From: Eledone cirrhosa
Taxonomy: Eukaryota
DNA length: 64,000 bases
Assembly (NCBI GenBank): GCA_964016885.1
Contig: OZ024745.1
Span: 115,010,001 to 115,074,000, forward strand
Reading direction: 5' to 3'
The stretch's first letter is position 1; every line of letters begins with the position of its first letter. The translations under genes were made by a program, and so were the position numbers. The notes below the pieces were generated by a model. It was given only the letters and a program-made list of their open reading frames with translations. It was not told where the DNA came from and did no database searches. Below are positions 1 through 64,000 of the stretch, piece after piece.

Positions 1-183
1 TGGTATGCTTTCATCAGATAAAATAGAAAGAGTGTTTTATAAATTTTGACATAGCCAAGGAAACCATACCTTATCAGTTGAATTTTCCTTGGGTAGTGAG
101 ATTAAAGAACGGATTTTTCAAACTTATGGATGAATATGCAAATGAATATGTAAATAAGGTTGAGTTATATGATTGAAAAACCG

Positions 184-219
<36 letters not shown>

Positions 220-525
220 GTAGTGTTGCTGTCATCCTTTCAATATCAATATAATAAATATCAGTATATATATATACATTGAGATTTATTCTCTCCTTGT
301 AAAATTTGGTCCCGTAACTTGCCAAAACAGCTATCCAGACATAGAAACCAGAACATATATAAGCAAGATGTCCCTTGACTAGTCTGTGAGGATAGTAGTT
401 CTGATAAGGTAATGACTTGGTCTGTAAATATCTGTCTAACCCATGCCAGCAGAGAAAAGTAGACAAAAGGATGTTGATATATATATATATATATCTTTAA
501 AAGGGAAAAGGCACATGCTTTCATT

Positions 526-586
<61 letters not shown>

Positions 587-766
587 GTATATTTATAGTG
601 TGTTTGTGTCCAGTTTAGAATAGGGACACCATATCCCTGCATGTCATAAGAAGCGACTAAAAGGATTAGTGTCAGAAAGGGTATCCATCTATATAACATT
701 ACCTCAAAAATTCCCATTCAGCCCATGCCAGCATGGAAAAGTTGACGTGAAAATGATGATGATGTT

Positions 767-803
<37 letters not shown>

Positions 804-860
804 AGGAAGAAAAATGGCAAGCTGATAACAAAAGCACAAACTTCGAGCCAGTTTCTTATA

Positions 861-900
861 GTCTTCTGACAAAGGGTTTTTAGACCCGAAATATTAGGAC
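861..900 (+). ncRNA. Degenerate minimal hammerhead-ribozyme-like motif (Penelope-type)
   Basis: GTCTT-CTGACAA-AGGGT…ACCC-GAAA-TATT-AGGAC: stems I and II pair, but the core CUGANGA is mutated. Confidence 0.4.
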
Positions 901-1070
901 AGGTAAATAAAATAATAGGTGATGCACCAACATCTTTGTTATCTTCAGTTTATTCTAAAATCTATTATCTATTTTGCATTGTCATAGCCTTCAAATAACA
1001 TACTGCTTTATATATATACAACTGTTGTATTAGATGTATTTGCATTATAAATTTCTTATTTGCATTACAG

Positions 1071-2642
1071 GTCAAGCCTCATATGGAAATACCTTTTTTC
1101 CTTATCAACAAAATGCATTTTGGCAGCAGCAGCAGCAAATACGACAGCTACCACCCAGCACTTCACAGCCATCACAGCCACCAGCCCCACTGGCTCAGAC
1201 TCAACAAAAACAGGCCATACTGCCATTTTCATTACCTGATACATCCAAACCACCACCTGCAGCATTTCTCCCTGCTACAGGTGGATTTGGTCTTCCTCAG
1301 CAACCATATCCAATAATTCCGCAACAAACCTGGAATACTTCTGTCACAACAACTACAGTCTCAACTACTTCTAACTTTAATCCCATGTACCCTCCTCACA
1401 TATTGCCACCAAGTGTACCTTTAGCTGCTGGTACTCCAATACCACTTCTGAATTTTACCTCAGTGCCACCCCCAACTTCAAGCAGTAAGGCTAGTGTTAC
1501 TAGTAGCACTACAAGCTTGACTAATTCCAGTATCAAAGAGACTGGTCGTGGTTTGCTAGCTACTCCCAATCTGTCGCAGGCAATTGCTCCTATAACATTG
1601 CCCCCCATGAATGTTCCACCTCCCGTATCATCTGCTCCTTTACAACCGCCTGGTATAGCAGCTTCTACTTTACATCCACCCGTCCTTCCTCCATTAAACA
1701 TGCCACCTCCACCAATCACAGATCCATTAAGTCGACCACTTCCCAACCTTCCACCTCATGGACATGGTCCTTCTAAATCTCCTTTAGATAATGTCCCCAT
1801 AAAAGTTTCAGTAAAAACTCCTCTTCTTCCTGATCCCATAATAACAAAACTTGTTAACAAACCTTACAATACATTACAACCTCCTGTTGGGATGCCAATA
1901 ATGCAATCATCTATGCCACCAAATGTCCCTGTTCCCACATTAGTTTCTCAACCTGCACTACCTCCTTTAACCAAACCATCTTTGCCTTCAATTCCACAAA
2001 AACCCCTTTTGCCACAACCAGCCCTTCCTCCATGTGTGACTGATATCCTTCCATCACCACCATCATTACCATCATTACCATCTCTACCAAATCATGAAGA
2101 CCTTCAAAGCTCCAAAATTCCAGAAATAAACAGAGAAGACACCAATCAGAGAATAAGTGATCCTTTAGAATCCCTAAAACCTGCTGAAGAAAAAGGCTGG
2201 TCTGCTCCAAAACTAGAAGACATTCCTTTGCCTCATTTACCATTTACAATTGTTCCTGACGAAAAAAACAAGCCTGCTGAACCAGTAGTTAAAGAAAAAG
2301 ATATTAAAATGTCTGAACAAATAGCCGAAATAAATGAGGAAAAACCAGCAACAGAAAATTCTTTGATTGCGAAGAATAACAGTAAAGACGTACCTTCCGA
2401 TGTTCCTGTAGAACAAGCATCTGTCAGTACCCAACCATCTGCTGATGTTGAGACAGCTCCAGAAGAGAAATCTCGAACGTACAAGTTTTCCTGGAGTAAA
2501 GGCAGCCTGGAAGGGGAACTGTCTGACTTTACAATCAGCTCTGTGCATACCAGTGACTTGTCTTCTTTTGATGAAGGAGAGGGCAACATTTCCCTTTCAG
2601 ATGTAAACAGTAGCCCACGGAATGATAGTGATGCTGATCCTG
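1071..2642 (+). CDS. BOD1L1: BOD1L1-like protein, large Pro-rich internal exon (first exon visible in window)
   Basis: Acceptor ttacag|g at 1070 and donor g|gtaaga at 2643; open frame, phase 1 in and 1 out. Encodes LSDFTISSVHTSDLSSFDE, matching the vertebrate BOD1L1 motif LTDITVSSVHTSDLSSFEE as I recall it. Confidence 0.85.
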
Positions 2643-2771
2643 GTAAGATACTTTTCTTAGCAACTACTCTACATACATGGGTGGTGTATAGGCAATCATT
2701 AGAATGTCATGGGCTCATACATATGTACATAATCTACATATACACACATACATGGGGCTTGAGGGAGTCTA

Positions 2772-3062
2772 TTAAATCGACCCCAGAAGGATGAAAGGCA
2801 AAGTTGATCTCAGTGGGGTTTAAAACCAAAATGTAGAGGGTTGTAACAAAATACTTATTTCTAATTTAGGTACAAGGCCAGCAAATTTGGGGGAAGCGTG
2901 AAGTTGATTACATTGACTAAATTGACCCAGTACTTGCCTAGTACTTTATTTTTTCGATCTTGGAAGGAAAGATGAAAAGCAAAGTTGACCTTGGTGAGAT
3001 TTGAAACCAGAATGTAGAGTGCTATAATGAAATACTGCAAAGCATTTCATCTAATGCACTAT
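2772..3062 (-). mobile_element. Two degenerate tRNA-derived SINE copies (family A, core gcctttcatcctt…ggggtcgat)
   Basis: Reverse-complement matches to the 19495 copy. Confidence 0.7.
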
Positions 3063-3707
3063 TATTAGTATGGACCACACCAAACCCTACAAATTTGCCC
3101 CCAAAATTGTTTTATTGGAGAAGAATCTATGACTTTGATCTTATATAATCTGAGTAAGCAATAAATGTACAAATGATAGACTGATAAGAAAACCCCAAAC
3201 AAAAATAAGTAAACCTTATGAATTATCAAAGTTCTGGTGGTGTTGAAATTTGAAATGTGGGAGTCCTAAATGCAGAAAATAACTGTAATGACAGTTGTTT
3301 ACTGTAGATATTAGTTGAGAAAATTGCTCGAGCTGGTGCTGCCACGTTGCAATATGCATTTAAGGGTTCATGTTACAACATGTTATGACATGTTATGAGA
3401 ATGTACAGGTGCATTTAAATCAAAATCCCTGCATATGATTTTTAGCTATGTACTTTTTGAAGCCTCCTCATACACATAGTTTACAAGTATTTATGTTTTT
3501 ATTGAGTATCGACCTGAATCACTTACACTATATATGTATATATATATATATATATGTGTGTATGTATATATATATACATACAAAGTGTTAAAACGATCAA
3601 ATTTTAGTTTAGAACATTTATTAGCTGACAATTGTTTCTTCCAGTACTTAGTACTACCCTACATATTTATATCAAACATATATAAATATAAATATAAATA
3701 TTACTAT

Positions 3708-4110
3708 CATCATCATCGTTTAACGTCCATCTTCCACGCTAGCATGGGTTAGACGGGAGTTGTCCCACTTGAGGCAAGGTTGGTTGGGTGACCGTGTCTC
3801 GCTCATATAGGACTATCTGGCAGGTTTTCTACGGCTGGATGCCCTTCCTAACACCAACCACATTTACAGTGTGGAACTGGGAACTTTTTACCGTGTTACC
3901 TACACGGCCACATTACAGCGTGGACTTTGTGTTTTTTTTTTCTCGTGACACCTACACGATTTCGATCTCATTATCTCATTTATTTGGACTGAATGTTGTG
4001 GTACCAACTTTACAGAGAGAGGGTGGTGTTGGTGGGAGTGGGAGGATAGGGTAGGGGTAGTGGATTGGGGTGTATATTTGGTTAAGAGGTGCCTACTGAC
4101 TGTAGGTTTC
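3708..4110 (-). mobile_element. SINE/RTE-tail element (catcatcgtttaacgtcc…); related copies at ~47760-48265 (+), 49215-49540 (-), 50348-50640 (-)
   Basis: Shared RTE-type 3' tail, the ggatgcccttcctaacaccaacc block and the ttaagaggtgcctactga end. Confidence 0.7.
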
Positions 4111-4270
4111 GCTTTGTACATAGGCATATATACACACAGATGTATATACATATACAATTGCACATTTAAATTGTAATATCCATCATCATCTATGCATTCA
4201 CCAATATTTACAGTAAATATTACTGGTAATTTACATTTATTTATCATAGTATAAATATATTTTTTTGTAG

Positions 4271-4437
4271 ATTTGAAAGATGTTGATGATAAAATTGTTG
4301 AAAAAACAGAGCCAAGTCCATGTAAAGAGACAAAGAAAGCAAAAACTGCACCGAAACCTCGTAAACTTATTTCATTGTCCTACAATTACTCTGATAGTGA
4401 TGATGATGAAACACGGGAAGAACGTAAAGAGCGAATT
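4271..4437 (+). CDS. BOD1L1: BOD1L1-like exon (…YNYSDSDDDETREERKERI)
   Basis: ttgtag| acceptor and |gtaagt donor; phase 1 in, 0 out, joins the previous exon in frame. YSDSDD motif as in BOD1L1 (YSDSDDELTVEQRRQSI). Confidence 0.88.
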
Positions 4438-5009
4438 GTAAGTGTTTGGCTTCAGAAGATTTTAATTTTTGTTGAATGTATTCTGTTTTATAGGCTGTGT
4501 GGTTAAGAACTTTGCTTCACTACCACAAGTTTTAGTGCTCTCATTGTATTAGACTCTGGGCAACTGTCTTCTACAATAGCCTCAGGCTGACCAATTGATC
4601 AATGCCTTGTGAGTGAAATTGGAAGATGGAATCTAAAACTAACAACACGCATATTTTCTTCCTGAAAAATGTTTTTCCTGTTTTCTTTCTTGTCTTACTC
4701 TCGTCTATCTTTCTATTTCTTTTTCTCTCTTATTCTGTCTTCTGATGAAGGATTACTGTTCAAAACATTATGGTCTCTGGTTTCTGAATTAAATTCTTTT
4801 CTTCTCTTTTGAAATACTAAGTTTTAAAGATCATTTGGCTTTTATTGCTAACATTTGAAGTAATTGTATTAAGGTTCGCTTGTTGACACTGCCAGAAATG
4901 AGTGCTGAAGAATAACATCTGCTGCATTCTGAGTCAATCTTGCCTAGGCTATGTTACTGAAGTAAAACTGGAATAAGCTAACATTATCTAACTGATATTC
5001 ACTCTGATC

Positions 5010-5260
5010 GATCGACAAGATCCCAGACTTCATTCGCTTTCCGAGTGGGGTGGACCTCATCAAATCGGACCAAGGAAACAATATTTCCATTGGTCTTTCC
5101 ATTGCTGATACTCTCTACCGGTCACAACTACTGGCAGAAGGAGCAACGTGAAATAAAGTGTCTTGCTCAAGGACACAACGCATCACCAGGTCTGAGAATT
5201 GAACTCGCAACCTCATGATTGTGAATCCAACTCTCTAACCACTAAGCCATGTGCCTTCAT
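5010..5260 (-). mobile_element. tRNA-derived SINE; same family on + at ~20745-20970
   Basis: tRNA-like head (ggcttagtggttagag…gagttcaatt) and shared ggaaagaccaatggaaatattgtttccttggtc body. Confidence 0.7.
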
Positions 5261-5509
5261 AAAACTGATACAGTAATGCTTTACTGTATACTAACACTGT
5301 ATTTGATGGACACCTTAACTAAAAATACCTTGCAGACGTTTCACAGATGGTAAAGAGTTTCAAATTTAAAATGATCATTTTCCTGCAACAGAAATACATT
5401 TCAACAACGATCATATCAAAAACATTGAGAGCAAATTTGTTAAGGACTTTATTGATGTGTTTATTGATTCATATAATGGGAGTAACATACTGTTTTCTCT
5501 TTGTTGAAG

Positions 5510-5648
5510 GCTAAAGAAAAGGAAGAACGTTATCTTCGGCGGCAACAGAGACGAGCTGGTTTGGAAGCCAAAAGAAAAGATCGGGAAGAAGAGAAACAGC
5601 GTCAGTGCACCAAGATGACCATTCCTGATGAAGGAAAAGAAGATTCAG
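5510..5648 (+). CDS. BOD1L1: BOD1L1-like exon (AKEKEERYLRRQQRRAGLEAKRKDREEEKQRQ…), coiled-coil-like
   Basis: Not in the ORF track; read manually. ttgttgaag| acceptor and |gttagt donor; phase 0 in, 1 out. Continues the BOD1L1 motif AKEKEERLLRRQINREKLEEKRK. Confidence 0.88.
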
Positions 5649-5799
5649 GTTAGTTGAAGATATTCTTCTGCCAGAAATTGGATGATTGTGGGCGAGGTCA
5701 TTGGGTGCTGTTTTTGGTTTTTTGGTATTCATCATCTCTCCCATAGATAGGGAGTTCAGTTTAGAAGTTTTCAAAACACTTGTCACTTATTTAGTGCTC

Positions 5800-6340
5800 T
5801 TGCTAACAAACTTTCATCATCTCATCTTTGCATGCTGGTTGCTCGGATCGCCAAGACTCACCTTCTCCATCCAACTCTATTGTCCATTGCTTGTTGATTG
5901 CACTCAGCATCCTCTCAAAGCTGTCCATGTTGGGATATCCACACCTTGGTGTCCACAGCAGCACATCGCTGACAATTTCATTCTTTGTTCTCCAACTGTG
6001 TCCCATGAATCTGGTTTGTCTTTCTTGGATGTTATGAGAAATTGCAGGTGGGTAACAATGGAGTTGCTTTTTTGTAAGGCGTTGCTTCCAGGACATGTTT
6101 AGAGCAGCTCTGAGCATTCTTATGTATGTACGATCTAGTTTCTTCTTGAGTCACTTAGTGAGTGTCCACATGTACTCCTTTACAGCAGGACTGACTCCAC
6201 TTTCACTTGGAAGAATTCCTGTTTTATTTGTTTGGAGAGCTTCGATTTCCAAATTGTTGTCAGCTTATCCAAGGCAACCTAAACTTTGCTGATGCGTAAG
6301 TTTATGTCAGTTTTGGCAAGACCCTGTTTCGAGATCTTGC
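5800..6340 (-). mobile_element. Degenerate non-LTR retrotransposon C-terminal fragment
   Basis: MLRAALNMSWKQRLTKKQL…IQERQTRFMGHSWR resembles the post-RT region of RTE-type LINEs. Confidence 0.65.
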
Positions 6341-6931
6341 TTTCAAGATAGTTGAACAAACCTTAGTGTACATTTACTACTCTGTCAGTTTATGTAATAT
6401 CACATAGCTGTGTAAAGATGAAGTTGACTAATTCAAAGGTCATATGATCAAATTCTACAATGTACCAACTGACTAAACAGATTACTTCCTAATATCAAGC
6501 AATCTAGTGGTTGTGTAGTTAAAAACCCATCTGTACAAAAGGTTTCAGTAAGTCATCATCAGCATCATCATCATCACTGTTTAAATCTTTCTTCCCTGGT
6601 CCCGTCATCAGTTGTGGCATCAGAATTCATTGAGATCAGCTACCACTTCTATTGTGTTTTTTTTTCTACTCCCACTTGTAACTAAGTCACCTAAGTAACA
6701 AGCTTTCAACTCTTCTGGAACCTTTCCCAGATTAGGAAAAGTTTATTTCTTTGATGCTCATACTACTAACTATTCCTGTACATCTGCCACATACACAATC
6801 TACCTTGTCCATTACAAAGTCTACATTCTCTGCCTGCCCCAATACACCTTTTTGAATATTGTTGACATAGTGAATAAATTTGATAATTGCCTGTAATTTG
6901 TATTAAAAAGAATTTATTTCATTGTTTGTAG

Positions 6932-7754
6932 TGGTACCTCCATTGAAAGTTGAACCTAGTGTGGCAATTGCTGAAGACAAGGAGAAGAATGAAGTTGTAC
7001 CTGTGCCCCGTAAGAAATCAAAGGAAGAAATGAAAGAGCAGCTGCGTAGTCAGAAGGTAATGGAAAAGCGGCTTGCTCTTCGGCGGCGCCGAACCCGAAA
7101 CAAGCGCTATACTTCAGAAGAATTTACGTCCATATTTACGGAAAAGGGTCAATCATTTTCTAATCTAAGTTATCAAGATATTGATGAGAGCTCTCCAGAT
7201 CAGCTACCTGGTGAGAATGTAGCCCAGTTTGAGTCAACTGAAATTGAAACTGGGACCTCACAGGCAGTTGAAGTGGATGATTGCTTTCCTAAGTCACCAC
7301 CTACTCCCACACAAGACGAACATGACCCTGATATCTATGATACACCTGCATCTGAAGTACTTGTCTCTGAACTGACTAAAATACCCATCTATGAGATGGG
7401 TGGGGCAAGTGCCTATTCTGCTGCTCTTGGCCTGGGTCCATTAGATGAGAGTGTTCCATCTAAACAACAGACTTCATCAAATGCCAACAGTAAGAGCACC
7501 ACTAATCCCGAAACTCCTTTTACTGGAACACGATGTACTAGCCCTTACAGTGATATTTCAGAATCTTCCAAAGAAGATCTAATTGATGAAACACCCAAAG
7601 AAAAGAAACCCATTTTAAAGAAAAAGGAAGAAAAAATAACCAAGATTGAGAAGCCATCTCAAAAGATTCCTTTGTTAGATACTTATAGTAGTAAGAGAAA
7701 ACCTAGCAGTCATGGACATTATAACCTTGGACCGGGACCATCAGCAGCAGCACG
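6932..7754 (+). CDS. BOD1L1: BOD1L1-like exon (basic RRRRTRNKR stretch, acidic/Ser-Pro-rich)
   Basis: tttgtag| acceptor and |gtaagt donor; phase 1 in, 2 out; lies in ORF 6922-7758. Confidence 0.85.
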
Positions 7755-8107
7755 GTAAGTTGGTTTAATTTGTCTTTTTATCTATGAGATATCATCGTCA
7801 TCATCATAACCACTACCACCACCATCATCAGCATAAACACCACCTTCATCAACACCACCACCATCCTCATCAACATTATTATCACCATCATCACCATCCC
7901 ACTTTCTATACTGGCATAGGTTGGATGAGTTCTCATGGTCCACGACCATACAGGTCTCATCGATTCCTTCCTCTTACACTCCATATATGGTATGGTTTCT
8001 ATGGCTGGATGTTCTTCCTTATAGCAGGAATGCCTTTGATTGTCGGAGCACCTTTTTAAGAAGGATGCTTCGTCTAACAAAGTTTTTATCTATTCTGTAT
8101 AATGGTT

Positions 8108-8312
8108 TCTGATTTAGGCACAAGGCCAACAATTTTCGGGAGAAGAAAGTCGATTAAATCAACCCCAGTGCATTGTTGTTACTTTATTTTATCAACTCCA
8201 TAAGGATGAAAGTTAACCGTGACAGGGTTTGAACTCAAAACTTAAAGGGACGTAACTATATGCTGCAAAGCATGTTGTCTGGCACTCTACCGTTACTGCC
8301 AATCCATTGCCC
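8108..8312 (-). mobile_element. tRNA-derived SINE family A
   Basis: Reverse complement of the 19495 family. Confidence 0.75.
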
Positions 8313-8845
8313 TTTTGTATAATGCCATTGGTTCTTGATTAGTTTCTCAACTAACTTGCACTTAATCTCTCTTGTAAGTTACTATTGCTTACTCAACAGA
8401 TTGTGCTCAACTAATTTTCTTTCCAGTTATTGCATATCCTCTGCTTTTACTGCCTGTATTACACTTGGTGTGTTTGTGTGCATGGTGGTGAGTTTGAGTA
8501 CTACTTATGGAGTACTGATGCTCACTTTACATTGCTGGCCTTGTGCTTAAATCAGAAACCATTATTATTGTTTTTACGTTCACTCTTCTATGCTAGCATG
8601 AGTTAGATGGGATGTTTTGAGACAATGTTTTACAGGAAAATGCTGTTTCAGGCACCAACCCTTTTTAGTTGTCTCTAGGGATACTGTGTACCTATTCCCA
8701 AAACTGGGATACCAGTAATATTTGAAATCTGTTGGATTGGTTATACCTCTTGAGTTGGTTTTTGTGCCATCTGAAAAAAATGTTTTTATTCCATTCAGTT
8801 TAATCATTTGTATTTAAATTTTATTGTTTCATATACTTATTTCAG

Positions 8846-8974
8846 GCCACCTCCTCTCTTACCTAAATTGTCAGCAGCTGATACTCGCAGTCGTTCTGGT
8901 CAGCGCTACAACATAGAGGATTTGTACAAACCCCGAATCAGTCACCGCCGAACCATGTCACCAACTGATTCTGG
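8846..8974 (+). CDS. BOD1L1: BOD1L1-like exon (PPPLLPKLSAADTRSRSGQRYNIEDLYKPRISHRRTMSPTDSG)
   Basis: tttcag| acceptor and |gtaaat donor; phase 2 in and 2 out, stop-free, in frame with its neighbours. Confidence 0.8.
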
Positions 8975-11054
8975 GTAAATTTTTTATTAATTGCTAATTT
9001 TATTTTACTAATAAACAATTTATATTTGTCTTTTATTTTTTATTGACATATTTACTAAAATTGGAATGTCTAATTAAAACAAATTCAATTTCATTGGGTG
9101 TTTGATAGTTGAGGGTGATATTAGTTTCTTAAATGGGCAACCATAACACCTGCAGTTTGTTAGGATCTTATTTCTATGTGATGTTTGCTATTTGTTTGTG
9201 GCACGCTCAACTTGACATCACCATCACATGTCTATTTTCCATGCTTTCATTGATTAGACAGGCTGCCACATACTGAGGTTAGTCTGTTCAGGCGACAATG
9301 TTTTGCTCATACATTCCATATTTAGCTTGGTTTCTACAGTTGAATGCCTTTCATAACACCAACTACTTTACTGTGAGCATTTTATCATGACTCCAGCACC
9401 ATCATCTGACAGGGTGGACTGGGTGCTTTTTGTCATGCTACCAACACTACTGCCTTACAATGAATGTATATATGTCTTTGTGGCAAAGGCATTATATTTC
9501 TCTTTTTTGGGGGGTCTTATCTAGACAGGATGGTTAATTCTAGAGTCCTTAAATATAAGCCATTTTTGCTTGAATTAATATAACATAAGGGCAGATAAAC
9601 TCCTCACAGTCAATGGCCATCCGCCCCAACTATGGGTTAAATAACCTCACCAACCTGTGATTGGCCAAGTATGATGAGTACGGCTACACCCTGACAAGAC
9701 CAAAACCAAACAGAAAGCTGTGGAGGTCAACCAGGGAAGGGTTCCTCCAACAGGAGTGAGAAGGTCCTGGATTGGATTGGAGTAAAGTTTCAAATCCTAT
9801 TACAATTATGATTGTTTACACCCTCAATTATGTTAGTTCCACCACCAATTCAGTTCAGTTTTGATTAAAGGTCTTGCAGTTCCATTATAGAACTATTTTT
9901 AGATATTGAATGTATGTTGGATACTGCACATTTGCTTGGTTTAAATAGTGTTGGTGGTTTGATAAATCTAGTAATAAACTGTTTTTATTTTATTGAGTAG
10001 AGTAGCTAGAATAATTACTTATTATTGTATTGGGGTATACAATGGAAGGAAAGTTTGAGAAAATAGTTCACATTATCTGCTTTGTTTGTTATGAATGCCT
10101 ACTCTGTAGTTAAATACTCTTATGGGGTTCAGTAATGTTGCAAATTTATTACAATTTTAGACATTTATAATGAATGTGCAGATATGAAAAGACAATTTTA
10201 TGAACTAAAAATATTTAAAGTAGGAATGTATATGTATTGAGAGGAAAAAAGAAGTCTAATTTTTTGAAAAAGAGCATTGCCCAAAACAATCGATTTTATT
10301 GCTTACTACTCACACCGTACGTTAAATAGGTGATGTAGACTACCACTCATTTCTTCAAATTTGCCTTGATTACCTTCACTCTACTAATCTGTGCAATTAA
10401 TGTTTAGTTCCAAAACTGAAATTGAAATTGTTTTCTCTCTCCTCAAATCTAACAGTATACTAACCAAACTGTCTAAATAATATTTAACTATCTTTGTTTC
10501 TTCTAACCCATTAAGTCTTTCAATGACAATAAAGTCAGTATTGATTATTTTAAAATTGTTTTTCATGGTTTATACATTCTGTCTCCTACATTTGTGGTAC
10601 TTTTCACATAAGGTTTGTATTTCTTTAATGATATTTCTATAAACTATTTATATTGGAAAATCATAGTTCCCTCCGTTTGGTTTGAAATTCTTGGAGGAAA
10701 TTGTATTTGACAAACAAATGGTCAATTTTCTTGATTTTTCTTCATAAGGTCATATGGAATGTTGATTGTGTTCAGACTTGATTAGTCTGGATTTGAAGAA
10801 CAAGTTGTTCATTCAGTTATTTGCTCTTCCAGTTTTAAGAAATTGAGCAATCTTTACTTCGTTCTTTTTAATGCTTTAATACCAGTTACTTGTAATCTTA
10901 GGGCAACAGAAGTGATATCTAGAACTTTCTATAAATGTTCAATATTACTAGTTCTGCCTTTCAATGGGCACTGAACAAGTTAAGCATGTAACACTCACAC
11001 AAAGCACTTGCATGTTTAGTTACTTCTGTCATGGGAGACTTTGTGTATTTCCAG

Positions 11055-11411
11055 AAGGTACACAGACTCTGACCGGCATTACAGTGCTCAGCGTTACAGC
11101 AGTGATACCAGTTACAAAAATCGCACCACACTTAGCAGTTTAGGCAGTTCTACAAGACGACGACATGCAACTCCACCTTCTTCATCTCCTTTGGAGAGTA
11201 GAAATTGTATTGCAATACCCATACCCCGGGCAAATTCACACCATCAAAAAGCCAAAATGAGAGACAACAGTTTTAGCAGCAGCCATATTTCACAAGAAGA
11301 GCAGAGGATTGTAGAATCAGAGAAGAAAAAATATGAAGCAGAATTGCTTGCAGCTGAGAGCAAACTTCAAAAACAAAAGTCTACATTGGATGCCATGGAA
11401 TCGAAACAGAG
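11055..11411 (+). CDS. BOD1L1: BOD1L1-like exon (RYTDSDRHYSAQRYSS…DAMESKQR)
   Basis: tttccag| acceptor (CAGAAG tandem site) and |gtgaga donor; phase 2 in and 2 out; ORF 11041-11415. Confidence 0.78.
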
Positions 11412-12365
11412 GTGAGATGTTGGGTGTAGTCAGTGTATGTATACTATACTGTTACTTGTCTACTACTTGAGGCTTATTTGTCTGAGTTAGTTGAAGTCTG
11501 CTCAACATTAAGTCTTTGAGTTTGGCCATTTCACAGAGAACTGTAGGAGATATTTGCAAGAGTTAATTGTTAAAACCAACACAGTTGGCTCTGTTTAGTG
11601 TTTGTCTAAGTGTCTGTTGTGTTTAAGTGTGCATGTAATAAAACAGAATTATTTCTAAATCTAAAATGATCTAATTAGATTATCACTTCAGCAGTTAAAT
11701 AGCTACAGAATATTAGCAAAAAACAATTTTGTATTTATAATTTCTTATATTCTATTTGTTCACAATCTCTGATAGATAATATTTTTTATTGGCTATAGTA
11801 TCTTGCAATTGTTTCAATCAATTTTCCACTATGGCTATTGTAGAGATTAAGATGTGTTTTATATCAATTTTACTATAGTGGCATGGCTTCTCAGCTTTTT
11901 TTCCACAAGAGATTTTATTACTGGATTTCCTTTTAGTTATCAACCACTCAAACACAGTGTGAGGATAGTACATATTGTCACTAAATGGATTGCATGAAGT
12001 CGAGTAAAATAGCCAGCATATGCTCTGTGGGACATAAAGATACATACACACTTTCTTGACTACAATCAAGAAAATATTGTTCATCTGATAAACAGTCTTA
12101 CACTAAACCACCTGCCCACTGCCAAACTATATTCTCTTTCCTTTTTATATTACTAGTACAATGGTTTCTACTCTTCTGAATTTGCTAACTGTACAACCTC
12201 CCCAACTCACTCGTCTTACTACCTGCTATTATCTTACAGACTGAAAAATAAACATTTATCCTAACTTTCTTCTTCAAAACTGTGTCCATCCTCCAAATCC
12301 TTCCTTCAGCTGTTTATTTCCAACCACCAAAACTAAAAAAAACTTTGTGGAGACTGTTTTCTTCC

Positions 12366-12483
12366 TTAACCCTTTAAACTGGCTGCTCATAGTGATATTA
12401 AGGTATTGTTCTCAAAATAAATATCAAAATTTCGTAGATTCGATATTATGTGATATAAAGTAATGTAAATGCTAAAGGGTTAA
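12366..12483. mobile_element. TTAA-flanked piggyBac-type MITE, internally deleted
   Basis: TTAA-CCCTTTA … TGCTAAAGGG-TTAA; interior matches 22653-22865. Confidence 0.7.
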
Positions 12484-13768
12484 ACAAAAACATTAAAAAT
12501 TTAAATTTAAACCATAACTTTTGAAATGTGTGCTTTTTTTTTGCTTTTTTTAAATTTAACAGAAAAAAAAATTCAGAAGTTAAATTAGATGTATTTTTAT
12601 ATATTTACATCTAATTTTGTATCCTTCAGTTTGTTCTGCAAATTTTGTCCTTTGCATGAACTTTTTCACAACGGTTTGATCATAAGCAATAGTATTTTGT
12701 TTCTTCTGCTTCGATATGATCCCTGCTGCTTGGTTTCTGTGGAAGGCTTTCTTGGTTACATTGAGATTTTATGAGAAAACTACTTCAGCTCATGGTTTCA
12801 TACATAAATATTAAAATTATACTTCTTAGAGACTATATTACACTACAGCCATTATGTTGTCATTTTTCTCTTTAAAATACAGTTTTCTTTCCCCATTAGT
12901 TATGAACATTGCTGAAAATACTTCAACTTACACCAAGAAAGTGTACATTTAAAACTCCCAAATATATTTTTTATCTTCTAAAAGTGTGAAATCACACTAA
13001 ATAGTATTATCTCACCAATTACAATTTTGTATGAAATATCGTTATGAATTATTAATTTCTGTTGTAAACTGACTACATATATTGTTTATTTAACCACTTA
13101 TTACAAATCATTCACCCCATCACTATATGAGCTCTCTTCTATACATTGACTTCTCAGCTGGCGTATATGTTTTAACACATTTTACCACATAGCACATTCA
13201 CGACAATATAAGTACTACTCACATTTTATGATTGAGTGGTTTATGTTTAGGCATAATCCAATCTTCCAATAATTCATGCAAAATGCTAAAATTACTTGCA
13301 TCTGTTTTGTTTAATTATTGTATAACATAAGACTTATACTGGTTGTGATGTTAAAGGACAACACTACTGATTGAAAGACCATCACAACAAAATCTATAGT
13401 TAAATTATACTTGAAGGGCAGGTACATACTTGTAGAAACACTTGCTTTAAAACTTATATACAGTTGCATCCACATTTAGAATTATTCTAGTCATACTGCC
13501 ATAGAAAAAATGATTGCAAAAACAAAATAATTTAAAAGTCACCCAATCTGTATTTACTTTCATAAATTATCAACTATCATAAACTACATGGGCTAGTTAT
13601 GTAATTTACCTAAATAACTCATTCAGTCCACATTAGTTTTAAAATTAGATTGTTATATGGACAAATAAACAAAATTCATATAAAATGAAGAGTCTTTAAT
13701 GAGTAAATTATTCAGTTTTTCGTTATTGCTACTGCTACATTGTTCTAAAATATTTATTTTTATTGTAG

Positions 13769-14558
13769 AGTGCAACAAGCTTTAAATCCTGTCAAAGATC
13801 GGTATCATTATGATAAAAGAAACATAACATACCCAACAACTCCTGCTGTGGAACCTCATACTAAATCACCACAAAGATCGTTTGCTGACACACACTATAT
13901 CTCTCCATCTGCTGAAAAGGATGTGCGACGCAATGTTCCAGTTCGCGATATGGTACCTGCTCGTATGAGAGAACCTTTTGCCCGAAGTCCATTGATTCCT
14001 ACAAGTCCGATTGGTCTTCATGATAAGTCTCCTTCTCTAACATCTGACCTTCCTGCTTCACGTGCTTACTATTCAGAGACAGATAGCAGACTTCAACCTT
14101 CTAACAAAAGAAATCCTGGTCGATCACCATCCCCAGTAAGTGCTTTACATGGTGTACGCTCACGACGAATTCGAACCCCACCTCATGCCGCCGAAGTTGA
14201 CAGAGTTAGTCAATGGCAGAGTCCACCACGACGACATAATAGCCCACCAAGGCGCCCTACTTTAAGCCCAACATCACCAATTAGACGAAGTGATAGATAT
14301 CCCTCAGGCCATAAGGTTTTGCTCCCCTCCTCTTCCTCCTCTCAAAGCCAGCTGCCATTACGGGAGCTTTGGCGTCATCGAAATCGTTCCCCAGACAACA
14401 CTGATATTGGACATAGAGCTTCAATTTCTTCATCCTCTTCCTCCTCATCATCCTCACAGCTTCCAATGCGAAGACGTGCACCATCCCCATCTGGACTTGC
14501 TGGTAGCAGCAGAAATCGCAGAGAAAGGAGCCCTGTTTCTAAGAGACCCCGACGGTGA
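13769..14558 (+). CDS. BOD1L1: BOD1L1-like terminal coding exon, Arg/Ser/Pro-rich, stop TGA
   Basis: ttgtag| acceptor, phase 2; ORF 13770-14558 ends RERSPVSKRPRR*; followed by AT-rich UTR-like sequence. Confidence 0.82.
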
Positions 14559-14929
14559 TAATTCAACATTTCACTTCAAAGTCTCTCTTCCACAAATTCC
14601 AAAGCTGTTTGCCCAACTTTGTCTACCAACAGACTTATTTCAGACGGAGTTAAAGAACAGTCTCAACTTTGGTATTGGTTGAATTACATCAAAGATTTAA
14701 AATATTCTTTTTCCAAATAATCACTTCAATTTTTTTTTTCCTCATCATTTCCATGTTAAATTATATCAAACATCTCAAATTTATTGAAAAAAAAGCAGTT
14801 CTGTACCTTTGAGCAGTACTTTTAAAATATTAATCTTATTAAAAGAAAAATTGTATCAAATTGTATTTTATCATTGTTTTCAATTCTAACAAAAAAATTA
14901 ATTCAGACTTGATGATGGAAGAATTGTAT

Positions 14930-15365
14930 CATCATCATTTTATGTCCTTTGTTCCACACTTACATGGGTTGGATGAGTCCTTAGTACAGCATCCACTTGT
15001 TGATTTCCTTTGTCATCTCTATGAGCTTTAGCAGTCTGAGATCAGCTCTCACAACTTTCATCCTGGGATTACTTGGCACTTCATCTAGCAATCATCACCA
15101 ATGCAGTCTCCTCTCCTACACACTACTTATTCCTCTATCAGTTCATCCCTGCTTTCTTCTTGCCTCATTTTTCTAGTCTTTACAGATTCTGTGTGTTCAC
15201 CGTCCTTGTGTCACTACTATGCAGCATCGCACACAAGTGTAATACAGCCGACCATTTGTTATTAGCAGTTCCCTAATCTTCTTCCATCCTGCTCTTGGAG
15301 CACTTTCATCCACTGCTAATTATATCACCTAGTGAATTCACTAGCTATATATGTTAAGTAGCTTA
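14930..15365 (-). mobile_element. Degenerate RTE LINE 3' fragment between the two genes
   Basis: (cat)n/RTE tail; gagcactttcatccactgctaattatatcacctag matches the RTE RT region at ~47215-47260. Confidence 0.55.
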
Positions 15366-15902
15366 CAATTCTGAGTTCTAATCCCTATATGTAACATCAC
15401 CTACTGGGGGTTCTTACATGTGGTGAATTGTTCTTGGTTTGCGTCATGTTTATCATTGCTTTTACATGTTGATATGGGTTAGAAACATTTCAAGGCAGTG
15501 TTTTATGGCTTGAAGCCCTTGTGATTGAAAACCTTTTAGACACTGCTTATGACATGTAAGAATATTGTATATCATTTTAATTCTAAATTGTAACTCAGTT
15601 CTTCTGGTAGGTGATACTACCTACATAACAAAGCTGCTCTTAAAAGCTTGTTCTCTGTTTATGAATTTTTTGTTTTATGCTGTTTAAGCAAAGAGAGACA
15701 GGCAGTGCTAATGGCCATTTGCTGAGACTATTTGGAAAAAAGGTATCCTAAAAAATCAGAGTTTTGGTTCAAATGCTTGCAACAGAGTGGACACTGCTAA
15801 AAAAACACAAAAGGACCAGGTGCTAGAATGTACAATAATGGAAAGAGGTAAGGTTGAGATGGCAGAAGAAATGATTAAGAAAACATTTTTTTAAAATCAA
15901 TA

Positions 15903-15908
15903 TTTATT
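15903..15908 (-). promoter_or_regulatory. Probable polyadenylation signal (AATAAA) of PRDX3
   Basis: tttatt on +, about 210 nt downstream of the PRDX3 stop; T-rich sequence follows on the minus strand. Confidence 0.55.
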
Positions 15909-16116
15909 TATCATGCACAATAAAATAACAGGATTTCTAACCAACATAGCTATTCAACATGTTAAAGTCTGTTGAATAGTACTGAACTCAGAATTAATAA
16001 AAGCCTGCATCTTTATTTTTATAGAAATAAAGACTGATGTTATATGGCTTTCCTTGTTGAGCTCGTCTTTAATAAGGCAGAGAATACAAGGCAAAAAAGA
16101 TATCACCTGAAGAAAT

Positions 16117-16202
16117 TTAGTTAACTCCTTCAAAATATTCTTTGGACCCATCTACTGTGGGTTTTATGGTTTTGCTCTCAGGTTGCCAGTTTGCAGGACA
16201 GA
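16117..16202 (-). CDS. PRDX3: Peroxiredoxin-3-like exon 7 ([28 protein letters not shown]), resolving Cys and YF motif
   Basis: ttttag| acceptor on minus; VCPANW resolving-cysteine motif; TAA stop at 16119-16117. Confidence 0.95.
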
Positions 16203-17211
16203 CTAAAATTAAAAACAAAAAAAATATACATAAGCAGATGGGTACAATGTAGAAAATGATGCTCTCTATCTGCTTTAATTAAAATATATACAAGATGTTT
16301 CATATCTCAAATTGCAGCTGCACCTTCTGGTCTCATGTCAAAAAGTGTTTGTACTAAACTTGTGGAATCTTTTTACCTGTCTCAACCAGGGCTCTGTAAT
16401 GTAAAGCAACCAGATTTGTTGCTTATTTTTTTCTGACTACATATACACAACAAACCTTGTAATCTCACCTCTGCTCTAATTCAGTCATATAAACACAATT
16501 GTCAAGTGCAGATACTGATTGCTCTAACACAGCAAGATGACTTGTTTCATGAATGCCTCTTCTACTATGCCAAAGAGCTAGCTCCAATCTCTTTCTTTGC
16601 AGGGATCTATGAAAACATACTTCAATGTGTCCCAGTCTCAATTCTTACCCATCCAACTTTCTAATCCACATTGTCAACTCTAATGTACCTCAAGGTTAAC
16701 TTTTGTTTCCTATGCTACCTTCTGTATATTAATCTATTTGCTGTTACTTCAAACTAAACATGCCTACTGGGATATCACCTCATGCTCTGTCTCATCTCCA
16801 TACAACCTCAAACTAGATATGTATTCATTTTATGAACTGAAACCTGATAATCTAGTCTCCTACACAACTGTTACATATCAATGAAACAGTCATTTCTATT
16901 AAGAATAACAAACTCTTGCAGTCTCTACAAATGATGGATCTAATCACCTCTTATGGTGACTTCACACTTTTAACATTTTCAAATCTATATTCTAAAAAAC
17001 TACCTTCCTTTGGAGAGTCAGGAAATACTTAAACTGATCAATTGTTGAGCTTCTGCAAGCTCAATTAAGACCCACATTTGAGTGCTGCTGTGTAAGCATC
17101 CAAGATATGAAAGTGATTTGGTTGCTATTTCTAGCAGGTGGAATGACAGCATAGAGGTTGAATTGTTTAAAGTAATGTTCATAAACAATAAGAATGGTAT
17201 AACAGACTTAC

Positions 17212-17342
17212 CTTCTCCATGCTGCTCAACAAATTGGAAAGCTTTGATCAATCGTATGGTTTCATCAACTGATCGGCCTACAGGTAGATCATTAATGGTG
17301 ATTTGACGGAGAATACCATTAGGATCAATAATAAATAGTCCT
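17212..17342 (-). CDS. PRDX3: Peroxiredoxin-3-like exon 6 ([43 protein letters not shown])
   Basis: Canonical AhpC/Prx1 sequence; ttttcag| and |gtaagt sites. Confidence 0.96.
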
Positions 17343-18905
17343 CTGAAAAACAATGAACAGATTATATAGTGATAAAATTTAATATTTAGAATTTACACAT
17401 TTAAAAAAAAAAAAAAATCATTGATCAAAATATGTTCCAATGATTATTTAGTAGTTAACCCTTTTGCAGTTACATTACTCTATATTTACTATTGTATTTT
17501 CACGGGAAACACTTTATTTCACATACTTATCTTACATAATATTGAATCTATTTGGAAAATAGAAGGCATGGATGATGCCATCCTGGAGATGGATTTTGTC
17601 AGGGATGGCACTGATGCTTTTCTGAACCTTGATCAATTCTACTCTTTGGAGATTTTTGTGACTATTAGCCAAGGAATGGCTATTTCAGGTTGGTATCTGG
17701 TGGATACGGATTTTGTCGGTTTTTAAGGGTTTCCATGAGTGAGATCTTGCCTCTTATTCTGTATCAAATCTCAAATCCATTGACAAAACCCCTGCCTCTT
17801 TGTTTTTAGGTCCTACATGGAACCTAGTACTTTTTGAATCTGAGCTTCTCTTGCTCATTCCACCTGTTATGTCTTTAATTCACTTGTATGGTGTCAATTT
17901 GCATTTATGGTTTACTATGCAGCCAGTTCTTTCAACCAGCTTTTTGGCTTATTTTACATCTTCCTCACAGTAATTTACTTTTAGGAAGGACTTTATGGAA
18001 CTAGCACATGAAAGACTTGCATGTCCCTTGTAGATTCCGTTGGCACCTGTAGCATGCCTGGTTGTTGCACAGGTGTTAGTATTTGTAGCTAGTTTGCAGG
18101 ATAGCTGGCTTGTCTTTTTCTTGTTGCTGCTTGTTCTTACCTAGAACAGATTTAGCGGGTGTGTTGTCAATGACATGAGTTGTCAGTTTACAGACAAAGA
18201 CTATTTTGTTCTCATTAATAGCAACATGTTGGTGTTCATGTTCAAATAATTTTCTTTGTAATTGAAATGTATGGTTTTGATTTTCATTTGATGGATGACA
18301 GACAATGCCATCCACAAACATTTGACTGGCAGTTAAACATTTCATCAAGCTGTGCTACTATGTATTGTCACTAAGTTAATATGTACAAAGATAAAATGTA
18401 AAAACATAGAATTATAATTTTTCAGACCACTTAAAATGGCCTCTAATTCTATAATATAAAACTAGTTACCTGGGAGTGTTAATATTTATTTAAAATCTTC
18501 CATCATAATTCTATAGAAGAAACTTTAATTTATTTTCAAAACATCAGCTTATTGATGAAAAAGTTAGTTATATTACATAATCCTGCCAAATATTTTTTAT
18601 TGATTTTCAAATTATTTGGAAAATCATAAGCAGTGTCTTTCATTAGAAATGTGTAACAGAGATGAAAGATGAAAGATCTTTTAATATTTACATCTACATA
18701 TTTTAATTGGTTCTTACTAGGCAGCATTTGAACACGAATCCTTTGTTATCTGAATGAAGTTTAGAAAAAAATATTCCAAGTTTGGAGATCAAACTAACCA
18801 AAGTGTATTGTAAATGTAAATCTTAATCAGACATGTTAAACAAATTAAGAAAAAACCTAAGAATATAGTTGAATAACAGTTTAGGGTAAGACACTAAAAA
18901 CTTAC

Positions 18906-19009
18906 CGAAGAGAAATTCCTGGGTTTTCAAGCAAGACCCCATAATCTGAAGCAATTTGTTTACTTAGGTCAGATAAAAGTGGATACTTTAATTCACCGAG
19001 GCCACCTTG
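18906..19009 (-). CDS. PRDX3: Peroxiredoxin-3-like exon 5 (QGGLGELKYPLLSDLSKQIASDYGVLLENPGISLR)
   Basis: GGLG motif; tttcag| and |gtaagt sites; phase 0 in, 2 out. Confidence 0.96.
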
Positions 19010-19076
19010 CTGAAAGAAAAACAAAATACACATGTAAATCATACAAATATATTATGATCATCATCAACATTTTATA

Positions 19077-19108
<32 letters not shown>

Positions 19109-19231
19109 AATAAATATATAAACACACACACATGAAGTGTTATGGCCGATAATAAATTTTAGTGTTAAAATCATGTTTCTACTTCAAGGACTGAATTCTT
19201 TTAACTGAAGAGAATATAAAACCACAAATAC

Positions 19232-19367
19232 CTTTCTAGGAGTGTTGATCCAAGCAAGGTGACTGAAATGGGAATCAATTGATACACCGACAACTTCCGT
19301 ATTGATTGCGTTGAATTTTTCTATATTATCACTAAAGGCAATAATCTCAGTTGGACATACAAATGTA
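19232..19367 (-). CDS. PRDX3: Peroxiredoxin-3-like exon 4 ([13 protein letters not shown]…[11 protein letters not shown]), peroxidatic Cys
   Basis: FTFVCPTEI active-site motif; ttttcag| and |gtattt sites. Confidence 0.96.
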
Positions 19368-19494
19368 CTGAAAACAATAGAAAAAAAAGGATGGTTTATA
19401 TTGATTTCTACAACGGAAATAGCTGTGAGGAAAGGTTGAAAGGCTATTAACATAAATAACCCAATAACACTATCATAAAGACATTATTCTTCCC

Positions 19495-19682
19495 GGTGGA
19501 TTGGCAGTATCGGTAGAGGGTTGGACGCCATGCTTTGACGCATAGAGTTACGGCCCTTGCCATTCTGAGTTCAAATCCCGCCGAGGTTAACTTTGCCTTT
19601 CATCCTTATGGGGTCGATAAAATAAAGTACCAGTAATGTACTGGATAATTGCTGGCCTTGTGCCAAAAGTAGAAACAATTAT
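19495..19682 (+). mobile_element. Full-length tRNA-derived SINE family A (Meta/MESC-like core, tentative) with 12-bp TSD
   Basis: Box A/B-like head (ggattggcagtatcggtag; gagttcaaatcc); TSD attattcttccc at 19483-19494 and 19678-19689. Confidence 0.85.
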
Positions 19683-20220
19683 TCTTCCCACTCACTCCAA
19701 ACACAAAATGCATATTATATACATAAAAATAACAGCAACATCAATAACCTCATTAACCCTAAACACTGCTGGGATTTACATTAGAGAGAAATACAGAGGG
19801 GTCAGCATCTCATACACTCAAACTAAATCTAGTTTACCTACACTTGCTGAGGTTTCTACTACAACCTTCAGTAATGAAGAAACAGATTGCTAGTAAAACA
19901 AATAACATTCCCAAACTCATCATCATCAGCAATTTTACGTCCATTTTTTCCAAACTGGCATGTGTTAGACAGGATGTTTTGAGACTGTTTTACACCTGGA
20001 TACCCTTCCTGATAGCTGCCTCTTATGACATGCAGAGATATGGTGTATTTATTCTTAAAACTGGGATACTTACTGGGATACGATGACTACACAAATTACT
20101 GCATCTCAGAATGCAATGTGTACTCCTGTGGCAACAAGTTATACCTTGTATATCAAATCTGAAGATTGAACTCTGCTGCACAGTTAAACTCAGAGCGCAG
20201 AAAGCCAGAACAAATATATC

Positions 20221-20568
20221 AAGGCACATGGCTTAGTGGTTAGAGCATTGGCTTTGCAATCGAAAGGTTGTGAGTTCAATTCTCAGACCGGGTGATGTGT
20301 TGTTTCCTTGAGCAAGACACTTTATTTCACATTGCTCCAGTTTACTCAGCTGTAGAAATGAGATGATAGGGACTGAGGTCCCTATCATTCCACTGCAAAG
20401 TGGTCGTGGAGGTGCCACGGCAAAAAAGCACCCAGCACTCACTGTAAATGAGGTTGATGTTAGGAAGGGCATCCAGCTGTAGAAATCAAGCCAGAATCAG
20501 TTCCCATCCCACCCTTGCAAGCAGGGAAAAAGTGAACGTAAAATGAAATGATGATCATGATGATGATG
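20221..20568 (+). mobile_element. tRNA-derived SINE family B with RTE-like tail; copies at ~29362-29693 (-), 48714-49022 (-), 63043-63345 (+)
   Basis: ggcacatggcttagtggttagagc head and ccttgagcaagacacttta core. The copies are highly similar and give the recurring pseudo-ORF LQLSKLEQCEIKCLAQG. Confidence 0.85.
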
Positions 20569-21105
20569 AATTCATGCCCTAATGAACCTGCCAATTTGAT
20601 GCCTAAAACAATATTTTACAAAACAGTTTACAAAGGTTTGCCCAGCTATTCATTAATCTAGGGACATGTTTATTTTATCTAAAAATTAGTAGTCTGATTA
20701 AATTCATAACCAGACTATTATTATTATTATTAATGAATGCAGGTTGCTTAGTGGTTAGAGAATTGGATTCATAATCATGAGTTTCCGAGCAATGCATTAT
20801 GTCCTTGAACAAGACACTATTTCATGTTGCTCCTTCTGCCATGAGTTGTGACCGGAAGATAGTATCAGCAATGGAAAGACCAATGGAAATATTGTTTCCT
20901 TGGTCTGATTTGACAAGCTCCACCCCAACTTGATACGCTAATGAGGTCTGGTATCTTGCCAATCCATTCCTTCATTATTATTATTTTCACACAATGTGAA
21001 TGTCAAATGTAGGGATATTACAATCATCTCTTTTAAACCATTCAGAATTGTTTACAATATAAATGCTTTCATTCACCATTTCTAAATAAACCATAGAAAA
21101 CTTAC

Positions 21106-21250
21106 AAATCTAGAGGATAAAAGAAGAGAACCAAATATTTTCCTTTGAAATCTGCCAATTTAATTTCTTTGAAGTCTCCATTGACAACAGCAGTTCCTTT
21201 AAAGTCTGGTGCAGGTTGTTGTATTTTGGCTGCCAGCAGTGCAGGACCAC
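21106..21250 (-). CDS. PRDX3: Peroxiredoxin-3-like exon 3 ([48 protein letters not shown])
   Basis: [10 protein letters not shown] and FFYPLDF Prx motifs; tttccag| and |gtaagt sites. Confidence 0.95.
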
Positions 21251-22652
21251 CTGGAAAGAAAAAACAGTTTATTTAAAGATAGTTAAAACTGATAAGGAAT
21301 GGATTTATTAGCTCATATTTGCTGTTTGAGTTTTATATGTTCAGCACAAATATGTCTAAGTCTGCAGCAAATACTCTAGCAGAGGAGAGATTTGGCACTC
21401 TAGGAAAGATGTAATGGACTATATGGTTATTGAAACAAAATAGGAATGAAAAGAGCAAGAGAAACAGGTGTGTCAGGTGAAGCTGTTATACAATGAGCTA
21501 GTTGTGAAGAGTAAAGGCCACTGTAGAAGTAACAGCTAAACAGAGAGGAAGCAGCCTAGTTGTAGGTGTGAATTTGTGGAGTATTGGTGATGAGTCTTAG
21601 GAGGCTTTAATCAGTTGGATGACCTTCTTTTGGATATGATCTAGGATGTTGGTGCATGTAGCAGCAACAGCACCATACCATCTCTGAATAGAGCACTAAA
21701 AGAATTAAGTGCCTTTGTTATCCTTATTACAAGAAACCTATTTCTGAGAATGTTTTCTGCAATAATAGATAGGTGTTTCATTGAAGGGAAATACATTTTT
21801 CAGAACAGGGTGGCTTAATTATCATACTTTACTGTTTTCCATCTTCTAAAACATGTATGTATGGACCTGTAACTTCCATTGGAAGGACATTTTAAACTTG
21901 ATTGAACCTATCTCCTCTAGGTTTGTACTCAGCTGATTTCTTCTAGAGAAAGAGTGAGAGAGGAAGTAATAGTTTATCAACCTTGAAAGGATGAAAGCAA
22001 AGTTGACATTGGCAGGATTTAAACTTAGAGTGCAGAAAACTGGAATGAATCCTGTAAAACATTCAATCTGTGGTTCTCACAGTTCTTTCAAATTGCTGCA
22101 TCTTCTAAAATATATACACAGATATTTTATAAAATTGGGTACCTTGTACACCCAATATAATTATTTGGCATATTTAATTAGTTATTTTTCTCTTGTTACT
22201 GAATCTTTTGGTCAAAGACTGGCTCAACTTTATGTAATTCTGATCTACAAGTATTTGAGTCACTGTAAATAGACAAGAAACATCTTTACACACACACAAA
22301 TCAGATCAAAATTATAATTGATTAATAATGAAGCTGATTGAATTGGGCCATTTAGGGATGAGTATTTATAAAAAAAAAAAAAACAAATTTTATATTCATT
22401 TGAAGCAGAATATAAACTTTTAAGGAGCTTAACCTACAAGCTGGTTATATTTCTTGGTCATTGTTGCATTTATTTTAACTGGTTTAATGAAATTCCAACT
22501 TCAGTTTCCTATTCAGTTTATATTTTGTGAGAAACTATTTTTAAACAACCCTGGAATATTTTTCCAATCTGACTTATCTCTGATCCCTACTGTCTCTCTG
22601 TTGGTCCTTCATATTCCTTCTCATTCAGTTTATATTATGTGAGAAAACATTT

Positions 22653-22865
22653 TTAACTCTTTAGCATTTAAACTGGCTGTATCCGGCCAGAATTCTCACA
22701 TCTCTTTCTGTTCAAACAAGCCATAAATGGCCCTTCATACTGACTTTAAGGTATTGTTCTCAAAATAAATATTAAAATCTCCTAGATTCGATATCATGTC
22801 AGGTAAAGCCTTTACCATGAAAATACAATAGTGAATATAGAGTAATGTAAATGCTATAGTGTTAA
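22653..22865. mobile_element. TTAA-flanked piggyBac-type MITE in PRDX3 intron 2
   Basis: TIRs CTCTTTAGCATTTA / TAAATGCTATAGTG bounded by TTAA. The paralogous site at 33211 has a single TTAA. Related ends at 17455 and ~58080. Confidence 0.78.
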
Positions 22866-23071
22866 ACAATTCTGGAACATTTTTTCCAATCTGACTTATC
22901 TCTAACCTCTATAGTCTGTTAATCCTTCATATTTATTTGTTAATACTGGATTACGTCTTCAGTTAGAAAAACTTTTGATATGTTCATATATACATATTTT
23001 TTATTCCTTGGCATCTGAATACAGAAAAGATTTTAAATGAAAGTAGAGAAGGGTGCATCTAAAATTATTAC

Positions 23072-23153
23072 CTGTTTTGAATGTGCGATATTCAAAGTGT
23101 AATCTCTGTGAAGTCCGAGATGCAAATTTAGAAAAATGTTGAAGTCTACAGAG
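23072..23153 (-). CDS. PRDX3: Peroxiredoxin-3-like exon 2, mitochondrial targeting peptide (LCRLQHFSKFASRTSQRLHFEYRTFKT)
   Basis: tttcacag| and |gtaata sites; 82 nt, phase 0 in and 1 out, joins exon 3 in frame. Arg/Ser-rich and nearly free of acidic residues. Confidence 0.82.
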
Positions 23154-24199
23154 CTGTGAAATCATATGAAAAGAAACAGAAACAATAAGATTAGAAAACT
23201 AGTATTACAGTATTGTAGGCTATTTGTTATTAGCTGATGAATCTTTTATAGTCTAATAGATAACATTTAGAAAGAGAATTTAGTGAAGAAATAATCAATA
23301 AATAGATCCATTTCATTCTAAAGCCAGGAAATAATTCCAACCATCTCTATTAGAATCTCATTCATAAACATTCCCACACTTTTACCAGGAAATGAGTGAA
23401 GGAGATTGAATAGAAGAAAATGATAGAAATGATTTCATATAGTATAGTTGTTGTTAGAAAAATAAATTTCTTAGTAGAATATTTTTGTTACTTTTTAAAT
23501 ATCTTTTTTAAAGCAAGAATCATTTTATTTACAATGATAGAGGCACTTGGTATGTAATAATGCTTTCCAGTTGTGATATTAACCCTAAAGTTTACTGTGT
23601 ACTGGGTGAATTTTTATGGCACCAGTACTAGAGAAGTTGTCTTTGACATGTTCTTTTTTACAGCTGGAAGTCCTTTGCAATGAAACAAAAGCAAAATATT
23701 TTAGATGTTTTTTTTTTTTTGCCAACTTTGATCTCCATTAATATATTCCTAGAGTCCTCTGGTCTATTACAGTTTTTTAAAAATAAAATCATAATTATTG
23801 TGCCCCATCCCTACCATCTTAGACAATTACATATTAATTGCTCCAACTTTTAATATTTCAAAGATTTGAAACAGTCATAATTGGCCAACTTCTTTATTCA
23901 CTTAAGTGAACAGTAGTTTCTGTACAATCAAATGTACTGGAAACCTGCTTTCCTATGTTACACATCAGTCAACCTAGAGAACCTCTAAAAGAAATGTTGT
24001 AGTCTTTGGCATCAGTATAACAATCAACTGTGTCTATACAAAAGCCTCCTAGTAAAGTTATCAAACACTTCACATAATCTTCTCTCCTTAGAATTGCAAT
24101 TCTGTTGAACTTGCTTCTTGCTGAGATTTTCCCTACAGATATTGATCAGAAGCTGAAGTTGAGTATCAACTACTTGTGTGATGTTAAATGCATAAATGA

Positions 24200-24505
24200 C
24201 AAAAAATGAATGGGCTGATGGAAAAGCGGAGTATGAAAGGAATCAAATGTAGTGTGCAAAAGAGAACACTGCACTAGTGAGAACATGGATGATGATTCTT
24301 GGGTGAAGAAGTGCCAGGAGTTACCAGAAGGAAGGTGCAGCAAAAAGCTAAGGAAGACCTGGGTAGAAATGGTAAACGTGGATCTCAAAACAGCAAACCT
24401 GACAGAGGATATGACAAAAGAACACAGTAGATAGAGGGAAGCTGTGTTGAAAAAGACCTGTCCAATTCATACAAACATGAAAAAGCAGATGTAAATGGAT
24501 GATGA
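24200..24505 (+). mobile_element. RTE LINE 3' fragment
   Basis: DDSWVKKCQEL…GRCSKKLRKTWVEMV followed by an RTE-type tail. Confidence 0.65.
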
Positions 24506-25689
24506 AGGTCTTCAAAAGTCATCAGCACAACCCTTTTCCTCAGACTGGGAAACTAAATTGATATAATTTTTATTTGTTTTCAAGCTAGACATAATCACCT
24601 ACCAGAAGAAATAAATGCCATATATTGTAATGTCTTATAACTGATTAGATATAATGGAATTCAAATACAATCCTATTTTGTATCCAAACTAATCTTCATT
24701 GTCCAGAGGCCGAGTACATAAAGGGCAAGATGAGTGGGTGTTTATCAGTATTACAGGTTTTTAAATAGAGATTAATTAATGCTCAAGTTATTTCAGTGTG
24801 TATTGAAATCAATTTTGTTAGGGTATTAGGACATCAAACGAATGTTACATCGTATGTAGTAAATTTTGATGCTTAGAGCAAACTCTGCACAGATTGTCAC
24901 ATAATTCCCCTTTCCTCATGGCACACAAACTTATTTCAGTTAACCTTGCCTTTCATCCTTACGGGGTCGATAAAATAAAGTACCAGTAATGTACTGGTAA
25001 TTTCTGGCCTTGTGCCTAAACTAGAAACAATTATTAAAATAAATAAATCATCATTATTGTAGTAATATTTAATAAAATCTGGCTTTAGCCAAACAAAATC
25101 TTTAGAAAAATTTTGGTTCTCCACTAAAATTTGAGATACCCAGTTTTTTTCTTATAGATGAGACTAAATATATTTCAAGGGAATAATTGATCATTTAAAA
25201 TAATTTTATCGCATACTCTCGAGTTATTGTCAAATTTTAAATCAAAAACTTTTATTTCAGTCAATTTCAAAGTGACTAAATTATTGAGAATTGGCCTTCA
25301 GAATTGTAAAGAATACATTAATCAACACTATATTTTTAGAAATGATCAATTTTTTTAGATTGCTGAATATTATGTCTTTGATAGGCTTTTAAAGTTTAGT
25401 CACTTTAAAATTATGTCTGAAATAAAACAATTTCTTAATTTAAAACAGCAACATTGAAGAACATAAGATTAAATTATTTTGAAGGATCGATTATGCCCCT
25501 TGAAATAGATCTTAGACATTCAATAGATGACATTTTCGAGAACCACAATTCTTTAGGTTATGAGTTACAGGTAAAATATTTCTGAAAAATACATCTACCA
25601 CTGTAGGGATAACATTGTATTTAAAAAAATAAATAGATCTTAGTATAGAATTTTAAATATATTCTGTGACGAGAGAATAGAATTTTAAT

Positions 25690-26310
25690 ACTAACATACA
25701 TTTATCAAATCACTGCGTCCTCAACATAACGACTCGCCCTTCTCCTAAGGACCAGAAAATACAATTCCTAACAACTAATGACTCCTACAAAGCTCAGTTG
25801 AGATTCACGATTGAGTACTGGAGCAGAGCTACTGTTACTTACACTAGCATTGTAGAACGCATCCAGAGAAAAAATACCATTCGATTAATAAGTTTAAAGT
25901 CACGCCAGCCTCCGACCTACAGCTGTTCTTCCTCTCAAAATAACTTCAGTCCCTTTTAGCTAACTGGGCTCATGTCACATCCACCAACCAACTCGTCTCT
26001 CCTCCCGTTAGCTCTGTTGTGTTCAACCTCCTAGGTTCTCACTGGCCACTGCTTTCAGTCCATTCTCTCCTTTGGACCCATTGGAACTCCTTCATTACAC
26101 ATATGGGGATGCAACAATTGAAATAGAACAATCTTTCCAGTTTCAGAAGGCCTAAACTTACCAACTAACCACCCAGTTTTAGCCCATACCATTCGAGATG
26201 TAGGCGCATATGGCATAAACACACCTGCAACTACTGATGAAGCCTGTCAACGTCTCAGTGAAGAAACAAAATATACGCACATCTGTTTATTCGTCAATCA
26301 CTTTCAATGG
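25690..26310 (+). mobile_element. Degenerate LINE (CR1/Jockey-like) 3' fragment
   Basis: Translates to an EYWS…VERIQRK-like post-RT motif with stops. Confidence 0.45.
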
Positions 26311-26341
26311 CTTATAACACAAGGAAACACGACTAGCATAA

Positions 26342-27060
26342 TGAACATAATTGTTTCTACTTTTGGCACAAGGCCAACAATTACCCAGTACATTACTGGT
26401 ACTTTATTTTATCGACCTCGTAAGGATGAAAGGCAAAGTTAACCTCGGCGGGATTTGAACTTAGATCGTAAAGGGGCGTAACTATGCTGGAAAGCATGTC
26501 CGACCCTCTACCGATACTGTCAATTCACTGAACATAATTGTTTCTACATTAGGCACAAGGCCAGCAATTACTCAGTACATTACTGGTACTTTATTTTATC
26601 GACCCCGTAAGGATGAAAGGCAAAGTTAACCTCGGCGGGATTTTTGAACATAATGACGATGGATTAGCACTATCGGCAGAGCGTCAGGCAACATGCTTTG
26701 CTGCATAAAGTTACGGCCTTTACGTTCAGAGTTCAAATCCCGCCGAACCTTACGGGGTCGATAAAATAAAGTACCAATAACGCAGTTGGGTCGATTTAAT
26801 CGACTTTCCCCTCCCCCAAATTGTTGGCCCTGTGCCTAATTCAGAAACCATTATTTACAATTCTGAGGATGGTGGATTAGCGGCATGGGTAGTGTCGGAC
26901 ATGCTATGCGGCATATAGTTTTGAATTTAAATTCCAGAGGTTAGCTTTACCTTTCATCCTTACGGGGTCGATAAAGAACCAGTTACGCATTGTAGTCGAC
27001 TTTCCTCTTCTCTTCAAATTGTTGGCCTTGTGCCAAAAGTAGAAACAATTATTTACAATT
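26342..27060. mobile_element. Cluster of four SINE family A copies (two minus, then two plus) in PRDX3 intron 1
   Basis: Copies ~26348-26528 (-), 26535-26642 (-), 26657-26853 (+), 26869-27053 (+); tgaacataat occurs three times around the first two. Confidence 0.85.
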
Positions 27061-27931
27061 TTACAATAAAAAAAGAAATAAAAAAATAACATTAATATCG
27101 ACCCGAGAAGCCGAATAAAGAACTGGCGTGAATCGTATCTCAGCCCCTACCTTGCTATTTCACACCATATTCTCCAGACTACACGCTAATCGTCCCGACA
27201 TGTCAGATTCAATATATCTATGTCTGATTCTGATTTATTATGAGAAAAAAATGATGCGGTGGAGAGCAAAGCAAACAGCAATCAACGATTCCCTGTCGAA
27301 GTTTATAGAGGAAATGTAAACTACTTTGGCGAGGATTCAAACGAAGAATTGAAGTGCACTGTACACGAAAGGATGGTTATTTAGCCGTTGTCAAAGACAT
27401 TGAAGATGTGACTATGTAGTATGTTTCTCAAGCATAGTGTATCTAAAGCTATACTATTCAATATATTTATACTTTTTAAAGACAGAAACAAATTGGCTGC
27501 TCTTTCTTGCAAGTCATCGACTGAAAAACCATTATGTGTTGGGCGACTACAAGACACTCAAAATTAAAAAGAAAAGTTGGATGAATTTACAAAACAATTT
27601 AGCGAACAAAATAAAAAATCAAAACATTAAACCTAACACTTAAAAAAAAAGGGGGAGGGGGAGAGAACAATATGACAATATTTTTCACATTTTTCTTTCG
27701 AGGGAATAAAAGTTAACTAAAGAATATATGTGCGCATTGAAAAGGATAAAAGTAATAGTAAATAAATAACTGAAAGGCGCATGTACTCGTCTAGAAAGAA
27801 TAAACTTGATGTTATGCAAAAGACACAAAGTGTTATCGCGTATTTGTTAATTGAATCTTAACAACACTATACCTCCGTCTCCCATTAATATTTAGTGAAG
27901 TATCAAAGAATTATAAACATTTTATAATTAC

Positions 27932-27946
27932 CGCAGAACGTAGCAT
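27932..27946 (-). CDS. PRDX3: Peroxiredoxin-3-like exon 1 coding part (MLRSA)
   Basis: atcATGCTACGTTCTGCG|gtaatt, phase 0, next to a CpG-enriched promoter-like stretch. The joined CDS is 699 nt (232 aa plus stop). Confidence 0.75.
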
Positions 27947-27989
27947 GATTGAAGTACTTTAAACAGAAAAATTGATAATGAAATAACGT

Positions 27990-28120
27990 TCAAGTCGGAA
28001 TAAGCAACTGAGCAAACCACTACGGTATTTACTGACAGCGAAACATGGGGACGGTATTGCGCATGTGCTCTACAAACGATCGCAGATTATGTATCAAAGG
28101 TGTTCCTGCGGTGACCTAGG
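27990..28120 (-). promoter_or_regulatory. Putative PRDX3 promoter with NRF1-like motif TGCGCATGTGC (28058-28068)
   Basis: Locally CpG-enriched, non-repetitive sequence ~110 nt upstream of the ATG; one mismatch to YGCGCAYGCGC. Confidence 0.5.
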
Positions 28121-28439
28121 CTAAAATAGATTTTAGTAGTATATAACCTTCAGGGTATATTTTTTTTCCTGTGAGGGCTAGAAGCTAATTTTAATTTCAT
28201 AAAAAAAAGAAAAGGAAAAATAATTGAAAGTAATGCAAAGATTATGGTATTTTTTTTTTTTTTTACAAAAACACTCGCCTTTTGTTCGGGTAGAATATTT
28301 TTCATCTTTTAAAAAAAAATTTTAAATATTTTTTACGTGTGTCTTCAACGAATCTTACCTCCAAATCCATCGGAAATGACTTGTTTTCCAGATATCTGAG
28401 GGGGACGGGGAATCTCGGAGTTTTCTACACCCGGAGATT

Positions 28440-29002
28440 TCGGCCCTTTATGGTCTGAGTTCAAATCCCTGCCGAGGTTAACTTTGCCTTTCATCCTTCC
28501 GGGGTCGATAAAATAAAGTACCACTAATGTACTGGGTAATTGCTGGTCTTGTGCCAAAAGTAGAAACAATTACAATCTTTCCTACGGTTTTTGAGTATGT
28601 TTGGAAGGAATTTGACCTTCGAAACTGTCTGAAATTATTCATAGATTGGGGAGGGGCAGCACTTGGTTTTCTTAACCCTAACTAACTCACCTCTAACTAA
28701 CTCTAACCTTAACACAAATCCTAACCTCAACACCAATCCTAACTATCCCTAACTTTAATCCTAACCCTAACTAACTCAAACACTATGGCAGGTAGGTGTA
28801 ATAAGGTACTCCCACACAGAAGAAATAATTGTTTGTACTTTTGGCACAAGGTCAGCAATTACTCCAGGGCATTACCGGTGCTTTATTTTATCGACCCTGT
28901 AAGGATGAGAGGCAAAGTTAACCTCGGCGGGATTTGAACTCAGATCATAAAGGGCCGTAACTCTATATTGAAAATTATTCCTCCCTCTACCGATATTACC
29001 AA
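28440..29002. mobile_element. Two SINE family A copies (~28440-28572 +, ~28825-29002 -) flanking a telomere-like tract
   Basis: Both match the 19495 family. Confidence 0.8.
28672..28777 (+). repeat. Degenerate (CCCTAA)n-like tract
   Basis: ttaaccctaactaac…cctaacctcaac…ccctaactttaatcctaaccctaac. Confidence 0.65.
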
Positions 29003-30162
29003 TGATTTCTACTATAAGCAGTTTACACACACACACAAACACACACACACAAGCAATAATGCATATCCACGAAATGCACTCTATCTGCACACATGTAACT
29101 GCACCCATAACACACCTGGACTCTCTACCTAGGCCCTCAACCCTGCATACCAGACGACTCGTCTACCCTTTCCAGCCTTCTTGAAAGTTTTTTTTTTTCC
29201 CAAACTCTGTTTCTCCATGAACTCTCCATTTCTCAAAGAAGAACTTATGTCTGATATGTTGAAACCCTCATTTACTTTTCCCCAAGCATGAAACTAATAA
29301 GACTTTGTATCTTTACATCTCTGTGTTTGTCTTGTCTATTCTTGGACTATTCATTTTTTCATTTTTCATTTTACGTCCGCTTTTTCCCTGCTTGCAAGGG
29401 TGGGACGGGAATTGATTCTGGCTTGATTTCTACAGCTGGATGCTGGTCCTAACACCAACCTCATTTACAGTGAGTGCTGGGTGCTTTTTTGCAGTGGCAC
29501 CTCCACAACCACTTTGCAGTGGAATGATATGGACTCCAGTCCCTATCATCTCATTTCTACAGCTGAGTAAACTGGAGCAATGTGAAATAAAGTGTCTTGC
29601 TCAAGGAAACAACACATCACCCGGTCTGAGAATTGAACTCACAACCTTTTGATTGCAAGGCCAATGCTCTAACCACTAAGCCATGTGCCTCCATCTATAT
29701 ATATCTCTATATACACACACACACACACACACACACAAAACTTTAAGAGATAGTCACTGCATTATGTAGTATTTTTTTTGGAGGTGGTAGTGGTGGTAGG
29801 GGCAAACTCAAGGCTATCCCAGGTGGCACAAACTCTGTCTATGCCACTGGGGGTGATGCAAGGTGATTGAGAGGAAAGGAAAATGTGAGGAGCAGTGTGG
29901 GAGGAATTAAAGTGAGGTGGCGGGGAGTAGGTCAAGCACAATTAAGGCTAGCCAGAGACAAAAGGACAATTGTAGGATTAAACAGATGTTCACAAAGTTA
30001 GAAGAGAAGGAGGAGGAGGGGAAAGATGACAAGAGGAAAATAAGTAATGAACTTTGAGGAGTGTTAAAAATTGATTTAGAAAAGAAATTATATAGAGAAG
30101 GTAATCAGGCAGGTGTAGTGGTTTAAAACGTGACGTAGGCATGGAGTAAAAGAGTGTTGAAA

Positions 30163-30347
30163 TAATTGTTTCTACTTTTGGACAAAGCCAGCAATTATCC
30201 CAGTGTATTACTGGTACTTTATTTTATCGACCCTGTAATGATGAAAGGCAAAGTTAACCTCGACGGGATTTGAACTCAGTCCGAAAAGGGACGTAACTGT
30301 GCTGCAAAGCATGGCGTCCGACCCTCTACCGATACTACCAATCCACC
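30163..30347 (-). mobile_element. Full-length SINE family A with 15-bp TSD
   Basis: TSD gagtgttgaaataat at 30152-30166 and 30348-30362. Confidence 0.85.
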
Positions 30348-33097
30348 GAGTGTTGAAATAATAGAAATAGAATGGTGAACAATAGTTACTAATTACAAAT
30401 AATAATATGTAGTATTTATATATATATTAACAAAGAGAAGACAACGAATGACACCAATGCAAAATGAAACAAAATTTTTGGAAAATAAAAATACAAAAGA
30501 AAGACAGAACTCAAAGGTCTTCAGCTGCTGAGATGGACTTTTGGCAGTTGAAACACCTAGTGTCACAGCATCTTTCACAAGCCAAAGTACTGCCCATGGA
30601 GTAAAAGACAAGACAAAGCAATAACTTACAGCAATTAAACCATAACAGAATTTTATGTGACAACTAGGAGAAGGTATCGTACTTTATATAGGAACGATAG
30701 TCTTGTGAGACTGGAAAAAAGGAAGTAAAGAAAGAAAAAAGAAAAATATAATAAAAGCGGCAAGAAGAAGAAAGTAAGATACCGTGTTAAAAAATGTAAA
30801 CCATTTAAACTATTGGGGACAACAAATTTATTTCAGCAATTTCTAGCCATGACCCACTTACTCAATGTGATAATAAGCTTGCAGTTGAGAAGCTGTATCT
30901 TTTCCACACAAATTGCACACAAATTGCACACAAATAGCTAGTGGGTATTATGTCAGTGTTTTTGATAAAGTTTCTCCGTATCTATCTCCTGGTTCTGTTT
31001 CTATGCAATATTTTGTCTATATCAGTTATTAAAAGTGTTATATACAGAGAATTGCATGATATCAGCAGATATTAGGAAAGCTGTGATATTTCTTTTCATC
31101 AGCAGGGGTACAAACTCAACTTTTTTGTTCTTTAAAGTGAACCCTATTGTGTAGGCTGCCAGCTTCCAATCTATTGTAAAACTCATTCTTTGATGTATTC
31201 ATTGAATATATTGGTTGTATTCATTGAATATATTGGTTGTATTCTATCATGCTACCTGCATCATGTGATGATTGTGTTCTCAGTTGGTCAGAGATAAGTA
31301 ATGATAGGAAGGGAAGAAGAGAACATTGCAGAATAGCTCTGTAGGAGCAGTGGTAGCTGCATGTTTCTTACTGATAGAGTCACCACTCATAGACGGAAGA
31401 AGAGAGAATGGGTGTGAGAGTAAGTGTTGGATCTAGTGGCAGCTTTGAGGAGAATTTGTAATGACTGGCAGTTAAACATGAGCTGTGGAGGATAAATATA
31501 TGTATATAGAGAGAAAGTCAGGAGAACTCTTTAGCTAACCTCCCTAGTGTTGGTGGTTTACACGATAAATGCACCCAGTTCACTTTGTAAAGTGGTTTGT
31601 GATAGGAAGGGCATCCAGCCCCCAAAAAACAAACTGCCAAACAAAGGAGTGGGAAGACTCTTCAGTTGTGTCAAAGACATAGCCACCTCCCTAGTGCTGG
31701 TGCAATGATAAAAAGCACTCGATTGGATACACAAACATATGTGAGTTATTAGTTGCCGGTCTGTCTGAGCACTCAGTCAGGTGCAGGAACATTAGTGTGA
31801 TGCTGGGTCCAAACCCACCATGGAGTCAGTACATCCTCTTTGAGTAACAACCTTGTCTACAGATAACCTGCCCAACTCTTGCTAGTAGGAAAAGCAAATG
31901 TTAAACAATGATGGTGATAATGATGATGATAACACAACACGACTATATACACAATCCCCATACATATCAACTAATAACATACATAGTGTGTACATTCTTA
32001 CACAGAGCATATTCAAAAACAATGAATCACAATTATGAATAAATGGTATGTATAATTAAAAGATGTATAGATACATGCAGTGGCTTAAGGAGATATTCTC
32101 ATTCTTTACTGCTTTTCATCTTCTAAAAGTTACCGAGGCAATATTCTTTGTATGGAATAATGGAATAAAGAAACAATATTTAAGTTGAATATCTTGTTTA
32201 CTCAGTATAATATAATTGATTATTTGTCATATTCCATTAATTCTATTTTTTTAATGCTCATTTCATATTTATTGTTTTATAAATAGATTAATTACAAATG
32301 TAAAGAACTCAATCACTTCTAGTTGAATGTTTATAAAGAAAACAAGATAATCACTGAAGATGTCATCGATATGTATATTGAAAGAACTTTGAGAAACTAT
32401 ATTTATATATATTTAACATTGATTGCTAGCTAAAATATTTATAGAAATGTAAAAATACACTGAAGCGAAAACCAAACCAAACAGTGAGTGTGTTTTACCA
32501 TTTTTTTCTGGCAATATTAAGGCAACATGACGCTCTCCAAATGTCCAAAAATAGAAGGTAAAGTTTTTGGTAAGCCAAACTTGCAAACTGGTTTCATTTA
32601 TTTTAATCTGACTATGGAGATATATAGTTTCCTGCTTTACTTCCTCTGAAAATCTCATTTTACTTATATTCTACTGGTGATGACAAAAATAAAACAACAA
32701 AAAACATCCAGTTCACCCTGTAAGGTGGTAGTATTGGTGCTCTAACAAATAGCACCCTGTAAGTTGGTAGTGCTGGTTCTATGTCAAAAAACACCCAGTC
32801 CATTCTGTAAAGTGGTAGGGCTGGGGCTATGACAAAAAGCATCCACTTCACCCAGTAAAAGGCCTATACTGATTCTACAAAAAAAAAAAAAAAGCACATA
32901 ATCTACCCAGTAAGGTGGTAGTGCTGGTGCCAGGATAAAAGTTCCTAATGCACCCTGTGAAGTGGTTGGCATTAGGAAAAGCTTTCATCTATAGAAAAGC
33001 AAGACAAAAACAATATATATGAGCAAGACATATGTAAAATAGACATCAAGTGGTGGTTTTGGCAGTGTCTGTGGTGATGATGATGATGATGATGATG

Positions 33098-33726
33098 AAC
33101 CATTTTCAAACAACTCTGGAACATTTTCCAATCTGATTTATCTCCGATCTCTAGTGTCTATCTGTTGATCCTTCATATTCCTTTTCATTCAGTTTATGTG
33201 AGAAACCATTTTAAACAACTCTGGATCAACTAAAATTATTACCTGTTTTGAATGTGCAATATTCAAAGTGTAATCTCTGCGAAGTCCGAGATGCAAATTT
33301 AGAAAAATGTTGAAGTCTACAGAGCTGTGAAATCATATGAAAAGAAACAGAAACAATAAGATTAGAAAACTAGTATTACAGTATTGTAGGCTATTTGTTA
33401 TTAGCTGATGAATCTTTTATAGTCTAATAGATAACATTTAGAAAGAGAATTTAGTGAAGAAATAATCAATAAATAGATCCATTTCATTCTAAAGCCAGGA
33501 AATAATTCCAACCATCTCTATTAGAATCTCATTCATAAACATTCCCAGACTTTTACCAGGAAATGAGTGAAGGAGATTGAATGGAAGAAAATGATAGAAA
33601 TGATTTCATATAGTATAGTCGTTGTTAGAAAAATATGTTGAAGCAAAAACTATTTTATTTACAACGATAGTGGTGCTTTGTATGTAATATTGATTTCCAG
33701 TTGTGATATTAGTCTTAAAGTTTACT
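33098..33726 (-). pseudogene. Partial duplication of PRDX3 intron 2/exon 2/intron 1; orphan exon-2 copy at 33243-33324
   Basis: 33230-33726 matches 23059-23596; 33098-33225 matches ~22535-22655 joined to ~22862-22875. Splice sites are intact and the exon copy has 2 substitutions. Confidence 0.9.
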
Positions 33727-34869
33727 ATAAGACATAAATGCTAGATTTGTATTTTTCTACTTCCAGATTCTTATAGTTTCCTCAGGGAACTTGAATTCCT
33801 GAATTAAAAAAAAAATAATATAACAAAATGTACTGGTACAACAGTTTCCTCATGGGCCCCTTTGCTATGCTTAATGGTAGCTCACTGTGTGGTTCATATC
33901 TACACTGGGAATGGTCGACGAGGGTTCTGTAAGATGTATAGGCGAAAGCCTGAATGGGAGTGTGGTCACATCATCATGTATGTATGTATGTACATATTGA
34001 CAAATGACATTCACCTCAACAAGAAATTGCCAATAAATTGGTGTCAAACAAAAATATCATGTAATGTTTATTCCACCTCAATTGCACAGACTCTTTCTTG
34101 CCATTTTCACCATTGGCAATGCAGTGATTGTGTTGCTGGAACCCTGTGACCAATGATACAGTTGTTAACACAATACATGCTATAAGATAAAATAAGTTAA
34201 ACACGAACAAATAAGTAGTCTTTCTTCAAATGAAGTATTTCATCTGTAGCAATCACAGACTTGATTCCAACTGAGGGGTTGGTTTCTTAAAATTTTGACC
34301 TGCAAACTTGCCAACAACTTTGGCAAAAAATCAACCTTTATATAATGTCTTCTTATACTTTTTAAATGAGAGAGAATATGAGATAGGGAAAATGGCTACA
34401 AGATAGCAGCTTTATTGAATTGGAATTCATCTGTGACTATGCATTTTCTAAGATATCTTCCCTAATTTCTGACAGCTTACTCAATGTTGATGATTTGTTT
34501 TAAAATGCTTTTGAACTTTTGCCATTCATATACTGAAACCTTGGCATATAATTGTTATAATTACTTAAGTTCTTGCTCCAAATTTCTTTTTTGAATAAAC
34601 TAAACATAAATTATGCATTTCAATCCTATAGTAGGCAAATTTGGGATAAATTTTAGATGAATATTATTGTTGTAAGTTTAGCTGGTTTCTTATGAAGTTG
34701 CATCCAGAGCCAAACTTTCACCCCACGAGGCCCTAAACTACATGAAATTTGAGGCACTTCTCTAAAAAATTTGGGTAAAAAAATTTAAAATAATTATACA
34801 AGATTATTATTTTTTATATTAATGTTAATAATAAAGAATAACTAATATATGTAAATATATGTATATGTA

Positions 34870-35145
34870 ACAGGGTAAAGACCCCCTTCAGTCACGAATG
34901 ACCGTGGGATTTGCACCTAGAAAGTTCCACTCTGAGGCACAAGTTCGGGCAAGGTTGTTTGTGGGAGACCCACAGTCACCCATGCATACCAGTCTTCCCT
35001 CTCCACACCACCGATGTTGTCCAAGGGAAAGGCAATCTCCGATACAGCTTGGCACCAATGACGTCACAACTCATTTCTACAGCTGAGTGAACTGAAGCAA
35101 CATTAAATAAAGTGTTTTGCTCAAGAACACAACACAAAGCCCGTT
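34870..35145 (-). mobile_element. SINE (third family; shares ctcatttctacagctgagt core with family B)
   Basis: Core match plus a distinct 3' body (gacccccttcagtcacgaatgacc). Confidence 0.65.
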
Positions 35146-35631
35146 GATGATTCAGTGTAAAAGAATAAAACTAATGATATAATAAAAATATATTTTTAAA
35201 AATGAGTCCATTGTGAGTGTGTGGCCCTAAGCTATAGCTTATTTAGCTTATAGGTTATAGGTAAGTCCAGTAATGGTTGCATTTCATAAGAAGTCTCTTG
35301 GGTGTTGTAATGATAGGGGCATGGGTCTTATCATATCCCTATTTTTCCTATGATATGGGACAGGATTTGAACTCAGAATACACACAATTGAAACAGCTGC
35401 TAACAATTCTGTCAATTTATCACTCTAGTTATAAGTTAGGATTTGCCTCAAGCCAGAGGTTCATCAAGTTGGTGCTTATCTCAGTTTCATTTGTGTTAAG
35501 CAACTGAGAGCATCAGAGAGAATATCAGTCCACCTTAGATTTAACCCCTAGTTTTTGTTGGTCCTTATTTGTTTTAGTTGAATGACAGTAATAACACTGA
35601 ATGTATTTAATTTTTGGATTCCAGTATTGGT

Positions 35632-35870
35632 ATGCCATATATGCCAGAATTACTGGATATATGAACAATCACAATTGGGAAATTTGTGTTTTTATTTATT
35701 AATAGTTTGTATAAGAGGACCGCTATAGCTTAGGTGGATTACTGACACGGAGGACACCATATATACCAGGATTACTGGATATATGAACAATCATACAAAC
35801 TGGAAAATTTGCGATTTGATAAATTAATGGTTTGCATCAGAGAAACCTTATAGTTTATATTAATTAGTGA
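35632..35870 (+). repeat. Imperfect tandem duplication, unit ~120 bp
   Basis: ccatatat(g/a)ccag(a/g)attactggatatatgaacaatca occurs at ~35635 and ~35757. Confidence 0.7.
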
Positions 35871-36789
35871 CACATGGAAGTGATTAAAGATAAAATGATG
35901 TTTTTATAATTTACACAAATGTTCAGTACATATGTACAAATGAAATACAGAATTAAATGGAGAAATAATTTTGGAGAAATAATTATTTACTGGGATAATC
36001 CCAGGACCTTGTAATTGGAAAGCACATCACTGATTGTAGCAAAATTACTGATTTAGAAAATGCAGTGTGTGTATATTTGTGTGTGTAAATTTTAAAGAGT
36101 TACAGATAGAGTTATATACAGGGTGGATGGTAAGAAACTCCCTATTAAAAATTACTTAATATTTTTGGCCTACTGTGACCACTTGGGACAACATCATTTT
36201 CTTTTTTAAACAATTGACAAAATCTCAGACCTCATTCATTTACTGATGATTCACTTACTCATGATTATGAATCCAATTCTCTAACCACTTAGCCCCATGC
36301 ATTCACACATATACATGCACACACACACATATATATGAGAAAAGTCATCAAGGAAAAACGACACAGGAGGACAACAATGATATATATTATTATATGCTTG
36401 ATACTGAAGGAAAAGAGTCTTAACATTTTAGATGTCATGCATCTTTAAAGTTTCAGTCTACCAAATCCTCTCATAAGGCTGTGGTAGAGGAAACTTGCCC
36501 AAAAGGCCACAGAGGAGGATGGAACCTGAAACCATATGATAGCTAAGAGAACTTGTTAACCTTACAGCCATATATAAAAAACATGAAAAAATCAATAGTT
36601 ATAAACAAAATAGTCTGTACTATCAGACAATAGAATTCATAATTGCTGCTCCATTACTGCTTCAAAATACTTATTATCTCTAAAACCTGTTATTAAATGA
36701 ACTGAAGTGAAACAGAAATATAAAATGTATACACATCTAAGGATAAATCAATATCTTAACCCTTTCATTGGATCTTTGCCAATGTGCTG

Positions 36790-37145
36790 TACCACTGGTC
36801 ACCAAACTTATGGCCTCCTTCATGTAATCCTCTTGACTATTTTGTGTGGGGCGTCTTGGAGAGGGAAGGGAACAGCAAGCACTACAACACCAAGGAGGCT
36901 CTCATGACAGCCATCAGGGATGCCATGGCCAACATGGACAGAAACGCTATCGCCAAGGCCTGCTCCAGGTTCAGGTCCCGTCTGGAGAAAGTGGTGGCTG
37001 GCGATGGTGGCCACATTGAGTGATTTTTTTTACCATATATATGTGCCTAACTGTGTATAAAGTTTGATTGAAATATATTAATTTGTTATATGAAAAATAC
37101 TGTTTTAATTATCCATTCATTTTTTCCAAATTTATCTGCACCACA

Positions 37146-37150
<5 letters not shown>
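36790..37150 (+). mobile_element. Tc1/mariner-superfamily transposase C-terminus and right end
   Basis: NPLDYFVWGVLE…AIAKACSRFRSRLEKVVAGDGGHIE* is the classic C-terminus; it ends in a TA run. Confidence 0.8.
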
Positions 37151-37205
<55 letters not shown>

Positions 37206-37273
37206 GAAAATAGAGAAATTAATGTAAGCAAAATGCCAACAATAATTCAGACATATAAGGGACTATACCATCA

Positions 37274-37306
<33 letters not shown>

Positions 37307-37841
37307 TATATATAAAATAAAAAAGGGAAGCTATTAAAAATTCAAAATTGTAAAATATATATGAGACATTCAGTTACTATAGGATTAGTAGTCTGTGAAC
37401 TAATGTTATAAATTAACAGTAGACATCATATATTTCTTTACTATTAATACTCTATTGATGTGCTATTAACATGCTATTAATGAGCACTTAACATCTTTAA
37501 TGAGCAATTAATTAAGATGGATGAGTGAGTGAAATGTTGAAGATTGATGCTTTAGTTCAGTTGTGAAGTCGATTGTCTCTGGATCAGTCATAACAATGGA
37601 CTGAAATACGTGTAAAGAGATGAGATATTATGGTAGCTGAGAACCATAGCTGATATAGAAAAGGGTATGAATGAGGTATATTAGAAAACTAGCTAGAAAG
37701 GTAGATTGATTATATGAAAGATAGCTATGTGTGTAACCAGATGGATTTATGGGTGTATAGATACAGACAAACACAAAATATATTGATAGCTGAATTAATT
37801 ATTGTTGTTTAGTCCCAGCCAGCTTAGTCTTAATTGAACAT

Positions 37842-37905
<64 letters not shown>

Positions 37906-38252
37906 TGTTCAATAGCTCCTTCTATTTTTTCAATATATTAAGGTATAATTTGAGTTAATTTAGCTGCTATTTCCAGCATGATGAGTGACTATGTAAAGGT
38001 TTCCCTCCTTAGATAGATGATTGGGTAGAAAAATATCTAACTAGCTTGCTAGACACATGACGCATAAATAGATGGACTGACAGATACACCAGTGGATAGA
38101 CAGATAGACAGATAGACAGATAGACAGATAGACAGATAGACAGATAGGTAGATATGTAGATAGGTAGATAGATAGATACAAAGAGGGTGTGGTAAGATAC
38201 CAGGTGGACCCAAACGCACCAGAGTGCTCGAAATTTGGGGAAGAGTGGGTAA

Positions 38253-38360
38253 TATGAAAAGATTCAGGACCCCGACGGCTGAGCTCCAGCCGTTTCGACA
38301 GCTAGATCTAACTGTCGAAACGACTGGAAATCAGCCGTCGGGGTCCTGAATCTTTTCATA
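38253..38360. repeat. 108-bp spacerless palindrome (54-bp arms, 4 mismatches) built from a hammerhead 3' half
   Basis: Arms compared base by base; centre agatct. Confidence 0.9.
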
Positions 38361-38371
38361 GATAGATAGAT

Positions 38372-38645
38372 ATGTTTCTTTTATTTGCCACCAGGGCATC
38401 AAAAGTGGGACAAGTACAATGGGGGGAGTTTACAAAACAAGGCGTCCTCAATAAGGAGGAGGCAATAACAAAATATAAAAATAAAATAAAATATAACAGA
38501 ATAAAATTTATAACAAAATCCTCAATAGAGAGGAGGCGCCTTGGGGGGTCGCACACACCCCCGAAAAAAAGTGTGCAACCCTTTTCCTCAGGAGCACAGA
38601 GAAGGGGTGCTCCCTTGGTCTTTCATCTTCCTCACCTATAGTCTG
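38372..38645 (-). mobile_element. LINE (L1/Tx1-like) 3' end; related pieces at ~48330-48660 (+) and ~46039-46320 (-)
   Basis: Shared terminus gccc(c)tg(g)tgg(c)…aataaa(a)gaaacatatctat. Confidence 0.5.
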
Positions 38646-39167
38646 ATGTAGAGATAGACAGGTAGATAGATAGATAGACAAATAATACAGACAGGCAAGC
38701 TGACAGACAGGCAGATATACAGACAGACAGATACATTGATAGGCAGAAATTAGGTCTATGTATGTATGATTGGCTGTACAGATGGAGAGAAAGATGTAGT
38801 GAAAGATGGATTAATGTTTAGATGTGTGGGAAGTTAAAAAGCTAGCTAACTAGTCAATTGGCTATCAACATTCTCATCTAATAATGTATCTGTCTAGCTC
38901 TACATCTTTCCTTGTCTAACTAGACAGCCTGCTAGATAAGAGATAGATTGACAGATTGACACACAGACATATCAACAAAGCTAAATGGACTGATAAATAT
39001 ATAATTGGATGGACAGATAGATAATTTGATAGAGATCGATAGAAAGATAGATAGATAAACAGATAGATAAATAGATAGGTAGACAGAAAGAAAGAAAGAT
39101 AGCTAGATAGGTAGGTAGGTAGATGAGTAGATAGAATGAGAGAAAAAATAAATATATAAATAGATTG

Positions 39168-39242
<75 letters not shown>

Positions 39243-39261
39243 GATAGATAGATAGAGTTAT

Positions 39262-42200
39262 AGACTTCATCATCCCCTGGTTGAACATCAACACCTGGCC
39301 TTTGGTTGTCTTTTCATAGAGTCCACTCTGTTGCAATCATCTTGGCCAAGTCTCTAATTTGAGAATACGTTTGTCCTTCCCTGTCATATACTTACATACA
39401 TAAATGATGGCTGCATCTCAATTTCATGAACTTCCCCCACCTGATCCCCCTTTCACATATAGGTGGCACGAACATGACTCTTTAGCCCTTCCAAAGATTT
39501 ACATTCCTTCTGAATTTGCTGCAGTGATGAACATTGCTTCCACTTCGGTTTGCTGTTTTGTTTTAGTGAGTTTTCAAATAACATTGAGGTCCACCTGCCA
39601 AGGCACATTGTTTTCCACACTTCCAACAGGAAGAAATGTCAAAGAGACCATAATCGACAACATTTTGTACATGGCTTCTATGATGACTTCTATGACCAGC
39701 TTTACTGAGGCAAATTCAGCCACATTCATTGCAAATAAAGTCATTTTGAGCATCCAGGAAAATAATTGTTTCTACTTTTGGCACAAGGCCAGCAATTACC
39801 CAGTGTATTACTGGTACTTTATTTTATCGACCCCGTAAGGATGAAAGGCAAAGTTAACCTCGGCGAGATTTGAACTCAGAATGGAAAGGGCTGTAACTCT
39901 TTGCAACAAAAAAAGGAAAATAATATTGTGTAGACCCTTATGCAGAGACCTCTTTAATTTTTCAGGCTCCACGTGAGATTTTTCAAATTTCTTTTTTCCA
40001 TTAAACACTGTTTTCTTCCCAGATGATCGATCTAAGGCAATGCTTTCCCTGTTATCTTCTATTTTTAACTTTATCAAAGCTCTTTCAATGCAGTCTTTAT
40101 ACCTGTATTTGGTTTATGCATTAGCCATTTGCCTTTGACTAACTCCCATACAGTAACTGCTTAGGAATGTGATGATCTAGTATTCCTAAAATGTAGCCAA
40201 TCCAGTGCAATCTATATTGAATTATGAGAGATTCAATACTTGCAAAATGACTTTGTTCTAGCACTTTAACATCACTCATGTGTGATTGTTAATGGATACT
40301 GAGTATTTGGCGAAGACACTGTCTATGAAAATGTTCAAACATTTTTATATTTCTCTGGTATGTGACCCAAGTTTCCCATGCATACAACAATGAAGACAAT
40401 AGACATGTTCTGTATATCTTTAACTTAGTATCAATGGAAATCCCATGTTGACACCAGAGATACCCATTTAGCTTACCAAACATTCTGACTATGGAAATGG
40501 AATTTAGAATCAAAAGGTTTGCGAGTATACTTAGTCAAAACTAAAGTGCTAGTGAGTAGGAGAGAAGATAGGACCCTGATTCCTTCTGGGAAGTGGTCAT
40601 GCTCAATATGCAGAAAAGGAGTGAGCATAAACTCCATAAGATGTACACAATGTAAATCTTGGATACACAAGAGATGTAATGGGATAATGGCTAGACTAAC
40701 AGGAAAGGAAGACATTTTGTAGAAGTTGCACAGTGGTAACCAAGGGGAAGAGCACCAGTGATGTAAACTTATTTCATTCACAGAAAGACCCATAGAAATG
40801 GTTGATAGCAGAAGCTATCAAGGCGATGTAATTAACAATGGAGGAGGGTGCTCTGAGGTGATAATAGTTAGAATAAGGATGGGATTGAAAAAGTTTAGAG
40901 AGCTGCTCTTACTGATGACCATAAAAGATTTTTCCCTATGCACAAAAGTATGACTCACAGAGGAGATGATAAAGGATCACAATGAGTGGAGAGACGCCAT
41001 GCAGAGAATCACCCTTCCAACCCATGCAAGCATGGAAAAATGGATGTAAAGACAATGATGATGATGATGCATGCAATCCTCAAATGCCATAAAGAAAAAC
41101 AAACATAGAAAAATACAATGCAAACAATGTAGATGCTGGTGTATACCCTTGTTTTACCATGTTTTCAACAAAAATGGGATCTGACATTTGTTCACCTATT
41201 TTGATGCAAGGTTGCATATCATCATGAAAACCTCCCAGAACTTGTCAGGACAACTGAGCTTAGTCAGAATCTTTCATAAGACAGTTCTATTCACTGCATC
41301 AAAAGCCTTTATCAAGTCAACAAAGACGTGATACAAATCTATTCCCTGTTCAAAGCACTTTTCCTGCAGTTGGCTCACAGAGAAGATCATATCTGTTGTC
41401 CCTACGTTACTTCTAAAGCCACACTATAACTCATGAAGATCATTGCCAGTGATGTTATCTAGCAACTGTCCAGCATGATCTTACACAAATTTTTCCTATA
41501 ACCAACAGGAGGGCTATCCCACAATAATTACCACAATTATCCTTTGCACCTTTTCCTTTATAAAACACCATCACCAGTGCATCTTTACAGTCTTAAGGAA
41601 TGTTTTCTTTTTCTCTAATCTTATGTATTATGTTTGTAAAAATTCGAAGAACATTTTGATTTCCACATTTCAGTACCTCAGCATGAATACCATCCTTCCT
41701 TGGTGACTTTTCACAATTGAGTTGTTTTATAGCCACCTCCATTTCCTCCAAGGTAGGACTTTTTCCAGTACATCATTTGTAAGCCAATTAGGAGTTGAGT
41801 TAATAAACTCCCTACTGACCTGAGAAGTCCTATTCAAAGGTTCCTTGAAGTGACCCTCCATTTCAAAATGATGTCTTTTGGATCTCTAAACAATTCATTG
41901 CCATTCTGAGATTTCAAAAGGGCAAAATTTCTCATAACAAGCTGTAAAGTTGCTTTGTATTGTTGGCATCAGCTGCAGCCTGATTCTCTGTAATTTAGCC
42001 TTCACTTCCTTCAACATTTCACTCCTTCCAGCTCCTTGCTCTCCTGCAAAAACACTCTTATCGTTGCTGTCTTCTTTTCATTAAGTAGCACTTCAATATC
42101 TTCCTCATTTTCATCAAACCAATCTTGATGTTTCCTATTAATAAAACCAAGAACAGATACTGAAACATCATAAATTAAGTTTTAAAATCTTCCCATCAGT

Positions 42201-42800
42201 AATTGCATTAGATCTTATCTAAATTTCTCACGAGCTCATCTTTTTTGAAGCATATTTTAATCAGAGCAATATTTAATTTGTTTTGGAACAACAATACCAT
42301 TTATTTATATCTTCAGCTTTACTACAAATTTTACCTTAGTGCAAACAAGACAATGGTATGTCTAGCACTCAGCTCCACACAGCACACAGACATCTAAAAA
42401 AACACTCCTATGCACAAGAACAAAATCTATCATATGCCACTGTTTTGAACCTAGATGCATTCAGGTTGTCTTGTGCTTCTCCTTGTGCTGGAAGAAAGTG
42501 TTAGCAATACATTTGCAGGAGTAACAACCATTGCTATTACATTTTCTAATCCAATGTTTGCCAATAATATCCCATGTTCTATGTCCTTTCCTAACCTAGC
42601 ATTAAAATGTCCAAGTTTGAGAATTTTATCAGATTGGGGAATCTTTTGGACAAGTTCTTTTAAGGAAAGATAAAATGTAAGCTTTTTGTCCTCTGTGGTG
42701 CACATAGTCAGAACATTTATGCTCACAAATGTAACATACCTATTTTTGGATAGTGGAACCCTCATACAAACGAGCCCACCAGAAGTGAAAGACCCCTGGT
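39262..42800 (-). mobile_element. Old, near full-length RTE (BovB-like) LINE with decayed APE, RT and three C-terminal C2H2 fingers; interrupted by a SINE (~39760-39905) and an RTE fragment (~40490-41070)
   Basis: DKILKLGHFNARLG (APE); FVDLIKAFDAVNR-like RT motif at ~41300; TKLKIYRTCLLSSLLYAWETW; CNECG*ICLSKAGHRSHHRSH at ~39680-39735. Confidence 0.8.
40490..41070 (+). mobile_element. Nested RTE LINE 3' fragment with PHD-like Cys motif
   Basis: WSCSICRKGVSINSIRCTQCKSWIHKRC and tail aacccatgcaagcatggaaaa…(gat)n. Confidence 0.75.
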
Positions 42801-43099
42801 CCTTGTTAGAATATCATTCTAGGAGAAGGAAAACTCTGATTAAAATCTGCAACTCGATGGCAGCCAATGATGTTGACCTGTTCTTTTTTTTTAGACACCT
42901 ATCACTGTTATTCAGAGAGTGGGGTCGGTTTAGTGCAAGACATGCATACATACATACACACATACATACATGCATGTATTCATGCACACGCACGCACACA
43001 CATACATACATAGATATATACATACAATAGAAGAAAAAGGTCAGTAGCCAGCTTTATGAGCATGAATATAATAATATTCTTAGGATAGCTACTGATCAA

Positions 43100-43685
43100 G
43101 AAGAGAGACATATAAATCCTGATATAAATCTCTCTTCCAGGAATATTGGAAGACTCTACTCAATTCTCTAACAAAAAAAGAAAAATTAGAAGATTGTACA
43201 TGAGTACTTGAGATGAAAAACACAGGCCACAGAGGGGATAAACCATACTAAAAGCATGACATAAAGTTCTGACAAGTTCATAACATCCTACCTTGAAGGA
43301 TATCTCCATGCAATCAGAAACAAGAAATCCCACCAAGTACCTACTGCACAAAAGAGGAAGGTTATTAATTGACAATAAATGTAGGGTGTGCAAAACAAAC
43401 ATTAAAGGTGTTAGCCACATTATTGCCAACTGTAAAAAAATATCTTCTCATTACTACCTCCCCATGAGGCATAATGTGGTAGCTAGAACAATCTGGAATG
43501 CAGATCAAATAGGGAGGAATATGTTGAGACTGATGGCTAAAAAGAATACTGGTGGAACCTAAAAATAAAAACTGCCACCAAATTAAAGCACAACAAACCT
43601 GATATTGTTGTTTGGGATCACACATAAAAAAGCATGCTCTGTTGCAGAAGTCAGCTGCCCACTTGTCAATGTGGTAAAAAAAATG
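43100..43685 (+). mobile_element. R2/R4-clade non-LTR fragment (CCHC zinc knuckle, RHN motif, restriction-like endonuclease)
   Basis: CRVCK…SHIIANC…RHNVVA followed by HNKPDIVVWD…AEVSCP in a shifted frame. Confidence 0.75.
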
Positions 43686-43730
43686 CACGACACACACACA
43701 CACACACACACATACATACATAAATATATA

Positions 43731-44478
43731 TTTCCCAATAACTTATCCAGTTATTGACGCCCTGGGGCGAGATATATTGTCTTAAAGCGTAGAAATATCC
43801 GAGACCTCAGTAGACAACTGATGAGGAACCCCCCCCCCCCCCCTGTTCTTGCTTTCTTCGTATTCCCACTGCATTTTAAGTTACCTTAAATAGCAACTAC
43901 ACAACCATTTCTATTCTCCATATATTTCATCATGTTTTTGCTGTGACCATTCTTCTTTCCCCTTCTACCTACCTATTTCACTACTTTCTACTCTCACCCC
44001 TCTTTCTTCCCCTCCCTTTCTACTCTTACCCCACTTTCTTCCTCTCCCTTTCGCCCTCTCACTTTCACCCGCTCTTCTGACCGTTTAGCAGTTCTCTTCT
44101 CACATACAACTGCGGGGATCAGACGTGTCTTTTTCCTCTCGACCACTCAGTCTTAAACTTAGTTCTCTTATCGAGTGGTCTTGGATTTCCTACCTATAGT
44201 TGCTCGCATATTGCTCGGTTTTTTGTTTTTTTTTGCTGTTTTGTTATTGTTTTCTCTTTTCTTCCCCTTTGCTTTCCTTCCCTCCTTCCTCTGTTTTCCC
44301 AATAACTTACCCAGTTATTGATGCCCTGGGGCGAGGTGTATTGTCTTTAAATCGTAGAAATATCCGAGACCCCCAGTAGACAACTGATGAGGAAAACTCC
44401 CCTCCCCCATTCTTGCTTTCTTCGTATTCCCACTGCATTTTAAGTTACCTTAAATAGCAACTACACAGCCATTTCTAC
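43731..44478 (+). repeat. Two ~180-bp direct repeats (43731-43913, 44295-44478) flanking a pyrimidine-rich spacer; Penelope pLTR-like, each with hammerhead core elements
   Basis: Direct alignment of the two copies; CTGATGA and GAAA with complementary flanks in both. Confidence 0.8.
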
Positions 44479-44494
44479 ATATATATATGTATAT

Positions 44495-44636
44495 ATATTT
44501 AATATAGAAATGCCTTCTACAGGATTAGAACTGTTTCATTCGAAGGAAATCATCAAGAAATCCCTGATGTTTTCCTGATGATTTCCTTCGAATGAAACAG
44601 TTCTAGTCTTGTAGAAGCAATTTCTATATTAAATAT
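44495..44636. repeat. Inverted repeat (66-bp arms, 10-nt spacer) containing a hammerhead-like motif
   Basis: 44495-44560 is the reverse complement of 44571-44636 with a few mismatches. Confidence 0.88.
44571..44617 (+). ncRNA. Type I hammerhead-ribozyme-like motif
   Basis: TTTC-CTGATGA-TTTC(cttc)GAAT-GAAA-CAG(ttctagtc)TTG-TA|GAAG. Confidence 0.6.
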
Positions 44637-44721
44637 TTATACTCTACTATGTAGTCAGTACCTTACTTACTGTGTTTACCCTTGATTGAACCCTCGATAC
44701 ACACACACACATATATATATA

Positions 44722-44768
<47 letters not shown>

Positions 44769-44899
44769 AGGCAACAAAATGACACATTCATTAAAACATT
44801 CGATTAAATGCCATTATAGAAGTATTGTTAATAGAAATTGCTTGAAAATGATCTATAATTGTACTTCAAACATTAAGAACATAATAACACAGAAACCAA

Positions 44900-45300
44900 T
44901 ATTTGGAATACATGCTCATGTTGAAGTAAAGAATTGTGCTTGATGAACCAAGCTTTCAACACTAAAGCTCTAATATATTAAACAGAAGTTAGATCAACTA
45001 ATAAAACCAGCAAAATTGACACAAAGAGAAAAATCTAAATAGGAATGACTGAAAGGAGATTCAAACCACAATAGGAAAACCACAAAGCTTTCTTCAGAAT
45101 AAAGATAGAGATCAGTAACAACATTGTCCAAGTATGAATGTGGTTAAAAGATAACATGTATGAATAATTAGAGGAAAAAAAAAACACCATACATCAATAA
45201 GATAGGAAGATGTCAGTTATTGAACAGCTAAAAATATTCTAATAATTTCCAAAATATTTGTTTAAAATGTTTTGGATCATGCTGTCACATTCATATATAC
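44900..45300 (+). mobile_element. Decayed Penelope-like GIY-YIG endonuclease fragment
   Basis: IGMTERRFKPQ*ENHKAFFR…TLSKY resembles YIGxTxxxFKxRxxxH…TxLSK of PLE endonucleases. Confidence 0.55.
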
Positions 45301-46334
45301 ATGTTAAAAATCCTGCTACCTAATTACACCCCTGACATGATGCTAGAAGAAGTAGGTCTCCTAAAGATATCCCTACATAATAGTTTATCTAATTCTACCA
45401 CTTTAATTCCAACTGCTCACATACCATATAGTACACTGAAACCTTAAACATTTACTTTCCAAATATAGTTAAATTCAGAGTATATTATCAATATGAATGT
45501 TACTTGCCTTCGTATTTTTAGATATATTCATATGGGACTTAATTCATTCCAGCTGCTCATATACTATATGAAAACCTTAATACACTAACATTCTGAGCAT
45601 CTTTACTTTTACTTAAATTTAAACCTACAGATAAATATATTCATATGAAGTTGAAAAAATATTTACTTGTATTAGATTATTAGAAGTATACCAATGGGAC
45701 TTAACAGTTTCCTTTTTAATCAATACTCCTCTTCCTTCCATAGTTGACCTAAATAATTATATTGAATTGATTTATATAATAGAAGATTTTACTCATGGGA
45801 GGTAACCTTCCTACCAAAGAAATATTAATATATTATTTGTACTGGTGCAATGGTAAACCCAAGCTTAAGAATACTAGCGATGCAAAATAACATGTAACAG
45901 GCAATTCACATGGTGAAACTTTAAGTAGCTATCTAATTGCGATCTAATGTGCTATATTGGTATTTAATACTGAATTGAATTTTCTTCAACTTATTCCATG
46001 ATGATATACAGTGCAGTATATATATGTATATATATATCACCTATAGATCAGGGGAGCACACCAACCAAATAGATTTTATTTTTATCCGAAGACAAAACAG
46101 AGTGACAGTTATAAATACAAAGTCCCTCCCTGGTGAAGAATACACCTCCCAACACAACCTAATAGTTAGCGATCTTATAGTCTAGACGAACTCGGCAGCA
46201 GAGGACAACTTTGAGTCGAAGAATATGGAAGTTGAAGGACCTCATAGCCAGTAACAAATTTAGAGGCATGTTGCTTGGTGCCCGTATTGTAAACCAAGTA
46301 ATAAAAATGGTGTCATACCAATGATTGGCATAGC

Positions 46335-47750
46335 AGCATCATCGTCAACCTCTACAAGGGCAAAGGAGATGCTCTAGATAGAAAACTGTAGAGGGATTAA
46401 GTTGGTCGACTAGATGATGAACGTTTCAGAAAGAGTTATTGTACAGCTGATTACTGAGTTAAGCTTGATGAAATGCATTTTGGATTTGTGCCAAGTAAAA
46501 GTACCACAGATGCTCTCTTCTTGGCGAGGCAACTGTAGAAGAAGTGCCTAGCTAAAAGTAAACCCCTCTAATTAGCTTTTGTTGACTTGGAGAAAGTCTC
46601 TGAAAAAGTCCTCCGTTCCATTATCTGGTGGACTCTTAGAAAACTAGGACTAGATGAGTGGCTTGAGGGCAGTACAAGCCATGTATAGAGGAACAGTTAG
46701 CAAGGTTAGAATTAACAATAACTATAGTGAAGATTTTAGCATGCAGGTAGGTATCCATCAGAGCTCTGTTCTTCGTCCTCTCCTGTTTATTATTGTCCTA
46801 TATGCTATAACAGAAGAGTTTAAGACTATCTGCCTATGGGAACTTCTGTATGCAAATGATCTAACCCTAATACTTGAATTTTTGGCAGAATTAGAGAAAA
46901 GATTCCAGACCTGGAAATATAGGTTAGAATCAAAAGGTCCGAAAGTTAAAGGAAAATAGGGCCCAGATCCCCTCAGGGAAATGACCTTGCTCAGTGTGCA
47001 GGAAATGAGTAGGTATAAATTCCATCCTATATCCCAAATGCAAGCTATATGTATATAAAAGATATAGTGGGATCACAGGCAGGCTATCATAGAATGTATG
47101 TTTTATATGTGGCTGATGCACAGGTGCAGTAAGTAGCAAGTGCCCACAGGATACTAACTCCTTCAAATGCCCAGACAGCTCTGTAGAAATAGTCTACAGT
47201 TTTCATTACATGGGTGACCAAATCAGCAGTGGAGGAGAGTGTTCTGAAAGTACAGTAGCCAGAGTAAGAACAGGATGGAGAAAGTTCAGGAAGCCACTAC
47301 TGGTTCTAGCTACAAAAGGTTTTTCACTCAAAATGAAGGGCAGATTGTATGATTCATGTATATGAACAGCAATGTTGCATGGTAGTGAGACCTGGGCACT
47401 GTGAGCAGAGGACCTGTGAAGATTGGAAAGAAATGAAGCATGCATGCTCCGATGGATGTGTAATAGTAATATACATGAACAGCAAAGCGAAAATGAACTG
47501 AGAGAGATATTGGGCATAAGAGGGATCAGATGCAGTGTGCTCAAGAGGAGATTGCGTTGGTATGGTCATGTGATAGGTATGAAGGATGACAGCTGCATAA
47601 AAAGGTGCAGGACAATCAAAGTTGAAGGAAGTTATGAAGTAGGATGAGGTCATAAAAGCTAACCTTGCACAATTGCACCTTTCAAAGACAATGGCACAAG
47701 ATCGAGATCTTTGACGTTATGCAGTAATGCAGAAAACCTGCCTTCCCATG
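46335..47750 (+). mobile_element. Decayed RTE LINE (RT, PHD-like motif and C-terminus)
   Basis: FVDLEK, GIHQSSVLRPLLFIIV, ELLYANDL (YADD-derived) and RRLRWYGHV motifs with stops and frameshifts. Confidence 0.85.
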
Positions 47751-49779
47751 TGCATGGACTAAAACATATATCTAGTAGGCACCTCTTAACCACTATAGCC
47801 CCTTCCATACACCTCCCATGCCGTAACGCTTCTGTTCACACCACCCTAATCCTATAAAGTTGTCATGTTGGTATCACAACAAAACACATCCAGCTTACAC
47901 TGTCAAGTGGTCGTGTAGGTGTCATGACACAAAGCATCCAGCCCACACTGTCAAGTGGTCGTGTAGGTGTCATGACACAAAGCATCCAGCCCACACTGTA
48001 GTTGTGTAGGTGTCCCAACAAAAAGCTCCCACCCAACACTGTACAGTGTTGTCATGTAGATGTCATGACAAAAAGTTCCCAGCACACACAGTAAATGTGG
48101 TTGGTGTTAGGGAGGGTATCCAGCTGTAGAAATCAAGCTAGAAACTGTTCTGTTTCAGCAAGACATCGTAACCTGACCCGACTTGCCTCAAACGAGACAA
48201 CCTGTCTAATCATGCTAGTATGGAAAATGGACGTTAAATGATGATGATGATGATGATGATGATGATATATATATTTATATATACACTTATATACACATAT
48301 ATATATATATTGGTAGTCTGTGGTACTGGGGCTGGAAGACCACAAATCAAAGAACTACACCGAGGAAGATTGTGAGATTGATCAGGGATTTCGAGACTAG
48401 GAACAGGTAGTGATGTAACCACTACCTGCTAGTCAATATATCAATCTACCAAGATCAATGAACCCTTTGAAACAATTATAAAACAATGAACTAATTACTC
48501 ACCTATCTATATTTTATCTACTGTCTCCCCCTATTGGGGAAAATCGACTCATTTTTTAAATTGCATTTGTGATAATATTTTACACGTTTTTACTGTATGT
48601 AAACTTCCCCCTTTGTATTTGTCCCCTCTTTTTGTGCCCCTGTGGCTAATAAAGAAACATATCTATATTTTATCTACATTGTTCAATACACACGCACACA
48701 CACTCATATATATCATCATCATCATTTTACGTCCGCTTTTCCCTGCTTGCAAGGGTGGGACGGGAACTGATTCTGGCTTGATTTCTACAGCTGGATGCCC
48801 TTCCTAACACCAACCTCATTTACAGTGAGTGCTGGGTGTTTTTTTTCCGTGGTGCCTACACGTCCACTTTACAGTGTGGGCTGGGTGCTTTTTTGCCGTG
48901 GCACCTCCACAAAGACTTTGCAGTGGAATGATAGGGACCCCAGTCCCTATCATCTCATTTCTACAGCTGAGTAAACTGGAACAATGTGAAATAAAGTGTC
49001 TTGCTCAAGGGCACAACACATCACATATATATATATATATAGAATGGAAAACGAAAAATCAATGATGTATCGGAACCCAATTTATTGTGTGTTACAATTG
49101 TTTCCCCGGCAAACAGCTTGAGGTGTGATCTATGTGTGGATCAACCTGACTCTGGATTCGCAGGTTCCTCGGACACATCTATTGATTTCAGAGCATATCC
49201 TCTTCATATATATCACATCATCATCATCGTTTAACGTCCATCTTCCCGCTAGCATGGGTTAGACGGTTTTGTTCCACATTTGATGCGGGATTGGTCTGGA
49301 GACCATGTCTCGCTTGTAAGGAAGTGTCTCTGGCAGGTTTTCTACGGCTGGATGGCCTTCCTAACACCAACCACATTTACAGTGTGGACTGGGATCCTTT
49401 TTACCATGTCTCCTACACGACCACCTTAGAGTGTGGACTGGGTGCTTTTTGTTGTGGACGGAAATGGGAGGATGAAGTAGGGTGTGTGGGGTGGGGTGGG
49501 GTGTATATTGGGTTAAGAGGTGCCTACTGACTGTAGGTTTGTATGCAAGGGAAGGCAGGTCTTCTGTACAACTGCATAGCACTAAAGATCTCGATCCAGT
49601 GACATTTTCTTGTATATGTAAGTCCTGGGTTCAATCGGGGGTAACCACAGTAAGTAAGGTACTCAATGCATAGTAGAGTATATACAAGATTTAATTTCGA
49701 AGTGGCTTTAATATAGAAGCCATTTCTGTCTCTCTCTCTCTCTACACACACACACATATACATATATGGGTTGTTTATT

Positions 49780-50290
49780 TAATGCAGTATACAGTAAATT
49801 CTTGATTTTTAAAATCTTCACTCTGAGTGATGGTAAAAAATATCTAGTAACAACTGCTTGTGATTCCAAAGGAGTGGGAGAGATAATTTTAATTAATTAG
49901 GAATAGATTTTCAAATAAAGGACAGTGTAATCTGTGATGTAAGCAAGGAACAACAATGTACATATGTTTCTCAGAAGAGAAAAACCAAAGCTTGAACTGA
50001 TAATCAAAATGAAAGTGGACAGCAAGGCATGTTATTGCTTTTTTTATTCCAAATATTATGAACATTATGAATTGACAACCCAGCCAATGTACTGGAAATT
50101 GAACATGAAGCCACTCATGGACAGTGCATGCAAAATGAGGAGGGGCTCCATCTTGCTGTTGTTCCAAGTGGTCAGAGTAGGCCAAAAGTTGTATGTAATT
50201 TTCATTAGGGAGTTTCTTTCCAATAATTTTCGCCTAACGTTATTCAAATAATTTAATGTAGAATTGTCTTGAAACATCTCTAAGGAATTA
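49780..50290 (-). mobile_element. Tc1/mariner transposase fragment
   Basis: QQDGAPPHFACTVHEWLHVQFPVHWLG is the second catalytic Asp motif. Confidence 0.65.
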
Positions 50291-51189
50291 AAAATGATTT
50301 AAAAGCTAATTTTCCATTTTTATATTTGATTATCTCTCTCTCTCATATCATCATCATCATCATCACTGTTTTACGTCCATTCTTCCATGCTAGCTTGGGT
50401 TAGACGGGTTGTCTTGTTGTGGGCAGTAGCCGGTTGGCTGACCTTGTCTTGCTCATACGGGAACTGATTTTGGCTTGATTTCTATAGTTGGATGTCCTTC
50501 CTAACACCAACCTCATTTACAGTGAGTGCTGGGTGCTGTTTTTCCGTGGTGCCTACACGACAACTTTCAGTGTGGGCTTGGTGCTTTTTTGCCGTGGCAC
50601 CTCCACGACCACCTTGCAGTGGGAGGAGGTGGGGGCATATTTTCTATATGCTTCAGTGAGAGAGAGAGAAAGTGAGAGAGATGAGAGAGAGATTAAAAAG
50701 ATCAAACACAGAAAACAATTACACGAAGCCTTATTAGTTTCATGTTTGTATGAAAAGGAAAAAGAATGTCTTAACGTTTTGTACATTAGTCCTTCATTAG
50801 GAAAGAGGAAAGTTAGGATAAAGAGGAGGCTGGAAGGCTAAAGGTAAAAAAAAGAAATGTTTATCAAGATGGATAGGGGTGTAGGTAAGTAGTCCAGCAT
50901 GTTGGTGTGTGTGTGCAGAGGTGGTGCCAGAGTGACCGGGTCTATTATTGGTGCTGGTGTGTGTGTGCGTGTGTGAAATGAGGGACATTATGTGAATGTG
51001 AATTTTGTTGTTTGTCATTTTTGTTTGCATGTATATGGAGATATGTGTGTTGGAGTGAGTATACCGTGTTCATGATAGTGTGTATATGTGTGTATGTGTG
51101 TGTATTACCATTGTGTGTGGTTTAATCTATGTGTGTTTGCTTACATATGTGTCTTTATATATGAGTGTAAGTGTATATATGCATGTGCT

Positions 51190-51265
<76 letters not shown>

Positions 51266-51600
51266 TATCAGAATTTTGTAGCAAGCTTGAAGCATTGTTG
51301 AATAAGAAACACAAATTTAAATTTTGAAAATTTGTGTTTTATATATATATTTATATTTATATATATATGTACACACATATGCACACATATATATACATAT
51401 ACATGAATGTGTGTAATGAAGAGTGAAATAGAATGAAGAGATAAGAGAGAAAGAGGATGGTAGTGACAAATATATAGATGGAGAGAGAGAGAGAGAGAAG
51501 CTGTTGAAGTGTTGGTGTTGGTGGTGGAGAAATTGGCAACAATAGCAAGTTATCTCTATTGAATTGTAGTTATTAGAGTTGATTTCTCAGTAAAGTTGTA

Positions 51601-51644
51601 GTGTATGTATGTATGTATGTATGTATGTATGTATGTATGTATGA

Positions 51645-51677
<33 letters not shown>

Positions 51678-52567
51678 TGTATGTATGTATGTATGCATGT
51701 ATGTATGCATGTATGTATGCATGTATGTATGTATGTATGCATGTATGTATGCATGTATGTATGTATATATGAATATATGTATGTATGTATATATGTATGT
51801 TATCTCTTTCTCTTAATTTCAAGTATATTTTTTTGATCGGCCACCTTCCTGGTGGCAAGGTTGTAAAAGAAAAAAAATTGTCATCCCTTGAATCGCAAGA
51901 ATGTTTTGCTAATTTTGAAGGTGCCAGCTATCGCAGCCATTTGTCGACTATGAATTAGGGAGTTGCGCTCTTTGTCCGCAAATCCAAGTTCAGTCATACT
52001 TTGGTCCAAGTGGGTATGTATGTATGAATATATGTATGTATGTATATATGTATGTATGTTCTTCTGGTTTTATAATTTCACAAAGTTTTACCAATAGAGA
52101 GAGAGTCGGTTTCTAACATAGACACAAGACTCTCTCATTGGAATTTACACAACATCAACTAGGTAGATATGTATGTATGCATGCGTAGATATGGATGTTA
52201 TTGTATGTGTGGATGTGGATGTTTTGAGTTGTATGTGTGCATGTGTATATGCTTTGTATCTGTACATGTGTATATGCAGTTATTAGATGCAAAATTTTTG
52301 GAATGTTTTACATATTTTTACTGTTCCATTAATGGATTGTACTTGTAGTTTCCTAACTAGTTGTGTATGTATGTATGTAGATATGTATGTATATACATAT
52401 TTATGTATGTATGTATATATGTATATATGTATGTATGTAGATATGTATGTATGCATGTATGTATGCATGTATGTATGCAAGCATGTATGTATGCATGTAT
52501 GCATAATATAAATATGTATGTACATATGTATGTATGCAGGCATTATGTATGTATGTATATAAATATG
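51601..52567. repeat. (TATG)n-type microsatellite region, interrupted
   Basis: Direct reading. Confidence 0.85.
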
Positions 52568-54803
52568 AGAAGGCTGGTGAGATACAAACTGCGTCAGATT
52601 CCAATAACACAAAGCTGTTGTACAGTCTCTTGCGTGAGGTTTATGGACCGTCTTCTTCTCTGGCGACACCGCTTCGCAGCAAGGATGGCAAAGAACTTCT
52701 TTGTGACTCACAAGGAATTCTACGAAGGTGGTGAGAGCACTTTGATGATCTTTTGAATCAGCCGTCTGTCGTCAGTGAAGATTTCCTCAATCTCATTCCA
52801 GAAAGTCCTGTGAAAGTAGCTCTCGCAGAACCTCCGACGCTTGTGGAGGTTGCAGTGGCTATCTCGAAGCTGAACAGTGGAAGGTCTCCAGGTATGGATG
52901 GCATACATGCTGAGCTCCTACAATATGGTGGTGAGAGACTCCTGCAACATCTTCACTCTTTGTTTGGCAGGATATGGGCTAATGAATCCGTACCTGAGGA
53001 CTGGAGAGATGCAGTAATGGTGGTCTTGTACAAGGGAAAGGGTAACAGGAATGATTGTGGGAACTACAGAGGTATATCATTGCTTTCTGTCGTAGGGAAA
53101 GTTTTATGTAGGGTGCTTCTGTGCTGACACACATTGCAGATTGTGTTCTTCCTGAAAGTCAATCTGGTTTTCGTGCTGGACGCAGCACTACTGATATGAT
53201 CTTCTCAGCTAGACAGCTCCAGGAGAAGTGCTTGGAACAAGGTTTGGATCTGTATCAGGTTTTTGTCGATCTGACAAAAGCTTTCGATACTGTTAACAGA
53301 GATGCATTATGGAAGGTTCTCCAGAAACTTGGTTGCCCTGATAAGTTCCTTGCTTTAGTTAGGTCGTTCCATGACGACATGAAGGCTTGGGTTAATGTCA
53401 GAGGTAACATGTCGGAGCCTATCTCAGTAAAAAATGGAGTGAAACAGGGGGATATTCCAGCACCGACCCTGTTTGCCATATACTTTGCAATGGTTTTCTG
53501 TATTGCATTCAGGAATTGCGAGCATGGTGTTTACATCCGATATCGAACCTCAGGCAGCATATTTAACATCAGGCGCTTTGCTGCAAAGACAAAAGTATTT
53601 ACATCAATCATAAGAGACCTCTTGTATGCAGATGATTGCGATCTTGTAGCGCATACAGAGAGTGATATGCAGCACATTTTGAATGCATTTTCTGACGCTT
53701 GCACTGCCCTAGGATTGACTGTCAGTCTCAAGAAAACCGTCGTCATGTACCAACCTGCCCCTGGTAAGCAGTACACTGAACCAAATATCTATGTGTATGG
53801 TAAACGACTTGGAGTGGTTGATCAGTTAGTCTACCTGGGAAGCACTGTCAATCGATACAGCAACCTTGATAGTGAAATCTCACTTAGGATTAGGAAAGCA
53901 AGTGATGCTTTCAGAAAGCTAGAAAGGTGACTCTGGGGTTGGCGAGACATATGCAGGAGGACAAAGGTAAAGGTGTACAAGGCATGTGTGCTCCCTTGTC
54001 TTCTTTATGCCTGGGTCACATATCGACACCACCTTAAGCAATTGGAGCGTTTCCATCAGATGTGTCTCAGACGGATCCATGGCGTTCACTGGAGGGACCA
54101 CGTCAGTGATGTCGAGATTTTGGAAAGCTCTATGTGTGACAGTATAGAAGTTCTTGTGCTTAAGCAACGACTCCATTGGAGTGGTCACCTAGCCAGGATG
54201 AATGATTCTAGAATACCAAAACAACTCTTTTATGGAGAGTTAGTTAAAGGAAAACGACCACCACATAAACCAAAAAAGAGGTATAAGGATTCCTTGAAAG
54301 CCTCTTTGAAAGACGCTAACATCTCTGCTGATACATGGGAAAATATTGCTGCTGATCGTAATAAATGGAGAAAGACTGTATATGAGGGAAAAGTTGCCTT
54401 TGAGGCATCTCGAATCGCATACGAGAAAGTAAAGTGGGATGTGAGGAAGGGCATTGCTGTTGCACTTCCAGATGCCGAGGGTCCTCCTATGGTGCTGACA
54501 TGCAGCGTCTGTGCGAGACTCTGCCTAAGCAAAGCTGGACTCGAAAGTCATCTTCGCAGTCATAAAGTAAGACCAGTGGTTGACTACCAGGCAGCTGTTG
54601 AAGATGCTACTCATCAAGCTTGCCAAGCATGTGGTAGAGAATGTAAATCAGCATGAGGGCTCAAGCAACATGCAAAAGTACATGAAGTCCAACTACAGCT
54701 GGCTATTCCCAGTGAATGTTTTGGTTGCCGACTCTGTGCAAGACGTTTTAGATCATTGGCTGGGTTAAAAAGCCACATTCGATCGCAGCGCTGTTAGTTG
54801 CTA

Positions 54804-54844
<41 letters not shown>

Positions 54845-55042
54845 GGTATGTTTATGTGTGTGCGTGTGTGTGTATATATATATGTATATGTATATTATTA
54901 TTGTTGTTGTTGTCGTTATTATTATTGTTGTTATTATTATTATTAATACATGTGTGTGTATATATGTGTGTGTGTATATATATATATATATATTTTTTTT
55001 CTTGTGCAATGGCCATACTCGATAACGAGGGGGCAGCCATCA
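52568..55042 (+). mobile_element. Young 5'-truncated RTE (BovB-like) LINE: RT plus three C-terminal C2H2 fingers, few disablements, ~155-bp flanking duplication
   Basis: NYRGISLLS, FVDLTKAFDTV, GVKQG, LLYADD and YLGS motifs. In-frame stops at ~52732 and 54654 and frameshifts near 53125 and 53930. 3' end …gagggggcagccatcat. Confidence 0.92.
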
Positions 55043-55634
55043 TGTACATATGTATATATGTGTATATGTATGTATGTAGATATGTATGTATGCATGTATG
55101 TATGCATGCATGTATGTATGCAAGCATGTATGTATGCATGTATGCATAATATAAATATGTATGTACATATGTATGTATGCAGGCATTATGTATGTATGTA
55201 TATAAATATGTATGTATGTATGTATGTATGTATATATGTATGTATGCATGTATGTATGAATGTATGTATGTATATAAATATGTATATATGTATATATGTA
55301 TATATGTATGCATGTATGTATATAAATATGTATATATGTATATATGTATATATGTATGTATGTATATATATGTAGATGTGTATGTATTATTGAGGATGTA
55401 TGTTTATATATATGTAAATATCTGTATGTAAATATAGGTATGTGATGTACTTTAAGATGTATATATGCTGCATAGTTATGTGCAACCAACTGACATGGTG
55501 CAGCAGCAATGCAGCAGCAGAACAGCAGGAGTGTAGCTGCAGTTGGAGGGGAGGGGGGGGGGGTGAAGAAGAAGGAGGGTAGAAGAAGAGGAGGGGAGGA
55601 GGAAAAAGATTTATATGGAGAAAATTAAGAATAT

Positions 55635-55822
55635 GTAGTAGTATTAGTAGTGTTAGTATTAATAGTAGTAGTAGTATAGTAGTAGTAGTAGAAGTAGTAG
55701 TAGTAGTAGTAGTTGTAGTAGAGGTAGTGTTAGTATTAATAGTAGTAGTAGTAGTATAGTAGTAGTAGTATTAGTAGTAGTAGTATAGTAGTAGTAGTAG
55801 TATAGTTGTAGTAGTAGTAGTA

Positions 55823-55878
<56 letters not shown>

Positions 55879-55909
55879 TAGTAGTAGTAGTATAGTAGTA
55901 GTAGTAGTA

Positions 55910-55942
<33 letters not shown>

Positions 55943-56087
55943 TAGTAGTACTAGTAGTAGAAATAATAGAAGTAGAAGTAGTAGTAATAGTAGTAGTAGT
56001 ACTAGTACTACTAGTAGTACTAGTACCAGTAGTAGTATTAGTAGTAGTATAGTAGTAGTAGTAGTACTAGTAGTAGAAGTAATAGTA

Positions 56088-56118
<31 letters not shown>

Positions 56119-56146
56119 AAGTAATAGTAGTAGAAGTAATAGTAGC

Positions 56147-56197
<51 letters not shown>

Positions 56198-56400
56198 TGT
56201 TGTAGTTGTAGTAGTGGTAGTAGTAGTAGTAGTAGTAGCAGTAGCAGCAGCAGCAGCAGTATTAGAAGCAGCAGCAGAAGCAGTAATAGTAGCTGCAGTA
56301 GTAGCAGTAGCAGTAGTAGTAGTAGTAACAGCAGTAGTAGTAGTAGTAGTAGTAGTAGCAGCTGTGGTTATAGTGGTATGGGTTGTAGGAGTAACAGTAG
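55635..56400. repeat. (AGT)n/(AGC)n trinucleotide array
   Basis: Direct reading. Confidence 0.95.
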
Positions 56401-56549
56401 CAGGAGAAGTAGGTTGAGGAAGAGGAAGTGAAGAAGGAGTAGGAGGGTGAGGAAGAGGTAGATTATTAAGGAGGTGGCAAATCGGTGAGATATGTTAGTG
56501 TTAATATGAAGAAGAGAGAAGACTGCGAAGGACATGAGGCATTGTTACG

Positions 56550-56969
56550 GAATATCCTATCATCATCATCGGCAACATCATTCCACACAGCATTGGCAAC
56601 ATCATCATCATTACCATCATCAACAGATTTGTGGTCATCCTCGTTTTTATCCTCGTTTTTATCGTCGTCATTGTCGTCTCCCTCATCGTCGTCATTCACT
56701 TTATCATCATCATCCTCATTGTTATTCTCTTCTTCTTCACTGTTGTTGCCATCACCACGACGACGACGACGACGACCATCACCATCACCACCACCTCAAC
56801 CACAACCACCACCACCAACAACAACAACACCACCATCACCACCACCAACAGCAACATCATCATCACCATCATTGCCGTTGTCAGTTTCACCGCAGCTAAC
56901 ATTATCATCATCATCATCATCATCATCCTCATCATCCACCTCATTATCAACAACGTCATCATCGACGTC

Positions 56970-57001
<32 letters not shown>

Positions 57002-57156
57002 CTACTACAATAACATTGCCAGCTTCATTACCAGGTGTCTCTGCTGTCATTACTGTTATCTTCAAATTTGTCATCTTCCTCGTCAGCTTAAGTCATCACA
57101 TCATCATTTTCAACCTTAGTTTCATCAACAACTGCATCAATCATATCCTTAACAGA

Positions 57157-57202
<46 letters not shown>

Positions 57203-57412
57203 ACATTATCATCATCAGAGACTTTACTGTCACCAACATGACCACCACCACTAAACCACCACTGCCACCACAACCACCACTACCGTAGCCACTTCTATCA
57301 CTAGTACCATCAGCATTATCAACAATTCCATATTATTATTATTATTATTATTTGATTTAATCGATTTTCCCTTCAAATTGCTGGCCTTGTGCCAAGTGTA
57401 GAAATAATAATA

Positions 57413-57450
<38 letters not shown>
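56550..57450. repeat. Mixed CAT/CAC/CAA/CAG/CGA/TAT trinucleotide mosaic
   Basis: Direct reading; explains the overlapping low-complexity ORFs. Confidence 0.9.
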
Positions 57451-58529
57451 GAACATATAAGCTGTCGGTATAATTATTGAATAAGGTGCAACTATTGTTG
57501 TAATCAGTTTAATTAGTCTCAATTATTACAGAGTGATATTACAAAATAAACAAACAACTAAACAAATAAATAAATAGAAAAAGTAAACATCATTAAAAAA
57601 ATAACAAGAAACATTTCCAATTAAGATTAATTTGTTATTTTAATTAATTTATTTTTGTTTTAAAATTATGATATTTCAAATATTTCAAATATTGAAATCA
57701 ATAAACTAACAAACAAACTTGAATTTATTTACAGTGTAAAGCTATCTTTTTTAAAAATTCATTTTAATTCATCATTTAATTCTCAAAGTCCTGTACCTCA
57801 TGAAACTGCATTAAGAAGACATCCTTGAAAACATCCCTTTAAAAATTAACATTTCATTACTATACTGCTAATGAAAGGCATTGCCTATGAGTTTATAATA
57901 ATTTTGAAAATAATCATGAATTTGGAGAGGATTTAGTAATATAAATAAATTTATCATTATTAAGCTGGTGTTTTGAGTATAACTCAAAGGTTCTTACATA
58001 AAATTATGATTAGGAGGTTTGTAGATAAATATAAACTCTTTAGAAGAAACAGGAGATGTGGTTTCAGGCATTTTGCTATCAAAAGGGTTAAAGCCTTTAA
58101 TTGGTAACAACATTTTCACAATGATCTGTCCACTATTAAAGATACAACAAACATATTAATTAACAAACTCAATTTGATATATTTTCAGCTAAATTATTAC
58201 AGGCTGTTAAGAGTTAAGTAACAGAAATAAAAGTAACATAAAGTTGAATGACAATTGATAATTTAAAAAAAACAACAAAAAAACACACAAAAACACACAT
58301 ACACACAAATCTGAAAGAAGATGAAAAATTAAGAAAGAAAGAAAAAAAGGAATGAAATAAGGAAGATTGATCAAAGGAGTTATTTAGATCAAAGAAAGAA
58401 AATTCTAGAAATATGCCATGAGGTTGTACCCTCGCAATATCCTTATTGGAAGTTATCTTTCTTTTCATCTTTATTGTTGACATAATACTTTCATTTCAAA
58501 TTAGTTATACTTAATATATATTCACATAG

Positions 58530-59151
58530 GTACACACACACACATATACATACACACATACACACCCATACATACCCATACACACACACATACACACACA
58601 CACACATACACATACACACACATACACACACACACACACAAACACACACATTCACACACACACACTTATTTGTACTTAGTACTTACACACATAGGCACAC
58701 AAACCCACACATACACACACACACACACACATACACACTTATTAGTACATATTCACAAGCACACAAACCCATACACACACTTATTTGTACTTAGTAATAC
58801 TCACAAGCACACAAACCCATACACACACACTTACACACATACACACTTATTTGTACTTAGTACATACTCACAAGCACACAAACCCATACACACACTTATT
58901 TGTACTTAGTACATACTCACATAAGCACACAAACCCATAAACACACACTTATACACACACATATTTGTATACAAGAAAAAATCTATGCCAGTGTAAACAA
59001 TACAAAGAAAAAAAGAACTCAGTATAACAGCATAGAGTAATTATACAGAAAATATATTTTATAACTATCTATCTAGCTATCTATTTAGTTCTTTCTCTCT
59101 TTCTCCATATCTCTCTCTCTTTCTTTCTCTCTCTCTTTCACTCACTCTCTC

Positions 59152-59246
<95 letters not shown>

Positions 59247-59911
59247 TTTGTTACTTTTCTCATACTATAACTATACCACATACTTTCTTTTACAGACTTT
59301 CACACACACATTACACACTTCACACAAACATACATATATAAACACATACATATACAAAAATTCATACATAAACACTTACATATATAGACACATACATACA
59401 TACATACATATATACACATACATACATAAACACAAACATACATGTACACACATTTATAAACACATACATACATAAACACGTACATTAATACATATACATA
59501 CACACATACACACATACATACATACATTCATACATATATACATAAATACATACATATATACATAACCACATAAACACATACATATATACATAAACACATA
59601 CGTACATAAAGACATACATACATACATATATATATATATACATACATACATAAAGACATACATACATATATACATACATAAAGACATACATACATAAAGA
59701 CATACACACATTCATACATACATATATACATAAACACATACATAAAGATATAGATACATATATATATATATATATATATACATACGTACATACATAAAGA
59801 CATACATACACACATACATACACACATACATAAACACATACATAAAGACATACAAACATACATTCATACATACATATATATATATATAAACACATACATA
59901 CATACATAAAG

Positions 59912-59960
<49 letters not shown>

Positions 59961-60681
59961 CATACATACATACATACATAAATATATATATAAACACATA
60001 CATACATCCATAAAGACATACATACATATATATACATACATACATACATACATACATACATACATACATAAAGACATGCATACATATATATATATATATA
60101 CATACGTACATACATACATACATAAACACAAACATACATAAAGACATACATACATACATATATTCATACATACATATATACGTACATACATACATACATA
60201 CATAAACACATACATACATAAACACATATATACATAAACACATACATAAACACATACATACATAAACACATACATACATAAACACATACATACATAAACA
60301 CATACATACATAAACACATACATACATGTACACATTCACTTTCCATTCTGGTGGTATGGACTGTTGTGTACCCTGTAGAGTTCTGCTATATGTCAAATAC
60401 ACTGCTTGCACCAATCAATTTCTTAGATGCGAAAAAAGAAAAAGAAGAGTATAGTACATAAACATGCCCCACCCAACCTCCTGCTACCCCCAAATATTTC
60501 TATGTAGCAAGTCTACTGATCAAACACTCTGGTCAGATTATTTCAGATTACTTAGATTATAAATTAAGCATTCATTACAAATTGGTCGTTGTCTCTCTGT
60601 CTGTCTGTCTTTTCTCTCTTTTTGTCTTTGCCTCTCCCTTCCTCTCACTCTCATTATATACACACATATACATACATACCT

Positions 60682-60722
<41 letters not shown>

Positions 60723-60891
60723 CACACACATACATACCTACACACGCACACACACACACACATATATATATACATATATATATATATACACACATACATA
60801 CCTACACACGCACGCACACACACACATATATATATATATATACACATACATACCTACACACGCACGCACACACACACACACACACACACAT

Positions 60892-60924
<33 letters not shown>

Positions 60925-61060
60925 GTAATAATAATAAATTTGAAGACTAAAATCCAAAGAGGGCTCGATGAGGATAAATATATATCAAATATATAAGAAC
61001 CGTAGAGCCGTTAAGGGTGAAAGCAGCGATTCTTTGCTTAAACTTTAATCTGTTATTTTA

Positions 61061-61099
<39 letters not shown>

Positions 61100-61112
61100 C
61101 ATACCTATACAT

Positions 61113-61143
<31 letters not shown>

Positions 61144-61340
61144 GATGAACGTTAAACAATGATGATGATGATACACACACATACACATACATATATGCAC
61201 ACACACATATATATGTACACATGCACACATTTAAATATATAATCTATAACAATATATCTACACCTTTATCCTCCCCCACTCTCTTATTCTTTTCCGATAC
61301 ACACACGCACACATACACAAACACACACACACATACATAC
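58530..61340. repeat. CA/CT/TA/TACA microsatellite arrays, including ~45-bp tandem units at 58660-58970
   Basis: Direct reading. Confidence 0.9.
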
Positions 61341-61700
61341 ATGGTCACGTAGACACAAAGTTACATTTTCTGACAGATAAAATGTATATAGTCAGTTACA
61401 TATATGCATATGGTATATAAATTTTGTCAGCTGATAGCCTGCATACAGTCCCAGAGCTGTTATTGTTGTTTTTTTCTCTACTTTTTGTCCTTTGCTCTTT
61501 TTGTTGTGTTGTTGTTGTTTGTTTTTGGTCCATCAGTTTTTATCCAATGAACTAGTGCTTTAGCGGTGACCATTACCAGTTAGCATTCATCAAAGCAATG
61601 ATCGGTACCGACTAACATACAAGTAAGTATCCAGTTGGTTGCTATATTCATTTTCCTTAACAATGGATAAATAACATATAGCATTGGTTTGGTAAAAAGA

Positions 61701-61731
<31 letters not shown>

Positions 61732-62384
61732 AAAGTAAAATAAAATAAAAAAAAATAAAAAAATAAAAATAAAATATATAAATAAAATAAATAAATTAGA
61801 AAAAACAGAAGAAAAAACCCACTACTGGATTGTATATATATATAGTGAGGTGCCAACATTACTGGATTACTGGATGTTTCTAAGGGATTCAATATCAATG
61901 CATTTAGAGCCTCATTGAAAGTGCTGGATGATGTTAGGAAACTTCTTAAACATGCTACTGGATTCAGGTTTTTCCGATTGCAGGCTGAGGACATGAGACA
62001 AACAGACATTCTTGGATTCTTCTGGATATTTCGATTGCGAAAATAATAGAAAGAAGATGATAATTTTAATATTACAAACAAAACGAAGGATTAGAAAAGC
62101 AATGGATATTAAAAGAAATAGAGTACAATCTCTTTTGAAGACTGAAGTATCATCATGAGATACTTTGTATTATAGTTAAACGGAAAAAAAGAAAAAAAAA
62201 AGAAACTTTCAAAGAAGGAAATACAGGAATAAAAATAAAATTATGGAGGATTATAATTCCTATTTAGGTGAGTAATACATGACTTTGACAATTTTTACAT
62301 TGCTTTCTATACTATATCATATCATGTTAAGGATGCACATGTTGGTAGAAGCAAGCATGTATTCAGCATTGTATTTATGTTTGT

Positions 62385-62389
62385 ATGTA

Positions 62390-62450
<61 letters not shown>

Positions 62451-62565
62451 ACATATATATTTTCAAGTGATATGGGGGTCCGTTTCCTTGTTACCACTTC
62501 TGACCCCTTTTTTTCCATCTTTTTTTTTACAGTAATATTATCTGCATTTGGGATGCTCACATTTT

Positions 62566-62628
<63 letters not shown>

Positions 62629-62880
62629 TTAAGTATACATACATACATATATATATATACACATACATACATATATATATATATGTATACATACATATAT
62701 ATATATGTATACATACATACATATATATATATACACATACATACATATATATATATGTATACATACATATATATATATGTATACATCATATATATATATG
62801 TATACATACATACATACATATATATATGTATTCATACATACATATATATATATGTATGCATATATATATATATATATGTA
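62385..62880. repeat. TA/TACA microsatellites
   Basis: Direct reading. Confidence 0.9.
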
Positions 62881-62926
62881 TTCCTGATGATTTCTAAAGA
62901 ATGAAACAGTTCTAGTCCTGTAGAAT
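62880..62926 (+). ncRNA. Type I hammerhead-ribozyme-like motif (second copy; host repeat runs to ~63010)
   Basis: ATTC-CTGATGA-TTTC(taaa)GAAT-GAAA-CAG(ttctagtc)CTG-TA|GAAT; the downstream ~85 bp match 44620-44700. Confidence 0.62.
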
Positions 62927-63343
62927 CTCATCTATATTAAAACTTTTATACTCTGCTTCGTATTGAGTACCTTACTTACTGTGGTTACCTCCGATTCAAC
63001 CCGGAATAACGTATATATATTTTTATATATATATATATATATTGCAATCAAAAGGTTGTGAGTTCAATTCTCAGAGCGGGTGATGTGTTGTTTCCTTGAG
63101 CAAGACACTTTATTTCACATTGCTCCAGTTTACTCAGCTGTAGAAATGAGATGATAGGGACCCTAGTCCCTATCATTCCACTGCAAAGTGGTCGTGGAGG
63201 TGCCATGGCAAAAAAGCACCCACCACTCACTGTAAATGAGGTTGGTGATAGGAAGGGCATCCAGTTGTAGAAATCAAGCCAGAATCAGTTCCCGTCCCAC
63301 CCTTGCAAGCAGGGAAAAAGCGGACGTAAAATGAAATGAAATG

Positions 63344-63386
<43 letters not shown>

Positions 63387-64000
63387 TTCGCTTTTTGTTG
63401 TTTTCAATCATTAAACTGTGGCAATGTTGGAACACTGCCTTGAATCGACCCCCAGGAATAATTTTTTCAAATCTGGTATCTATCTTATTGATCCCTTTTT
63501 GCCAAGTTGCTAAGTTATGGCATATAAACAAAGAAATGAACACACACACACACATGCATATTATATGTATATATATTTTTAAATATATATATAGGTATTA
63601 AATGATGATAATGGTGATGATGGTGATGATGATGATACAACAGGCTTCCATACAGTTTCTATCTACGAAAAATTTTACTCTCAAAGCATTAATCAACACA
63701 GAGTTATATTAGAAAAGAATTGTGAATTTCATAACTGCACAGTCACGCCTGCACTTATATATATATATATGTAAAGTTCTATTTAAATTGTTGGGATACG
63801 ACAAGCAAATATTTTTATAACTGATATAAAGCACTCAACAAATATTTGGAGTAAAAATACGATATTAATAAATGGAAACTATATTTATAAAACCATATTT
63901 ATTTCATTATACATATTTCAAGGACACCAAGTTAAATTATGGTGTGCTTTCATCAGATAAAATATAATATAGAACAGTTTTATAAATAAATATTGACATA

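Follow-up and report, generated by a model that had tools for sequence, protein, structure and literature searches.

A predicted hammerhead of non-circular block order in a likely non-autonomous Naiad derivative of Eledone cirrhosa

Introduction

Two stretches on the forward strand of the Eledone cirrhosa window (the 64,000 nucleotides of contig analysed here), 43731-43913 and 44295-44477, repeat one another with 91% identity, and each carries the letters of a hammerhead ribozyme core, CUGANGA, GAAA and UH. Neither the circular block order nor the Rfam match expected of types I, II and III is found, and the two stems flanking the cut site have to cross. The locus raises the question of whether such a repeat cuts its own RNA, and which kind of element carries it. 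Base pairs that change in step across the families of this repeat suggest that it likely does. With a probability of about 0.78, the element is read here as a likely non-autonomous Naiad derivative with a predicted hammerhead fold in the order cut site, GAAA, CUGANGA (S-G-C), which would likely self-cut after 43776 and 44340. A retroelement group held to lack standard hammerheads likely uses a reordered form.

A partial tandem of a Penelope-like element

Together, the twin repeats form a partial tandem of one 564-nt non-coding Penelope-like element set in (TA)n. The hallmarks of the insertion (43731..44477, + strand) mean that the twin 'LTRs' are to be read as 46 nt, one full 564-nt monomer and 137 nt. 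The target is a (CA)n/(TA)n tract on the left (43686..43730) and (TA)n from 44478 on the right. Measured from predicted cut to predicted cut, as judged from the core positions and the 5'-end edge of copies, the monomer covers 43777..44340 (+) and is likely the RNA template unit. Its pyrimidine-rich non-coding body (43914..44294, +) is common to other copies and free of open frames of 100 aa. Each of the two copies in the window has private changes and may be dead.

Elsewhere in the genome, the best 30 loci are truncated at the 5' end to varying degrees, are flanked by (TA)n and include partial tandems and inverted copies. In a set of 100 copies chosen by their tail there are 12 tandem pairs, spaced 542-593 nt, and 77 mapped 3' ends, most of them clustered 73-88 nt into the tail and 52 flanked by TA; both strands are present at 5 of 89 loci, representing inverted copies. 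All the traits of a non-autonomous Penelope-like element are thus found, namely partial tandems, 5' truncation, inverted copies, a variable tail, a microsatellite target and no ORF, and they match the hallmarks listed in the accessible part of Craig et al. 2021 (PMC8557442). The first-pass annotation had described a Penelope-like, LTR-like repeat (a pseudo-LTR), with which the tandems, the truncation and the TA flanks agree.

Several other repeats lie nearby. A 72-nt inverted repeat (44489-44642) adjoins the element; its + arm carries a core of canonical order, with CUGAUGA at 44575-81, a short stem II, GAAA at 44594-97, GUC at 44606-08 and an indistinct stem I. This repeat, probably the end of another Penelope-like family, occurs at very high depth in contigs of unspecified kind and has a relative in locus L148. 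A reverse transcriptase fragment (RVT_1, E 5e-26) at 53112-53927 is unrelated to the hammerhead element, and tandem units of about 48 nt fill 47859-48192 and 48763-49456, with inverted relatives 0.6-1.5 kb off.

Core blocks and predicted fold

The core of copy 1 consists of GATATA (43771-76), TTGTCT (43777-82), GAAATATC (43792-99), AGACAA (43812-17) and CTGATGA (43818-24); in copy 2, A17 lies at 44340 and CTGATGA at 44384-90. Every coordinate that had been assigned to the core elements of the two copies was correct. Block S (43771..43782, +; 44335-44346 in copy 2) comprises one strand of stem III, U16.1 (43775), A17 (43776), the predicted cut between 43776 and 43777 (44340 and 44341 in copy 2) and one strand of stem I. 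Block G (43792..43799, +; 44357-44364) holds GAAA and the second strand of stem III, and block C (43812..43824, +; 44378-44390) the second strand of stem I and CUGAUGA. A lenient six-order descriptor (stem I of 5 bp, stem III of 4 bp, block order free) called S-G-C cores at both copies, with cuts before 43777 and 44341. A weak C-G-S match near 63907 looks like chance in AT-rich sequence. An Rfam scan of 38000-50000 returned no hammerhead match up to E 10, nor any other credible family, in line with the expectation that standard searches would miss the motif.

Around this core, further helices are predicted on the + strand. The outer stem III helix pairs 43762..43767 with 43805-43810 (44326-44331 with 44371-44376 in copy 2) and is separated from stem III by a 3x6 internal loop, whose short side is 43768..43770 and whose long side, minus one C in copy 1, is 43800-43804 (44332-34 with 44365-70 in copy 2). 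Helix Px, in the place of stem II, joins 43757..43760 to 43787-43790, just 5' of GAAA; its counterpart in copy 2 (44321-44324 with 44352-44355) contains one broken pair. The 8-bp hairpin Pa (43736..43756; 44300-44320 in copy 2) is an arm of the four-way junction and is missing from some families. Finally, helix P0 pairs 43732..43735 with 43825-43828, immediately 3' of CUGAUGA (44294-44299 with 44391-44396 in copy 2).

Nested folding did not recover the crossed core, the lowest-energy nested fold of copy 1 being a different one, and the minus strand folds no better. A canonical hammerhead with GAAA right after CUGAUGA was rejected, since this GAAA is absent from many copies and families; hairpin, twister and HDV-like readings, compared by consensus only, were dropped after the hammerhead helices were found to covary.

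Covariation across families

Of 238 motif instances, 154 were retained; the other 84 had no similar partner upstream and were discarded. Forty real copies, hand-chosen across families, were aligned with MAFFT from sequence only, and two families with other peripheral helices were omitted. In this alignment, the copies of which are related to each other and overlap the sequences from which the structure model was drawn by eye, a blind MI-APC ranking of 5,264 column pairs placed predicted pairs at ranks 1-7, 10, 14 and 15. Predicted pairs were formed in 92% of 1,318 cells, versus 78% after shuffling and 31-46% after sliding, and double changes were seen in 28 of the 33 pairs. A tree test counted 54 joint changes over 34 pairs, compared to 16.8 +/- 2.9 for matched random partners. 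The covariation among copies that the first-pass annotation had proposed as a check was thus found, and it agrees with a hammerhead core of non-circular order in which helices I and III cross.

The two stems on either side of the cut site, I and III, both covary. Stem I is 98% paired, with double changes in all 6 pairs and 12 joint changes on the tree; in families collected with a pattern forbidding the stem I letter of the window, the upstream strand, unspecified in that pattern, had switched to the complement (AAATCA with TGATTT, AAACAG with CTGTTT). Stem III is 93% paired, with double changes in 3 of 5 pairs and 4 joint changes. The best-supported helix is outer stem III (MI-APC ranks 1, 6, 7, 10 and 14; 19 joint changes), and Px, with rank 5 and 89% pairing, has an inner pair read as AU in 15, UA in 14 and GC in 6 copies. 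Pa is 94% paired and has double changes in 7 of its 8 pairs. P0 forms 5 or more base pairs of its own in 19 of 40 copies, versus 18% of 1,262 cross-family swaps, and is the weakest helix in the tree test, its few joint changes (3) being due to a register that shifts from family to family. Covariation supports stems I and III, the outer helix of stem III, Px, Pa and, less strongly, P0, and the block order is shown as well.

No stem II had been seen at this locus at first. This stands for a simple helix formed directly by the two core strands, the positions of which are paired in 24, 1, 15 and 18 of the 40 copies, with the 10.1-11.1 pair alone reaching 24; the helix that links stem I to stem II in tested type-SGC ribozymes is likewise absent from the 40 aligned copies. 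It does not stand for the core strands themselves, as each has another, upstream partner in a four-way junction. The partner of the strand preceding stem I is outer stem III, and that of the strand following CUGANGA is the 5' end of the motif.

Across the internal loop of stem III, position 1n is A in 37 copies, 2n is G in 20 and U in 19, 1b is G in 38 and 2b is A in all 40, and the lone pair L2-3b is formed in 33 of 40 with 4 joint changes. The kink-turn is a 3-nt bulge followed by tandem G-A and A-G pairs, placed between two helices. The loop resembles it in having a 3-nt bulge and then GA opposite A between helices. It differs from it in the second tandem G, found in only half of the copies, in the covarying lone pair across the loop, in one family that pairs GA normally, and in a coral form with a 7-nt bulge. 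It may be either k-turn-like or a lone-pair triloop, with a predicted bend.

Variants of the build were observed among the remaining families. Loci L164, L182, L190 and L203 form an S-G-C family with Px that lacks the loop GA, and in which the strand after CUGANGA seems to be paired between Px and outer stem III; an old family (L092, L111, L116, L135, L148) has no hairpin Pa and carries a G10.1-C11.1 pair. These are the two families omitted from the alignment. In L121, L140 and L094 the four-way junction is perfect, the loop GA is normally paired and a plain 3-nt bulge remains.

Preferential conservation of the core among copies, also predicted at the outset, was not found within one subfamily. 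In the 68 full-span copies out of 100 from the subfamily of the window, the core columns decay like the others (4.4% vs 6.1% departures), which means that selection acted on the source elements and not on these copies. Flat conservation of this kind is expected for dead copies, and the signal sits between subfamilies. The same copies bear on the suggestion that the substitutions in copy 2 keep its pairings. The S-G-C core is indeed found there, but the substitutions are weak evidence, as most of them are rare or private: 44338 G occurs in 6 of the 68 copies, 44322 T in 5 and 44352 T in none, the last of these breaking a pair, and only 44336 G is common (43 of 68).

Covariation is blind to whether two strands pair within or between molecules, and it would look the same if the active form were a dimer or protein-aided, that is, if two repeat units or two RNAs built one core from unchanged helices and the monomer alone were inactive. 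The elements do occur in tandems, minimal Penelope hammerheads cleave as dimers according to the title of Lunse 2017, and a need for protein is known from the Anolis Poseidon hammerhead, reported in the accessible part of PMC11167929 to be cut only with protein. Against this, one unit holds all strands with short linkers, the loop of stem III is not palindromic, solo copies as well as single-motif Naiad 3' UTRs (in the consulted part of the Naiad records) hold the whole set, and the tested type-SGC RNAs cleave in cis (PMC10085705). A dimeric or protein-aided form is consequently considered unlikely; in the structure model, the fold closes without need of the dimer that had been suggested for this repeat.

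Ends of copies at the predicted cut

An RNA that begins at the cut should leave copies whose ends lie immediately beyond it. In a set of 150 copies, selected by the sequence from GAAA onward, 37 break at most 62 nt upstream. With two small-indel artefacts removed, 21 ends fall at +1..+16 versus 9 at -46..-6 (0.0088 vs 0.0018 per nt, p 2e-5). In the 100 tail-picked copies, which have a few loci in common with the former set and from which one duplication was removed, the same two intervals hold 8 and 7 ends (p 0.01); compared to +17..+75, the excess in this set does not reach significance (p 0.075). Three loci (L352, L353 and L294) have internal deletions of pre-cut sequence that end at +1. Together with L371 and L012, they make up a group of pre-cut deletions ending at or near +1, which would fit an imprecise template jump.

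The coral-type family described below provides 110 distinct usable ends among the 121 metagenome matches listed: 56 at +1..+8, with 10 at +1 and none at +2, 7 at -1/-2, 13 at -4..-45 and 34 further upstream (p 9e-19). Contig assembly favours short copies and the search pattern conceals ends beyond +8, yet neither explains the spike at +1. TA microhomology, stalling of the reverse transcriptase and, in metagenome contigs, the assembly bias towards short copies could all add to the pile-up of ends.

Such contributions would suffice if the fold were a binding or stalling element for the reverse transcriptase or endonuclease, the core letters a relic, and the ends the product of stalling or TA microhomology. 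The missing plain stem II would fit this reading, as would the 39 coral-type ends at +5..+8 compared to 10 at +1 among the matches listed, the rise of ends as early as +17..+34 in the tail-picked set, and the TATA directly before the site in the families of this genome. The core letters argue otherwise. The conservation of CUGANGA, GAAA and, in part, the loop GA is circular, because these were written into the search patterns, whereas U16.1 and N17 were never in any pattern; U16.1 is nevertheless kept in 38 of 40 copies, and N17 is A in 23, C in 12, U in 3, G in only 1 and a gap in 1. Within CUGANGA only N7 varies (U 26, C 7, A 7), and the variation at N7 and N17 is hammerhead-like. Furthermore, the edge and the spike hit the predicted nucleotide in the coral-type family, which has no listed preference for TA, and few ends lie in the AT-rich hairpin upstream. 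A pure stalling element is thus quite improbable, and a cut at the predicted nucleotide is the preferred reading of these ends.

Relatives in the genome and in Naiad elements

Related motifs number more than 10,000 in the 3.0-Gb genome, as counted with disjoint sequence patterns. The window-type pattern has 1,788 matches versus 3 for the reversed control, a second pattern in which the stem I letter of the window is forbidden has 8,323 versus 10, and further disjoint patterns have 1,169 (control 21) and 58 (control 9). The matches split into many subfamilies.

The same build appears in published Naiad consensi. In the part of the 54 records of File S5 of PMC8557442 that was read by eye, the 3' UTRs of Naiad_Ovul and of the preceding record (Naiad_Obim by file order) hold, in sense, the whole motif in other letters, with P0, Pa, Px, outer stem III, the loop GA and stems III and I. 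Those of Naiad_Amil, _Aacu and _Anas carry it, also in sense; there stem III is 13 bp long, the bulge measures 7 nt and the junction is perfect. By the same reading, S-G-C with Px is present in a Morbakka record and in one record of part 19, and Naiad_Esco has stems I and III and the outer helix with no clear Px. A 20-letter piece of the coral motif gave at least 121 matches in a metagenome scan, and in full copies among them the helices are preserved, while stem I, P0 and outer stem III show compensatory changes. At one of 120 loci among the matches listed (L561), a 140-residue Naiad ORF remnant ends 300 nt upstream of the motif on the same strand. A Pfam search of this peptide named no family; the relatives of its frame, 72-77% identical, are ORFs of 953-954 residues with an N-terminal GIY-YIG match (E 7e-4, below the curated cut-off) followed by the reverse transcriptase, and those that are named are coral proteins.

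In the Eledone genome itself, decayed Naiad ORFs were found at 11 of 20 motif-hit loci and in 7 protein-search matches; remnants at L212, L220, L221, L226, L230 and L721-L727 are about 70-78% identical to one another. Both the decayed ORFs and the motifs of this genome look like those of published Octopus Naiads. None of these 11 and 7 remnants has a readable intact motif behind it, and neither regex scans of flanks nor the 20 motif hits and 7 protein hits revealed an intact autonomous partner joined to a readable motif. The motif at L236, close to a Naiad remnant, was rejected as such a partner for being a separate insertion. Because the remnants are too decayed to show the motif, the Naiad partner in this genome is only inferred; the window repeat is likely a non-autonomous Naiad derivative. 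Two further observations concern related elements. L118:97-869 is a Penelope-like ORF remnant of canonical order with a weak GIY-YIG match (E 0.002), on the strand opposite a motif copy. Naiad-2_Nbra and Naiad-3_Nbra (by file order), together with three records of File S5 (parts 13, 15 and 16), show by eye a hammerhead of the order C-S-G, complete in these nematode Naiads with all of stems I to III plus a joining helix; type CSG was formerly known from two metagenome sequences only.

The reading that short motifs fell into this arrangement by chance, in a repeat that lacks any RNA function, could point to the 0.1 S-G-C matches that the lenient descriptor makes in each shuffled window (n=20), to the other nested fold of copy 1 and to core columns kept no better than the rest inside the subfamily, but it is refuted by the covariation of the helices across families and by their recurrence with unrelated letters in distant animals, pattern matches in viral contigs with stems I and III being 0 of 111.

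Proposed mechanism

Within the preferred reading of a self-cutting S-G-C hammerhead, Px, Pa and P0 would join the A9-G12 pair to form a four-way junction that takes over the role of stem II. Stem III would be bent back by the internal loop, so that stem I, Px and outer stem III would come together at their far ends, and the linkers of 1-5 nt between them could close a cage within one molecule. Cuts after N17 would then free a cut-to-cut monomer.

A partner reverse transcriptase would prime inside this monomer, about 140-160 nt past the cut, and copy towards the cut end; an internal start is described for the Penelope-like reverse transcriptase of a Poseidon element in the accessible part of PMC11167929. 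Stopping at the cut end would yield short copies that begin just after the cut. Carrying on across the junction, by way of a circle or a template jump, would yield partial tandems as well as deletions ending at the cut. The insertion in the window spans the junction twice, for which a circle, a pair of jumps or an uncut multimer would be needed. The role of the cutting itself is tempered by the Anolis Poseidon hammerhead, the cleavage of which was, in the same part of that source, protein-dependent and dispensable in vitro, with no ends in RNA-seq.

Comparison with known hammerheads and retroelements

The first-pass annotation considered the RNA topologically novel or dimer-assembled. Novelty of the block order did not hold, as the non-circular order UH, GAAA, CUGANGA is that of the type-SGC hammerhead (Eckert 2023, PMC10085705), described from 583 metatranscriptome sequences (HRIMA-1 and variants), none of them in genomes of known organisms, and able to cleave in vitro. 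The window motif shares with it the order, the crossing stems, all core letters and the short linker that connects stem I with the strand before GAAA. The differences lie in the build and the host. Type-SGC has a plain stem II and a helix that links stem I to stem II where the window motif has separate upstream partners in a four-way junction and a stem III with a kinked extension, and type-SGC is confined to metatranscriptomes while the window motif has its >10,000 genomic matches in a retroelement. Because neither a plain stem II nor the helix between stems I and II is present, both of which the tested type-SGC ribozymes need, self-cleavage here does not follow from PMC10085705. What is new is the genomic retroelement host and the different build.

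Type I hammerheads are reportedly found in Penelope-like pLTRs and non-LTR retrozymes, in the work of Cervera and de la Pena. As far as the accessible parts of the sources go, the window element resembles the pLTR hammerheads of Penelope/Poseidon, Neptune and Hydra and the non-LTR retrozymes in being a Penelope-derived tandem of non-coding monomers of a few hundred nucleotides, with one hammerhead per monomer. Those type I hammerheads run CUGANGA, GAAA, cut site, and their stem II is a hairpin, whereas the window order is S-G-C; the type I hammerhead per tandem unit that marks a non-LTR retrozyme is therefore missing.

With Naiads, according to the accessible part of Craig et al. 2021 (PMC8557442), the element shares the partial tandems, 5' truncation, inverted copies, variable tail and (TA)n target and, judged by eye, the motif build in the 3' UTR of the Octopus and Acropora consensi; unlike a Naiad, it has no ORF. 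In that part of the paper, Naiads are reported to lack canonical hammerheads, and eight 'HHR_half_core' cases, including Naiad_Ovul, are flagged without a structure. Within the freely accessible literature searched, no paper placed permuted hammerheads in Naiads or animal genomes, and 'type-SGC' occurred in Eckert 2023 only; in the portion seen, PMC13725137 merely cites hammerhead permutations.

Significance

Beyond this locus, the evidence leans towards a wider reading in which the Naiad clade is the main natural home of non-circularly permuted hammerheads: cephalopods, corals, a box jellyfish and an arthropod would have S-G-C with a four-way junction for stem II, nematodes would have C-S-G, and both forms would be self-cleaving, with a cut that sets the 5' end of the template and a pseudo-LTR that arises as the reverse transcriptase crosses the cut junction. 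Retrozyme and ribozyme screens with type I-III models overlook these elements; a retrozyme preprint (bioRxiv 10.64898/2026.07.22.740005), in its accessible part, screens with type I models only. If the reading is true, non-circularly permuted hammerheads would shift from rare RNAs of metatranscriptomes to animal genomes, in more than 10,000 copies, and a hammerhead build with a four-way junction in place of stem II would be added. The edge in the 5' ends of copies would be a genomic read-out of cutting in vivo and would come with a testable model of pseudo-LTR formation. The reading would also account for the seeming lack of a hammerhead in Naiads, alone among the large Penelope-like clades.
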